In this document: piece by piece, positions 1 through 64,000 of the stretch
Layout of the letters: each line of letters begins with the position of its first letter
Numbering within the stretch: position 1 is the stretch's first letter
DNA from: Trichodelitschia bisporula
Lineage: Eukaryota
NCBI GenBank assembly: GCA_010356995.1
Contig: ML996707.1
Coordinates: 1-64,000 of the forward strand
Length of the DNA: 64,000 bases
Direction: 5' to 3'
Notes under the pieces: model-generated
Told to the model about the DNA's origin: nothing
The model's input: only the letters and a program-made list of their open reading frames with translations
The model's database searches: none
Position numbers and translations under genes: made by a program

Positions 1-1
1 G

Positions 2-253
2 GCGCTGCAGACGCTCGAGGGCCATGAGGATATCAACGCCGCGGCCTTCTGGCTGGACGGCAAGCAGTCGCCAGGTTCCAGATCGGATACTCCACGTTTC
101 AGAATTGTCGGGGAATGGATAACCATAGGCGCGGAAGAACGTCTTTGGCTTCCAGTCGAGTATCGCAGTCCGAAGGCCGTCGCCATTCACGGGGATAAGA
201 TTGGCTTAGGGTATGAGTCTGGTCGAGTGCTGTGTATGGAATTCATTTGCTGA
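2..253 (+). CDS. 3' end of a HET-E-like NACHT/WD40 (NWD/NLR-type) protein; gene starts upstream of the window
   Basis: Frame 2 reads ALQTLEGHEDINAAAFWLDGKQ...GEWITIGAEERLWLPVEYRSPKAVAIHGDKIGLGYESGRVLCMEFIC*. This is a last degenerate LQTLEGH WD repeat followed by the LWLPxEYR...GxxSGRV tail typical of fungal NWD proteins. Confidence 0.8.
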   Translation, partial: ALQTLEGHEDINAAAFWLDGKQSPGSRSDTPRFRIVGEWITIGAEERLWLPVEYRSPKAVAIHGDKIGLGYESGRVLCMEFIC

Positions 254-1199
254 AGTGTCTCTTAACCTCCTCCCCACCCACCTCCGTTGCGGCCATGGTC
301 TTTTTATACCTTTTTTTAGAGCGAAAGTGGCAATGAATTACGTATTGAAATGGGACAGCTTTGAAATCGAATGCTCCAATTACAAATAGTAGCAATGGCG
401 GATGAAAATATCACCATCAGCGATGTAATAGCTTCAATGCATTGTGGATCTGGAAGTATCTAGAATTAACCATTCCTTCACAACGCAGAGAAGATATGAT
501 GGAATGTGGTGGCTGTGCTGAAAGTTTGCCACTCCCAGCTTCTTGTGTCTAGCAAAGCGTTGACGAAGACGAGGCCAGGCCCTAGCTCAACCTGTTTCAA
601 GCCGGAAAAGGGAGACGGTCACATACAGCATGTCCTCTCATTAGCCTCCATTGATAAAGACGTGAAGCTATGCTAGGATGCTAGGGGGATAATCCTGTGT
701 ATGTCATCCGAGACCCTGCACAGAGAGCCTGATTCTTGAGCGCCACCTCCGGGCGCGCCACTATCTCCTCCGCGCCACCAATTCCACCCGCGCCACCAAC
801 TTCACCCGTGCCACCAGCCCAGTCGCCACCTGCGCCACTGCCTCAGCTCGTCTCCCTTCCCCCACCACGGTACAACCCCGTACTCAGCCCGCTAGTCACC
901 CCACGCGGAGAATCGGAGTGCGGGGTAGCGTTGCCTAAGTCACGTTCAGGCAGAGGTGACGCTGCAGAGACGGAACAGGGGTCCCTACAGGCGCCCACGC
1001 TTGATCGAGATATGACCCTCCCGATACTCATCATGCTTCGCTTGCAGATCCAACCGGGCCAGTTCTGTAGGGGAACCGGCGACAGGCCGAAGACGGGGCG
1101 ATTTGAGGGAGGCGTGGTGGTTCAATGTGGAGGCAGGACGAGCACACGTTACTGCCCATCCAAAATCTCTTAACGCGCCAGTAATTTACTCGAGCGGCG

Positions 1200-1794
1200 C
1201 CGCGCCCACCCACCGCTCGACGTAGAAACCGAGGCGCAGAACCCGCACCGTACATCCCAGCTGCTCGAGCAGTCACTCCGCAAGCTACGCCAGCTGCTGC
1301 ATCCCGGCGCCCTCACCGAGTACAGTTCTGCGGGGCTGCCGGCGTTGTCGAGCCGACGGGCCAGCGCCCGCGAGCCGCTCCGGTTGAGCCTGTTCGACGA
1401 GGCTGGTCTCCGACAAGGCCCATGTTGCGCACCACTATCCCGCTGTGGCCGAGAAGCCGCGGAAGACGGCCCATGTCGTGATGCCGCCGGTGCGGCGTGT
1501 GTCTACGCCAAATGGCAAAGGTCCGCCCCAGGGCGAGACGATTCAGGTGGAGCCGAAGCCCCAGATGACGCCAGCGCCGGACATACTAGGCAGCATCCAA
1601 GTGACGGCTCGGAAGCCGGTCCGGCCTGTCATCCAGGTCCAGCAGCCTGTTCAGGCTCGGCCAACCGTCCGGTCCAGCCTGGTCAGGTTCGGCCAGCAGT
1701 CACGGTCCAGCAGCCCGTGGTTCAGCCAACCGTTCAGATCGGGCCAGCCATTCAGGTTCAAGCTACCCAGATGAACAATTTAAGAGCTGCTTGA
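1200..1794 (+). pseudogene. Decayed low-complexity gene remnant with Val/Gln/Pro tandem repeats
   Basis: Peptide repeats VRPVIQVQQPVQ / ARPTV(T)VQPGQ / VRPAVTVQQPVV continue across a 1-nt frameshift near 1670 (gtc-cg-gtc versus gtc-acg-gtc in the next unit). Another apparent frame switch lies near 1440. Confidence 0.35.
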
Positions 1795-1837
1795 TCAGCG
1801 GTTTAATGAAGAGCGGCTTGATAAGCGTTTGAACTGT

Positions 1838-1910
1838 TTGATCGATTGACTGCTTCATTGCTTGACTACTTGATCGATTGACTGCTTAAGTGATTGACTG
1901 CTTGACTAAC
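1838..1910. repeat. Short imperfect tandem repeats (ttgatcgattgactgctt-like)
   Basis: ttgatcgattgactgctt occurs twice and gattgactgctt three times within ~70 bp. Confidence 0.6.
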
Positions 1911-2271
1911 CACACCCCATCAAAACATTGCGCCGAAAAGTGTTCAAAGGGGCGAGAAGGACCAGATTGGTAATCATTGAGTTCGAATATGTTCTAGTTC
2001 TTTCTGTTTATGCAAGCGTATTCGACACTCTTATGTATATATATCAGCAGATAGTTAGGTTGCAGGAATTCGACCAACTCATCGTAATACTCCAAGTGTT
2101 GGAAAGCGGTGGCTGTGTTCAGCCTTACCCAGTTTCAGCCACAGGGCTCGAGTCTAAGTAGACTCGGGATCCCCACCACTTTGACAGTTAAGCAACTTGT
2201 TCATGGACAAACCTTCGGTCTAACTTGTGATGCTGTGATGTTTCCATTAATATCACGCCTCCTTTTAAACA

Positions 2272-3420
2272 AACTCAGTGTGTAACTGGAAGGGCAGAGG
2301 CGGCATCGCCACGTCCGACGGCAAGCGCGACCGCTGGCACGTCGACGAGGCCGGCGAGCTAGTCGACAGCCTGCAGCCCGGCGCGCAGAGCAGCGGATGG
2401 ATCAAGCGCGTCGTCGACCTGGTCCGGAAACAACTCGCCGACGGCGAGGAGTGGGGGATCGGATGCATCAACTCTGCGTTCGTGGAGTAGATTGCGCGCA
2501 CGCTGCCCGTTATCGCCGTGGACGGCGAAAGGAAGGGCCTGGAGAAGTTTGTGGTTGATACGCTGCGCACCTGGGCGGGGCACAAGTGGGAGGGCGCGCG
2601 CGTTGTGAGGTTGGTTGAGCGCATCGTTAAGCGCCTTGTCTACCAGTGGTATTAGGACTTGTACGTGCGCCCGCACCAGCGCCCGCTCGCGGCGTATACG
2701 CGCCCTCTCCTGCCGGCTAGTCTCGCCGTCCCGCCCGCGCCCACCGTGATGCCGTTCCACACCTTCACGGCCCTGATGTCCGCCGCGCAAGTCCGGTCCA
2801 TATCATAGCGCAACGGTCTGCGCATCTCAACCTCCACGCTCAAATCCCTCTGGCTGCCGCCCACCGTGCACCGCCCCCCGCCCCCGCCCGCCCCGCATCT
2901 CAACGTCGGCTACGTGAGCGGCAACTTCAACAACCACCCGTTAGCGCATTTGACGCAATCCGTCTTCGGACTGCACGACCCGACTCGTGTACGCGCGTTC
3001 TATTATGCCACGACTGCAAGCGATGGCTCCGTGCACCGCGCGCAGATCGAGCGCGAGGCGCCTGTATTCTGCGACGCGACGCTCTGGCCCGTCGAGCAGC
3101 TCGTCGCGCAAATCGTGGCGGACGGTATCTACATCTCGTAAACCTAAGCGGATACACGCGGGGCGCGCACAACGAAGTCTTCGCGGCGCGGCCGGCGCCG
3201 ATTCAAATGTCCTTCATGGGCTTCGCGGGGACGCTAGGCGCGGAGTGGTGCGATTATCTCTTGGCTGATGAAAAGGCGGTTCCACCGACGATGTTGAGGC
3301 CGTGGCGGGAGAATGTGGGTGCTAGGGATCTGACGGAGGATGGGCATTTTGGGGAGAATGTGGTGTATTGCAAAGAGACTTTTTTTGCTGCGATCATGCG
3401 CAGAGTGCGCCTGATGCGGG
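2272..3420 (+). pseudogene. Internal fragment of O-GlcNAc transferase (glycosyltransferase family 41), inactivated
   Basis: Reads NSVCNWKGRGG...LNVGYVSGNFNNHPLAHLTQSVFGLHD...VNLSGYTRGAHNEVFAARPAPIQMSFMGFAGTLGAEWCDYL...TFF(C)CDHAQSAPDA. In-frame TAG stops at 2488, 2653 and 2806, and 1-nt frameshifts near 3135 and 3385. No TPR N-terminus or C-terminal catalytic half is present. Confidence 0.9.
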
Positions 3421-3428
3421 GGGGGGGC

Positions 3429-4187
3429 ATTTAGGGCATCGATGTATGCTTTTTTCACAACCAACCCTCCCATTGAGTGGGCGACAAACAGGATAGGCAC
3501 GGTTCCGATTTCGTGGCTTTCGCGTGTATCATGATTTCGGCTACGAGCCATCAAGGCCAGTCAGTCCATGGCGAAATTCCCAATAGTCTGGTTGTTGGCT
3601 TCGGTCGACAACCAATCCGCGTTGTAACCATAGGTGAAAATCCTGGCCTTTTCCATACCACGCTCTTTCGGAAGCCATTCACCTGGCCAGAAGAGCTCCG
3701 GGTTGCCGCCTTTGGCCCAGGTTGCATGACTTGAACCGCCGAGTCCGTGAACGAATATGATATCCACAGCGGGAGAACCGCTCGGCGCCGCGACGAGGGT
3801 TAGGGTGCGCGAATTCGGTAGCGATGTGGGTACAACCGTCTCGCGACCTGTGGGGCCGGGACTCGATGATGATGGTGGCACGCGCTGCTCGCTGGGCTCG
3901 GTGGAGGGTTGGCCGGCGGGAGCACGGAATGCAACATGATTACCAGCTGCGCTGGGCTCGGTCCTGTCACCGGCTTCATCGCGTTTCTTGCCATGTTTAC
4001 GCCTTTGTCTGTTCCAAAATTTGTCCTGAACCCAGTTAGTAAGGGCCAAAGGCGATGGCAGAAAGAGCTCAGATACAGTGAATACAGTTGTACCACACAT
4101 GGGAGTGAAAACGGCATACATCGAGCTTAAGGAGCAAGAGCAGTGTGGCGAAGGAACATACGTACCATGATGGTTCAGAGCTGTCAA
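3429..4187 (-). pseudogene. SesB/SERAC1/PGAP1-like alpha/beta hydrolase fragment (NLR N-terminal effector type), truncated
   Basis: Reads VDIIFVHGLGGSSHATW...FWPGEWLP...ARIFTYGYNA...NFAMD*LALM...PILFVAHSMGGLVVKKAY (nucleophile elbow AHSMGG). In-frame TGA at 3561-3563, and homology ends at the G-run near 3420-3428. The 5' boundary is uncertain. Confidence 0.8.
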
Positions 4188-4650
4188 GACGCTTCGTTGC
4201 TCAGTTTTGAGATGCTAAAGAGGCGAAAAGCTGATGGGAAATGAACCAGGTCCGCGAGCCACTGGCCCTCAGCTGCTGTGGGATTACTCAGTGCGGGGGT
4301 GCTTGGCGCTCCCAGCCCCGTGTACTACGTGGAGGCTGTGACAAGTGCGCAAAGGCATTCTCGGTCTGTCCTGGCCGTCCAGTAACAGCTGCAGCTGGTC
4401 CCGGCACCGGGGGGCGCAGCCTGACCACCGACAGCCTATCTCGAGGGACACGCTGTCCCCAAAACCCAGAAGGAGGACCAGTGGGAACTCGCAGGGCGAG
4501 AAGCGGAGGGAGGGCAGTAGCATCGCAAGCCAAAATGAGTGCAAACGTGGAGCATCATGTCACTCTCAAAACTGAAGTTGATAGTTCTAGTTGGCGGCTT
4601 GATGTCAAAACTGAGTAGGATGGGATCGGCTTGCAGGGGTCTGACGAGTC

Positions 4651-4695
4651 GCGCCTGCGCCTGCGCCTGCGCCTGCGCCTGCGCCTGCGCTTGCG
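4651..4695. repeat. (GCCTGC)n hexanucleotide microsatellite
   Basis: About 7 tandem copies visible. Confidence 0.85.
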
Positions 4696-5805
4696 CGAGC
4701 CCCACTTTCATCCGCCCCACTACTCCAGACTGGACACCACCAGCGATCAGCATTGTTAGACGACGTTGAGTAGATTTAAGCACCTACGAACCCGCCCGGT
4801 GCTTTCCTTCTTTGAGGCTAGCGGTGCATGGCTTGAATGCCTCGGCATTGGGAGGATGGTGCGCGATCCGCTGGAGTTCAGGACCAAATGTTGGTATCTG
4901 CAACTGTGGATGGTAGCCAGAGTGGGCGAAAGCAAGATGGAGGGTAGGTGATGTATGCAAGGCCTCGTCACAGGCAAAGTACAAGTAAGCTTTTGAAAAG
5001 GTTAGAAAATGACAAAGAAGACAGCAGCGTCTCGGGGCCCTCAGCAGTGTGTAAACAGCAGTCGCATATCGCCTTCCACTGCCCCTGTCAATAACTGCCC
5101 TTAGGCCTAGTGTTGACCGTCACTCCCTGCCCAACTCACAGATGGGTCCTTTCCAGGATACAAACGATGCCTTCCATACTCATGAGTGCCTTAACAGTAC
5201 TTGCTTGGTGCCTTTGTGCCTTACGTCCCGTGTTCACATCAGCCAGTCTACGATGAAATAGTCGTGATTCTGAAGCATATCGGGTTCTCATCCTACCTAT
5301 CCACTCGTACAAAGGTAGTCGAAGATTTCCTCCTGTTCCCTCAGCCGTTCAGCGCGAAGCTCGTCACTATCGACTGCTTTTGGGGTCGGGCGCGAATGGG
5401 TCAGGCGCGCTTGCCTCTCTTTCGAGGACATGAGATATTTAATGATCGTGTCTTAAGGCCACCATGGACCACTTGGAGGCGGAATCAGACATGTCCTTTG
5501 CCATTTTTTCGAGGTGTGATTATTCGAGTTGAGGTTAATGGATTGTGATGAATGACTGTAAACTTTGACTGGGCGTAGCATTTATATACCTCTGGTCGCA
5601 GGGACAGTTGGTTCAAGAGTCCCAAAGCGGACAGAGTGCACTCCAGAAGCCACATGCGTTGCGTACGTCAGCATGGTGCGTAGTACTACGGTACCAGGCC
5701 GAATATATGTTAGGGGTCCAAAGTCCCCCAAGAAAAGTAATGATTCCTCTCCCGGTTCACTGGCAATGCCTCACAAAACGCCGCGGGGTGAACCCTGAGC
5801 TCTAG

Positions 5806-5862
5806 AGTACCGGGTAACTCGCTCAGTGCCGGGTAACGAGCTGAGTGCCGGGTAACGAGCTC
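5806..5862. repeat. Three tandem 19-bp units, each containing CCGGGTAA
   Basis: agtaccgggtaactcgctc / agtgccgggtaacgagctg / agtgccgggtaacgagctc. Confidence 0.85.
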
Positions 5863-6266
5863 TACCTAACAACTGGTCGCGTACGGCACATCATCGATAC
5901 TGGTAGACGCATCTTAATGCGAATATCTGACTGCGCTAGCATGCTAACGATAAACCTAATTCCCGATAAACCCGGACCAGCGGCACGCTATGTAGCTACG
6001 CCTTATTGCTCTTAGTCCTGTTGCAGTTGATGCATGGGATGAAGTCGCGATCGTGACGTCAGATTAGCCTAGGCTACCGGCCCCTTCGGCCCTCTCACGA
6101 TGTCCTTCACCGCCAGCGCCGCAAAATTAGCCACGTCACCGTCATCACGATTCTTATCACCACCCCTCGCCCTTCACTCGTCGCCATACCACCACACCCC
6201 CCTCATGATACCAACTCCCCCATACCACCCGCTGATACCACTATCTTCCACCCCAATTTACCTACA

Positions 6267-7144
6267 ATGTACGATCCCCCGGAAGGTCCACCTCCAGGAT
6301 GGCGTCCGCTCAAAGACGTCACGTTCGCACCCGTGCACGATGAGCACTGGCCTAAACTAGCTGCCCGGGGCTGGACTACCGTTACCAGCGCCCCGGATAC
6401 AGACGCGCTCGTCACTGCGGCCGCGGCCTTCTTCGCCCAGCCCGCCGCCGCCAAGGAGGTTCCCGGCTACACCCACATCGCGGGCGAGAAGCAGCTGCTG
6501 ACGTTGACGTCCCCGACACAGTTCCCGCCCGCGGCGGCCATATGGACGCAGGCGCGCAAACTCCTCCTTGAAGCGCTGGCCGCCGTCGAGCGCTCCCTCG
6601 CCATGCCGCCCGGCGCGCTGAGTCGCTTCGACGGCACACACAGCATCCTGCGCGTGTTTGATTACGAGGGTGCGGGCCTTGTTGCCGAGCGTGCGTCACA
6701 GATTCCGGCTTTTCCGACCTGGCTAACCGCCCAGCGCACTGTGACCTAGGACTGCTCACCCTCGTCGTCAGCACGACGCCTGGCCTCGAGGTCTGGGATG
6801 ACGGATGGGTGCCTATCGAGCGCAACTCTATTGCTGGCACGCTCCTCGTGGGCACCGAGCTCGCGTTCCTGACTAACGGGCGCTACAGCGCGGGACGTCA
6901 TCGCGTGGTCGCGGACGGACCGCGGTACAGCGTCGTCTTTGCCCTGCGGGCGCACTGGCCGACGCCGATCGACTACACAACTCTCTCCACCCCAATTACA
7001 GGCACATTCGCTGGGCCTCCCACAGCGGGCGAGCTGGCCCAGCGCATCCGTGCCACTCGCTATAATATCAATGGCCCGGTCGAGGGGCGCAAGAGGCCAG
7101 CCCTAGCACAATCTGCACAATCTCCAGCCAATCTATCAAAATAG
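6267..7144 (+). CDS. 2-oxoglutarate/Fe(II)-dependent oxygenase (2 exons)
   Basis: Intron 6691-6734 (GTGCGT...GCTAAC...CAG) joins AE-P-HCDLGLLTLV (HxD motif). The distal His is in AGRHRVV and the 2OG-binding RxS motif is in RYSVVF. Confidence 0.88.
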
Positions 7145-7227
7145 GATCGCCGAGGCCGCGCGTGCCATCAGGGCTACTTAAGCACCCGAATGACCATCGT
7201 CTGGCACCGTCAGCCACCACCGTCAAC

Positions 7228-7730
7228 ATGCATCTCCTTCTCCTCCTTGCAGCGACCGCCCTCGCGGCCCCGCAACGCCGTACGTCCCTGCCATGGCACC
7301 CGTTCCATCACTGACCGCCGCAGCACAGCAGACACCGCGGCCCAAGGGCGTGGTCGGCCAGCTTGCCGAAGGCATCGGCGCCGGGATCCAGGACGTCGCC
7401 GACGACGTCTTCGGGTGGCTGCCGTGGTACAACGGCGCGGACCAGCCCCAACCGCCGCGCCAACCACCGCGCCAACAGCCGGCGGCATCGACCGTTGTCG
7501 TCTATGTGCCAACGCCAGCGAACTACGGAGGCGGGCGCCCGACGCAGGCACAGGGCGCGTGGGGACAGCCGGCGCAACAGCAAGGCGCGTGGGGGCAGCC
7601 GAAGCAGCAGCAGGGCGCGTGGGGAGGACAGCAGCAGGGTCTGCCATGGAACGGACGCTCGAGCGAGGTAGAGCAGGCAGATAACGGGGCAGAGAATGCA
7701 GAGACGGAGACGGAGACGGTTGAGCAGTAG
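7228..7730 (+). CDS. Small secreted Gln/Gly/Trp-repeat protein (2 exons, ~152 aa)
   Basis: ATG 7228 gives signal peptide MHLLLLLAATALA. Intron 7280-7323 (GTACGT...CTGAC...CAG) restores the frame of ORF 7293-7730. Contains QGAWGQP-type repeats. Confidence 0.75.
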
Positions 7731-8797
7731 TCAATTTTTAGTGCATCAATTCGCCCAACGGCCGTGTTCACCCATCAGGCAGCGTGACACGTCCCTCTTA
7801 TACGCCCGCGTCGGTGGCGTCCCCAAGGGGTTGTGAAGTGGCTGGCGGCCTAGTGCTATGCAGTAGTTCTAGTAATGCTTCAAGTCGAGCCGGTGCAGAT
7901 GCTCGGCATACTCGCGCGACAGCTCATCGGCCGTAAAAGGTATCTGTCTCGGCGGAACAGTGCCATATTGACACGAGCCGGCACGCCGGTTGGCAGGCTT
8001 GGGCGGTGATATGGAGACAGAAACGGCGAACAATGTAGCCAAGATTACGGTGTGGATGACGATGCGGCTGCTGCGATTGAGGATATGGATAATGCCGCTC
8101 CGGATATGATGCATGTCGCAGCATGATGCAATGTGAACGCTCCATAAGCTCGGTTTGCCAGCGTCCAAAGCCTTCTGCTGCCCACTGGGTCAATCATCAA
8201 ATGTCTAGCAGTGTTTGCGGGCACTTGATGGAAACTGCAGGCCAGAAATGGATGACAATCAGACATGCGGCGCACTTTGGGGATGCTTTTAACCTCCCAG
8301 AATGCCGCAACGCATGCAGCCACTTTGTTCCAGCGAGTCTCTGTATTGTAGGCTGCAGAAACTCCAAGAGCTAGCAGACTAGACGTAATTTATACTGTCG
8401 TCAGCAAATGTGAGTTTGAAGCTGTTGATTTGCGGTAGATTTGCGGTAGACTTTTGTGTGCCCTGCAGTGTACTCGTAAATGCCATTGGCCGTCGTACGA
8501 TGCTGCGTGGAGGGAACAAAGACCTCAAAAGCAGATGAGATGGGCATGGAGATGAGACGGAGGACATAAATGAGAGGAAGATGCACTGAGGAGAGAACAC
8601 AAAAAGAAGAGAAGAGAAGAGAAGAGAAGGACACGATGCAAATGTGAGTGAGGTCGTTGCATCCGGCACAAGAGGCACCCGCATCCGCCAGTCACGACTA
8701 CAATCACAAGTCACGACGAGGCAGGACGCAACCCACCGCCCCTGTCGCCGAGACCATCTCCAGGCTCAGAGCGTCGAGCTTCACCCCAACACCAAAA

Positions 8798-9550
8798 ATG
8801 CTGTCGATTCTGCGCAAAGCACGGCTCAAGGACAAGGAGATGCGTGTGCTGCTGCTGTTCGTGCCCACCGTCTCCTCCACTCGTCTCGCTCCACCCATCC
8901 TCATATCCTACCCCGCCCTCATCAACCCCCACCACCTACACCCTCTCCATATGCACTAACCCACCTCTCTCCGCAGCGGCCTCGACGCTGCTGGCAAGAC
9001 CACCATCTGCAAGAAGCTCCTCGGCGAGCCAACCGACAGCGTCAGTCCGACGCTCGGGTTCATCATCAAGACCATCGAGCACGGCGGGTTCCGGCTTAAC
9101 GTGTGGGACGTGGGCGGACAGAAGACGCTGCGGACGTACTGGAAGAACTACTTCGAGAAGACGGACACGCTTGTGTGGGTGGTGGACGGCACTGACGGCG
9201 CTCGCCTGCCTGACTGCCGCGACGAGCTGCACCGCCTGCTGCAGGAGGAGGTAAGAAAGTCTGCCCGCGCGACGCTGATGTCGCTGACCTGCAGCGCCTC
9301 ACTGGCGCGAGCCTCCTCGTGTTCAAGAATAAGAGCGACGTACCTGGCTGTCTGAGCGAGGACGCTGTGCGCGAGGTGAGTCGCCCCTCTGATGGTCGGA
9401 CGAGCACCAACGACGCAGGCGCTCGAGCTCGACTCCATCCGCTCGCACCGCTGGACAATCATCAGTTGCAGTGCCGTGACAGGCATGAACCTCGATGCAG
9501 GGCTGGAGTGGGTGGTGCAGGATGCAAAGGAGCGGCTGTTTCTGTTCTGA
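8798..9550 (+). CDS. ARL2: ADP-ribosylation factor-like protein 2 (Arl2/Cin4/Alp41), 4 exons
   Basis: MLSILRKARLKDKEMRVLLLGLDAAGKTT...WDVGGQKTLRTYWKNYFEKTD...WVVQDAKERLFLF*. Introns 8857-8976, 9251-9294 and 9376-9418. Confidence 0.95.
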
Positions 9551-9905
9551 TGGCGGCGGCGGACGGTAGAAGAGATCTAGACGCGAGAGACAGATAGATA
9601 GTGATAGTGGAGTGCACAGTAAACAATCGTGTGGTTGCTTCTGCGGGCTGAAACATCGGAAATGCAAGCCGAGCGCCGGCTTTTCCAGCTTTCCAGCTCA
9701 CCGAACGCAAACCTCCTCCATCTTCCTTACAACCGTCCAAGACCTCACCGTCCAAGACCTCACCGTCCAAACCTTTCAACCTACCCAATTCGCCAATGCC
9801 GACGTCCAGCCGCTGACAGGGGTACGTATTTTGAACTCCATCCCTCCCGCATCCCCTCCACATTCATATCCCAATCCAATTCCCCCCCCCCACCCCCAAC
9901 CCGCC

Positions 9906-12900
9906 ATGGACGACCTCTCGCCCTCCGAGTTCGTCAAGAAGATCCGTGAGCTCGGCGAGAAGCGTGATGCCGAGGACGCAGCGCGCTTTGCCTCGCTGGA
10001 GCGCGACATTCTGCTCGGCCGGCAGGAGCGCATGGCCCGAAGAGCTGGTACGTCGTTGCACCGTCGCTGTGTCGTGCTGACGTTGTAGAACGCGCGCGAT
10101 CGCTGTCGCCCGAAAAGAGTGGCCACGTTGAGACGAGCGGAGACGTCGGACGCGAGGAGGGACGCGAGGAGGGACGCGAGCCGACGAGGTACAGCGAACC
10201 GTCCACCGCTTCCACACTCGCTTCAACTCTCCCTCCCACCACATCCACACTCACTCAAACCACCACACCCACACTCGCTCATACTACTACCCCCACACTC
10301 GTTCAATCCGCAACTCTTACACTCGCTCAATCCACTACTCCCACGCTCACTTCCACACTCTCGCCGGCCACTACTCCCACACTCGCTCCCTCCGCCACAC
10401 CCACGTCCATGGACCGCCCCCATTCTGCCGCGTTCCGTCGCGCACGCGACGAAGACGACAAAAATTTGCACCGCAGATCCACCCCTGACTACACGCCTAA
10501 CCGGTCCCCACCCGACACCCGCTCCACATCGCCCTCACGCACGTGGAGTACGCGCTTCAGCAGCACGACAGCCGCCTCGGATCTGGCCTCACTCGCTTCG
10601 CCGCCGCTCCGCACGCCCAAGCTTGACCCGCCACTCGCCGCGCGGCCGCCGTCGCCCACCAAGGGTATGGGCGGGTTCGTCGAGAGCGCGATGCTGAAGC
10701 GCGCGGACAGCGTCAGCAAGCGCTGGAGCCAGCAGCCGAGCCGCACCAACAGCGTCGCCAGCCGCCACGAGTCGGACCGCGAGTCGCATGCGAGCGTAGT
10801 TACCGTGCGCCCCGATTTCGGCCGCTTGCACTCGCGCTCCAAGTCCGTGGCGTCCTTTGTCGACGAGCCCCAATCGCCCGCTAGTCCGAGCAAGCGTTGG
10901 AGCCCGACCAAGTCGTCGTGGCTGGAGTCGGCGCTGAGCAAGACCGAGCGCCCACCGCCACCGACGTGGGGTGCGAGGACGGTCAAGGCGGAGACGGACA
11001 CGAACGGCGACAAGGCGGGCGACAAGACAAACTTAAATGCGGAGACGAGCCGGAAGACGAGGGCGGGGGTCGACAAGATGGATGCGGTCAACAAGACGGA
11101 CGCAATCGACGAGACGGCTGACTCCTTGAAGACAGACTCTACAACCATGTCCACCAAACCCCAGCCAGGGCCCAAGCCACTGGAGAAACCCCTCGACAAA
11201 CCCGCGGCCAAGTTCGAGAAAACCCCGCTCAAACCGACCAGGCCTACCCTCACCTCCAACGCCTCCCCCACCACTGCTACCAACCCCCTCCGCCGCCTCC
11301 ACACGCAGAGCGAATCCAACATAACCAAAGGATCCGCCGAGCCCGAGTTTAAGAACGCACTCACGAAGCTCAAGCGCACGCATACGGAAAAGTACGTCGC
11401 GCCCGACCCGCTCAAAGACAACATCCTGCAGGGCAAGGCCGGGCTCAAGCTGACGGGCGGGCCGGCGCCACGCGCCCGAGTCGACCCGCTCAAGGAGAGC
11501 ATCTTGCGGCAGAAGGAGGAGATGAAGACGCGCGCTGCGCCAAAGCCCAACGATAAACCCGTGCCCAGCACACCTGAGGCGCTTACCAAGCGCCGTGCAA
11601 TGCAGCCGCCTGAGCAGATCGACCCCGCGCCGCCGCGCGTGCAGGCGACGCCAGAAGCACTAACGCGGCAGAAGACGCTACGCGAGACGAAGGAGACGTT
11701 TGGCGGCGTGCTGGATAAGCCGAAGCCGTTCGAGATTCCCGATCCAAAGCCGAAGCCTTCGAAGCCGTTCGAAAAGCCAGAGCTGAAGCCACTCCAGAAG
11801 CCAGAGTCGAAGCTGTTTGAGAAACCAGAGTTGAAGCCGGTTGAGAAGCCGAAGCTTATTGCAGTAGCATTCGAGAAGCCGACGGAAAAGGAGTCAGTAG
11901 CAAAGTCATTCGGACAAGAGAAACCGAAGCCTATGGTGAAGGCTTCTGAACCCGAAAAGCTCGCTTATGCGCCTGCCGACAAGCCAAAGCCGACCGTCCC
12001 GCAGAAGCCGCTCTCGCCACCCGCAAAGCCACGCTTCGACGCCGTGAAGCCCTTCACCACCGAACCTCCTGCTCCCCAGCCGACTCCTGAACCGAAGCCG
12101 ACCGTCGCCCTCAAGCCCGGCGTCTCCGGAAAACTCGCGGACCGTTTTACGCCGTCGCTCGGCGCGCTCGCGGGTGTGCTGGCACGTGGCCCGCCCGGCG
12201 CTCGCCCAGAAGGCAAGTCCGGGCCGTCCGCTCCGTCCGCGTCTACTGTTCCTGAGAGCAAGCCGGCGGAACTCACGCACATGACCAAGGGCCGCGCAAA
12301 GGGCCCGAAACGACGCGCGCCGAAGACGAAAGAGCCAACCACGCAGACGCAGCCGCTCGACGCAGCCACGAAGCCGAGCGAGCCGACCCCTGATGCCTCT
12401 GACTCAGCCTCTGAGATACCGGCAAAGTCCCCACCGAAGCCGGCGCTCAAGTTTGGCTCTCCGTCGAAGGCGTCGTTTGGCCCTCCTAAGGCATCACCAT
12501 TCGGTCGCAAGCTGCCGGAGCTTCCCAAGCCAGCCGAGCCCACTCCCGTCGAGTTGTCCAAGCCCGAGCTCCCCAAGCCGGCGTCGCCATCGCTTGGCCG
12601 TAAGCTCCCGGAGCTCCCCAAACCCACCGATGCGAAACCGCAGCCCCCACCCCCGCTCGACCGCAAACTGCCGGAACCTCCTAAACCGGAGTCGTCGAAG
12701 CCTTCGCTTCCGTTTGCCCGCAAGCTCCCTGAAATCCTTAGACCTGAATCGAAGCCCGCCGAGGCGGCAGACCCGGCCGAGTCGCTGCCCAAACCGACCA
12801 GCCCACCTGTTCGCGCCAAATCCCCGCTCGTGCTGGCCAAGGTGGCTTCGCCAGGCAGGGTCGACAGCGCCCAGACTGACAGTATCAAGACCGATGACAA

Positions 12901-14665
12901 GGCGGAGAGCGTCAAGAGGGACAGCGTCAAGGCTGCTGCTGCGTTGTGGGGCAGGTCACCTTCCCCCCCCGCCCGCACTAAGTCGCCGGTCAAGCTTCCA
13001 ACGCGCGAAGACGAGCGCCGCGCTGCCGTGGAAGCGGGTCTCGTTACAGACTCAGAGACCCCCACAAAGTCGCCCCCGCTGCCCCCAAAACCCATCGGCC
13101 TCGGCCTCGGCAGGTCCGCTGACCCCCCCCCTTCGATCGCTGGCTTACCCCGCCCAGACAGTGACCTGCTGCCGACGACGCCGACGACGCCCACCCCCAA
13201 CCCCCTGCAGTCGTTTGACTTCGGCCTCGAGACGCCGCCGACTCCCCGCCCTCCCGAAAGTCCTATCCCGCACACCAGCGAGGCCGCACACCTTTTCGGC
13301 GGCTTCTTCGGTGCCCGCCCAGCACTCGCACCTGCCGACGCCGTCGACACGCTCTCCATCATTCAGGCCGATCCCCTTGGCCTCGCCCAACCAAAGTCAC
13401 CGACTGTCCGGGCATCTGTCTATGAGGTCGGTCTTGGCGGTGAGGTCGTCCCTGTCCCGCAGGGACGCCAGCATGTGCTCTTTGACGCGGGTCTGTATGT
13501 TATCGTGCATACCACGGCCGCCGATACGGAGGTCTTCCTCTGGGCCGGCGCGGCCGTTCCAGGCGGCGCACTCATGAACGCCCAGGTTGCGGGTCGACGC
13601 GTCGCGCGTGACAACGGCTGCGGCCTTACCACCGTACACGCTGGCAAAGAACACCCTCGCCTGCTGCAGGCTCTGGGTGGCATCCTAATCACGTTCCGCG
13701 GCGCGCGGCCCGCGTGGGCGTCTGGTCTACCTGAGCGCTTCATCCTCTGCGCGCGCCGGCACCTCGGCCACGTGGTCTTCGACGAAGTTTCGTTCACGGC
13801 GGACTCCTTTTGCGCCGGCTTCGCGTACCTTGTGCGCACACCCGACGCCATCTGGCTGTGGAAGGGCATTGGCTGCTCGGCCGACGAGCTCGGGTGCGCG
13901 CGACTCATGGCTGTTGATCTCGGGCCCGTGGACGCAGTCGAGATCACCGATGGCGCCGAGCCTGCTGAGTTTTTGGCGCTCTTTGGTGGCCAAGGGATCC
14001 CACGGTCTGCTGCCCACTGGCGCCGCAAGGGAGCCTGCGACCGTTATCGCACGCGGCTTTTCCGCGTCGCTGTTGAGGCGCTCGAGCCGGTCGAGACGGA
14101 AACGCCCCTCGCCAGCCCGCGCCGCTTGCAGGTTTCGTCGCTCTTCGGCGGCCTCGTCCGTCGCCCGAGCTGGGGCAGTCTCCGCGCTCAGAGCCCCGCA
14201 CCGAGCGATGGTGCCCGTACGCCGCGCACGCCGCTAAGCCCCGTAACCACTGGCGATAAGGAGACGGATGCGGGCAAGGTTGTCGTCAGCGAAGTGGCGC
14301 CGTTCGTGCGGTCTGACCTCGACGAGGCAGGTGTGTGCGTGCTGGACGCCTGGTTCGAGGTCTATGTGTACGTCCCCTTCCACTTTCATTACATGTCGGA
14401 GACTGACCCACGCAGCATCATCGGCACAGAGGCGCAGACACAGCGCCGGGCGTTCGCAGCGGCACTGCTGTTCGCGCAGGATTATGGCATCCTCGCGGCC
14501 GGTGTGGAGGATAGGCCATTCGTACCGGTGTCGACGGTCGTGGTGCAGGGTGCGCCGCGGGACATGCGCGCCTGCTTTCGGTGCTGGGATGAGGAGGCGG
14601 GCTTGAAGCGGGGGAAGAGCCTGCGGTGCGTCGGACTCGATGCGGCGCTTGCGGCGGCGCGGTAG
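9906..14665 (+). CDS. DUF4045-domain, Pro/Lys-rich protein with C-terminal gelsolin/villin-like repeats
   Basis: Exon 1 MDDLSPSEFVKKIRELGEKRDAED; intron 10048-10088; PPSPTKGMGGFVESAMLKRADSVSKRWS (DUF4045-type); C-terminal VFLWAG / IWLWKGIGC / VLDAWFEVY gelsolin-like segments. Probable in-frame 48-nt intron 14368-14415. Confidence 0.85.
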
Positions 14666-15043
14666 GCTGGTCATCGAATGCATGGCGGTGTTTGGCGTAC
14701 TTGTTATTTCGTTGCATGTAATGGGATAGAGTTGCGTACATAGAGCCGAGGAGCAATTCTCGAGACTGAGATGTCACTCGCAATAATCACTCTGTATGAG
14801 ACTTGGATGCGTTACTTGCGGATGGCACTTTTGCTGTTCGTGACGTCCGTTACATTTTCCCGTTTGCTACTTCTTCCTGCATCCCTTTCCCCATTCATCG
14901 TTGCCGTGCCTGCACGACGAGTGTGGTATAATGAGCGACTGGTATCCAACGCCAAAGCACAAGAACGCCCCTACTTTTCGCCTTTCGCCCACCGCCGCTC
15001 GCCTCGAACACCAACTCAAGCAATCATGCACCATCCCCGAAGC

Positions 15044-17589
15044 TCACATGCCACCACCACCAACACCGCCCCCATAGCCGCCCCATCCCCCGGCGCCCCA
15101 CTGCTCTACTGCTCCCCCGGTGAAGCCCCCGAAACCACCCTCCGGCGCCATGTCAAAGGTCTCCCACATCATGTCGTCCCAAAACGCCCGTCCGGACGGC
15201 ATACCAACCGGCGTCGTGCTGCCCACCCCGCTGCCGACCGAGTGCGCATCCCATGCCGGCTGCACACTCGACAGGGGCATACTTCCGAGCGGTAGACCCA
15301 TGGCCGGATGCGGCATGCCGCCAACGTCGAGCGGCTGGTCCATGGGCGGGGTGCCGAAGCGCTGCGCGTGGTGCACGGCCTGCACGCGGAGCTGGTAGCT
15401 GCGGCCTCGCTCGCGCTCGCGTTCACGCTCACGTTCACGCTCCTGCGCAGCCACAACGGCATCCAGGGCTTCTTGCTGCCGGCGTTGCGCGTCCGCTGTA
15501 TCGTTGCTCGCTTTTGCCGCCTCAAGGAGGCACGCGAGAACGGCCCGTGACTTGGCGGCTGCGACGGACGAGTGCGTCATACGCGCGAGATACCCCAGCA
15601 CTGTCTGCACCTGCGTACACCAGGCCGCCTCGTCGGGTGTGGTCTGGTCAGTGAAGAGAGACACGAGCGGTATGAATGCGGCCTGATAGGCGAACCACTG
15701 CTGTTGTTAGCAGGAGAGTATCAAAGGTCATGTGCTGGGGGTGACAATATCAGACACGGATGGAATATCATGGAGACAGAGGGCAGCACAACGTGAAAAG
15801 TAACGACCATGAACCAACACAAAGAAGGGTGTCAACGTACCACTCCGTTCCATCCCGAGATAACGTCCTCGCCGCACTCGTTGGCAATGTCCTCAATCGT
15901 CTGCGCCGCAATCGCACGACACTTCCCCACAGCCACGCGCTCCTCTGCGCTCCCGCCAAACGTCTTACGCAGCGCCGCGCTCAGCAAGTATGGCCTGTGC
16001 AGAATAATTCTCAAATTCTGCCACCGCCACTTCATGACGAGCCGCGGCACGCGAAGCACATCACCCGAGGTCAGCACCGGCGGCAGCTCGTCCCACCAGC
16101 GCACCAGGTCCGCGTCCAGTTGAACCAGCTCGTCGAAGGGGATCAATGGCGAGCTGCTCAGTCGGTCCTGGATGCCGGTCGCAATTTTGCAGAACTGCGT
16201 GTTGTGGATCAGTGGTAGCAGCCTAAGTGCGGCCGCCTCGTCCATGCCCTGCTCATCAGCCTCGTCAGCCTCGTCAAATGAAGGGGCGTGTCAACGTACC
16301 GCCACACTTGGCTCCTGCACCGTCACACCAGGTGAGATGCGTCCGAGGGAGGGCCGCCCAGTTGTGGTTGTTGCCCAAGTGTCGAGGCAGAACAGACTCC
16401 ACCACGTGCGCCGCCGCACATCCGCCGACCCACCGTGCTCGCCGCCGTATTCACGATGCACGCCCAGCGCGCACGCTAGCCGGAATGTTGCGCCCATCAG
16501 CGCGTCCGCCTCGTTCGGCCGGTTCAGATAATGCATGTAGTAGCCACCCATCATTGCGAGGGCTTGCAGCAGCTCGACCGTAGGCGCGCCAAACACCTCC
16601 AGCTTCGGCGACAGGTGCTGGCGCGCTGTCTTAAAAAAGGCAAGGTGCCGCTCGTTTTCGCTCGTGCCGCCGGCGACACTACCCAGCGCGAAGACCATAT
16701 TTAGCAAAACCAGCCACGACGGATCCCCCCGGCTGCCAGCCGCGTACGTCGCGCGGAAGGCTTCCTCGTCGACCATCGGCATGAACGGATGCACACTCTC
16801 AAAGAACGAGTCAATCAGCGCGCGCCCTTCGTCCGGCCCCGGCGGTGGTGAGTCCGGCGGTGAGCTCGCGCGGCTCGGCTGCGCGGTGTCGGCCTGCATG
16901 TACGTGCGCGCAATTGGCACCCGCTTGAATATCACCTTCAGCGCCGCGTTCACCGACGACACGCCAACGTACGACGACTGGCGGTCGACACGCATCGACA
17001 GCGCATTAACATCGTCCGAGATGCTCTGCAGGCGCTCCGACGTGTCGTAGTCAAGGTCTTGGCTCGGCGCCTGCTCCAGTGCCTCAAGGCTGTCAGCGCC
17101 CTCGGAGCGTGGTGTGCTCTCGGGTTCTGACGATGCCTGCGGCTTCGACAGCGCCAAGTTCAGCAGCTCCTCGCGCGGCAGCGAGACGAGTGCATTGAGG
17201 TCCTTCGTCCCAAAGAGGCGCTTGATCACCATCTGGTGCTGCTCGATCGATGCCTGCAGCTTCTCGACGAGTCTGGCCGTCAGTGCCGGCAACAACTGAA
17301 AAGAAAAGGGGGAGCCCACTTCCGCGACGGTACTACGCGCTGCGCCGGTTTCGAGTAACTGCACGCCTCCGGATGCTGGTACCACTGGCACTGGCCGCAC
17401 GGCTGCGAGCCATCACAGCGGATCTTGCGACGGCGGCTGTCCGTCAGCATTGCCGATGGAGCGAGGACCGACCCACCACTCTACACACGCATTGCTTGTC
17501 GAGATTCTCCGCCCCGCCGGGCGCTGTGGCTTCTCATCCAGGCCCGGCGAGCGGATGGCCACCGACGTCGTCTGAAAAGTGTGGAACAT
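15044..17589 (-). CDS. clr-2: Zn2Cys6 fungal transcription factor, ClrB/CLR-2/ManR-like cellulase regulator (multi-exon)
   Basis: Starts MFHTF (as recalled for Aspergillus ClrB). After intron 17437-17476 it reads ACVECRRRKIRCDGSQPCGQCQWYQHPEACSY. Fungal_trans domain RRRTWWSLFCLDTWATTTTGRPS and later KWRWQNLRIILHRPYLL. The Zn2Cys6 call is secure; the orthology is from motif recall. Confidence 0.75.
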
Positions 17590-18923
17590 GACGCACCCGA
17601 CGAACTCATGGCTGTCAGGCGGTATTAGAGTCGTGATGAGGCTCCCCAGGTTTTGTGCCCCTGCCGACGAAGGTTTTGGTAGAGTGATGGGTGCATGGGC
17701 GCGGCGCGGTGCACCGTTTGGCGGGGGGTTTAGATTGAGGACGGGCGGGGAAACGAGGCTGGCTTCGAGAAGGTGGTGATATAGGTGGCAGTGGCAGCGA
17801 TTGGTGGTCACAGTTGAGAATAATGGTAGAGCTAAATGGTGGAGCGAAAGTGGTGCAGTAGAGTGAAGTGGTGAAAGTAAAGAAGATTCGTAGTGTTGAG
17901 GTCTGAGACATGATGACGAAACTGTGCTCATGTCATGGAACTACAACACCATTAGAACTAGAGCATCGTGGCCTCAACATCCTCCACCACCACCACCACC
18001 ACCACTGCTCACCTTCACCGGCTTCACCACACCAACGTCATGATCCTCAAATCCGACTCTCCACTCCCTCTCCGTACCAGCATCTTCCACTCATGCGCTC
18101 CTCCGATCTCTATTTCTTCACCCAGTCCCCCATTGGTCCGCAGCTATACAACCACCCCCGCCTCAATTTATGCCCCCAATCAAGACGTCAATTTCCATCT
18201 CTCCCTGACCACCATCCCGCCACTCGCCGATTCTTGCCTCAGACGGCCCGATGGGGGCATGGTTCGCTGTGAGATCAAGCCAGCATCAAGGGCTCTGGCC
18301 GTATCGGGCAGCCGTCGAGATTCTCCATGATTAGATGCATGACGCGGGAGGAATCGCTGGCATGAACGCCTGCATAGCATCTTGTCCCGAAACCTCGTGA
18401 TCTTCATCCACGATCGTTCAAGGTCCCTCCACGATTCCTCCACGATCCACCAGGGACGTCGAGCCCCAGCGTTACATCGCTACGACTCGCTTGAGCATCG
18501 CTTGGCCAGCGTATGGCGCCTGCAGTGTGCATTTATCGTGCCGCTTTGTTTGTACCGCTTTGATCGTGCGTCACGCCGCGATCCCCCGGACAAATTATCG
18601 AAAAGACCAAGACGTAAGGCAGAACGAAGTCGCGAATGCGAACTACTAACGAGTCGCAAGGTTGGCCAACGCCAGATTAGCCAGAGATCATCCCAGATCA
18701 GCACATCCAGGTTAGCACACCAGACCAGCACATCCAGGCCAGTATCCTATCCGCTCACTTCGCCTTCCCGCTCCTCCCATCTCACAACCCTTGCCTATAG
18801 CCGACTTCCTCGGCCCTCGCGAACTCTCCCACCAGCCGCTAGCTTGCAGTTTCCGTCGGCACCGCTCAGCGAGCCCTACGGATAGCGGGGACGGCAATGA
18901 GGACGGGCTGCACTGTCCAGCTG

Positions 18924-18938
18924 CGGACCGGTGGACCG
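18924..18938 (-). promoter_or_regulatory. Exact CLR-1/ClrA-type binding motif CGG-N5-CGG-N-CCG upstream of the clr-2-like gene
   Basis: Minus strand CGG TCCAC CGG T CCG, ~1.34 kb upstream of ATG 17589. Confidence 0.6.
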
Positions 18939-19547
18939 TCGACGGGCCGCCTGCGTGGCTGGGGAGTGCTTGCGGTGGCGAGTGGTGTCGTGAAAAGCTG
19001 ATCACGGCTAGTGACTTGACGACGGTCCAGGCTTGCGCGCGACCCAGGCGGCCGCGACCAGCGATACGAACCGCATGCAATAGCAGCACGGTTATTGCAG
19101 GCCGCCGATCGGCCAAACTCGACACATGGAACACCTTCCAGAAGGTCGCCGTTACTCGGATCTCGGCGATCTCCCGGCTGTGCGATCATCACTGTCGTGG
19201 CTGCGGCCATGACGGCGGCATTCCGCGGGTGTGATAACGGTAACCCAACTGCCGGAGTTCCGTTCTGCTTAGTCCCGCAACCCAGTGGCTTGAACCCTCA
19301 GCCCAGTCCCATTCGACACAAGTGCCAGCCCCAACTGCAGTTTATCAGATTGAGCCCCAGCGTCCCCGCCCATACCCTGCCCTCCTTCCCACCCGGCACC
19401 GTGGATATTACTGCTAGCCGCCATGCTTGCTGTATGCCGCCATGCACTCGAAGCTACGCTCGTTCACGACGCTGCCAGCATCTAGGCGCGCCCCCACGGC
19501 GAGTCAGCGTTTCACCCAAGGTGCCCCCGCACACCGTCGGCGCGACG

Positions 19548-19599
19548 GATACAGTGAGCTGATACAGTGAGCAGATGCAGTGAGCAGATGCAGTGCGCA
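19548..19599. repeat. Four tandem 13-bp units (GATRCAGTGAGCA-like)
   Basis: gatacagtgagct / gatacagtgagca / gatgcagtgagca / gatgcagtgcgca. Confidence 0.85.
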
Positions 19600-19951
19600 G
19601 TGCGCGCCCACAGCAATAAACAGCGCCACAGTATGTCTACGCGCGAGGCTATGCGCGAAAGGACCTCATGGTTCGCTGATCAAAGCAGCAAGAGTATGGA
19701 AGGTATGTGACCGCGGCAAAAGCTTCATACATGCCTACCCCGCAAAACTGTTGCAACCGGGTTCCAGCCCTAATTGCTGCTCGCTCCCGTGCCACACGAA
19801 GGGCTGTGCTGCCGACGAACGCAGGGCTTTAGCGGGCGAGACGCTGTGACTGCGACTGTGAGTCGCGATTGAGCATCACTTGTGTATCGATATCGCGTTC
19901 GCTCTCGATGCCGCTTGTGTGCACCGCATCGACGTCGCTCGTGGGTCATGC

Positions 19952-21583
19952 CTACACCGCCTCCTCACACCGACCTCCCTCTCGAATGATGCGCAGCGCC
20001 GCCTCCCCCTTGGGCGCCGTGGTGATGTTATCGTACCCCGTCGCGGTAATCTAGAGCGTCAGTCTCCGACATGCCTTACACGTATCGCACGTACCACGAT
20101 ATCATCTTCGATGCGCACTCCGCCCACGCCCATGTAACGGCCGAGCACAGAGCCGTCGATATACCGCCCGCGGCCGTCGGCGAATGCAGCGCGCAGCGCG
20201 ACACGTGAGAAGTAGATGCCCGGCTCGACAGTGACCACCATGCCGGCGGCCAGGCGCGTCTTCAGCAGGCTGCTCGCGCGCGGTGGGACGAGCATGCTGC
20301 GCAGGTGGTCGACCAGGTCGGGGTCATCGGCCAAGAATGAGTCGGAAAATACGGACTCGTGTGGGCCCGCGTCTGTCATCGCACTGCTCGTTGTGTCCCT
20401 CACGTCCCCTGTGTCCCTCGCCCTTGCGTGTTCCATGCGTTTTGAATCGCTCGTGGCCCCCATCAGAGGCACTCCCGCAATGACATCGTGCACGTCGAGC
20501 CCAACATGGTGCCCTAACCCGTGCGGAAAGAACACCAGCGACACGCCCGCACGCAACACCGCCGCCCGCTCGCCGCGTAGGATTCCCAGTTTCAGCAGCC
20601 CTTCCACCGCAATGGCGTGCGCCAACACCTGCAGATCTACGAAGGCCCCTCCTGGTCGCAGCCGCGCAATGCACGACTCCTGCATCGCCTGCACCAGCCC
20701 GTAGATCTCGCCCGCCTCCGTCGACAAGTGCCCAGATATCGGAAACGTCCGTGTGACATCGCTCGCGTAGAGTTTGTACTCCGCCCCCGCGTCCAGTAGC
20801 AGCAGCTGCCGTCCCGCCAGCGGCTCGTCGTTGCGCCCGTAGTGCAGTGTGGCAGCGTTCGCGCCGCTCGCGGCGATGACACCGTACGCCTGGTGCTTCG
20901 CGCCGGTAGCGATACATGCAAATAGGAACGCCGCCTCCACCTCCGTCTCGTTCGTAAGTGACGATATCACCCGCAGCACCGCCGTGTGCGCAGCGGCGGA
21001 CACCGCATTGGCCTGCTGCAGCAAGCGAATCTCCTGCGGTGTCTTGATGGCGCGGCAGGCGTCCATGGCAGGTAGCAGTGATGTGCTGTCGACGCGGCAA
21101 GCGAACCGCTCGGCGGTGAACTGCTCGCATGGGTGCACGAAGAGCGTATCGCGCGGGTGCGCATCCATCCACTGAGCCACCACCTCGTCCAGATCCTCCA
21201 TCTCGAGCACATTGTCAATCTCGTATCGCGCGTACGCCTGCTCGGGTGTAATCGTCGGGCCTGACCATATCGCGGCATGGTCGTCGCGCGGCGGGATGAA
21301 CAGTATCACGCGCCGCGACTCGATATCGTACAGCAGAGCGCAGTCCGGTTCGTCGCAGCCAGTAAGGTAGTAAAAGTAACGAGCCTGGCGGAACGGCACG
21401 TACTGGTCGCAGTCGCTCCAGAGCGTGGTGGACGTGCCGCGGAGGACGATGGCGCCGGCGGAGGCACCGAGGGCGGCAGCCACGCGCAGGGAGTGCGATT
21501 TGCCTGACAGTCAGTAAGGGCGGCGGAGAAATGAGGCACATACTATGGTACTTCTCCTGAGCGAGCGTCATATGGGCGGTCAT
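19952..21583 (-). CDS. pepP: Xaa-Pro aminopeptidase/prolidase (M24B), 3 exons
   Basis: PFRQARYFYYLTG, LLLDAGAEYKLYASDVTRTFP, FFPHGLGHHVGLDVHD, VTVEPGIYF, GGVRIEDD. Introns at ~21504-21543 and 20051-20094; the last exon is ITATGYDNITTAPKG...AV*. Confidence 0.92.
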
Positions 21584-22436
21584 GGTCCTTATCGTGGTGT
21601 TGTTGTGGTGTTGGACGTCGTTGATAGTTTCGCAGGGGGTCAGTTGTGGCTGCGGCCGAAGCAGCCACGGTCAGCTGTCACCGTGGGGGACGTGCCACGA
21701 CGTTGCACATCCACGGCATCTTTGCTTTGCTTTATGTTCGTCAATATGATTGTGACGCTTGAATATGATTTGCGGGTCGAAATGAAATCGAGTGAGTTGA
21801 GGTAAATTCAGACGAGGCTGAACTGAAGTGGGAGGCGGGACACCGAGAAGGCTGTCAGTAGTCAGGGTTCATGTGGTGCTTCACGCTGCTTCCAGGAGGA
21901 ACGCATATCATCGAAATGAGGTGAAGATGAGGCCAGTTCAATGAACTGAGCCGAATAAAAGCGAGTATGGCCTAGAAACATGGACAACAAGAAACCCGGA
22001 TGGTGAAGACTGGACAAGAAGAGGCGAGTTTGCCGACATACTGTGCACGGCTACGAGAAAACGTCGTGCGACCACCACACTCATACGCCGTCTCACGCTT
22101 TTTGAACTGGCATTCTTGTGTCTGGAGTGGTTCAGGTCTACCATGCAGTTGAGGTGAAGTTGTGGTGAGGTTGACTTGAAATAAGGTGATGATGAAGCTG
22201 AGGCACTTGGAAAAGAGATATGGGGATCGAGGCCCTGACAGAGGAAAGTCGGCAGTCATGATGGATCTATGATGAACCCGTCGACCAATGCACCTTCCTC
22301 TGTTTCAATCAGATCGGCGGTTGACAAAGACAGTAAAAAGTGTGTCACGATGGCTGCAGCGGCTTCATGGATTGCTTCCTATTGACATCTTTCTAGCCTT
22401 TCCCTTTCCCAAGCATCCTATCAGCAGATCAGTAAT

Positions 22437-23666
22437 ATGCGTCTCTCCCTCATCAGCTCCGCCATCACTCTCATCACCGACTTCACCACAGCCACCTTCC
22501 TCACCCCCATTACCACATCATCTCTCCTCGCCATCTCGATCCTCGCCATACTCTCCCCTTCCAACTCACTCCACCACATGCTCACAAGCCCACGACGCCT
22601 CGATGCCGATCCCAAGCCCCTCGTCGTTACCAACATGTGCCCATCCTCCCTCTGGCCTGGGATAGACACCCAGTCCGGCACCGGCCCGTCGCCGCCTGGC
22701 TTCTCCCTCGCCCCGCAGTCGAGCAGCAATCTGACCGTCAGCGCCGACTGGCAGGGCCGCGTGTGGGCACGCACGAATTGCAGCTTCAACAGCGACGGCA
22801 CCGGCCCAGCCAACAATGCTCTGGGAAAGGCCTGCGGGACCGGCGACTGCAACGGCCTTCTTGCTTGCAAAAGCGGTGGCGACACACCTGCCACCCTGGC
22901 TGAGTTCACGCTGTCCGGCTCTGACGGCAAGGCGTACTACGATATCTCTCTCGTTGACGGATACAACGTGCCCCTCGCAATTCTGCTATTGCCTTCCTCG
23001 GTCCTAGGACTCAGCCCGAATCTCACGAACCCGGCCTGTGTCGCCAGTCCTGCGCTGCTCGCGTCCACACCCTTCGACCCCTACAACGGCGGGCAGACCT
23101 TCCTCGGCACGAACTCGTCGTGCGCACTGCCGTTCGACACTACTGTCACAGAGCAGCAGGTCAACGAATGGTGCCCGTGGGACCTGCAGGTCGATGTCCC
23201 CAAGGGCCCTTCCGACGGTGTGTATACGTACCCTGACGCGAGCGTACAACGCCCGCCGTTCAATGCTTGCTTCAGCGCGTGCGCCAAATGGAACAAGCCG
23301 GAAGACTGCTGCACGGGTAGTCATGGCAGTCCAGGGACCTGTTCGCCGAGCGATTACTCCAAGGCGGCGAAGTCGGTCTGTCCTGATGGATACAGTTATG
23401 CCTTTGACGACAAGACGAGCACATTCATTGTCCCTGGCGGCGCAGCATTCGAGGTAGTATTCTGTCCCGGCGGCCGGAGCACAAACATCCTCTCTGCGGA
23501 GAAGGACAGCGTGCATGACCTTGGCGGTGGGCAAGTAACCTTTGGCAACGGACAGCACTCGGTGCGGGTGGTGAGTGAGAGGGTGGAGAGCAGAGCGACA
23601 AAGCATACTGTTGAGTGGGCGGTTCTCGCGCTGGCAGCGATGGCAGTCGGCTTCGCTGTACCGTAG
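22437..23666 (+). CDS. Thaumatin-like (osmotin/PR-5, GH152-type) secreted protein with hydrophobic C-terminus
   Basis: WQGRVWARTNCSF, CGTGDC, PATLAEFTL, YYDISLVDGYNVP, AKSVCPDGYSYAFDDKTSTF; hydrophobic N- and C-termini. Confidence 0.93.
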   Translation: MRLSLISSAITLITDFTTATFLTPITTSSLLAISILAILSPSNSLHHMLTSPRRLDADPKPLVVTNMCPSSLWPGIDTQSGTGPSPPGFSLAPQSSSNLTVSADWQGRVWARTNCSFNSDGTGPANNALGKACGTGDCNGLLACKSGGDTPATLAEFTLSGSDGKAYYDISLVDGYNVPLAILLLPSSVLGLSPNLTNPACVASPALLASTPFDPYNGGQTFLGTNSSCALPFDTTVTEQQVNEWCPWDLQVDVPKGPSDGVYTYPDASVQRPPFNACFSACAKWNKPEDCCTGSHGSPGTCSPSDYSKAAKSVCPDGYSYAFDDKTSTFIVPGGAAFEVVFCPGGRSTNILSAEKDSVHDLGGGQVTFGNGQHSVRVVSERVESRATKHTVEWAVLALAAMAVGFAVP

Positions 23667-23877
23667 TGTGGCTGTAGTATATCTGATCGTATTTCGTCAT
23701 TAGCACGTGCTCACGCTTCACTGACTTCGCCCTTCACATTCAACTCACGCACTCACGCATGCATACGAAAGTCCATAATGGCATGATGGATACGTTACGC
23801 TCCATTGGAATGATAAGCCCGAACCAATAACTCCATCACCATACCGTCATAAAGAACCCTGCAAAATCGCGCCTCCC

Positions 23878-26223
23878 TTACTCAGGCCGCCACATGCCCA
23901 GCGTCGCGCAAAAGTTGCTGCGGTTGTCCGCATCCGCAACCTGCACCTGCGTCACTGTGCGCCCAGTGCCGACCGTGAAGCCATTGCCCTCGGTGCTAAC
24001 CATGCTCACACTCGCCTTGGTACTCAGCCCATACAGCTCGAGCCCCGACACGGTGCCCTCGACGCTGATGATGCGGTTCTGGCAGTTCTGCTCGCCGACG
24101 CACACCTGGTCGTAGTTGTCAAAGAAGGAATACAGGCCGCCTCCGAACAGCACCACGTCCGACGAGTCGACGATGCGCAGCCCCCACGCGCGGTTGTCTC
24201 GGTCAACACTGCTGCCAAACGTCGGATCGCCAATCCGCGAATCCGGCGTCCACGGCCCCGGCGCTGGCGGGTTGCCCTGCATGTACGGCGTCTCCGTTTG
24301 CGCCGTCGCAAAGTAGACATTCTTTGCATTGCGCAACTGGTAGTTGTACAGCTGCGAATGTTCCGCCGCGGTGCCAACCAGCCACACTGGTTGCTGGCTC
24401 TCAATGTGCACGCCACGCCCGTTGTAGAGGTCGATCTGCGAGTGTCCCGCTTGGTCCAATTCGTGGTCCGCAACCCAGAACCAGCAGTTCTCGACGTACA
24501 CGCTCGCGCTCGGCAGTGTGTGGAACAACGTGTGGGCGCCGATACATGCCGAGTTCGGCCCGTGCTGCGCGCCCGGGTTCTTGGCGCATTTGTCGGCCTG
24601 CAGCTGCGTGCCGGCGGCGCCACCGAGACGGAAGTGTACATCCCAGAGGCCGTTGCTCCCCTGGCTGGAAGCGCCGGAGGCCCACTCCATCAGGATCGCA
24701 CCCGGCGCTGGACCGGCCGTCGCGAAGATCATATCCGACATCTCCACCGCGCCGTTGTCGTTCGGCGTGCCAATCAGGAACACCGGCTGTGGGTTCGACG
24801 GATCGCTGAAGGCCGCACCGCTCGCGAGAATAACGGGCCAGATCTCGCCGGTTATCTTTGCGTGCGCCGGCACGCGGACAGTGCTTGTGATGATGTATGC
24901 GCCGTGGTCGAAGTACAGTACCTGCCCCGGCTGCAGCGCGTTGAGCGCGGCCTGGATCGCGCCCGTGTCGTCCGTCTGACCGTCACCCTTTGCGCCCGCA
25001 GCCTTGACGCTGACAAAGTTTGACACCGGCACGTCGAGGTACTGCGGCTTCGAGCGCGCAAACACACGGCCATCCGCGGTCAGCAGTGGAGACGGCTTCG
25101 CTGCCGCTGGGACCATCCCCTGCGTGCGTGTGCCGTCGCTCCCGGCGTACGTGCGGCCTTGGACCCACGTCTGCACCTTGGACCCTCCCGGCATGATCGT
25201 CTGCCCGTCGAACGACTGAACAGCCACCCGTGCGCCGCCAAAGTCGACGTTGTCCAGGACGAGCGTGCCTCCGCCGGAAGGTACCGACTGCATATTGAAC
25301 GACGTGTTGAAGGCAACATCGGTATTCGTGAAGACCGCGTCCTGCAGCAGCACCGATCCCACAGTCTGGTTCGGCGGGTTGTTCGCCATGTCGATACCCA
25401 GGTTGCAGTTGTTGATGGCGACGTCCTTGAACGTCCACACCCAGTTCCAGTTCATGAAGATTGCCGTGCGGCAGCCGTTGAAGGTCAGATTGCGTGTCGT
25501 GAACTGCTGGTTCCCCAGAAACATGCCCATGTTGCCACCGTTAAAGGTCAGGTCCGTCATGAAGCCGCCGCTGCCGTTGTCCATGAAGACGCCCTGTTGC
25601 GCCGTCGCGCCCGGAACCATCTCAAAGCGGATGTTCTGCAGGCTCGTCGCCTGCGCAACCTGCCAGTGGATTCCGGCACCGCGGTCGCCCGGCATGGCCG
25701 TCAGATCGATGACAAAGTTGCGCACCTGGCGGAAAAAGTTGTTCTGATTGGTGTACCAGTTGTTGCCAAAATTGTCATACGGGTCGCTGTCAATGATGGC
25801 GATGCCGGTGAAGGAGGGTGCCGCCTTCAGCGTCGGCGGGCTCGACGCGTCGCCAACAAACTGCGTGTAGTAGAGCTGCACGATCGGCTTCGACACGACG
25901 TATACACCCGGCGGGAAATAGACGATGGCCGGCGTCACGGTGGTCGAGTCGCAGCCCTGGGCGCAACGCGGACTGCTGCCCATGGTGATGCAGGTGTTGA
26001 TAGCGGCCGTGTCATCGGTCTGGCCGTCGCCTTTAGCACCACAGTCGCGGACGTTGCGGAAGATCTGGTACGCGGGATCGCCGAAGGCTGCCTTGCCCTG
26101 GCGCGCAATGGAGGAGACCCAGTAGGACGTGGTGGTATCGCGCGCGATCAGGCCATCTATGGGGGCGGCGGAGACAAGCGCGGAGAGGAAGAGCGCCAGC
26201 GGCGCAAATATGGAGAGGCGCAT
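23878..26223 (-). CDS. GH55 exo-beta-1,3-glucanase (two pectate-lyase-3-type beta-helix domains), secreted
   Basis: Signal peptide; two GAKGDGQTDDT repeats; NQNNFFRQVRN, GIHWQVAQATSLQN, FMDNGSGGF, WVADHELD and QTETPY motifs. Confidence 0.95.
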   Translation of the reverse strand: MRLSIFAPLALFLSALVSAAPIDGLIARDTTTSYWVSSIARQGKAAFGDPAYQIFRNVRDCGAKGDGQTDDTAAINTCITMGSSPRCAQGCDSTTVTPAIVYFPPGVYVVSKPIVQLYYTQFVGDASSPPTLKAAPSFTGIAIIDSDPYDNFGNNWYTNQNNFFRQVRNFVIDLTAMPGDRGAGIHWQVAQATSLQNIRFEMVPGATAQQGVFMDNGSGGFMTDLTFNGGNMGMFLGNQQFTTRNLTFNGCRTAIFMNWNWVWTFKDVAINNCNLGIDMANNPPNQTVGSVLLQDAVFTNTDVAFNTSFNMQSVPSGGGTLVLDNVDFGGARVAVQSFDGQTIMPGGSKVQTWVQGRTYAGSDGTRTQGMVPAAAKPSPLLTADGRVFARSKPQYLDVPVSNFVSVKAAGAKGDGQTDDTGAIQAALNALQPGQVLYFDHGAYIITSTVRVPAHAKITGEIWPVILASGAAFSDPSNPQPVFLIGTPNDNGAVEMSDMIFATAGPAPGAILMEWASGASSQGSNGLWDVHFRLGGAAGTQLQADKCAKNPGAQHGPNSACIGAHTLFHTLPSASVYVENCWFWVADHELDQAGHSQIDLYNGRGVHIESQQPVWLVGTAAEHSQLYNYQLRNAKNVYFATAQTETPYMQGNPPAPGPWTPDSRIGDPTFGSSVDRDNRAWGLRIVDSSDVVLFGGGLYSFFDNYDQVCVGEQNCQNRIISVEGTVSGLELYGLSTKASVSMVSTEGNGFTVGTGRTVTQVQVADADNRSNFCATLGMWRPE

Positions 26224-29200
26224 GGCGGAGAGAAGGTGTGGGGTCGAGTTTGGGGATTACTCGTGAGTTGCGAGTCGCGAAGGAGCGTGGTGAAGAGGGT
26301 CAAAGGGGTTCAAATAGTGGGGTTAGGAAGGAGGTATGGGGGCTTGTGGAATTGGGAAGGCTGAATTTGGAAGCGGAGTCCAAAGTGAACGCTGGAGAAA
26401 GAGCCCAAGTGCCGGCAGAACTTCCAAGAAAACGATTCCGCCCGGGTCCAGATGCGTCGTCGAAGCAAGTCGCTAAGGCCAAGGCGTCAATCCAAGTTTG
26501 TCAAATAGGAGTTGTCGAATAGAAGTCAAATGCAGTTTTTCTGTCCAAGACCACAGTCCAGCTTCGGCCAAGGTGAATAGCTGTCGATGTGAGTAGCGGT
26601 CGATCAACGACGCTTTATATCGAAGTGAAGCGTCTAGAAATGCACAAAGGAGCGACAACACGCGCAAGACAACGACTGAAGGCACAAGGTTAGCCCACGC
26701 ATGCTGGGAGGGATAGAACTGCTCTTAAACAAGCTCGTCCCCCGTGGTCAAGGTGTTTGATAGCAATAGCTAGCATCGTTTCGAAACGCGCGGCGGGCGT
26801 GCCCAATTCGGCATTCGGCCATCCCCAGGCACCGGTCCTTCTGGACGTCCGCTGGTAAACCGCGCCATCGCCTGCCATCGCCTCCCAACCTCGTGCCGGA
26901 GTCGTCTGGACTGCTCTGTAGGGGGATATGTGAAACGCGATGCTGGTGCAGAGATGCGCGACGTCGAATCAAGGCCAAACCGGGGGCGGCAGGGCGCGTG
27001 TGGCGCACTCGGTTGGCTGCGACGCCACGACCCGAGAAATCCACAGGGCGAACAACCATCTCCTTTATCGATGCTTTTTTCGACTCCTCGATCTGGCTTC
27101 ATGGAATTCGGCAAATCATTCACGAAGTCCCCTTTTCTCTCCGTTTCGCATTTGCCTGTTGGCTTATCGTTCTTCTCTTTCATCTTGAACTACATACCTC
27201 GTCGCCCTCGTCACTCTCTTCTCCTTGCCCAACTTCCCCCCCCCTCCCTCCCCCTACCATGTCCCGCCAAAATGAAACTTGATCAACCCAGCTATTGGCC
27301 CCGTGAGCAATATCCGTCCGATCCGTGATCTCCTGCTATGCCCCGGATTAGCATTACCACCCGCATTACCACCCGCAACGACAAGCATTGCCACCAACAA
27401 GCATTCCACCAGCGCGGCCAGCATTCCAACCAGCAATGGCCAGCATCGTCGAGTCTTCTGGTGCCTGGATGCCCGTCACCGACTGCCGTGTAACGCCGCA
27501 CCACCGCGTGCTCCCACATCATGCGCGACCGTTGAGCCCGACGCGGTCGCTGCACGAGCCCTATGCCTGTGCCCGTCTGTGTCCTCCGATGTGTGAGATG
27601 CGTATCGCCGGGTCGGTTTGAGCAACTGCTAGCGATCAACGGTCAGCGGCACCGGTTCAACTCTTTGTGCGTTTGAACGTTGTATTCGTGGAACCGCGGG
27701 GATATACAAAGGGAGGCTTTGTTTCGCGTTGGATTTGACGTTGGAGCATGCTGGGTCAGTGCCCATTCAGCGGGTAAGGGTGCGCGGGACCCCGACCAGG
27801 GCTTCAAGACATCGCGATCAGGGTTAAGTGGCATCATGACTTCCATGGACCGCGATCGGCACGGCCTTGAGATGCAATTGGATCATGTTCGAGGCCTGCA
27901 ATTTGGCTTGGTGGCCATGCTGCCAATCCGCTGTCCTCACTCCTGCCCGATTTGGATGGCCAGCAGCAAACGATGATAAATGCGCACAATTCGACAAAGA
28001 ACCAGAACTTCACCATTGCAACCTTTACCAGGCATTGTGTGGCACGCGGTTTTATTATCAGCAAAGAATGGGCCGATTTATCCTTTGTTTGTCTACAGTA
28101 CACTCCATGTGCCGTCTTCCTGGGCCGCAGCAGATTGCCTCGAGACGTCGCCCGCTGAGTGGTGTGTACGATTGGGAGACGGCGATGCCGAAGTTTTCGA
28201 TATGCGTGATAAGCGTCATCCAGTTTCGATCCGCCCTCTAAGAAATGCGCTTAATCAATGCTGCCGCTTCAGTGTCTCGTTTCGGCACCGGCAGCCTTCG
28301 TTGGCCTGGTGAAGATGGTGGGGGTGAGCACTGAGCGCACTCACTATGCCGACCGTAACGAGAACGAGAAGTCTGGCGGGTGCAAAGAATTTAATCTTCG
28401 AGATCATGTTTATGGCGTCGGAGATAGCGCAGTAGGCGTACAATGCCAACGCGGGCAACACGAGTCCCGGGGACACCATTGTGAATGACGGAGCAAACGA
28501 GTGGTAGCGAGAAAGAAGTAGACTCGAAGGTTACTCATACGCAGGCAGAGGACGTCGCCTTGCATAACCTGCACCGTCAGCACCATACCGAAGCCATCTC
28601 CACCTTGATACAGATTGTATCTTAACCACTTCAAGGCTGTACGGCAGATATCTCTGGTACAGGCGATTTTGGCTATCAATTCTTGTATCGCAACATTTGA
28701 ACCAGCCTGGACAATTAACACTGTCCTTTTTGTCTTCGGTCCATAGACTCACAATCGTCCGTTTTGTTCCCCGTTGAAGTCGAGGTATGGAGGCGAAAAC
28801 GGCTAACCTTGATTTTGCACGTGAGTGACAGCTCGGCGATGAAGTATGCAAAAATCCCACCAGGTAGCTTGCTTTTTATAGTTTCGTTCATCTATATTAT
28901 GATGACAGTGAGTACCAGCGAGCAAACCGTGCAGCTTGTCCATGAATCTACTGCTTTATTCATGACGTTGTCGGGTTGCATGGATCGCGATGTCGGCCGG
29001 CAGCTAAGCGCTCAGACCAGTTAGGGCCAGTGTGCTTCCTACTACCACAATACATCACGATCAGTCGATCCTTTGCTTGTTTGATCAGAGGTCGTGATAA
29101 TAAGATGTGAACGTTTAATGATCCCTCGTCTTCTTACCTACCTCCGCCACACAGCCGAGGCACGGCCCGCCCCGCCAACAGCGACCATCAAAGTCACCCG

Positions 29201-29228
29201 CGACGACAACTCTACCTCCAATACAACG

Positions 29229-30222
29229 ATGGTTGTAAAAACAATATACATCTGCCGTCACGGTGTACGCCTCTCCTCTTCATCATTCAGCCTCTAACGC
29301 ATACAGTTCCGCCTCAACTGGACGCTCGACCCACACACGATCACCTACTCCGCCAACTTCCCCACCCCCACCGGCATCCCCGCCGACCCGCCGCTCGCAA
29401 GCCATGGCGAGGCGCAGAGCCTCGAGCTTGCCACCGCCGTAGCCGCACTCGACCCGCCTGTCGATGCCATTTACGGTAGCCCGTACTACCGCTGTCTTCA
29501 GACCATTGCGCCAGCCGCTCGCATTATCGGTGGGCGGCTGCCACCCGCGCGGCGCGGCATCCGCGTCGAGACCGGCTTCGGGTGTGTCTCTCTCGACTTT
29601 CCCAGCCATAATGATCCCACCTCGTTCATGTTACGCCCATGTTATGCAGACGAGCGCTAACCGCCGCAGCGAGTGGTACGGCCAAACAGACGGCGTCCCG
29701 CAGCCGCGTCCCGCCCCGGTGAGCTCCCTCGCGCCCCTATTCCCTGGCCTCCTCGATACATCCTACACCTCGACCGCCGAAGCGCACCCCCACGGCGAGT
29801 CAATCAAGCAGCTACATGACCGCATCGCCGCTGCGCTGCACGCCGTCATCAGCGCCGCGGACGCCGAGCCCGATGGCCCTTCTGCCATCCTCATCTGCAC
29901 GCACGCGGCGAGCATGATCGCCATGGGCCGCGCGCTGACGGGCGTGATGCCGGCCGACCCGTGCGACGACGACTTCAAGTGCTTCACCGCGAGCCTGTCG
30001 CGGTACGTACGACGGACGGTGGATGACGGCCCGCCGAGCGAGTGGCGCGGCGTGGGCGTCAAAGGTGGGTGGGACTGCGAGGCAAACGCCGACTGCAGCC
30101 ACCTGGTGGGCGGCGAGGAGCGTGGGTGGCACTTTTCCGGCGATGAATCATTCCTGCGTGACCCGGACGCGTTCAACGACGCCGATAACGAGCGGCGGGA
30201 AACGAGAGAGACGAAGCTGTGA
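29229..30222 (+). CDS. Histidine phosphatase/phosphoglycerate mutase family protein (TFIIIC tau55-like N-domain), 3 exons
   Basis: MVVKTIYICRHG|FRLNW...PTGIPADPPLASHG...SPYYRCLQT...EWYG...ILICTHAASMIAMGRAL. GT-AG introns near 29265-29306 and 29582-29669. Confidence 0.85.
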
Positions 30223-30602
30223 TGTGGATGGATATTAGGATCCTACGTGCCCGACGGTATTCCTCTGGTACTGGGTCTGCAAGTGCTAGGGGAATGATGC
30301 GTGTGCTGTGATGCTGTGGGGATGAACGGAGATGCCGCGATTGTATGAGGCTACAGGATGCTTAAATGCTGAGACAAACACTTGAATACACCTTTGTCGA
30401 GCACAGTCACAACCGGGTTAGTCATTCACTGCCCGAAACCATATCCGTGATTGCGCCTAGCAGATGACCCTAAGCACACTTGACCGACATTGCTCTAGCA
30501 AATGACCTAGCACACACGACGCATCACTGTTGCAGCCCATATGCAGACATTGTCCTCCAGACCATCAGTCTACCTCCACCATAGCCCAGACCTCGCAATC
30601 GC

Positions 30603-31265
30603 CTAAGACTCTGTGATCGCCCGCCGGATGCGGGAGCCGCGCTGCCGCGACGTCAGGTGCGCGGAGCGGCTGGCCACGTCAGGCGTCTTAGCGACGGTCT
30701 CATCCGCCTCGGTCAGGATGAGCTCGATGTGGCACGGGTTCGACATGTACGGGTTGATCTGGCCTGTCAGCGAAATTCAATTAAGCTCACGGACAACGTA
30801 CCCGGCCGTGAGCGCGGTACGTCCGCCGACGCTGCTTGGGCGCCTGGTTGACCTGGATGTGCTTCACGACGAGCGCGCTGGTGTCAAGACCTTTGGTGTC
30901 GGCATTGGCCTCGGCGTTCTTGAGCAGGTCGAGCAGGAACTCGGCCGACTTGACGGGCCAGCGGGCCTTGGAGACGCCAAACTGCTTGCCTAGGGACGTC
31001 AGCTCTGTACACATCATTGAGCATTCATCAAATGCATCGGTCACCCACCCTGCGCCGTGCGTCCAGTGCTGCCCGCGTACCGACGCATAGGGACGGCCTC
31101 CTTGTGCTCCTTGACGTTCTCGAGAAACTGCACCGCGCGCTGCAGATTCCAGCCGTTAATGGCCTGGGCGGTCTCACGCGTGTTCTTGAACGACACGCGC
31201 AGGTAGGAGCCGCGCGCGCGCGCCGACTTGCCGGACTCGATGTGCGTAGCGGCGTAGCGAACCAT
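30603..31265 (-). CDS. RPL17: 60S ribosomal protein L17 (uL22), 3 exons
   Basis: MVRYAA...[24 protein letters not shown]...[22 protein letters not shown]...[27 protein letters not shown]. Confidence 0.97.
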
Positions 31266-31546
31266 GATGTGTGGTGGTGTCGGAGGTTGTCGTGTCGTCG
31301 GTGTCAATGAAGTCGTTGGTTTGGCAATTTTCAGTGGTGGGCGTGGTTGCTTGGCCGTCGTAAAAAGGTTTGTCCGTGCAGGGGGTGCTGGAGCTAAGCG
31401 AAAAAATTCTGGGAGCTGGTCGAGAACAGCTTTTCACGTTCGTTCTCCGCAACGTCCTCTACTTTTTTTGCTCAAGTCTACGTCCCCCTGCACATCTCTA
31501 CCACTACGTGTCGTACCGACTCTCAATCGATTCAGATTCTCATATA
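31266..31546. promoter_or_regulatory. Short bidirectional promoter RPL17/NOP1 with an RRPE-like A/T element
   Basis: Head-to-head ATGs ~280 bp apart; cgaaaaaattct at 31399-31410 resembles RRPE (TGAAAAWTTTT) but is imperfect. Confidence 0.5.
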
Positions 31547-32651
31547 ATGCCCCCATTTACTCCTCGGGGCGGTCGCGGCGGGCGTGGTGGTGCTCCGTCG
31601 CGCGGTGGAGCACGCGGCGGTCGTGGTTGGTCTTGTCTCTGCACTTAATGGCCTTTCTAACATCACAGGCGGTTTCGGTGCACCACGCGGTGGTGATCGT
31701 GGTCGTGGCCGTGGCGGCGGCCGTGGTGCTCCTCGCGGCGGCGCGCGCGGCGGCCGTGGCGGCGGTGCGGGCGCAAAGGGCGGCCAGAAGGTTATCATTG
31801 TACGTCTTCGTGCTGTCTACACCAACAACTACTTACACCTATTAGGAGCCGTGGGGACGCCACAAGGGTGTGTTCGTTGCGCGTGGCAAGGAAGACCTGC
31901 TCGTCACCGTCAACCTCACGCCCGGTGAGTCCGTCTACGGCGAGAAACGTGTCGTTGTGCAGGGCTCGCTCAAGGACGCAAACGGCGACGATGCGCCGAC
32001 ATCTGTTGAATACCGCGTGTGGAACCCTTTCCGCTCCAAGCTTGCGGCCGGTATCATCGGCGGCATGGAGAATATCTACATGGTGGGTCATCCCCTAAAT
32101 ATTAAGCCCCACTAACAACCCAGGGCCCCGGCAGTAAGGTGCTCTACCTCGGTGCGGCCAGTGGCACGTCAGTCTCCCATGTTGCAGACATTGTCGGCAA
32201 GGAGGGTACAGTGTACGCGGTCGAGTTCAGCCATCGCAGCGGCCGCGACCTCGTCAACATGGCGACGCACCGCACGAACGTGATCCCGATCGTCGAAGAC
32301 GCGCGGCACCCGATGCGGTACCGCATGCTCGTTGGCATGGTGGATTGCATCTTCGCCGATGTCGCCCAGCCTGATCAAGCGCGTATTGTCGGGCTTAACG
32401 CGCACCAGTTCCTCAAGGTTGGCGGCGGCGTCGTCGTCTCGATCAAGGCCAACTGCATCGACAGCACGGCGGCGCCCGAAGCTGTCTTCGCGCGCGAGGT
32501 CGAGAAGATGCGTGCCGAGTATGTACCAATGCCTCCCTGTTTATACATCGCTGACTGTCCAAGGCGTATCAAACCCAAAGAGCAACTTACACTCGAGCCG
32601 TTTGAGCGCGATCACGCCATGGTCTGCGGCATATACCAGCGTGCTGGGTAA
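31547..32651 (+). CDS. NOP1: Fibrillarin, rRNA 2'-O-methyltransferase (multi-exon)
   Basis: RGG-rich N-terminus; [61 protein letters not shown]. Confidence 0.97.
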
Positions 32652-33299
32652 ATGTAATGTAGGCGGTCATGGGCGGCGTTTGGGGCACGGCGCAGGCATC
32701 CAGGGTTTGACGTACGGTACTCATTTCGATAGTGTGCGATATGGAATCTGAGATTTGATCTGATGCAGTAGCATGATCGGTGACACCACCTGATATGACT
32801 TTGACATTGGCTCAACTTCACAGGCTCCGTCTCCAACTGGCAGTTTGCATCTCATACGACAAAGAGGGCGCAGATGCTCATGTCCCATGCCCAGCAGTGT
32901 GCAGCAGCAGTTCCCTGGATCCAACTTCGTGACTTTTAGAGCGAAGTTCTCGACTTATTTTGGAGATGATCGAAGTCCCGTGCCCACCGCAGGCATGACC
33001 AGCGGCTGTCACGCAGACCGATAGTTGCGACCGGCCCAAGGTCGAACGTTGCCAACAACTTTCAGCGCCCAGGAGTGGAGAAGTGAGTGTGGAGGATGGT
33101 TGTTGGCAAGGCAAAATTATTGCTTAAGGCAAAAGTGCGGCAGGCAGCAAATATCCGGCCCGCATTCCCAGCTCAACTCGGCAGTTTGGCGCCGCACCGG
33201 CCCGACCACCACGACCCCACCACTTATTTTACGCTAAACCCGGATTGTCCCCGCTCTAACCCAAAACTGATAACCGCTAACCTAATATGGTATCCCTGT

Positions 33300-33375
33300 A
33301 GAAACACCTCGATGCTTCCACGATGACGCACCCCGCTTCCCGGTTTGTTCTCGAGCCTCACGCCATTTCGAGAAT
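33300..33375 (+). promoter_or_regulatory. Possible heat-shock elements upstream of HSP104
   Basis: TTCgaGAA at 33367-33374 and TTCtcGAG at 33348; only two-unit or degenerate nGAAn arrays. Confidence 0.35.
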
Positions 33376-33485
33376 GCACCAGCACCACCTCTTTCCATGA
33401 ACACTTCCTCGACCTCGACTACTTAAATCTCCCTCTCCTCTGGTTTTACCTTCTCTTTCTCGTCTTCATCAAACAACAACGAACC

Positions 33486-36275
33486 ATGGCTAGTAACATG
33501 CAATTTACGGAACGCGCACAGCGCGCGCTCGCCGACGCCGGTGAGCTCGCGGAGAATTACGCCCACACTCAGATCATGCCCATCCACCTCGCTGTCTCCC
33601 TCATCGACCCTCCACCGGACCTTTCAAAGGATCAACAGAACAAAGGTCATGATTCGCACGCTGCGAATGCCGCGCCCCTCTTCCGCCAGGTCATTGAGCG
33701 CGCGCACGGCGACCCGCAGCTCTTCGACCGCGCCCTCAAGAAGTCACTCGTCCGCCTGCCGTCGCAAGATCCACCGCCGGAGCAGGTGTCAATGTCGCCG
33801 CAGTTCTCCAAGGTCCTGCGGGCCGCCAACGAGCTTCAGAAAACGCAAAAGGATAGCTTCATCGCGGTCGACCACCTTATCCAGGCGCTCGTCCAGGACG
33901 CCAACATCCAGCGCTGTCTCACCGAAGCCAACATCCCCCGTCCCAACCTCGTCGACCAGGCGATCCAGCAGATCCGCGGTACGAAGCGTGTCGACTCGAA
34001 GACGGCGGACGCTGAGCAGGAGAACGAAAACCTGAAGAAGTTCACTATCGACATGACCGCGATGGCTCGCGAAGGCAAGATTGACCCCGTCATCGGCCGC
34101 GAAGAGGAGATCCGCCGTGTTGTCCGGATCCTCTCCCGCCGCACGAAGAACAATCCCGTTCTCATCGGCGAGCCCGGCGTCGGCAAAACTACCGTTGTTG
34201 AAGGTCTGGCCCTTCGCATCGTCAACGCTGACGTGCCGGCGAACCTTTCTGCCTGCAAGCTTCTTTCACTCGACGTTGGCGCACTCGTCGCTGGCAGCAA
34301 GTACCGCGGCGAATTCGAGGAGCGCATGAAGGGTGTTCTCAAAGAGATCGAGGAATCGAAGGAGACGATTGTCCTATTCGTCGATGAGATCCATCTCCTC
34401 ATGGGTGCCGGCTCCTCTGGCGAGGGCGGCATGGACGCAGCGAACTTGCTTAAGCCGATGCTTGCCCGTGGTCAGCTGCACTGCATCGGTGCGACAACAC
34501 TCGGCGAGTACCGCAAGTACATCGAAAAGGACCAGGCATTTGAGCGCCGCTTCCAGCAGGTTCTCATCAAGGAACCCTCGATCCCCGAGACGGTGTCGAT
34601 TCTTCGCGGATTGAAAGAGCGCTACGAGACGCATCACGGTGTCACAATCCTCGACGGTGCCATCGTCGCCGCTGCCACTCTCGCGGCCCGCTACCTTACC
34701 CAGCGCCGGCTGCCCGACTCCGCAGTCGATCTCGTCGACGAGGCCGCCGCCGCCGTGCGCGTCGCACGCGAGTCGCAGCCCGAAATCCTTGATACTATGG
34801 AGCGCAGGCTGCGTCAGCTCCAGATCGAAATCCACGCGCTCGAGCGCGAGAAGGACGATGCATCCAAAACTCGGCTCAGGGAAGCCCAGGCCGAAGCCGC
34901 GAACGTCGAAGAGGAGTTGCGCCCGATTCGTGAAAAGTACGAATACGAAAAGGAGCGTAGCCGCGAGATCCAGGAGGCCAAACTGAAGCTCGACCAGCTC
35001 AAGGTCAAGCTCGCCGAGGCCGAGCGCGCGAGAGACTTCACCACTGCGTCAGACCTCCAATACTATGCGATCCCCGGCGTCCAGGAAAAGATTGAGAAGA
35101 TGGAGAAGGACAAGAGGCAGCAGGACATGGAGATGCAGGCGCGCCAAGGCAATGAGGCGCCGCTCATGACGGATTCTGTCGGGCCGGACCAGATCAACGA
35201 GATAGTCGCGCGCTGGACGGGCATCCCCGTTACGCGCCTTAAGACGTCTGAGAAGGACAAGCTGCTCCACATGGAGCGCGCTCTCACTCACACGGTTGTC
35301 GGCCAGAACGAAGCGGTCAAGGCCGTCTCCAACGCCATCCGCCTTCAGCGCTCCGGCCTCGCCAACCCGAACCAGCCGCCGAGCTTCCTCTTCTGCGGTC
35401 CGTCCGGCACCGGTAAGACGCTTCTCACTAAGGCGCTCGCTGAATTCCTCTTCGACGACCCCAAGTCGATGATCCGCTTTGACATGTCCGAATACCAGGA
35501 GCGCCACTCGCTCAGTCGCATGATCGGTGCCCCGCCCGGGTACGTCGGGCATGACGCCGGTGGCCAACTGACGGAGGCGCTGCGGCGGCGTCCATTCTCG
35601 ATTCTGCTCTTTGACGAGGTCGAGAAGGCGGCGAAGGAAGTGCTGACCGTCTTGCTGCAGCTCATGGACGACGGGCGCATCACTGACGGACAGGGCCGCG
35701 TCGTGGACGGGAAGAACTGTATCGTTGTCATGACGTCAAATCTTGGCGCCGAGTATCTCTCGCGGCCGAACTCGCCGGACGGCAAGATCGACCCGACGAC
35801 GCGCGAGATGGTGATGACGGCATTGCGCAACTACTTTCTGCCCGAGTTCCTGAACCGCATCTCGAGCATCGTCATCTTCAATCGGTTGACTCGGCGCGAG
35901 ATTCGCAAGATTGTCGACCTGCGCATCACCGAGATCCAGAAGCGCCTCAAGAACAACGGCCGCGATGTCACCATCGTTATGTCGGACGAGGTGCGCGACT
36001 ACCTCGGGTCGGCCGGGTACTCGCCGGCGTACGGCGCGCGTCCCCTTGCCCGTCTCATCGAGAAGGAGGTGCTCAACCGCATGGCCGTGCTCATCCTGCG
36101 TGGCGGCATTCGCGATGGCGAGCGTGCGCACGTGGTGCTTGAGAACGGGCACGTTCAGGTGGTGCCTAATCACGGCGACACGGAGCTGGAAAGCGACGAT
36201 AGCGAGATGTACGACGACGAGGATGCGGTGGATGAGATTGTGGACGATGACGCGGACATGGAGCTGTACAATTAG
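33486..36275 (+). CDS. HSP104: Hsp104/Hsp98 (ClpB-type) disaggregase, intronless
   Basis: Two AAA+ modules: GEPGVGKTT / VLFVDEIH and GPSGTGKT / [22 protein letters not shown]; acidic C-terminal tail. Confidence 0.97.
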
Positions 36276-36382
36276 ATTTTCGCGGAGGAGCACTAAATGT
36301 TTTCAGATGGGCGTTTAGCGGTTACGGCTTATGAGACATGATCACGACGTAGAAAGCTAATACAAGCTTGACATAAATTGAA

Positions 36383-36567
36383 CTGCTTCGCGAGTGAATT
36401 TGACCGCCCCGAAAGTAGCACCAGAAGAATTTGTTCTGCGCAGGGTACCTATGCCAGAGGGGAGACTGGCCCAAGACCATGCTCCATATCCTCCTCCAAG
36501 AATAGCCCGGTTCTTCCGGAGCCAAGTCCGTGGAGCTATTTCAGGCACGAATTATTCCGCGATGCCG
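36383..36567. repeat. Degenerate inverted repeat (fold-back) between convergent genes
   Basis: Colinear arm matches: ctgcttcgcg / cgcgatgccg; cccgaaagtagcacca / tggagctatttcagg; gaatttgttctg / cggagccaagtc; centre ~36470-36483. Confidence 0.6.
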
Positions 36568-36679
36568 GCGAAAATCCACACGCGCTCCATTCTTGGTTAA
36601 ACAATAATAGACATACAATGTACGCTCCAACCTGAATATGTACAAGTAAACGGCCATGATTCAAACTCCGCTAACGCTC

Positions 36680-37102
36680 CTAGCATCCCCCACGCTTCGG
36701 CACCAATCTGTCGTCATTAGCAAGCATCCCATACCCCATCGCAGAAAAGACCCACGTGAAGCTCATATATTTATTATTCGTAACCCCACCCCTCTCACAC
36801 GAGTCCACATTCGTATTGTACCGGTCCAGGCACTCGTCGTACTCGAGCTTGTACCGTCCCGTGCCCGCGGGATCCTGATCCATAACGGCGAAGAACTCGT
36901 AGCCTTGCCCGCGAGCACCGGGCACACACAGTGTACGGGCCTCGTGCAGCTGGAACGTGTTTTGGGAGGCCGTTTTACATGCGTTCTTCACCGCGCGGAA
37001 GGCATCCTGCTTGTCGTTCCACTTTTCCTGGCGCTCGTTCGAGGGGTAGCAGCGTGCGGCGGCGAGGGGGAGGAGCGCAAGGAGCACGGAGAGGAGACGC
37101 AT
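36680..37102 (-). CDS. Small secreted cysteine-rich protein (6 Cys, ~124 aa after splicing), effector-like
   Basis: Signal MRLLSVLLALLPLAAA; probable in-frame 48-nt intron 36708-36755 (GTGGGT...GCTAAT...CAG); ends CERGG...FTLVPKRGGC*; TATATA ~100 bp upstream. Confidence 0.8.
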   Translation of the reverse strand: MRLLSVLLALLPLAAARCYPSNERQEKWNDKQDAFRAVKNACKTASQNTFQLHEARTLCVPGARGQGYEFFAVMDQDPAGTGRYKLEYDECLDRYNTNVDSCERGGVTNNKYMSFTWVFSAMGYGMLANDDRLVPKRGGC

Positions 37103-38392
37103 GGTGAAGGAAGTGAGAGTGGTGTGTAAAGAGCGTGAGTCGTAGGGTGGCGTGAAGTGAACGTCGTAAGATGTCGACCCTCGACGTTGCGGCCACGACT
37201 GCTATATATCCCCCGCTCGGGCAATAAATTCATATCGACGCCCCCTCTCTCGTTGGGCGGAAAAACTGGGCACAACGGCTCGATGGGCAACGTCACAGCT
37301 CCCATATGGGGGACAACAATAGCGACGCTACTGCCTGAACCGGTACTCTCACATCACACGCGGTGCGGAAGATCCGGCTTCATCTCGCTGATCCAGGTAT
37401 CCGGCGCTGGTTATCGTAGGACCGCTTGGCTGGGCGCGGGCGTGAGATGCAGGTACGGATTGCAAATCGGGAGCGTGCTGTGCAGGGCAATTTCCGGCAG
37501 ATCGCTGCGTGGGGCGTGCCGAGGTATATTGCCCGGCTGCTGGCCGAGCACGAGCATCCGTGGAACGGACGGCGCGTCGGGGTGGTGTTGATGCTGGAGG
37601 GTGAGCGTTCAATGTGAATGGCTCTAATGATGTTGGGGAACGTATTATCGATCGCGAATGCGTCGCTCAGAATTTCGTCGTCGCTCAGAATTTGTACGCC
37701 ACTCAGAGGCCAAATGAAGTCGAACGCCGTGTGTCGGCCACCGTCATCAGCCTTGTAGGGACGTTAATGAGGGCAGATAGCCGAGCCGCCAGCGATATCT
37801 CGGCGCCGGGGGTCCACGTACGCATGCGTCCCGTCGCCGATAGTTAAGCGGAATCTCTGTGAGCCAAGCGGACGGTGTACCGCAGGTTGCGTCCGATATC
37901 ATGAAGGGCGGGGAAAGGTGTGGCAGGTGAAAGGCCAATTTTGGAAGCTCGATCCGATTGCGGTGGTTTGGCGATCCTGCCATGTGGTCTGATGGTGTAG
38001 ACTCTCATCCGCTCCCTCGCTCCCTCGGTCCTGCGTGCTGCTTCCGTCAGTATCGAAGATGCATTGAATATTAGGACCGTGGCCAGAAGTCTTGCACTCG
38101 AAGGCTGGCGGGGATGATGACGCCCATAGTGATAACCATCTCCATTCTGCGCCTCCCATCGTGATAACGTTACAGTAAACCAGATCAAAGCTCCCCCCAC
38201 AATTACCCGAGTCTCAAACACCACAACGCCGCCGCAAGCATCGTATCGGTACACAGAAAAAACTCCGTAGCACAGTACCGTAATCCAGAATGCCACGCAA
38301 GGCCAAATTCCCCGTCGGTGCCACAAGTATTTTGAGCTAGTAGCACACCAGTAGTAATGTGTCGGCCCGTCTCGTAGGTTCAATGTCGTCAA

Positions 38393-38992
38393 CTAAACCC
38401 CCACCTCGCCCTCATCCATGAGGAACTCGGCCTCCTCAAAGTCCTCGGTCGCAGCAGGCCTCTGAACCCGGCGCCTCATCTGCGCGTATACACGCCCCTC
38501 CACCGGATCGACAATTTCCTCGTCCTTGTCACCATCCTCGTCTTCGTCCTCGTCATCTGCGCACCGCTTCCGCGCCCCCTTGACAGCGTCCTCTTCCTGC
38601 ACACTAACATTGCTCTCCTGGGACCCCATCCACTCCTCGCCGAAGCCATCGACGCTTTGCTCCATCCCGCCAACCTTCAGAAGCCCGCAGTAGGGCACTA
38701 GTTCACGCGGCCGCTGGGGTGGGGCCCTAAGCATCCCGATGTCGCGCTCTGAGGTGCTGTCTAGGCTCTTCGCTGCCGTGGTCTTGTGCGTCTTGTAGCC
38801 CTCCGGCACCGCCTTACGGATCCGCATCCCGACGGTCAACAGCGAGGCCTGCACCGCGTCGGGCAAGACTGGAGCCGAGGGCGGTGGAGCAGCTTGACTG
38901 CGAAAGGTGTCGGCGTCGACGGGTGAGAAGAAGGACGTAATCGAGGGTTGGTAGGGGCGCTTGTTGCGGTGAGTAGAAGTAGCGGACGGCAT
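38393..38992 (-). CDS. Ribonucleotide reductase inhibitor, Spd1/Dif1/Hug family
   Basis: HUG-type motif VQASLLTVGMRIRKAVPEGYKT, PIP-box-like QPSITSFF, acidic C-terminus EDFEEAEFL; likely start ATG 38992. Confidence 0.85.
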   Translation of the reverse strand: MPSATSTHRNKRPYQPSITSFFSPVDADTFRSQAAPPPSAPVLPDAVQASLLTVGMRIRKAVPEGYKTHKTTAAKSLDSTSERDIGMLRAPPQRPRELVPYCGLLKVGGMEQSVDGFGEEWMGSQESNVSVQEEDAVKGARKRCADDEDEDEDGDKDEEIVDPVEGRVYAQMRRRVQRPAATEDFEEAEFLMDEGEVGV

Positions 38993-39224
38993 CGTTACGT
39001 CGGAGGCTGTATTGAAAGTTGCTGTTGGAGCAGAAGGTTGCCAGACGGCGATAGTTGTTTGCTTGCTGGCCTTTGCGTCTTCTTCGCAGGTTTGGAGAGT
39101 TTGGGGCTTGAAGTGTAATGCGGGGGTGTCGTGGAGGTGGGTGGTCGAAGTGAGGTCACCGTGGCTGAACCCGTTGGCCGGGCACCGTGCAGGGAAGGCG
39201 CGAGGCAGCCGCGACTTCAAAGTT

Positions 39225-39242
39225 ACGCGTACGCGACGCGCG
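39225..39242. promoter_or_regulatory. MCB (ACGCGT)/CGCG cluster upstream of the RNR inhibitor gene
   Basis: acgcgt-acgcg-acgcg-cg about 235 bp upstream of the ATG. Confidence 0.6.
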
Positions 39243-39860
39243 CCTATGACTCGCCACGACGTCGCCGGTCACGAGCGGTGCATTTCAATAAATATCGGTA
39301 AATTCATCCATTGTAGAATTGCAGCCAGTTGCAGCCATCATCGTGGCCAACTGACCAGTAACACCGGTATCTCTCTTTAACGAGCCAAACCGTACGCCTA
39401 CATCCGTCCTTCATCCGTCCGAAAGGCAATACGTCTATCACCTGTACCACCATAACCCATCGAGACGTTGAGGTCTACATATCCACCGCCGCCTTAAAGC
39501 GGCTCCACAAAGAAACAGCACCAAAAAGGCAAACAAAGAGCGTAATGTGAGCAACAGAGTGCTATGAGCGACAAAGCGGTGCTGGTGTAGTGGAGCGACA
39601 AAAACACTGGGGCAACCTCGAACACCGTACAATCTATGTGGAGGTTTGTGCATGGGAGCGAGGACGGGAACGACGACGGGGAGACGGGAACGGGAGGTGC
39701 GGCAGGGAGGACAGAGGGCAAGGAAAACGTGAGCAAGGCAGGATCGTGCAAGACTGTAACTGTGATTGTGCAGTGACTGGATTGCAGATATGGATGGCTA
39801 CATAACATCGGTACGACAAGGTCTATGATGTTCGTGGTGCAGGTGCTCTGCTCAGGTGCT

Positions 39861-39895
<35 letters not shown>

Positions 39896-39955
39896 CGGTG
39901 GTGATGAGTGGGGTGATGAGTGGGGTGATGAGTGGGGTGATGAGTGTGGTGATGC
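39861..39955. repeat. G35 homopolymer followed by (GTGATGAGTGGG)n 12-bp repeats
   Basis: 35 consecutive G at 39861-39895, then about 4 copies of the 12-mer. Confidence 0.9.
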
Positions 39956-40154
39956 GGGGGGCTCGGGGCGGGGATAGCAGCTGTCGCGGGGATAGCAGTC
40001 GTTGCAATGGCCGTCGCGAAAGGCAGTCGTCGCTATGTCGTCGTGAACGCCGGCGAGGCCTGGCGACGTGACCACTCGGTGTTGGCTCTGGCCTGGGTGC
40101 GACAAGGCAGCCGTGACAAGCAGCCGCGACAGCAGCCGCGGAGAACGGACTCGC

Positions 40155-43100
40155 CTAAGGCATGATTTGTCCGCTGGCACCGCCTGAGGAAGTTAGTACT
40201 AGCCAAAATGCATCAGCGCCAGCGAGTCATCCTCGTCCGGCAGCCCTATCCGCCGTTAGCAAGCCACTACGTGCCAAAAATTTCCAATTTTTTTGTTGCG
40301 TCAGGCAGTTATCAGTGGCGTGCTACGACGGAAGAGGCCATATTCCGCTCCATACATACCGGTTTGGCGCTTGATCTGCTCGCGCGCCCAGCGGGCTGTT
40401 TGGTTGGTGCGGTCCGAGTAGTCGCGGTTCGCACGCGCCTCTTTGACCATTTGCGACAGCCAGTCCTGGCGGAAGAATTCGGTGAACTCGCCGTTGGGGA
40501 ACGCCTCGGAGATGTCACTGTGCGGTTAGCGTTGCTGTTCATGTATTCAAATCCGGGGACTCACCCAATCACGCCCATTGATGACCGCAGCAGCGCCTCC
40601 GTGCGGTGCATGTCCTGGTACACAATGTGCAGCAGGCCGAAGATATGCTCCACGTACGGGGCCATTGCCGCTGCCTTGCCTCCTGTCTTCATGGCCACAA
40701 TCGCGCCGTCCCATGCGTCCATGATGCCCTCGCGCAGCGACGCAACGTACTCGACCATCTCGTAGCCGTGGTCTGGCCCGGCGTTCACTAATGACGCCTG
40801 CTGCAGCACCTGCGCAACGATCGGCAGATACGCCTCGAAGTGGCCGCCGATCGCCTGCGCAATGTCGCCGAAGCACTGCAGGATAGCCGGTTTGAATTGC
40901 TGGTTGAGCGCCTGGCTCTGTCTACGGTCAGCATGGATTACGGAAAGGATAGTCCACCCCACCTGCAGGTCCTGCAGAAGCCGGTTCATGAAACCGTCGC
41001 ACCACGGCTGCACCTGCTCGTTCAGCGCGCGCGTGATGTCGCTGACGAGCCCGATCGACATCGAGCACAGGCTGGGCTCGTCGTGGTTCTCGAGGCCCTT
41101 GTAAAGATACGGCGAGAAGGCTTCCATGTACGGTAGGAAGTTCACCTCGAGCGAATTCGCGAGCGCGCCAATAGCCGCAAAAACAGTCTCTGGCACGCTC
41201 GACTTGGCGTTGCTGCTGTTAAGAAGAGCAAGCGACGTGCTCATGATGCGGTCCGCGAGCGGCTTGATCTCGCCCTCAAGACGCTGGATGATGGCCATCA
41301 TGACACTCACAAGGCTCGTCTGCATATCATCGAGCAGATTCTTGTCCTCGAAGCTTACAACCTGCTGGCGCAGCGGGATCGTCTTCTCGAGGCGTTCGAG
41401 GATGACGGTCGACAGGCTCGCCACCATCTGCAAGCTGTCATTCGCCGCGTTAGTGACGAAAGCGTTGAGCACCTCATAGGCGGCGGTGCGCAGTGTGTTG
41501 TCGGTGTCGGGTCTGCATCGTTAGCACTATTATCAGCGGGGAGACGCGTACTTACCGCTCCGTCACCTGCAGCAGATGCGTCAGGCTCGCCTCAAAGTGC
41601 GGGGTCAGGGCGTTCTGCTGGCTGCCGGGCTCGCCCGAGAAGCGCTCCGCCAGGTTCATCAACGCCCAGCAGCACGACGACGCCATCTTTGGGTGACTCG
41701 ACAGGCCCTCGAAGAAGGCGGTGATCAGCGGCGCGAGCAGCATGGGGTCGACCGACTCGGAACACAATTCGCAGATGCGACCGAGCGCGTACGCGGCCGA
41801 GTCCTTGACCTGGACGACGCTGTCGCTCATCGTGGCGATCAGCACGGGAAGCGCTTGCTTCACAATGGGGTCGAGCATCTTCTCGTCCGGCCCCTCAAGG
41901 ATGGCGCCGAAGGCCGACACTGCGGCGTCGCGGAAGTGCCAGTCGTCAGCGCGCAGGTGCGTCTCGACGAACCCGAGCACCGGCTGCACGATGGTATTCC
42001 CGACGGCCTGGGCCCACAGCTGCAGGCACTGGTATGCGGCGCGCGAGACGTTGTACTCGTCGTCGGTCGCGTCCTCGTCCTGCTTCGTCAGCAGCTCGAG
42101 AAGCACCGGCACGACTTCAGTGGTTGCGATGCGCGCAAAGTTGAAGTACTCGCGCAGCTCGGTCGAGCCCTCCGCCTGGGCCTGGAAACGTCAGTATTGG
42201 CGCACTACCACAAAAAAAGTATCGCTCACCTGCTGGTTGTCATCCTCAATCGTGACCTCCTCCTCGCAGACCGTGCACCAGAACTCGACGGCGAGCTTCG
42301 CTACGTCTTCCTCCTCGCTACGCATGCCCTGCACGGTCAGGCCGAACAGCGCCTTCTCCATGTAGAATTTCATCTTGTCATAGTACAGGCTCATGATGCG
42401 GTTCAGGCAGCCATACGCGCCCTGCTGGATTCGCGAGTCATCGGCCTGCGTAGCCTCACAGATGACCTGCATGATGTAATTGCGCTCGCCCTCGTTTTCA
42501 AAGTTGGATCGTACAAACTCAAGCGAGTCGCTCAGCGCAGTGATGGCAGCATTACGCACGTCATCGTTCTGTTCCTCCTTACGCGCACCCTGGATGACGG
42601 CGGTCAGGATGGCGTTGGAGTGCGCTGCCAACGACTCGCGCAGGTCCTGGTCCTCCGCCTCGCAAATGTAGCCGATGGTCGTCAGCGACGCCTGTTTCTG
42701 GTGAGCAGCGCCGCTACCCACGCTCTCGACAAGGGTGGGCATCAGCTCCGGCCACATGTTGCGGGGGATCTCGATGGCGGCAATCGCAGAGATGAACTGC
42801 GCCGCAGCCTGACCCGCACGGGAGTCATTGGATGTAAGCGTCTTGAGCGCAAGTGCCTTGACATTCGTCTTAACGGAACCGTCGATCTGCGTCAACCAGC
42901 GCTCCTGCACCTGGCGCAGACGCATAAGGTTGCGGGCGGAAAAGGAGTTTTTCAGCGCGAGACCCGCGGCGACACGGATATTGGGGCCGGCATCATCGTT
43001 GGCGAGCTCGTGGGCGAGCCGCGAGAGGTAGCCCGACTACGAGGCAGGGTCAGCATTGGGGAACCTAGAGAGGGTCAAATGACGTACAAAGTCGGCTTCA

Positions 43101-43233
43101 GCGGCCTGGTTGAGTTGAGTCTCGGACCTCAAGCGCACTTCGGCATCTGGAGGCGGTCAGCAGGTAGCGACGGAAAGGGACGGAAGAACAAACTCGGTGA
43201 GAGGGTGCCTTCGAGCACGGCGTTGACGTCCAT
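40155..43233 (-). CDS. KAP95: Importin subunit beta-1 (karyopherin beta 1), multi-exon
   Basis: MDVNAVLEGTLSP...; ENEGERNYIMQVICEATQ, AVEFWCTVCEEE, DWHFRDAAVSAFGAILEGP, KPAILQCFGDIAQAI. Last intron 40184-40359 (TACTAAC branch) gives C-terminus KRQTGGASGQIMP*. Confidence 0.96.
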
Positions 43234-43901
43234 GATGATAGATGGGGGCGTGTTCACCGTCTTCAGGCAGTTGAAAGGGGAGAATATGTGGGTGGGGGTG
43301 CAGAGGTGTGTCTCTAGGATACGAGTTTAGGCGGGAGGTTGAAATGTGTACATGCAACCACGAGCACCCGTGATCAAAAGGGGAATGTTGACGGTCGACG
43401 GTCGAAGGAGGGAGGGGAAAGACGAAGTCTGGTGTAGTAGGGATTGTAAAAGGCAGAGAATCAAGAAGCACAAAGATCAGTGCGGGAAGCGAGAGCGTAA
43501 AGTTGAAGCAGTAAAGTGTAGCTGTGGGGTTGCTGGAGAGTTGGAGAGTTCGTTGTTGAGGATGGAGGTGTAAAGAGAAGTGCGTTTCGGGGGTGTGGGG
43601 CGGGGCGGGTGAGTTGAGAGAGAGTCCTGCAAAAAGGTCTTGGAAGCTGGAAGGCACGGCCGGGTTCAGGCAGCGAACCTGCGGAAAGAAGGCAGGCGCG
43701 GTGAGTGTGGGCGGCGAAGACGTCAAGGGCTGTCTGCGATTTCCCTTAGGGGGGTAGAGATGAGGAGGGGGGGGGGGGAAAGGAAGGGAGGGGGGAGGGG
43801 AAAAGCAGTCCAAGCGGATAATAGGCAGTCAGGCAATAATAATGGACGGTGTGGGAGCAGCGACTACTGCGTACGCACGTGAAGCTCCAGGCGCGCGTCT
43901 C

Positions 43902-43977
43902 CACACACACACATACACACACATACACACATACACACATACACACACACACACACACATTCACACACACACGCACA

Positions 43978-44016
<39 letters not shown>

Positions 44017-44032
44017 GCGCACACACACACAC
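43902..44032. repeat. Long imperfect (CA)n microsatellite (~130 bp)
   Basis: Directly visible; lies upstream of importin beta. Confidence 0.95.
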
Positions 44033-44748
44033 AACAGTTGCCCATATCAATGCATCAACAATGTTCCCTTGATTCTACGGATTACTGAGTACTGAATCTT
44101 ACTATAAACTACTACCGCCATTCTGTCATCTGTCTCTCTGATTCGCTCCGACACTCTCCGCCTCTTGTCTTCTCATGTGCTGACAGTCTACTGTACACAC
44201 TACTACGAGATCGCTCACGTCGTCGAGGCAATAATGGAGACGAAAGCAGTGAGTCAACCCTCAAAAAGTGGGTGCCGACCGCAAGCCCGCCCACACACAC
44301 TGCAGACGCCAGATGCCAGACGCAGACCGCAAATTTGAACCTCTGCCCTGCGCGGCTCTCTGTGTGGGGTGGAGCCTAACCTAGCCGACGAACGAAGTAC
44401 ATCCGTATAGCGGGCCTATGGGAACAGCAGCGTATGCTTCGGTAGACAAATAATAGCGCGCAAGTCGCCGAACCCAGCCGCATGTCCTTTGGAGGGGTGA
44501 TTGGCTGTGTCGCATAGGAGGTGCTTCTAGAAACCCACTGGTTATTCACTTCTTTTGTCTGCCATTTGTTGCCCTGCGCGCATGTGTCCGGGCGAATATG
44601 CTCCTCTCCATCAGACCGCCGCAGACCACCGCAGACCGTCGCCATTAGGTTCCACAGCATTATGTACTCTAGAAACAAACGAGTATCCCGAAATGCTTCC
44701 CTTCGCTAGACGCCGTGTATCCGTGTAGACAGATGCGCTCCTACAAGA

Positions 44749-44820
44749 CTCTCCATGCCACTCTCCATGCCACTCTCCGTGCCGCTCTCCGTGCCGCTCT
44801 CCGTGCCGCTCTCCATGCCC
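44749..44820. repeat. Six tandem 12-bp units CTCTCCRTGCCN
   Basis: ctctccatgcca x2, ctctccgtgccg x3, ctctccatgccc. Confidence 0.9.
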
Positions 44821-45075
44821 TCTATCGCAGTTGTCCACCTCATGCTTTTATTATATCCCAGCGCAGACACTAGACTAAAGAGCAGGCTGCTGAAAGCGAG
44901 CTACAAAAGACTCGAGTGGTGAAAATGTACATCCGTGAAGTCTCACCATCCATGAAGACCTACCATACCCATGAATTTACTCGGCTTTTCACATTGTGAC
45001 CAACCACCACAGATTCGGGCCCCTTCTCATCACTCCATCATACCACAGTCCTTCATATCTCCAGCACTAATTGTG

Positions 45076-46839
45076 TCACCGCCGTCGCGTGCGTGGATCC
45101 AGCGCCTCCTCCCGCCGCCAGTCGCGCATCTCCTTCGTCCCCAGACTTCCCACCCCCCCTTCGCTTCGTCGCTCCCACCCCCCAAGCCGCACCACCAGCG
45201 CCGTCGCATTGTCGCCCTCCGTCGTGACCTCGGTCGCAAACGCTACCACGGCACGCGCGCCGTCCTCCGGCGTCTTCGCCTCCTTGACAATGTCGACAAT
45301 CTCCTGGTCGCTCAAGGTCCCGGACACGCCGTCCGACACCAGCACGATGAACGAATACTGCGCCGGCGACATCTCCACCAGCGTAATGTCCGGCTCAGCT
45401 GACACGCCGATGCGCTTGCTCGCCATGTCGCCGAACGCGCGTGTGTTAGCGAGCCCGAGCACGCGCTCCTCGCCGAAGCTGTCGGTCACAAACGTCGCGG
45501 CGTAGCGGCGCATGCGGTCCGCCTCGCGCGGGTGCGATGGGTGGTGGTCGGTCGTCGTCGGAACCGCGAGCCCGGTGCTCGTCTCGCAGAGCAGGATGCG
45601 CGTATCGCCGACGTGTGACGTTACGAGCGTTGCTGGCGACGACGGGTGCCAGTACGGCATCGCCGTCGGAGTCGAAATCAGCGCCACGCTGCACGTGCTG
45701 CCACCCTTGAAGCGCTTCGGGCCACCGATGACCTGTTTTCGCGCGGGGTCGCCGAGTATGTCGTCAGCGTTGATGGCGCGATCGTCCTTGACCGAATCCT
45801 CCGCCTTGCTCGCCTGCGCGGAGACGAACTCGTAATCCGCCCTGAGGAATGCGTACTCGAGCACCGTCTCGATGGCGCTGCACTTGGGGCTGTCCGGCGG
45901 ATCAGACGTGCTCTTCGCGTCTTCGACAAGGACGCGGCCCTTTCCGCCGCTATTTGAGGAGAAGAATTCGGGCTTGAAGCGGCGATAGTAGCCACCGACG
46001 AGGTCGCGCCAGGCACGCAGGAGGTCGCGCTGCAGCTGCTCTGTGCGCTCGGCGCGCTTCCGCTTCCTTTCGATGCCGGACTCCGATTTGGGCCCGTTTG
46101 TAGATGGCTCCAATGGCCCCAATGGCTCTATAGATGTCTCTTCCGTAGATTTGTCCATAGATCTGTCCGTAGATCCGTCCGTAGATTGCCTTTCCGCTGC
46201 TGCTTCGCTCGTGTCTCTTGCTGCAGCTGTTCCGGTGCCCCCCCGCGACTGCCCAAATGCCGTGATCTCGCCCTCGCGCCGCTTCAGGCTGCTCTGTAGC
46301 TCGAACATTTGCGCACTCTCCTCGACGTACGTGTGCAGGCGGTCACGGAGAAACTCGCTGCACTCGCTCCCTCCGTGTCCGTCGAAGACGCCATAGTAAA
46401 AGACTTGCGGATCGCCGCTTGCGCTGTCTGCCGACGTGCCCATGTTGGTTTGCTGTCGTGTCAAACTCATTGGGCGCCTCTTCGCAAAGGCCGGAATCTC
46501 AATCGTGCCCGCTTGGTAGGCATCCTCGTTATACGGGCGCTGGCCACGGCTTGTCGTCGCGCCAAAGTGATGTTTCGCACTCTTGAGCGGAATGCGCACG
46601 ACAGTCAGCTCGCGCGAGATGCCGACCATGGGAGGCGCCGCAGGTGAGCGATTTGAGCTGCGCGGGTCGTGGGGTACGGATTCATTACGCGGCAGCTTGT
46701 GGTGCGGCACCGAGCGCGAGTCGGGATGTAGCGACGACGACGGCAAGTGCGTTACGAAGTAGTCGTGGAAGTGACGGCGTGCTATCGTGATGCCATATAT
46801 GCGGCCGTTCGCGGCGGCTCGAATTGGTAACGTCCGCAT
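45076..46839 (-). CDS. PP2C-family protein phosphatase, probably mitochondrial Ptc6-like
   Basis: RGQRPYNED, YGVFDGHGG, GGSTCSV, SHVGDTR, LANTRAFGD, VLVSDGV, GDNAT motifs; Arg-rich N-terminus. Confidence 0.9.
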   Translation of the reverse strand: MRTLPIRAAANGRIYGITIARRHFHDYFVTHLPSSSLHPDSRSVPHHKLPRNESVPHDPRSSNRSPAAPPMVGISRELTVVRIPLKSAKHHFGATTSRGQRPYNEDAYQAGTIEIPAFAKRRPMSLTRQQTNMGTSADSASGDPQVFYYGVFDGHGGSECSEFLRDRLHTYVEESAQMFELQSSLKRREGEITAFGQSRGGTGTAAARDTSEAAAERQSTDGSTDRSMDKSTEETSIEPLGPLEPSTNGPKSESGIERKRKRAERTEQLQRDLLRAWRDLVGGYYRRFKPEFFSSNSGGKGRVLVEDAKSTSDPPDSPKCSAIETVLEYAFLRADYEFVSAQASKAEDSVKDDRAINADDILGDPARKQVIGGPKRFKGGSTCSVALISTPTAMPYWHPSSPATLVTSHVGDTRILLCETSTGLAVPTTTDHHPSHPREADRMRRYAATFVTDSFGEERVLGLANTRAFGDMASKRIGVSAEPDITLVEMSPAQYSFIVLVSDGVSGTLSDQEIVDIVKEAKTPEDGARAVVAFATEVTTEGDNATALVVRLGGWERRSEGGVGSLGTKEMRDWRREEALDPRTRRR

Positions 46840-47899
46840 GCTTGCCTCGTTGTTGGAGGACGCATGGTGCGGCTTCGACGCCTAGTTCATGGGCGCGCGT
46901 GAAGCAATGAGGGTGGAAGGGGGAAGGGGGAAGGATGACAGATGACAGGAGGAGTGATGGGCCCTCGGAAGGGATGTCAGACGAGAAGATGAGTGCCGGG
47001 CTTGGAAAGGAGAACAGACGAAAGGACAGACGAGAGACAAGAACACACAGGTGCCGGTTTCGCTCGACGCAATGTAATCACAAACGGTGCAACTTTGCGA
47101 ACTGGGCAGAGGGAGACGATTGCCGTTGAGCAGGGTCCCCGCCCTGCTGTGGCGTTGGCAGCCAGTCCTCTGGCCCGTTGAGAGGACACCAGTCGGACAC
47201 CGGCGACATACAAAGACATCAAAAGGCACCTTTGGTTGAGCAGCTAAAGGCGCAAAATGTGCAAAATTCAGAATTGGATTCGTTCCTCGCATCCTCAACT
47301 TTCAACCGTCAGTCCGCTAGGGGTGGACCGCGTCTCCGCAGACAGGGTCCCTCGCGTCTTTCCGGGCCCACTGTCGGGTGGCTAGCGATGGCGCGGCCGG
47401 TGAGCCACACGATTCAACAAAGCGGCTTCGCGGATCGGCTATTATAATATCATCTTCATATCAGAGGCCACGGTGAGATAGCCATACTACAGTAGGGTAC
47501 CGGTATCTGTATGGTTAGCCAGATGAGATGCAAGCTCGTCGTCTCGCCACTACCAGGCATAGGCATACATAATCATCAGGACCACCTTGTATAAAATCGG
47601 CTTGACTACTCTCAATAACTATCACCGCCGTGCCGAAATCGCCATCATGTTATCCACTGTTGCCAGAAATCACGACTGCCAGGCCACTGCCGTTGCCAAA
47701 ATGTCGGCGCGCTCTCTGCGGAAACGTCCAGTAATCGAATTGGGTATTTTATTCATGTGGTTGGACATCCGTAGACCATAGACCGCTGTGGGCTGCAGTG
47801 CCGTAAAAGCACCAGAGCCAGAGCTGTCGGAGCACCAGGCTGCCAAAGGCCTGCTCAAACCCCACGTCGCTCCAAACTCCAAGCTCAAACTCGCCGTGA

Positions 47900-48634
47900 T
47901 CAAAACTGGTCTAGAACCGTCAGTGTGTCCCATGAATGCTGGCAGTCTGCCACACGTACCCAGCGTCATGCTCATCGACACATCAGTGTTCTCCACCATC
48001 TTCTTGAACTCCTCGAAGCTGATCTTGCCGTCGCGGTCCAAGTCCGCTTCCATTATGGTCTTGTCGACGATCTGCTGCAACTGCTGGTCCTTCAGATTGC
48101 TGCCCACCATCATCTTCAACACAATAAAGAGCTCGCCGTTACTGATGAAGCCGTCGCGGTCGATGTCGTATACTTTAAACGCAAACTTCAGCTTCTCCTC
48201 CTTGTTGCCCTTGGAGCTGAAGGCGCTGAGGCCGGATACAAACTCCTGGAAGTCGACGTCGCCACCGCCGTCCTCATCGAAAATTGCTATCATGCGCGTG
48301 GCGAGCGGGTTCGACGACACTTGGGGCAGCGACAGGAACTCTTCACGCTCGATGGTCCCGGAGCCGTCCTACAGGCGTTAGCGGTGCGGAATGGAGCTGC
48401 AAGAAGCAGGATGACAGTGGAGTGACGCTGCAGACAGCGCAACAGTGACACTGTATCGAACATTACATACACCGACATACCTTATCCAGCTTCATGAACC
48501 GTTTGCGCAGGCGGTCGACTTCCTCGCGATCGACTAGCGGGGGGTCAGTAGGTGGGTAACAACGACGGATGACGGCACGCACAGTTCGACCCCTGCACAA
48601 TGTTGTCCAGTAGCTGGGAATTTGCGTTGCCCAT
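47900..48634 (-). CDS. CNB1: Calcineurin regulatory subunit B, 4 exons
   Basis: [35 protein letters not shown]; four EF hands ([36 protein letters not shown]); ends SMTLDQF*. Confidence 0.97.
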
Positions 48635-48862
48635 GATTTTGTAGTGTAGAGAGGGAGCCGTGAGAATATGTGCGAGAGTTCTATGTTGGTTCTGTGACCC
48701 CACGGGGGGCGATAGCAGGGTACGATGGCGGGTGAGGGCATGGCGGGCAGCAGCGAGGGGCAGATCTTATCGGATAAGATCCGACTTGGCTTCAACCTCA
48801 CCTCATCAACGTCGCATCGACGACACATCACTGCGCACCGCAGTCAATCATCGGCAATTGTG

Positions 48863-49469
48863 ATGGCGTCTCAGGCGTCCGGCGTCTTTGATATTGCGTC
48901 GACCATCCAGTCGGCGTCCATCAATCGCCACCCATCTGTCGCGCACGACGTCAATCCGGGCACCGCTGCCAGCAAGAAAGATCCCGTCTCGATCGACCCC
49001 GCGGGCACATTTTCCGATGTAGAAGAGGACGAGGTGCCACTGTCCGTGCTGCGACCGCTGCCGCGTAACCAAAACCTGCCGCCGCTGCCAGATCTACGCT
49101 TCGAGCAGAGCTATCTGCGGAGTATCGAGAAGACGGACGGCTGGGGAGGGGTGCTTTGGATCACGCTTCGGGACCAGGTATGTCAACTGTGTCGCCCAGT
49201 GCACTGCTGACGTTTAGGTCTTGCTTCCTCTTGCCCAGGGTACCATGTGGTCGCTGGTGTTGTTCGGATGGAGGCATTGGAACCGGGCTTCGCAGCTCTC
49301 AGGCGCCACGGTAGGCGCACGCATCCGGCGCTGGTGGTGGGGCGTGAACAACTGGCCGCTGCCGGGAGAGAAGGACAGGCGGTTTATGAGCAAGGTTGGT
49401 CATTCCCGATGCGCGAAATCACGCTAACAATGGCGGCTTCAGAATTCTTCGCGGGGATATAGTCGTTAG
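48863..49469 (+). CDS. DUF1770-like fungal membrane protein (3' exon boundary uncertain)
   Basis: PLPDLRFEQSYLRSI...WITLRDQV|LLPLAQGTMWSLVLFGWRHWN...RIRRWWWGVNNW; intron 49178-49217. Confidence 0.8.
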
Positions 49470-50059
49470 ATACATCGAGTTCGAAATCGAGATATACCCC
49501 AAGCAGCGGACCACCACTTCTACACATCGCTCATTTCCATCCTATGTGACTCGCAGACCTACTCACAGCGCCCGTAGGTCCTGCTCACGTAGCACGAAGT
49601 CTTCTTCTCCTGGTCGCTAAAGCACGTTCTGAGACACCGTGGTCGTCAATCGTGCTCAATGAGCATGTCGTCCGATGCTGCCAGCGACTGGAGACAGCTT
49701 TTCACTGAGCCGCCGTTTCGAGATAAGGAGCTTATCACTGCGCGTGGTCTGTGCTTTTTATAGTTTGCTCATTGTCGCCAGTGTCGCAGTTGCCCTCATT
49801 CTCAGCTACCAGCGCGCCCACTTTCCATAACCGGCAATTTCCTCGGTTGTCCAGCGGCACTACGATTGCCCGCCTGTGTGCCAAGCTCAATGCCAGCCTC
49901 GCAGAGGTGAATGAATACCATACCTACCTCCTCCTCCTCTGCCTCCTCCTCTTCCTCTCCTCATCCACAACCCCAATTACACCACCCCCACCCCCTGGTT
50001 CCAGTATCCCACATCTCCCTTTCACCACAATTCGGAATCCCAACACCATCACCATCAGA

Positions 50060-51298
50060 ATGGCGTCCCTTCTTCAGACCGGTGTTCCCGTCCTCCTTCT
50101 CACCGCCATCATGGCCCTCTTCTTCAATCCATTCCACCTTCTTCCTGGCGTCGTCATTCTGGGCACGTGGACCTACATCTGTCACCTCAAGGACAAGCTC
50201 AAGAACTGCAGCTACCCTGATAAATACCAGCGCGAGTTCCTGGAACGCAAGGATGCACACACTCTCGAGCGGCAGCGGGAGCTTGAGGACAAGGTGTACC
50301 GCCTGAACAGACAGCTTTCGCATGAATGCGAGAGCAACCGCGAGGCCCTGGACACGATCGATATCCTCAAGCGGCAACTGTCATCAGGCCATGAAGCTCA
50401 GCGCAAGCTGGAGCAAAAGCTCGACAATCTTCGTGGAAAGAATGAGGTCCTCCATCAGCGGCTGCAGCACCACCTCGACAGCTCGCATCGTCGCATCGTC
50501 GACGCACTCCAGGCTCGCATTGCGGAGCTTGAACGCATGGAAGAAACGTCGCCTGCCTCCATCGCCGCGCCCCCCATCACCCTCAATCAGGCTGCTGATG
50601 TCAATCACAATGCCTGCCAGCAACACATCAAGAAGCTGGAGGGCTTCCTCAACAATGCCAATGCCCGGGTTGAAGAGCTGGAGAAGGAGGCCACCACCAC
50701 AGCCAGCCGCATCCGTTTTGCGCAGGAGGAAATGCTGGCCGCAAAGGACCGCGCCCAGGCGGCTGAGAAGCAGGTCAGTGAGGCTCACGATGCCATCACC
50801 GACGTCAAGAACCGCGCCCAGCAGGTTCAGCTGCAGGCCATCGCTGCCATCCACGACGCCCAGGTCGCCCGCAAGGACTTCAGCAAGCTGGAGCAACAGC
50901 TCCAGGAGTGCCAGCATCTCGCCCTCTGGGCGCATGGGCTCATTGCCTACCTGGGTGCGACCTCCACCCAACAGGTGGAAGAAATGCTGGTCGCCGCTGA
51001 TGCCAATTTCAAGCTCGTCAGCGCCGAGAACGAATCTTTGAAGGCTCAGATCACGGAAATGGCCGGCCAGGCCACGACCGCCACCTCCGCCCCACCGGAT
51101 GCGAGTTTGAAGAGGAAGTTGGCAGCCGTCAAAGAGGAGCTTACCGCGAAGAACACCGCCCTCAAAGATGAACTTGCCGCAAAGAGCACCGCCCTAAAGG
51201 CAGAGAAGGACGAAGTTCAACGCCTCCTCGACATCATTCGAACGAAGATGGCGGAGGCTTACTCAGGTTACGCCGAGGAGGAGTCCGAGGAGGAGTGA
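50060..51298 (+). CDS. Hypothetical protein: N-terminal hydrophobic segments plus long coiled coil
   Basis: 412-codon intronless ORF from ATG 50060 with strong GC3 bias; hydrophobic VPVLLLTAIMALFF / LLPGVVILGTWTYI, then heptad-rich E/K/Q/L/A sequence. Confidence 0.7.
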   Translation: MASLLQTGVPVLLLTAIMALFFNPFHLLPGVVILGTWTYICHLKDKLKNCSYPDKYQREFLERKDAHTLERQRELEDKVYRLNRQLSHECESNREALDTIDILKRQLSSGHEAQRKLEQKLDNLRGKNEVLHQRLQHHLDSSHRRIVDALQARIAELERMEETSPASIAAPPITLNQAADVNHNACQQHIKKLEGFLNNANARVEELEKEATTTASRIRFAQEEMLAAKDRAQAAEKQVSEAHDAITDVKNRAQQVQLQAIAAIHDAQVARKDFSKLEQQLQECQHLALWAHGLIAYLGATSTQQVEEMLVAADANFKLVSAENESLKAQITEMAGQATTATSAPPDASLKRKLAAVKEELTAKNTALKDELAAKSTALKAEKDEVQRLLDIIRTKMAEAYSGYAEEESEEE

Positions 51299-51760
51299 TG
51301 GAATTGGCGGGATGTTGACCGAGTCTTCCATACGGCGTTGAGATAGGCCCGATTTTCTTGCTGAATTTCCTTTTGTACATGTAGTCTATGGCTTACGTAG
51401 GAATATGACTTCATGTACGACTATGATACCCGGAATTACTGATCATGTTTATGGGGAGCGGAAGTCCAAAGTGTTACGTGGAAGTTTACCAGATTCATTC
51501 AAACCGATCCAAGTCCTGAATGACAGCGTTCGGCCTTCCGGTGTCACATTCGCATTTAGGAAAGCGTCTGGTCTTGCAAGGGGTGTGCGGATGCAACTTA
51601 GACAATAGCTACATGAATGCTCATGGCTTGCATAATGTCGTGACACAGCACTCCAATCCGCGATACCAATCATAGAAGCCTATCCAAGTCTACGCTTGAG
51701 TAAGGCCATCGAGTCTAGCCGCAGCCATTCCATTTCCCAGCACGGTTCCATCTTCACCGC

Positions 51761-53224
51761 TCACAGCTTAACGGCAAATTGCTTCAAGTATTCGTAGTGC
51801 TCGACGTTCTCCTTGACCGTCTGCGCCATAATATCGGCGCCCTCCTTGCCGAACTTGGCCGTCCACTCCTCGTACAGCTGCTCGTCCGATTTAGGCGCCT
51901 TCTTCTGCTCCGTGTCAGTATGAGTGCCAGATGTCCGCCCCACACCACTTACGTGCGTCCGCGGCTTCAGCTCCTTCGACGCGATGGCGTCGTCATGGAA
52001 GCCGCGCCATTTCTCGAACGCCTCCTTTGCGCGCCGGTGGTCATCCTCGTTGTCCCACGTCAGCATCTCGGGGCTGTAGTTTAGGCCCGTCGCACGGCAG
52101 AATTGCTCGATCATAGCGTAGGGGTTATCGAGCATGTCGTCGGCGTCGATAACGCAGATCTCCACGCCGCCGTCACCCATGCCATTTGTCTCGCCGTTAT
52201 TCGCCTGCCCCGCCACCCGCGGTCCCACCTGCTCAATGCTCCGGAGGTAGTCAAAAACAGCACGCAGCTCCTTGTAGCCCGCTTCCTCGGGGTCGAAATT
52301 GTGGAAGCCGGTGACTTCGGCGAGCGGCGGCACGGTGCAGCGATAGTAGGACGGAATGCTGCTCCGCGGATGCCGGATGAGGAAGGCGAAGTGAAACTTA
52401 GAGAGCAGCGCACTGGGTACGACGGTCGGGTTGCCGGATTCGGCGGTCGTAGAGTAAGGGTAGGGCGGGGTGTTGAGCTTGGGGGTTTCGGTGACGCCGG
52501 TGTAGGAGAGCAGCGAGGGTGCAATGCTGACGGGCTTTGAGGCTGGCGGCACCCAGTAGTGAGCCATGTCCTTGATAAAAAGCCGCTTGCCCTGAGGAGT
52601 CAGCCATTGTAACTGGGACAAGTTGAATTAATGGGGGGAGTTATGGGGATGGAGCGGTTAGGAGGAGATGGGGGAGATGAAGCGGTTGGGAGGAGATGAG
52701 ATGTGGTAGTGGGAAGAAGTTAGGGATGAGAAGAGATAAATGGCAAGTGCGATAGAGACGTGAATTGAGGGAAATGGGAAGGGATGAGTCCCGTATTACA
52801 GCATGCACGATACATCGTAAACAGAGTACCCAATCGGGCACTCACGATCCGACATGGCATGGTGACGTCATAGTAGTGCAAAAAACACTTTAGGCACGCG
52901 ACCACAGACGTACCTCTTCGCCTTGCTTCTCAATGGCCTCGAAAATGGCATTGTATGTGCTGCCGCTGAAGCCGCTCTCGATACGTGTCTTCTCGTCCTT
53001 CTCGTAACGCGCGCTCAGCCGCTCCGGGCCAAAGTAGTATGCATCGCCAAAGGGCTCATGAACACACTTGATCGTGTCGTGGCACGTCATGAAGACCTAC
53101 GCTAGGCGAGTCAGAAAGGCCCACAACTACACAAGTATGGGAGGCGTACCCGCTCAAAGGCGGTCGAGCAGGCGCGGGGATGCGTCGCTACGAAGACGGG
53201 CTTCTGCGATTCGGGACTGGTCAT
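51761..53224 (-). CDS. Sulfotransferase-like P-loop protein (related to the N-domain of BCAT-like protein 2), multi-exon
   Basis: VFVATHPRACSTAFERVFMT...CVHEPFGDAYYFGPE...LFIKDMAHY...FLIRHPRSSIPSYY...VIDADDMLDNP; long intron 52592-52913. Confidence 0.85.
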
Positions 53225-55009
53225 GGTGTCGATGGATACGACTGGTGTCGAAGGGATATAGCTGATACCGTAGGCCTGATAGCGATGAGTGAGGGCGGCT
53301 CTGTTATCTGAAGTAAAGAGAGCACTGGGCGAAAAAGGCAACCAAAAAAGACTCGCTCGCCTAAATCGTGGATCCACCAAGCACTATTTATACGTCGCAA
53401 GGCGGATCGTCCGCATCTGAATCTGCACCCCATGCCGCGCCGTCGCTAATGCCTTCCCGCTCCAAGCGTCTGTCCAGGTTCTCTCGCCCTTCTAGCTCGA
53501 ATCGCGCCTAATGAGTACCGTAGTTTCACTACGTAGTAGCTCCCCCGCTCTGTCCCAGTGGCGAGTGAGGAATTTTCGTTAGCCCCCACCCGCCCACGGC
53601 CGCCTGCAGGAGTCTGAAGACAAAGTGCAACGCGGCGAGGCGGCGCCCACAGGTACCACCGCCATTGCTGTACACAACGTGCGCGGGCAGCGTGTGAGAG
53701 GTCCGAGTATGGAGGACATGCACCGCGCGAACGTGTAGCTGCATGCGTAGCGCGGCATGTGGGGGCGCATGGCGAAGCTTCAGTCGGGAACTTCATATTG
53801 CAATCCAGAGTGAAGTAAATACCCCTATCGCGAGTGTTGATGGCTAACCAAGAAGGCTTAACTTGAACGAAATGGCGGGAAAACGGCATTCTTGTGAACG
53901 TCATCCGCCTCTGAGATCTGGCCGTCATGATGCATTGACCTTACCGTATCCTCGAGTCTCGAAGGCGGTTGTGACTCGGCACCCGTTGGAAGCGGAGCAA
54001 AGCCTCACAGTCTCAGAAGTAGCCCCCCTTCTGCCCTCTCTGCCCGCTCAACGGGTTCCCAAACCAACTGCACCGTCGTCCGGCGTACATCGTCGACAAT
54101 GCTGCCGCGCACTTGAACTAATAAGCCCACCTTAGCTTCCGTCACCGGCGTCACGCCAGAAGCAAATCCCGCCCGTCCGGCCTACGCTAATTTACGAACT
54201 CGCTCCACCATGGCCAACTCTCCATGCACGATCCAGACCCCGCCGCAGCGCGCTGTCGTCATGTCACCGCAGACTGCAGGCCGCCGGATGCGGCACTGAC
54301 TCTGATGTCCAGAGATATGCGGCGCGCCTATCTTACCGCGACGTTAGCAATTGACTAGTTCCTTTGAGACTCCGCTTGCTCGTCTCACCGTGGCGAGCCC
54401 GATCCCCGACCCCGCCCCCACACCTAAGGTAACGGGCGTACCACAGTAGTCCGCGAATAATGTGGGATGGGCAGGGCGGCTTCCGCTGCCTGCGACGACA
54501 TTGACGTTGGACATGTTGCGAACGGCGGACGAATAGCAGTCTGCGTCACCAATGTCGCAATAAGCCACAGCTACCACGATTGGCTGCGCGCATCGGGCCG
54601 TCGTGGCGACTCTCGCCTTGGGTGGAAGGCGGGCGTGTGATGGATGTGGAGAAGCGGCAGTCATGCAGGCCGCGTGGCTTTGGTGGGGGCGTATCAGTGC
54701 TGTAATCGATTCATCGGACCGTGGAGCTTGCATATTGCGTTATGTTCATCTGAACATCTCCAACATGTGACGTGAAGGCTGCATTGAGCCGATAGGATCG
54801 CCTTGGACACTTGGTCCACTCCCTATCTCCTCATCGTGCAGCAGATGCAAGAAACCCCACGATCAATGAATTACTCTTACGGTATTTGTGACTCAACCGT
54901 CGTCGCCGACATGCGACCATTCGGCTCTCCGCCTTGGTAGGCCTCAGCCTCATGCGCCCGTCGCCCTCTCCTCTCACCTCACCCACAGCCCACCCACTTC
55001 CATCATCCT

Positions 55010-55512
55010 CTACCACTGTTGCGGCCCGCACACCGTCGTGCTCGTCGTCACCGTCCTCTCGCGGTTCTCCTGAATCACCGTCTCAACCGCTACACTCTCC
55101 GTCGTCGTCGTGATCAGGCTTGTAATGGTCGATACCACGTTCATGATGATAGTGCGTGTGCGTGTGCGCGTCCGAAGGCCCGGCTGCTGTGTGGTATAGC
55201 TGAAAATCTCGACCGTGCACACCTGCGGCTGCGTAATCGCGGGCGGCGGCGACGGCTGCGCAATCGCGGGCGGCGGCGACGGCTGCCGGATAGTGGTCCG
55301 CGAGACGGGCGAGCCCGTGGCCGACGCCTGAATTGCTGATGACCACGCCGACTGAACCCACGGTGGGGGCGTACCGCCGTTGCTATTGCGCCAGCCGCCC
55401 CAGCCTTGGCTCTGCGCAAGAGCGAGGGAGCTGTCTCGTCAACATGTGTACCGCACGCGCGTACAGCGACATACCCGAAGCTCAAGGTAAGGAGCGTAGC
55501 AAACTGCACCAT
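55010..55512 (-). CDS. Small secreted Thr/Pro-rich protein (2 exons, ~151 aa)
   Basis: Signal-like MVQFATLLTLSFGYVAVRA. Intron 55328-55374 (GTACGC...CAG, weak branch site) joins in frame to QPSPPPAI x2 and a Thr-rich tail ending VCGPQQW*. Confidence 0.6.
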
Positions 55513-57006
55513 TTGAAAGAGCGAATGAAAGCGATTACGGGGTGACCGACACCAGCGGAGACCCGACCGATATAAGGTCTGCCGACCCGCCGAAGCAAAT
55601 ATTAGCCAACAACGGCAAGCAGCCCTCCCTCGGCACCGGAGCGGCGTCCAATGAGCACCCACTGGGCAGCCAGTGTGCGGTCAAGGTGCGGCCCAAATAA
55701 TGTCAATACGCAAGCCGGTTAATTAACCCCGACAGAAATCGCCTCCAGGCGCGCGTGCAGCCCTCCCCCGCGAGGCGAGAGCGAACAATTTCCACCAAGC
55801 GTCAGGTGCTGTGCTCGAGGGAAGACGATACGAGGCCGTGCTCGTTTCAATTTACGCTTCGCACAGAGGCATCTGCCGTCTTGGTGTCTTGATGTCGCCA
55901 AGGGCGGGGTGTCCATATTGCGAGCTCAGATCCCCAAATGGATGGAAAGCATGGAGACGTGGGGAAAGGCACGGGTGTATGGGGTGCTTCCGGGGATAAC
56001 ATAGCCTTCCGGCCACCGAGCTTGAGACCGGTTTAGCAGCATATCGGGCGGTATATAGCATTGGCGAGCGGCACATCGATCGTGTTTCGGACAAGCATCT
56101 GAAGAAGAGGGCATCGAAGGTTGTCGCCTAAGATATCGGGAAGGGCGAGGGAAAGCCTAGAAGCTTCGGGATCAGCCACTTGTCCTAGAGTAGCTTCTCC
56201 TCATCTGCCATCTGCTATGTCCATCGGCCATTTTGCTGTCATTTGTGCGTCTAGCTGCTGATCGGATCTCCCGCATCTCCGGCGGCCTTCGGAAGCCAGC
56301 CCCCAAGACGATCCCGTTTCAGCTACGCACGATATGACGACCGGCTATTCTTTCCGACAGCCAATGTCGGGACACATGACGGGACATGATAAAGTGGGCT
56401 GTGAGGGACAAATGGCATGGTCAGCAGGGGCGGGATCCGTCAGGTAGATTGCAAAAGCTTATGTCTGTGAAGGGCTGGGCGACCATATGTATACTGTGAT
56501 GCGAGATGAACCGTCCACGCGAGTTGTACTATAGAAGAAGAGTCGACGAGATGATGTTCGATGTTGGCCGATGCGGGGAAAGTGGACGAGTTGGAGCAGG
56601 CAGGGAAGGGTCGACGTCGCGCTGATGTTACGACATCTGCACGTGATGTGATTTTTCCAACCACTCAACCTCATGCATCCCAAGCAGAACTTGGAGATTG
56701 TCGCCGATAATCCACTTGCAAGCGAAGTGAGAGCTGCCTCACATGAGTATCGAGATCTTCAGCAAGCGATAGCCGTGCGGAAAACAACGGCTCGACTCCG
56801 CCCGGCTCGGCTGCGTGGCCTCGCAGGTTATGCGGCCCCAGGGGAAGGACACAACGTCAGAGCGACTCACAGTAGGAGCATACAGTGCACAGTACGAGTA
56901 CCGCCGCTAACCATTGAATTGGCACTAACAACTCTACCCTAGCTCATAACCTCACTGAGAGAAGAATGCTGCCCACAGGCGAGCGACGAATCAAGTCCCA
57001 AGACCA

Positions 57007-57741
57007 TCAAGGGGGGACGCCCTCGTCAAGGTCGGATTCCGTGATGCAGTCGGATCCGGTGTCGTCGGTCTCGACCTCACCCTGCGCATTGAGTCGGACC
57101 CAGCCTTCAGCGTTCGGTGTCGTGTGATGAGGGTCGAGAATCCAGGTCGCAGAACTCTCGCCAATGCCGTCGCTCATAGTGTCATCGCCCTCTGGAAACA
57201 GATGCTTCACGCATGCGGAGCCGCTCATCGTCGGAAGTGAGGCGAGATTCTCCTCCTGCTCGGCCAACTGGTTCTCCACGGCAACGGCATACTCGTACTC
57301 TGGCATGAGCACCTCACTGAAGTCATGCAGCTTGAACTCCTCCGCAAGACGCATGGCAGCTTCAAGGCGCTCAACCCAAGTATCGGTGGCGCAGCATTCA
57401 GGGTTTATCTCACGCCAGCAGTCCCAAGCTTCGGAATCCTCACGAATTTGCTTGTGGCGGAGAAATTGCAGCCATAAGAAGATTCCGGCGAGCGATGAGG
57501 ACTGGGTCGTAAGGCCTTTTTCAGGATGCGGACTGGCCACGAGATCGTCGAGAAGGTGGGCTGGAATATCCTGGATACCGAACGGGATCCTAACGTCTGT
57601 GGACGCGTCCTTCACCATGACGAGACCTCGCTTCATCAAGGTGCGGAAGCCATCTTGCTTCCTCAGCAGGGAACGTAGACGCACGAGGGACATACTCGGT
57701 GGCTGGATATGAGTGTTTTGTCCCTCCGTGCCACGCATCAT
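57007..57741 (-). CDS. Hypothetical protein, possibly a divergent BTB/POZ-like fold with acidic tail
   Basis: 244-aa intronless ORF with globular composition; IFLWLQFL...LEAAMRLAEEFKLHDF resembles the helical end of fungal BTB domains (weak). Confidence 0.5.
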   Translation of the reverse strand: MMRGTEGQNTHIQPPSMSLVRLRSLLRKQDGFRTLMKRGLVMVKDASTDVRIPFGIQDIPAHLLDDLVASPHPEKGLTTQSSSLAGIFLWLQFLRHKQIREDSEAWDCWREINPECCATDTWVERLEAAMRLAEEFKLHDFSEVLMPEYEYAVAVENQLAEQEENLASLPTMSGSACVKHLFPEGDDTMSDGIGESSATWILDPHHTTPNAEGWVRLNAQGEVETDDTGSDCITESDLDEGVPP

Positions 57742-58054
57742 GGCGGGTTGGCCGTTCGATTGCGGAGATTGAAGGAGTTGGAATGGTAATTTGATGACAG
57801 GAAAATTGGCTCGAGGAGGCTATCGAGGTGCGATGATGGCTATTTCCTATGGATGTTGTCGTGCATTTTGTTTGTGAGGTTTACGAGGGGGTGTTTACAA
57901 CGGCAGTCTCTTGGAGTAGAACACACCGCTCGGCGACGCTTTCCACCCCTTTCCACCAATGATGCGCAATGGAAGGAGCGCCTCGCCTTGCGATTCCAAC
58001 GGACATCACACAGAATCGACAACCGACTTATACGCCCATCACGACGCAAGACGA

Positions 58055-61000
58055 CTACGCCTCCACCGCGGGCCCGATCTCCTGCGCCCGCTCGATGAAA
58101 TCTGCGCTTGTCTTCAGATTCTGCGCACCGCTCAACGCCTTGGTCATCGTGGTCTCGCTGCGCTCGCGCACCAACCGCCGCAACGCGTTGATCAAGAACC
58201 CGGAGAAGATCTCCAGCGACCACGAGTCCGGCAGCAGACTCAGGACCTGCGCTGTCAGTGGGGCACAAGAGTAGACGACAGACTTACGTATGCAACGTCA
58301 AACCACCCCCCAAACCGCTCGAGCAGCTCACCCGTGCGCTCCATGCGGTCCCCCACATCCTCAATCCGCAGGAACTCGTGCAGCAGGAAGCCAAACAGTT
58401 TCGCCTGTTCGTCACGGGACGCTTGCTCTCGCGGCACCGCGTCCGACGCCGTCCCAAAAATGCTCGACCCGCCACGCAGGCAGTAACTGATCGCCATGTC
58501 AAAATCGCCCAGTCCGTGCGTCAACAGTCGGATCGCCTCCTCGTGCCGCCCCTGGCGACCGTTGAGGATGATCATCTCCGGCACGAGCTCCTTCTCGAAC
58601 GGCTGCAGCCGCGTGAGGATCGCAAGGACGTCGTACGACGACGCCGCGCCCTGGTTCCCACCCAGCAGCTGAAGCAGGCGCAAACGACTGTGCCACCATT
58701 CCGACGGCACGGCATTGTCAATTATGAACTGGCGATACGTCGGCTTTGGCGGCCGCAAGGCACGGTAAGTCTCGTAGGTTGCGTCCAACATGGCACGTGA
58801 CTCGACGGAGCTGGTAAGCTCGTTCAGGACGATGTCGAGGTAGTACGAAATGAGCTCATTGATGTGTTGCGGTTGCTACCATCGTTAGCGCTAGGTAGAC
58901 TGAGCAGGCCCGGACCGAAGATTGAGCTACTACCCCCACGGAGACGGAGGTCCGGTATCTTGGAGCGATTTTCGAGAACGAGGGTATAGCTCAGGACACG
59001 TACGGCATGCACAACGACATTGTCGAAACACGGCTGGCAATTAAGGACTTCAGAGCTGCTCTTCCTTGTTTTCGGCGACCAAAAGAACGTAGAACTGACC
59101 AGTACGGTAAATTTTCTCGATAACCAGCTTTGTCGGGAAAATCTTTAATGTACTGGACGGTTCTACGCTCTTATGGTCGCCGAAGACAAGGAAAAGCCGC
59201 TCGCTGTAATCCTCGATGGCGAGCTTCATCTGGGAATATCTTTGTGCACGCCGTACGTGCCCTGAATCGTCCCTTCGTTCTCGAAGATTGGCCCAAGTTA
59301 TCGGATTTCCGTCAACCAGGGGGGGGGGGAGCTCAATCTTCAGCATGAGCGGCTTGAGCAAACACACCTTTTTGCCAAATACCAAATGCTCTAGATAGTC
59401 CTTGACCGCGCCTGGTGCCCGTGCGCGCAGCGTATGCAGTGCGTCCGCTGGCGACCACGTTACGCGCGAGCCGTCGTCGGCGAAGAGCTGCACACCCAGC
59501 TTCGGATTGCGGTTCGCCAGCCATGTGCCGTACTCTTCGACCAGCCGGCGGTCGCGTAGCTTCCCGAGGTAGCGCCGCATCTCGTTCTCGCCATCGAGAA
59601 ACTCGCCGCCGAGGTCCTCCTCGCCGTCGATGATGCGCCGCCACGTCGCCAGCACCTTGCCCGACATCTTCCTGCTCTGGTAGAGCCGACTAAGTATGAA
59701 TAAACGCTTGTGCTGCTCGAGCAGCGCAATCGCCCGCTCAAAACAATCCACCCCACCGTCGACCACGCCGTTCAGCTCTGCACGGATCGACCCCGCGGTC
59801 GCCGGCCCGCGCGTCTTACTATCAAGAAGCAGCAGCACGCGCAGCAGCGCTGCGTCAACCGTGGGGAAGACGTGCGCGCCGTCGGTCACGCTTGGGTTGC
59901 CCTTTTTGCGACGCCAGAACAGCAGGTAGCGCTTTATGAGGTGCAAGATGTTGTCGCCGAACGGTCCGGATGGATCGTCCGGGAGTGCACCGATGTCGTT
60001 CTGCTGCAGGAAGCGCTCAATCAGCCCCTTCAGGCCCCCCTGCAGCCATATGCCGTCCGGCCCCTGCAGGATCTCTTCGCGGATCTTCGGCAGGAAGATG
60101 AGCGCCACGCGTGGGTCAAGCTCGCTTTCGACGAGAATGTCTTCGGTTGAGCGGATCTCGCGCTCGAAAATAATGATGCCAGAAGCGGTGCGTAAAATGA
60201 GTTCGACAAAGAGCAGCGTTGCGGCCTTTTGGCGGATGTAGCTGAGCGTGAAGAACTCCAGCTCAGTCGTCGACTTCACGCCGCGCAGGTCGTTCACGAC
60301 GGTTTCGATCAGCGGCCGCTGCGGGTCTACAGCTGCCTCGCCCTCGCCTAACGTGAGACGCGCGTCTAGCTTGAGCACCATCGGATTGCGCACAATCCAG
60401 CGTACGGTATCGCCCGTCCACAGCAGCAGATTTGTCTTGACCTTGCACAGCCGACGGATGTACTCCAGCTCGTCGCTCTCGCGCTTCGCCGCCGATGGGC
60501 TCTCGATAGGCTTGTCGAAGAGGCGCATGCTCGTAAGGGCAAGCTTCTGGCTCATCTCGGGCATTTCGAGCTCCCTCTTCATCGTGACTGACCGGATGCC
60601 CAGCGACTGGGACTCTGCCGCCGTGCCTACCTCGAGCCATTCCTTCTTAACACTCTCCTCTCCCTGGTCAACGTCCCACCGCTGGATTTCAATCGCCTTC
60701 GCATCGTCGCGGCGCACTACGGCCAGCACGTACCCGGGCTCTTGTTCTTCGCCCTCAATCTGCGATGCCGCTAAATCAATGCCAGAACCGTCGACGACCA
60801 CAGCCTCCGGGTAGCTCGAGAACTCGATCGTGCCGCGTGGAACCTCACCGTCCATGTTGACGAACATGCCGACGCCCGGGTCGGCTGGCGCAGTGCCCGT
60901 AACGAGCAGGAACTCGGACGAGTTCGGCGACACAATCAGCGGCTTCAACGGAACGTAGTTCTTTGGGAGAGGAACCGGAGTCACGCTTAGAGAGAGATTC

Positions 61001-62082
61001 GACGCCGACGCCGGCGCAGGCTGGGCCTCGCTCTCCCCGGGCGGCGGTGGCAGTGGCTTGGACAACAGCCCCAGTCGACCACCCTCGGACCCACGCCGCT
61101 CCTGCGAAGGGTACCGCGGAGTTCCTTGCTTGAGACTTGCCGGCACATCGAAACCGTAACGCGTACTCGGTTTGTCGTCGTCGCTGCGAAATACCCCTAG
61201 AGACGAGCTGCGCCCGTGACCACGCTCTACCCCGAGCCGCGAGTTCATCGCCGGCGACCCGCTCCGTGACATGTCCGACCACTCTTCGGCCAGCATGCCA
61301 GTCCCCGCATTCTCTGCAGGCTGATCGTCCATCGACGATATCGAAAACAGCGGGATCTTCTGCCGATGTACGACGTCCACAAGCGCGTACGACCGCGCGT
61401 CGGCCACACAAGCCACATTGCCGCGCCGCACCGTTGCCAGACAGCCGCCAAACTCAATGTCCCGAATCTTGACTGGTTCGTCCCCCACCTTGACGAGCCG
61501 GATCTTGTTCCGCAAACACATCATGATCATGACGCCGTCCGGATTCTCCTGCTCTCCGGCGTCTAGATCGATTCCGCCGACCCACCCACATGTTAGCGGC
61601 CGCAACCGTGTGTATGGCGCGCTGAGCTCGGTGAAGGCGGGGCTGAGCTCCGGCAGCGAGTAGAAGGTCAAGGTGTTGCTGCTAAGTATGCACGCTTTGC
61701 CGACGGCCGGCAGCAGCAAGATCTGCTGTATACCAACGTCGCCGGCCTGGTTCGTAGGAGGGTGCGAGCGCGACGCGAGGATGTATGTCGGCTGGTCAGA
61801 GGGGTTGTTCGGGTCTGGTGGAAAGTATACATGGTGGAGGATCTCGCCGGCGGACGTGCCGATGTAGAGGTTATTCTCTGTGGACGTCAGCAGGGTCCCG
61901 ATGCAAAACGTAGAATGAGCGTAGAATCCTGAAGAGCTGAACTGACCCCAGACTTCTACACAAGTGATGCGGATGCCCTCCTCGCCCTCTGCGCTCAATG
62001 CAACGTCTTTGATGAGGTCGCGGAGGATGAACGAGCCGGTCGCGAGGGACGTGGTGGTGGGTGCGTCAGGCGGCCCAGACAT
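58055..62082 (-). CDS. Vps3/Vam6/TGFBRAP1-family CORVET/HOPS subunit (CNH domain plus clathrin-like repeat)
   Basis: ITCVEVW...NLYIGTSAGEI, LTFYSLPEL, GMFVNMDGE.RGTI, GRHEEAIRLLTHGLGDF, VLSLLPDSWSL. Includes a 492-nt intron at 58876-59367; stop at 58055-58057. Confidence 0.9.
58907..59354. mobile_element. Intronic fold-back / MITE-like element (~448 bp, ~200-bp inverted arms)
   Basis: Arms pair from gaagattgagct (58917) / agctcaatcttc (59341) inward to a ~6-nt loop at 59124-59129; flanked by direct TGAGCA at 58901-58906 and 59355-59360. Confidence 0.75.
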
Positions 62083-62391
62083 TTTGTGGGATCAGATTAG
62101 AGATTAGAAAAGCAGCCATCATCCATGGCCACCGTAAATGTTGATATGGGGTGAATGAAGGCGCGAATTAAGGTGCGCCTGAATGGGGAGGGAGTGAGTT
62201 GAATGTGCTACTGTATACTGCCTGTGAAGCTCGTTCGCGGCGAGGCGCGGCTCCGGCGCTTACCCCCAAGCCTCCCCGTCGCTGAGCTCTGCTCGTGTAC
62301 CCAAGCTCCTCGAAACACCGTTGCAACATCGGCACCGCCCGTCCGGCCACTACTACCGTCTCTACTATCCTCTTCGATCAGCTGAATCACC

Positions 62392-64000
62392 ATGGACGCC
62401 GCGGCGGATCCATCACAGGATGCCCGCGAATCGCAGCCCCCGCGGGACTCACAGGACGAGGAGAACAAGTTCCAGAAGGCTATTGCGGCTTGGAGAAGTC
62501 GGTGCTGCCATCCAACACGTTTCTTCAGTGCTAACAGTGACAGACATTGACCTATCGTCCCTCATTCCTACCCTCGATACCGCTGCCGCCGACCTCGTAG
62601 CACACCAGCGCGATGCGCTTGTACAGCGCAAGGACCTCGCGCAGAAGACGAAAGACTTTCGCAAACTGGACGACGCGGGCAAGCTTGGTGAGATCAAGGG
62701 TATATTAAAAGGTACGCCGCTTCCGTGGTATGCCGCAGCTACCACATTGTCCGCACACCGTCCTTCAGTCCGCACCGTCTGCATCGTTTTCTCACTGACC
62801 CCTCCAGCCTACCAGACGTACATCGATCTCATCACGAACCAGTCCAAGTCGATCCATAGCGCCTTCCTTCAGGTCTACTCTCCCCTCTCTGAGGCTCCCG
62901 ACCCATACCCCCTCCTCGAAGCGTCAATTGATTCGCTCGTCACCGCCGAAGAGACGCTCCCCAAGGTCGTTGAGGAGAACCAGCAGCTGCACCGCTCCGT
63001 CACCAAGCTGAGCACCCAGCTCGAGGAAACCGAGGCTCGGCTTGAGCAAGAGCGCGACGCCCGTCAGACCCTCGAAGCGTCCCGCGACGAGAAGATCAAA
63101 GGCGTCGAGGCCACCTGGACCGCCGTCATCACCGAAAAGCAGAACAACTGGGAGGCCAAGGAGAAGGCGCTGGAAGAAAAGATCGAGAATCAGGATCACC
63201 TGCTCAAGGAACTCAAGGCCACGTACGAGGTCTCGCAGCGGCTTAGTAAGAGCGACGAAGATGACGCGCGATATGGCGCGACCGCCGCCGAGCTCGAGCT
63301 CGTGAACTCGGAGCTAGAGCGCGCGAACATGCGCCTCGCAGAGGTCGAGGCCCGCAACGAGCAGCTGCGGCTCGAGCTCGCGCAGTCTGCTTCAAACACG
63401 GCGACCGTTCGAGTTGACGAGGACCCCGCCTTCATGCGACTGCAGTCCGAGAACTCGTCGTTGCTCCGCAAACTCGACACGGCGCGCATTGAGAAAGCCG
63501 GCGAGATGCGCAAGTGGGAAAGTACGATGCAGAGCCTGAAGCGCGAGGTACAGACGCTCAAGGCGGACCGCGACGCCATGCGCGAGAAGCTAACGCAGTG
63601 GGGCGACTACGAGAGCGTGAAGCAGGAGCTCGAGGTCTTGAAGGTTGGTTTCTCCCATTCCTCCACTCCGCCATCGTTCCACTAACGACACAGTCCATCG
63701 AGTTTGCCACGGGCGACGACGAGCCCCTCCCCAACGGCTCGACCGAGAGTCTCGAGCAGCTCCTGCTCGCACGCAACAAGAAGCTCGGCAACGAGCTCAC
63801 CATCTTGCGTGTTTCCCACCAGGATCTGCAGAGCCGGCTCGAGACGCTCCAGGACGAACTCTCGGCCACCAACATGGAGCTTGAAAAGTCGCGCAACCTC
63901 GCGGCGACGCTCGAGTCGGACCTCGAAAAGGTGCAGCAGGAGGCGGCGCACGTCTTTCCGGCCATGTCCGTCGCCGGTACACACGTCTCACGGTACCCCC
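62392..64000 (+). CDS. COY1: CASP/Coy1 Golgi coiled-coil protein (runs off the window end)
   Basis: ENKFQKAIAAWR.IDL...QRKDLAQKTKDFRKL...YQTYIDL...LSEAPDPYPLLEA...DYESVKQELEVLKSIEF...SLEQLLLARNKKL. Confidence 0.92.

Follow-up and report, generated by a model that had tools for sequence, protein, structure and literature searches.

The last intron of the importin-beta gene

The importin-beta (Kap95) gene of the fungus Trichodelitschia bisporula ends with an intron that differs from all the others of the gene, 176 nt in length vs 43-51 nt for the other six, and that carries two sets of 3' splice signals, one of them buried in a strong predicted hairpin. The first-pass annotation of this DNA had proposed that the hairpin could act as a switch between alternative C-termini of the main nuclear import receptor. 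The question raised by the locus is whether this is so or whether the structure plays a simpler and permanent role. We have examined it by comparing the gene with assembled transcripts, with the proteins of its orthologs, with related loci and with the remainder of the window, i.e., the whole stretch of 64,000 nucleotides (64 kb) that was analyzed.

The exons defined by spliced contigs (Table 1) translate into a product of 873 residues; on the minus strand its reading frame opens with a start codon near 43233 and closes at 40157-40155 with the stop codon. The best database match of this product was the importin-95 of T. bisporula (P0001), with 95% identity for a query in which a 45-nt intron was left unspliced, and importin-beta orthologs numbered in the hundreds among the matches. 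The last intron interrupts a glycine codon after its first base. The sequence TACTAAC, nearest to its end, agrees as the branch point in use with the joint seen in the contigs.

Table 1. Location of the genes, introns, splice signals and predicted RNA structures in the 64-kb window.
Feature	Positions	Strand	Evidence or remarks
Importin-beta/Kap95 mRNA	39917..43482	-	Spliced contigs; 8 exons, 7 introns
Last exon, coding part	40155..40183	-	Conserved tail GASGQIMP and stop codon
Last Kap95 intron	40184-40359	-	176 nt; skipped at the joint in both runs
Used 3' splice site, AG of CAG	40184..40185	-	Joint in both runs
Used branch point TACTAAC	40192..40198	-	Branch A (intron position 167) 9 nt from the 3' end
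Second small hairpin (predicted)	40218..40241	-	24 nt; downstream of the main hairpin, ahead of the true branch point
Hairpin of 96 nt (predicted)	40243..40338	-	Intron positions 22-117; -41.6 kcal/mol, z -6.61
Decoy (proximal) AG	40246..40247	-	10 nt past the decoy branch A, near the hairpin base
Main stem, 3' arm	40249..40268	-	Intron positions 92-111; holds the decoy branch point
Decoy branch point GCTAAC	40255..40260	-	Branch A at intron position 104
Second branch-like motif CTGAC	40300..40304	-	Lies in a hairpin internal loop; branch A at intron position 59
Main stem, 5' arm	40314..40332	-	Intron positions 28-46
5' splice site GTATGT of the last intron	40354..40359	-	Sequence, contig joint
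Kap95 intron	40518-40564	-	47 nt
Kap95 intron	40918-40962	-	45 nt
Kap95 intron	41513-41555	-	43 nt
Kap95 intron	42182-42229	-	48 nt
Kap95 intron	43037-43087	-	51 nt
Kap95 intron	43147-43193	-	47 nt
Vps3-like intron	58876-59367	-	492 nt; protein contiguity of P0121 and orthologs

The 3' end in use

The RNA evidence consists of assembled contigs from two public runs, which belong to one sample of one study. Although RNA is only a guessed label for these runs, seven GT..AG introns are spliced out in their contigs, which indicates that they derive from transcripts. Both runs remove exactly 176 nt at the last intron, producing the tail ...GGASGQIMP. The depth found in the two bins that cover the intron corresponds only to their share of exon, so that intron sequence is covered by zero contigs. 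Neither use of the proximal acceptor nor a retained intron was seen in the contigs of the two runs of this sample, from which assembly drops rare isoforms.

The proteins of other fungi point in the same direction. The tails of the orthologs are like the distal form, for example ...GGASGQMA (P0035) and ...GGGAGQMA (P0004), and the tails that would result from the proximal acceptor or from retention are unconserved among them. We could reproduce exactly the three tails given by the first-pass annotation, of which the one produced by the proximal AG, if it was used, would be ...GLPDEDDSLALMHFG. The deposited protein of T. bisporula (P0001) ends in the intron-retained reading, indicating that its gene model missed the last intron. 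The deposited importin-95 model can thus be corrected, since transcripts and orthologs both back the distal splice and the conserved tail.

A predicted hairpin that encloses decoy splice signals

More than half of the last intron belongs to a single predicted hairpin. It rises from a 4-bp helix at its base through a main stem of ~20 bp and then a UGCC/GGCA helix to an apex rich in A/U, and more than 30 bp are predicted in total. Shuffled versions of its 96 nt gave -23.3 +/- 2.8 kcal/mol and none of the 200 was as stable (0/200), and the 176-nt intron in full gave -68.0 kcal/mol (z -4.35). In a scan of the whole 64 kb by 100-nt windows on both strands (n=12,782), the hairpin took rank 2 in stability after GC correction, a type of score in which palindromes count as structured regardless of whether the RNA fold matters. 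The small hairpin located downstream appeared in free and constrained folds alike. Considering these predictions, we infer that the main hairpin probably forms in vivo.

The anatomy described by the first-pass annotation was accurate in nearly all its parts. The splice signals, both arms, the UGCC/GGCA pairing and the limits of the stem-loop are all where it had placed them, and the predicted fold does show the proximal branch point inside the 3' arm and its AG at the base of the stem. The exception is the cap, described as AAAAAUU paired to AAUUUUU. This 7-nt inverted repeat can be read in the DNA, but the minimum-energy fold pairs CAA with UUG instead.

The palindrome extends in the DNA from the base to the apex, which speaks for a palindrome that arose as such in the DNA and against a stem that was built stepwise. 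The sense strand folds more stably than the antisense (-41.6 vs -34.6 kcal/mol, antisense z -4.0), and this advantage of 7 kcal/mol is due to G-U pairs; the stem has three of them vs one C-A mismatch, a count too small to demonstrate that selection acts on the RNA.

Two branch-like motifs and one AG are enclosed in this structure. In the predicted fold the GCTAAC decoy is paired within the stem save for one bulged A, and the A of the decoy AG is placed in an internal loop of 2 nt, with the G in the basal helix. The distance of 10 nt between the decoy branch point and its AG can be compared with the 8-13 nt of the other six Kap95 introns, and the first 114 nt of the intron resemble a complete intron by themselves. 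For the decoy branch motif, the mean predicted probability of being unpaired went from 0.17 at 15 C to 0.20 at 70 C. Taken together with the fold, we consider that the hairpin is probably what silences these decoy signals.

The same intron in related loci

We searched for relatives with a degenerate pattern designed on the motif conserved immediately upstream of the intron, and retrieved 118 loci from metagenome contigs. The tail was contiguous in 71/118, i.e., either there is no intron there or the locus is a transcript, and in 47/118 a GT follows the same split glycine codon. This share of related loci with an intron at the identical codon position (47 of 118) indicates that the position is ancient. 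Using the conserved tail plus a branch motif as criteria, the intron could be delimited in 41 of the 47 (L013, L063, L025, L031, L100 and L107 were omitted), giving 33 distinct sequences. For two groups (L044, L073) the delimitation agrees with intron-less loci that have the same flank. These orthologous last introns measured 56-241 nt, with a median of 108. The penultimate intron, in the 25 loci in which both introns were measurable, had 48-60 nt in 22/25, was absent in 2/25 and had 116 nt in 1/25.

As for the structure, we could find neither a comparable fold nor a similar sequence in any of the 33 distinct orthologous introns. The z value of the complete intron (100 shuffles) was -4.9 for the window and -3.5 for the intron of L074/L082, which carries a small hairpin of its own, and the other 31 sequences had values of -2.3 or weaker. 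The nearest introns (L020, L077, L085 and L101) were alignable over the first ~30 nt only, and in these four there was no homologous stem, with a mean column identity of 53%. Searches with blastn-short and nhmmer of the intron against the 118 loci detected no similarity at the orthologous place. Pleosporales-like relatives showed no excess of conservation in the intron either (identity of 0.43 vs 0.42 at third positions). Conservation of the hairpin in relatives was lacking, with 0/33 distinct introns carrying it. As far as can be judged from these sequences, a long last intron is usual for the clade and the structure is not, and the hairpin appears to be lineage-specific rather than old. Relatives splice introns of 97-241 nt that have no comparable structure, which implies that length alone needs no hairpin.

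The related introns also provide a reference for the decoy signals. Interior CTRAC motifs were found twice in the 33 other orthologous introns vs 6.4 expected by shuffling, a weak statistic (P about 0.04) obtained with introns that are mutually related. The intron of the window contains 2 interior CTRAC vs 0.23 expected, both within the hairpin. When the full decoy (branch motif plus YAG) was considered, the depletion in the 33 orthologous introns was not significant (0 vs 1.06 expected).

A second foldback intron in the window

The top-ranked hairpin of the 64-kb scan was located at 59081-59180, within a Vps3/TRAP1-like CNH-domain gene on the minus strand. In P0121, the T. bisporula protein, and in its orthologs the sequence runs without a break from ...HLVFGKK into QPQHINEL..., from which a 492-nt intron is deduced. 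This intron is almost wholly one foldback (MFE -256.4 kcal/mol, z -16.65), which matches itself in inverted orientation over 434 nt with 74% identity and leaves unpaired 8 nt at the 5' end and ~29 nt, including the branch point, at the 3' end. No sequence similarity was found between this 492-nt foldback and the importin-beta hairpin. Finding a larger foldback that fills another long intron argues for a general trait of the DNA of this genome, and not for a device specific to importin-beta.

The two foldback introns of the window suggest that long introns are here short introns plus a palindrome. We put forward, tentatively and as a possibility that has the odds against it, that single-copy DNA palindromes are a recurrent and undescribed route of intron growth in this ultra-short-intron fungus. 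If true, one rule would cover both the importin-beta hairpin and the 492-nt foldback of the Vps3-like gene, and splicing by intron definition would gauge structural and not linear distance. Were it to apply genome-wide, the pattern would bear on how the spliceosome measures very short fungal introns and on how introns grow.

We have also considered an origin of the palindromes from the exon next to them, by inverted duplication, and discarded it, as DNA-level similarity did not exceed that of shuffles in either gene. The Vps3-like intron has a weak protein-level match with the preceding exon (E 0.034). A distribution of intron lengths obtained ab initio for the window (49 non-overlapping candidates, several of them in verified exons) was too noisy and was abandoned.

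A proposed permanent structure and its alternatives

The explanation that we favor, to which we assign a probability of about 0.55, is that a lineage-specific DNA palindrome, constitutively folded in the RNA, loops out excess length and masks the decoys. The palindrome would reside in an ancient and already long intron and, once transcribed, would fold at once in the pre-mRNA into a very stable constitutive hairpin with two passive jobs. One would be looping out surplus length separating the 5' splice site from the branch point. This distance, 166 nt when measured linearly, becomes ~71 nt in the predicted fold with the hairpin looped out and ~48 nt when the 24-nt second hairpin is also counted, to be compared with 34-38 nt in the other six Kap95 introns. 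The other job would be to hold the two branch-like motifs and the well-spaced AG in double-stranded form, unusable by SF1/U2, so that splicing would always proceed to the distal TACTAAC...CAG and give the conserved C-terminus. The hiding of a competing branch point by the stem is a reasonable assumption, and the whole looks like a permanent mask and not a switch.

The main rival to this explanation is a palindrome that is merely tolerated, a piece of extra DNA that has no effect on splicing and whose decoys the splicing machinery would pass over even in single-stranded form. We regard this as unlikely, although several of the observations fit it well: the hairpin is missing from 33/33 orthologous introns, relatives manage to splice 97-241 nt in its absence, palindromes unrelated in sequence are found in other introns, and one G-U/A-C mismatch alone (3 G-U vs 1 C-A) tells selection on the sense strand apart. 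A neutral piece of DNA does not account so easily for decoys whose consensus and spacing match those of introns in use, for the scarcity of branch-like motifs elsewhere within the relatives' copies of this intron, or for a hairpin geometry that obeys the rules of zipper stems (see below).

A different proposal concerns the origin of the palindrome and is compatible with constitutive looping out and masking, namely that a mobile intron-associated repeat, an introner-like element or a MITE, landed in the intron. The introner-like elements of Dothideomycetes are described as exceeding ordinary introns and as having stable predicted structures (PMC3609843), and the complete intron that the first 114 nt seem to form would fit with such an insertion. 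We consider it improbable, as there were 0 further copies in the 64-kb window or in the 118 related loci, the position of the intron is ancient and not a new gain, no target-site duplication was apparent by eye, and the two foldback introns of the window are unrelated in sequence.

That the stem is opened by heat, by a helicase or by a bound protein, exposing the proximal branch point to give a new C-terminus, now seems very unlikely. The anatomy would permit it, with two complete 3' ends of which one is sequestered, and choice of the 3' splice site controlled by RNA structure is documented for yeast APE2 (Meyer et al., 2011, as cited in PMC9198270). The contigs of the two runs from one sample hold the distal junction only, and the distal tail is the conserved one while the alternative tails are not, so that the switchable C-terminus of the first-pass annotation found no backing. 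Its suggestion of a thermosensor fared no better, because the pairing of the decoy is predicted to be unchanged, with the stem closed, from 15 to 70 C. The annotation was right in that no TPP aptamer is present: the Rfam covariance models of riboswitches, snoRNAs and miRNAs gave 0 matches at E up to 10 over 4227 families. To this we may add that the hairpin is unconserved in the available orthologous introns and that a similar foldback exists in an unrelated gene. Finally, that the excised intron is the precursor of a small RNA is likewise very unlikely: fungal snoRNAs are often intronic and an imperfect stem of ~40 bp is a plausible substrate for Dicer, which could generate a milRNA, but the same Rfam search had 0 matches, the hairpin is unconserved in relatives and no C/D or H/ACA box arrangement could be recognized by eye.

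Comparison with known systems

Fungal TPP riboswitch introns are cases in which an intronic RNA structure hides or exposes splice signals. The importin-beta hairpin differs from them in having no aptamer, as judged from the Rfam models. The yeast RNA thermosensor of APE2 (Meyer et al., 2011, as cited in PMC9198270) is similar in that an RNA structure near alternative 3' splice sites is reported there to decide which AG is chosen. The importin-beta stem is instead located upstream of the branch point in use, is predicted to remain unmelted between 15 and 70 C, and has no alternative product in the contigs of the two runs analyzed, both from one sample.

Two other systems are known from filamentous fungi. 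The introner-like elements described by van der Burgt et al. (2012), and summarized in Collemare et al. (2013; PMC3609843), come from the same fungal class, and they resemble the present intron in being long (here 176 nt vs 43-51 nt) and in their stable predicted structure (here z -4.35). According to that summary they are multi-copy and mark new intron positions, whereas the importin-beta hairpin has no second copy in the 64-kb window or the 118 loci and its intron occupies an ancient position (47/118 loci). The internally symmetrical (stw)introns of the Hypoxylaceae are described with terminal inverted repeats of 45-55 nt, sequence families and nested introns (Fekete et al., 2021; PMC8469720). 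They share with the importin-beta intron a strong internal symmetry, a possible double-stranded RNA and, in that description, the absence of flanking target duplications. In contrast, the arms of the importin-beta hairpin have ~20 nt and are internal, and sister copies were not found in the window or in the 118 loci. Of a nested intron the contigs could give no sign, since they display the finished splice product only. Wherever testable, the hairpin fails the features that define introner-like elements and Hypoxylaceae stwintrons in these accounts.

In the literature that we searched on T. bisporula, and on hairpins or alternative splicing in introns of fungal importin beta, nothing was found about this intron. 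The closest known systems, as far as the sources cited here describe them, are the zipper stems and the stem-occluded cryptic sites of yeast (PMC12350175, PMC2536676). Zipper stems were described in introns of S. cerevisiae with RPS17B as the prototype (Rogic et al., 2008; PMC2536676), in which a stem of this type is reported to promote splicing efficiency. They have been defined as stems of at least 6 bp formed in vivo and supported by DMS, with a linker of 42-85 nt and distances no shorter than 10 and 20 nt (Rangan et al., 2025; PMC12350175). The importin-beta hairpin is preceded by 21 nt of intron (it begins at position 22, with the main arm at 28) and ends at position 117, and TACTAAC begins at position 162, leaving a gap of 44 nt. 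The total linker of 21 + 44 = 65 nt is inside the range of 42-85 nt, and the hairpin keeps both minimum distances. In all these positional aspects the predicted hairpin behaves as a zipper stem and, like zipper stems, it would be a constitutive structure. The differences are in the host, here a filamentous Dothideomycete with ordinary introns of only 43-51 nt, and in the stem itself, an almost complete DNA palindrome that arose recently and whose fold is predicted only. In yeast, intron stems occlude cryptic splice sites as a statistical trend (Rangan et al., 2025; PMC12350175), and the importin-beta intron differs as a single case with a predicted masking. Within these limits, the last intron of the importin-beta gene would provide a clean example, beyond budding yeast, of a hairpin with the geometry of a zipper stem that buries decoy splice signals.

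Importin-95 gene model and its surroundings

The T. bisporula importin-95 protein was deposited (P0001) with 883 aa and a C-terminus that comes from reading through the retained last intron (40184-40359). Transcripts and orthologs support instead a protein of 873 aa with the conserved tail. We have found the same intron-retention error in the models of several importin-beta orthologs, in which the tails that follow KRQ start with GM or GK. Simple repeats are found on both sides of the gene (see table).

Simple repeats flanking the importin-beta gene, and the foldback intron of the Vps3-like gene
Feature	Positions	Strand	Remarks
G/C homopolymer, and CCCACTCATCA-like units in tandem	39850-39990		just beyond the mRNA contig end (39917)
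Long CA/TG microsatellite	43880-44050		upstream of the importin-beta gene
Foldback intron, 492 nt, Vps3/TRAP1-like CNH-domain gene	58876-59367	minus	boundaries predicted from the annotated protein and its orthologs

A foldback intron in the Vps3-like gene

The most stable of the 100-nt structures of the window is located in the predicted intron of the Vps3-like gene, nearly all of which is taken up by a single foldback (MFE -256 kcal/mol, z against shuffled sequences -16.65). The self-inverted match extends over 434 nt with 74% identity, and a run of 12 C lies inside the intron. Its sequence is unrelated to that of the importin-beta hairpin. When translated as read-through, the 5' arm (59053-59367, minus strand) gave a weak match (BLASTP E 0.034) to the last part of the exon that precedes the intron, a resemblance that is probably due to chance, since the similarity of arm and exon at the DNA level was not above that of shuffles.

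The last importin-beta intron in relatives

Across the Dothideomycete-like metagenome loci (L001-L111) the last intron of the importin-beta gene measures 97-241 nt, about double the length of the penultimate intron (~50 nt). The Pleosporales-like members have in common a stretch of alternating TATATAT, which lies 15-25 nt upstream of their branch point. Overall identity of the intron was 0.43, no higher than the 0.42 found at third codon positions. Two loci of one Pleosporales-like lineage (L074 and L082) have their own hairpin of ~12 bp in the orthologous intron (whole-intron z -3.5), and none of their relatives has a hairpin there. The L074/L082 hairpin is another sporadic palindrome in the same importin-beta intron.

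Follow-up and report, generated by a model that had tools for sequence, protein, structure and literature searches.

The host gene and its 492-nt intron

The window analysed here is a stretch of 64,000 nt of Trichodelitschia bisporula (contig ML996707.1, positions 1 to 64,000 of the forward strand). Its minus strand carries a gene of the Vps3/TGFBRAP1 type with three introns, the second of which contains a long fold-back. The features of the gene are as follows.

58055-62082, minus strand: host gene, Vps3/TGFBRAP1-like, 1141 amino acids (from the spliced frame, contig joints, and homologue names)
62082-61947, 61877-59368, 58875-58288, and 58246-58055, minus strand: exons of the host gene
61878-61946 (69 nt) and 58247-58287 (41 nt), minus strand: the other introns of the host gene
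58876-59367, minus strand: intron 2, 492 nt, phase 0, GT-AG (contig joint 58875-59368 in runs X3 and X4; position shared with 19 of 80 orthologous loci)
59362-59367, minus strand: 5' splice site GTGTGT
58884-58889, minus strand: branch-point motif GCTAAC with the putative branch A at 58885 (branch use judged from the fungal consensus)
58876-58878, minus strand: 3' TAG of intron 2

A 492-nt intron in a Vps3/TGFBRAP1-like gene had been proposed in the original prediction and was borne out by assembled contigs and by the reading frame. Contigs of X3 and X4 join position 58875 to 59368 with CT..AC ends, and along the gene they skip 41, 492, and 69 nt, all with CT..AC ends, where the DNA runs X1 and X2 are continuous. 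X3 and X4 are two runs of one sample whose RNA status was guessed by the tool, no run being recorded as RNA, and they are treated as RNA because three GT-AG introns are skipped. Exon depth was 154.7 and 51.2, and the intron interior was covered by a single 159-nt contig (depth, 2.3) in X3 and by none in X4; this low cover is not taken as a measure of splicing efficiency, which contigs cannot give. No contig retaining the intron was seen among those of X3 and X4. The spliced frame of 1141 amino acids has the same length as P0001, a database protein with the source label Trichodelitschia bisporula; identity to P0001 was 100% across the region searched. Homologues carry the name TGF-beta receptor associated protein or vacuolar protein sorting-associated protein 3, and the host protein has a weak Pfam match to Vps39_1, under the cut-off. 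Reading through from the upstream exon, the frame continues for 105 codons into the insert, in agreement with the roughly 100 codons claimed. The claim that most introns here measure 40 to 48 nt was not confirmed when looked at in the host gene alone, whose remaining introns measure 41 and 69 nt.

At 56943-57691 of the window (minus strand), the X3 and X4 contigs extend without interruption from the host gene across the ORF region downstream of it. The host gene and this region likely give neighbouring or overlapping transcripts; the contig does not establish one single transcript.

Orthologous loci were taken from the best-scoring 80 of 119 confirmed metagenome stretches, a selection that may favour intronless genes. 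An intron lies at the same codon boundary in 19 of the 80 loci, 60 have none, and 1 is undecided, a distribution that points to repeated loss of intron 2 across the orthologous loci. The 19 introns comprise 15 distinct sequences of 45 to 66 nt (median, 48 nt) with fold energies of 0 to -11.9 kcal/mol, none of them strong. In many homologues derived from unspliced gene calls, the sequence likewise enters a GT after the same lysine. In this comparison, in which the nearest homologue besides P0001 is 74% identical, intron 2 is old in position, often lost, and short wherever it is present in orthologs. Because the orthologous introns are only 45 to 66 nt long, the fold-back was added in the T. bisporula lineage. 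The intron is lacking even in some of the closest orthologous loci (L031, L032, L049, L072, and L103).

Structure of the fold-back and removal of the intron

The fold-back and its surroundings within intron 2 consist of the following features.

58917-59123, no strand assigned: fold-back arm 1 (fold and self-alignment)
59124-59129, no strand assigned: central loop, 6 nt (fold)
59130-59341, no strand assigned: fold-back arm 2, ~74% self-identity (fold and self-alignment)
58901-58906, plus strand: TGAGCA, left copy of a possible target-site duplication (within chance)
59355-59360, plus strand: TGAGCA, right copy

The fold energy of the fold-back is -269.2 kcal/mol, compared with -153.4 ± 6.7 kcal/mol for shuffled sequences (z, -17.2; 0 of 100 shuffles as good), so that the fold-back is real, as had been claimed. 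The transcribed strand has a fold energy of -256.4 kcal/mol and a predicted duplex of 187 bp, with a longest uninterrupted helix of 25 bp. Among the 20 inverted pairs listed for the window, the fold-back is the sole long one. The four paired blocks named in the original prediction, the 6-nt loop, the direct TGAGCA repeat, and the 38-nt empty site were all located in the sequence. The wording "near-perfect" did not survive, since the arms contain indels and match at about 74%, and no unbroken helix of the transcribed strand exceeds 25 bp. The self-identity of the arms is 73.7%; an alternative alignment with several indels pairs 156 of 215 columns, its centre being off by 2 to 3 nt, which affects the last columns only.

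The insert measures from 425 bp (firm arms) to 454 bp (bounded by the 6-mer). The TGAGCA copies sit 10 and 13 nt beyond the firm arms, and the outer 10 to 13 nt between the arms and TGAGCA pair poorly. Among control flank pairs, 9.9% of the shuffled ones and 8.2% of the random ones had a 6-mer of equal quality. The bracketing direct repeat claimed earlier is thus present, and as a target-site duplication it lies within chance (8 to 10%). Removal of the 6-mer-bounded piece leaves an intron of 38 nt and removal of the firm arms only leaves 67 nt, two empty sites that are equally plausible beside the 41- and 69-nt introns of the host gene.

The donor, branch motif, and acceptor all lie outside the insert, with a single branch-plus-acceptor set at the 3' end. 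GCTAAC is the sole RCTRAY match of a motif scan within the 492-nt intron, and two internal donor-like words lie within the stem. Intron 2, whose ends are observed, is removed in one step at its ancestral sites. A stwintron or nested splicing was rejected, as no signals for it and no internal intron interrupting a splice element were found. A sister stwintron or introner-like intron was also rejected: such introns occur as many similar introns at new positions, and intron 2 is a single copy at a position shared with distant fungi. The symmetrical sister stwintrons and introns of Hypoxylaceae resemble intron 2 in being fungal U2 introns with ~73% identical inverted repeats (PMC8469720, available part). 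As described there, each is a complete mobile intron at a new position, with repeats of 45 to 55 nt and many sisters, whereas here the insert lies in an old intron and has arms of ~205 nt, without sisters or nested splice sites.

On the transcribed strand, the pairs spanning intron nt 24 to 454 are predicted with a probability of 0.96 to 1.0, and the branch A at nt 483 is mostly unpaired. With this firm stem, the donor-to-branch A distance of 482 nt would shrink to a predicted linker of ~50 nt, inside the window of 42 to 85 nt that the accessible text of PMC12350175 defines for zipper stems in yeast. A weak outermost helix (nt 18 to 460) would cut the predicted linker to ~40 nt, which is no longer than the zipper minimum. 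For the donor, a pairing of ~70% with the next exon is predicted. The suggestion that the fold brings the donor and branch point together agrees with this predicted geometry, which fits a zipper stem with a ~50-nt linker. According to the same part of that source, the zipper stems found in long introns of Saccharomyces (RPS17B type) start 10 nt or more past the donor, end 20 nt or more ahead of the branch A, and leave a linker of ~50 nt, as is predicted here, and they are likewise lineage-specific and poorly conserved in sequence. Unlike those stems, nearly the whole of intron 2 is predicted to be one ~190-bp rod from an inverted duplication.

Other fold-backs and a palindromic repeat family

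The window and 60 further stretches of 10 kb (664 kb in all) were screened for self-inverted matches that scored 50 bits or more within 1 kb. This gave ten fold-backs, of which 9 came from the 600 kb sampled without regard to the target. These 9 measure 103 to 222 nt, have self-identities of 71 to 91%, and fall into 5 clusters, and the third 200-kb sample held none. The locally shuffled first 464 kb gave 0 fold-backs. In 431 kb of 52 nonredundant loci from other fungi, a control with half as much noncoding DNA, 0 were found at 45 to 50 bits versus 9 in 600 kb of own DNA, and at 40 bits 3 were found versus 11 in 664 kb of own DNA, including the target. At the cluster level, the chance of such an excess is ~0.1 by hand arithmetic, and an enrichment over other fungi is suggestive and not established. 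By a crude screen, 7 of the 9 have no bracketing donor plus branch/acceptor and 2 are intron-like. Fold-backs are thus a recurring feature of this genome and are not specific to introns. For five of the 9, on L124 and L150, no further copy was found in the genome. Besides the target, the window's own contig carries the following.

L124:6819-6965 and L124:8883-9054 (G000:C21:170819-173054): fold-backs
L132:437-770: fold-back
L121:8295-8397: fold-back

Motifs for a minus-strand donor and branch/acceptor flank the L121 fold-back, which is 91% self-identical and may lie within a leader intron. Three unrelated intergenic fold-backs of 183, 215, and 143 nt, with self-identities of 71 to 82%, lie within 850 bp at L150:5673-6523 (G000:C6:305673-306523).

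A pair on L149 belongs to a palindromic family of 190 to 220 nt that is unrelated to the fold-back of intron 2. The terminal 20-mer of this family has 86 matches with at most 2 mismatches, versus 0 for the control, on 21 contigs, and the family forms one cluster, spanning at most 13.2 kb, on each of the 21. Among C1 to C25, it is lacking from C14, C15, C17, and C21, the last being the contig of the window. Its arms are 68 to 80% alike, and its copies differ from one another to the same degree. Four clusters were examined in context.

C5:505972-508673: palindromic family cluster (L149)
C19:327827-333717: palindromic family cluster (L195)
C3:978583-984925: palindromic family cluster (L198)
C18:292487-299221: palindromic family cluster (L201)

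They lie in islands of 9 to 10 kb, mostly of 41 to 49% GC, in which no more than one ORF of 170 amino acids is present; across 11 loci of the family that were checked, the GC content was 0.38 to 0.51, compared with a background median of 0.57. The family is a candidate centromere repeat, and one gene-poor island per contig would fit short regional centromeres. The centromeres of Zymoseptoria tritici are described as ~10.3 kb long and without a shared motif in the available part of PMC4589918. If the islands are indeed centromeric, the dothideomycete studied here would differ from Z. tritici, as described there, in having a shared centromere motif. The palindromic family is probably more interesting than the fold-back of intron 2.

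Origin of the fold-back

In a DNA search of the 25.8-Mb own genome, no second copy of the fold-back was found, the matches being itself and its self-inverted form only; this search scores the best candidates only, and very old sisters can escape it. The same search with an unrelated palindrome as a positive control gave 86 rows of 68 to 87% identity besides itself. Two translated frames of the fold-back matched only themselves and their mirror in the own genome, and blastn and tblastx against the sampled own-genome stretches gave no match. Among pattern searches, an outer-arm 12-mer had 7 other exact matches in the own genome, none of which extends; one arm pattern had 14 matches versus 8 for the control, of which the 12 nonself ones do not extend; another matched itself only; and a further one had 41 matches versus 37 for the control. 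The power of a 3-mismatch pattern per sister of the same age is 0.5 to 0.9 at 15 to 20% divergence from the ancestor and 0.2 to 0.3 at 27%. Against the 80 orthologous loci, blastn of the fold-back gave only chance words of 15 to 25 nt, and one exact 20-mer searched against viral contigs gave 0 matches.

These searches bear on the mobile-element reading, in which the fold-back is a palindromic nonautonomous DNA transposon (a MITE or a fold-back element) that duplicated a 6-bp target site on insertion and is the last copy still recognisable, the others having been lost or having diverged too far. We regard this as possible, if rather unlikely. The insert is under about 500 bp (425 to 454 bp), has no coding match, and has long inverted arms; TGAGCA flanks it on both sides, where a target-site duplication would be; the 38-nt empty site is plausible; and the genome holds at least one multicopy palindromic family. 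Mutator-like fungal MITEs with inverted repeats of ~115 bp are listed in a table of PMC3227409, and the 13 families of Epichloe festucae, as covered by the accessible part of that source, share with the fold-back a size of <500 bp, a noncoding nature, inverted repeats, and a possible intronic location. However, high copy number belongs to the definition of MITEs in that text, and no second copy, let alone a set of homogeneous size, was recovered by DNA, translated, or pattern searches of the own genome. Unlike the E. festucae families, the fold-back is single copy, has no distinct internal region, and has no parent element that could be found, and its 6-bp duplication is doubtful, lying outside the arms at a chance level of 8 to 10% and not being among the duplications listed there for Epichloe (TA, AT, TWY, 8 bp, and 9 bp). 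In addition, removal of the firm arms alone gives an equally plausible empty site of 67 nt. Of the two observations that together would refute the mobile-element reading in the original prediction, one, the lack of other copies, was made in these searches of the own genome. The claim of a mobile insertion is supported as far as an insertion into an old short intron, specific to this lineage, is concerned; the MITE label, with no second copy and a duplication within chance, is not supported.

The differences between the arms comprise 29 transitions and 19 transversions over 204 aligned sites, and the G-U-compatible transitions are balanced (16 on the plus strand versus 13 on the minus, transcribed strand), as the original prediction had stated. 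Since there is no G-U strand preference, there is no sign of tolerance at the RNA level. The differences look like undirected change at the DNA level and fit the DNA-level decay claimed earlier. The mismatches between the arms do not by themselves imply that the palindrome was once perfect, because the arms of the multicopy family (68 to 80% alike) differ as much as its copies do. Repeat-induced point mutation (RIP) concentrates C-to-T changes at CpA. A RIP-mutated repeat was rejected, at most 8 of the 29 transitions lying in a CpA/TpG context; the dinucleotide indices of the fold-back (0.83 and 0.88, versus 0.61 and 1.16 for the window) are only mildly shifted. A coding ancestry, in which two pieces of a protein-coding gene or retroelement, by now diverged, were joined head to head, is suggested by arm mismatches of 22, 16, and 10 across the three codon phases and by protein-like translations. 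We consider it very improbable, as neither the synonymous excess nor the phase bias is significant in simulation (P = 0.14 and 0.12), the 4 matches in a protein library are summed weak repeats of repeat proteins (best single stretch, 10.3 bits), and there is no credible match in Pfam, the own genome, longer proteins, or the Atlas. Atlas scores were 0.75 and 0.89 with low recognition, and of 84 longer candidate proteins searched, none matched at E ≤ 1. At present sensitivity, the coding reading is largely refuted.

If selection maintained the hairpin for a role as RNA, it would be either a Dicer substrate (a long hairpin or milRNA locus) or a tuner of splicing or level of the host gene. A predicted duplex of ~190 bp, including a 25-bp helix, would be made with each transcript, and the genome has two Dicer-domain genes. 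Against such a role, the transcribed strand has no G-U preference, the hairpin is absent from all 19 orthologous introns examined, the DNA search of the own genome gives no other sequence as a small-RNA target, and no Rfam family was matched (one chance match, 15.5 versus 88.5 bits). The part of PMC9757828 available to us describes intronic hairpin small-RNA loci as very rare in fungi, and its criterion for a fungal hairpin small-RNA locus is that >80% of small RNAs come from the hairpin strand and depend on Dicer. Selection for an RNA function is therefore judged improbable. Some dicing of the fold-back RNA is possible, with products that would have no target outside the intron.

The fold-back is probably a one-off inverted duplication, added to an old short intron and spliced out as a tolerated passenger without a regulatory role. 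A fold-back-primed inverted duplication is the favoured origin in our analysis: a piece of filler DNA may have paired with itself at a short palindrome and so have primed its own duplication while a break was being repaired or the DNA replicated, and such events seem to recur in this genome. The source or template of the arm sequence was not found in the own-genome searches. The insert would be tolerated since the pre-mRNA could fold it into one rod, bringing the donor-to-branch A distance from 482 to ~50 nt in a zipper-like manner, and the folded insert would then be discarded with the lariat. In the inverted triplications of Aspergillus flavus, as described in the available part of bioRxiv 10.1101/2025.01.14.632981, a short palindrome is proposed to prime an inverted copy, and the fold-back here has a tight 6-nt centre loop. 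Those triplications are rare, unfixed, and triplicate local DNA, whereas the fold-back here is fixed and old. No literature on fold-backs, introns, or centromeres of the genus was found, as judged by titles and the starts of abstracts, with most subscription journals outside the search.

A broader reading takes the target as the largest seen of a genome-wide class of unrelated, single-copy fold-backs of 100 to 450 bp, numbering hundreds by extrapolation, made de novo and kept at 70 to 90% self-complementarity, which introns absorb only by self-folding. We think this unlikely; if true, long introns here would arise through palindrome capture, with the hairpins serving as a standing nursery of new Dicer substrates. 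The target matters more as a pointer, in that the genome appears rich in unrelated fold-backs. Taken by itself, the fold-back is a natural example of a 50-nt intron growing tenfold and still being spliced, and intron 2 is a ready minigene for testing the rescue of long introns by folding in a short-intron fungus.
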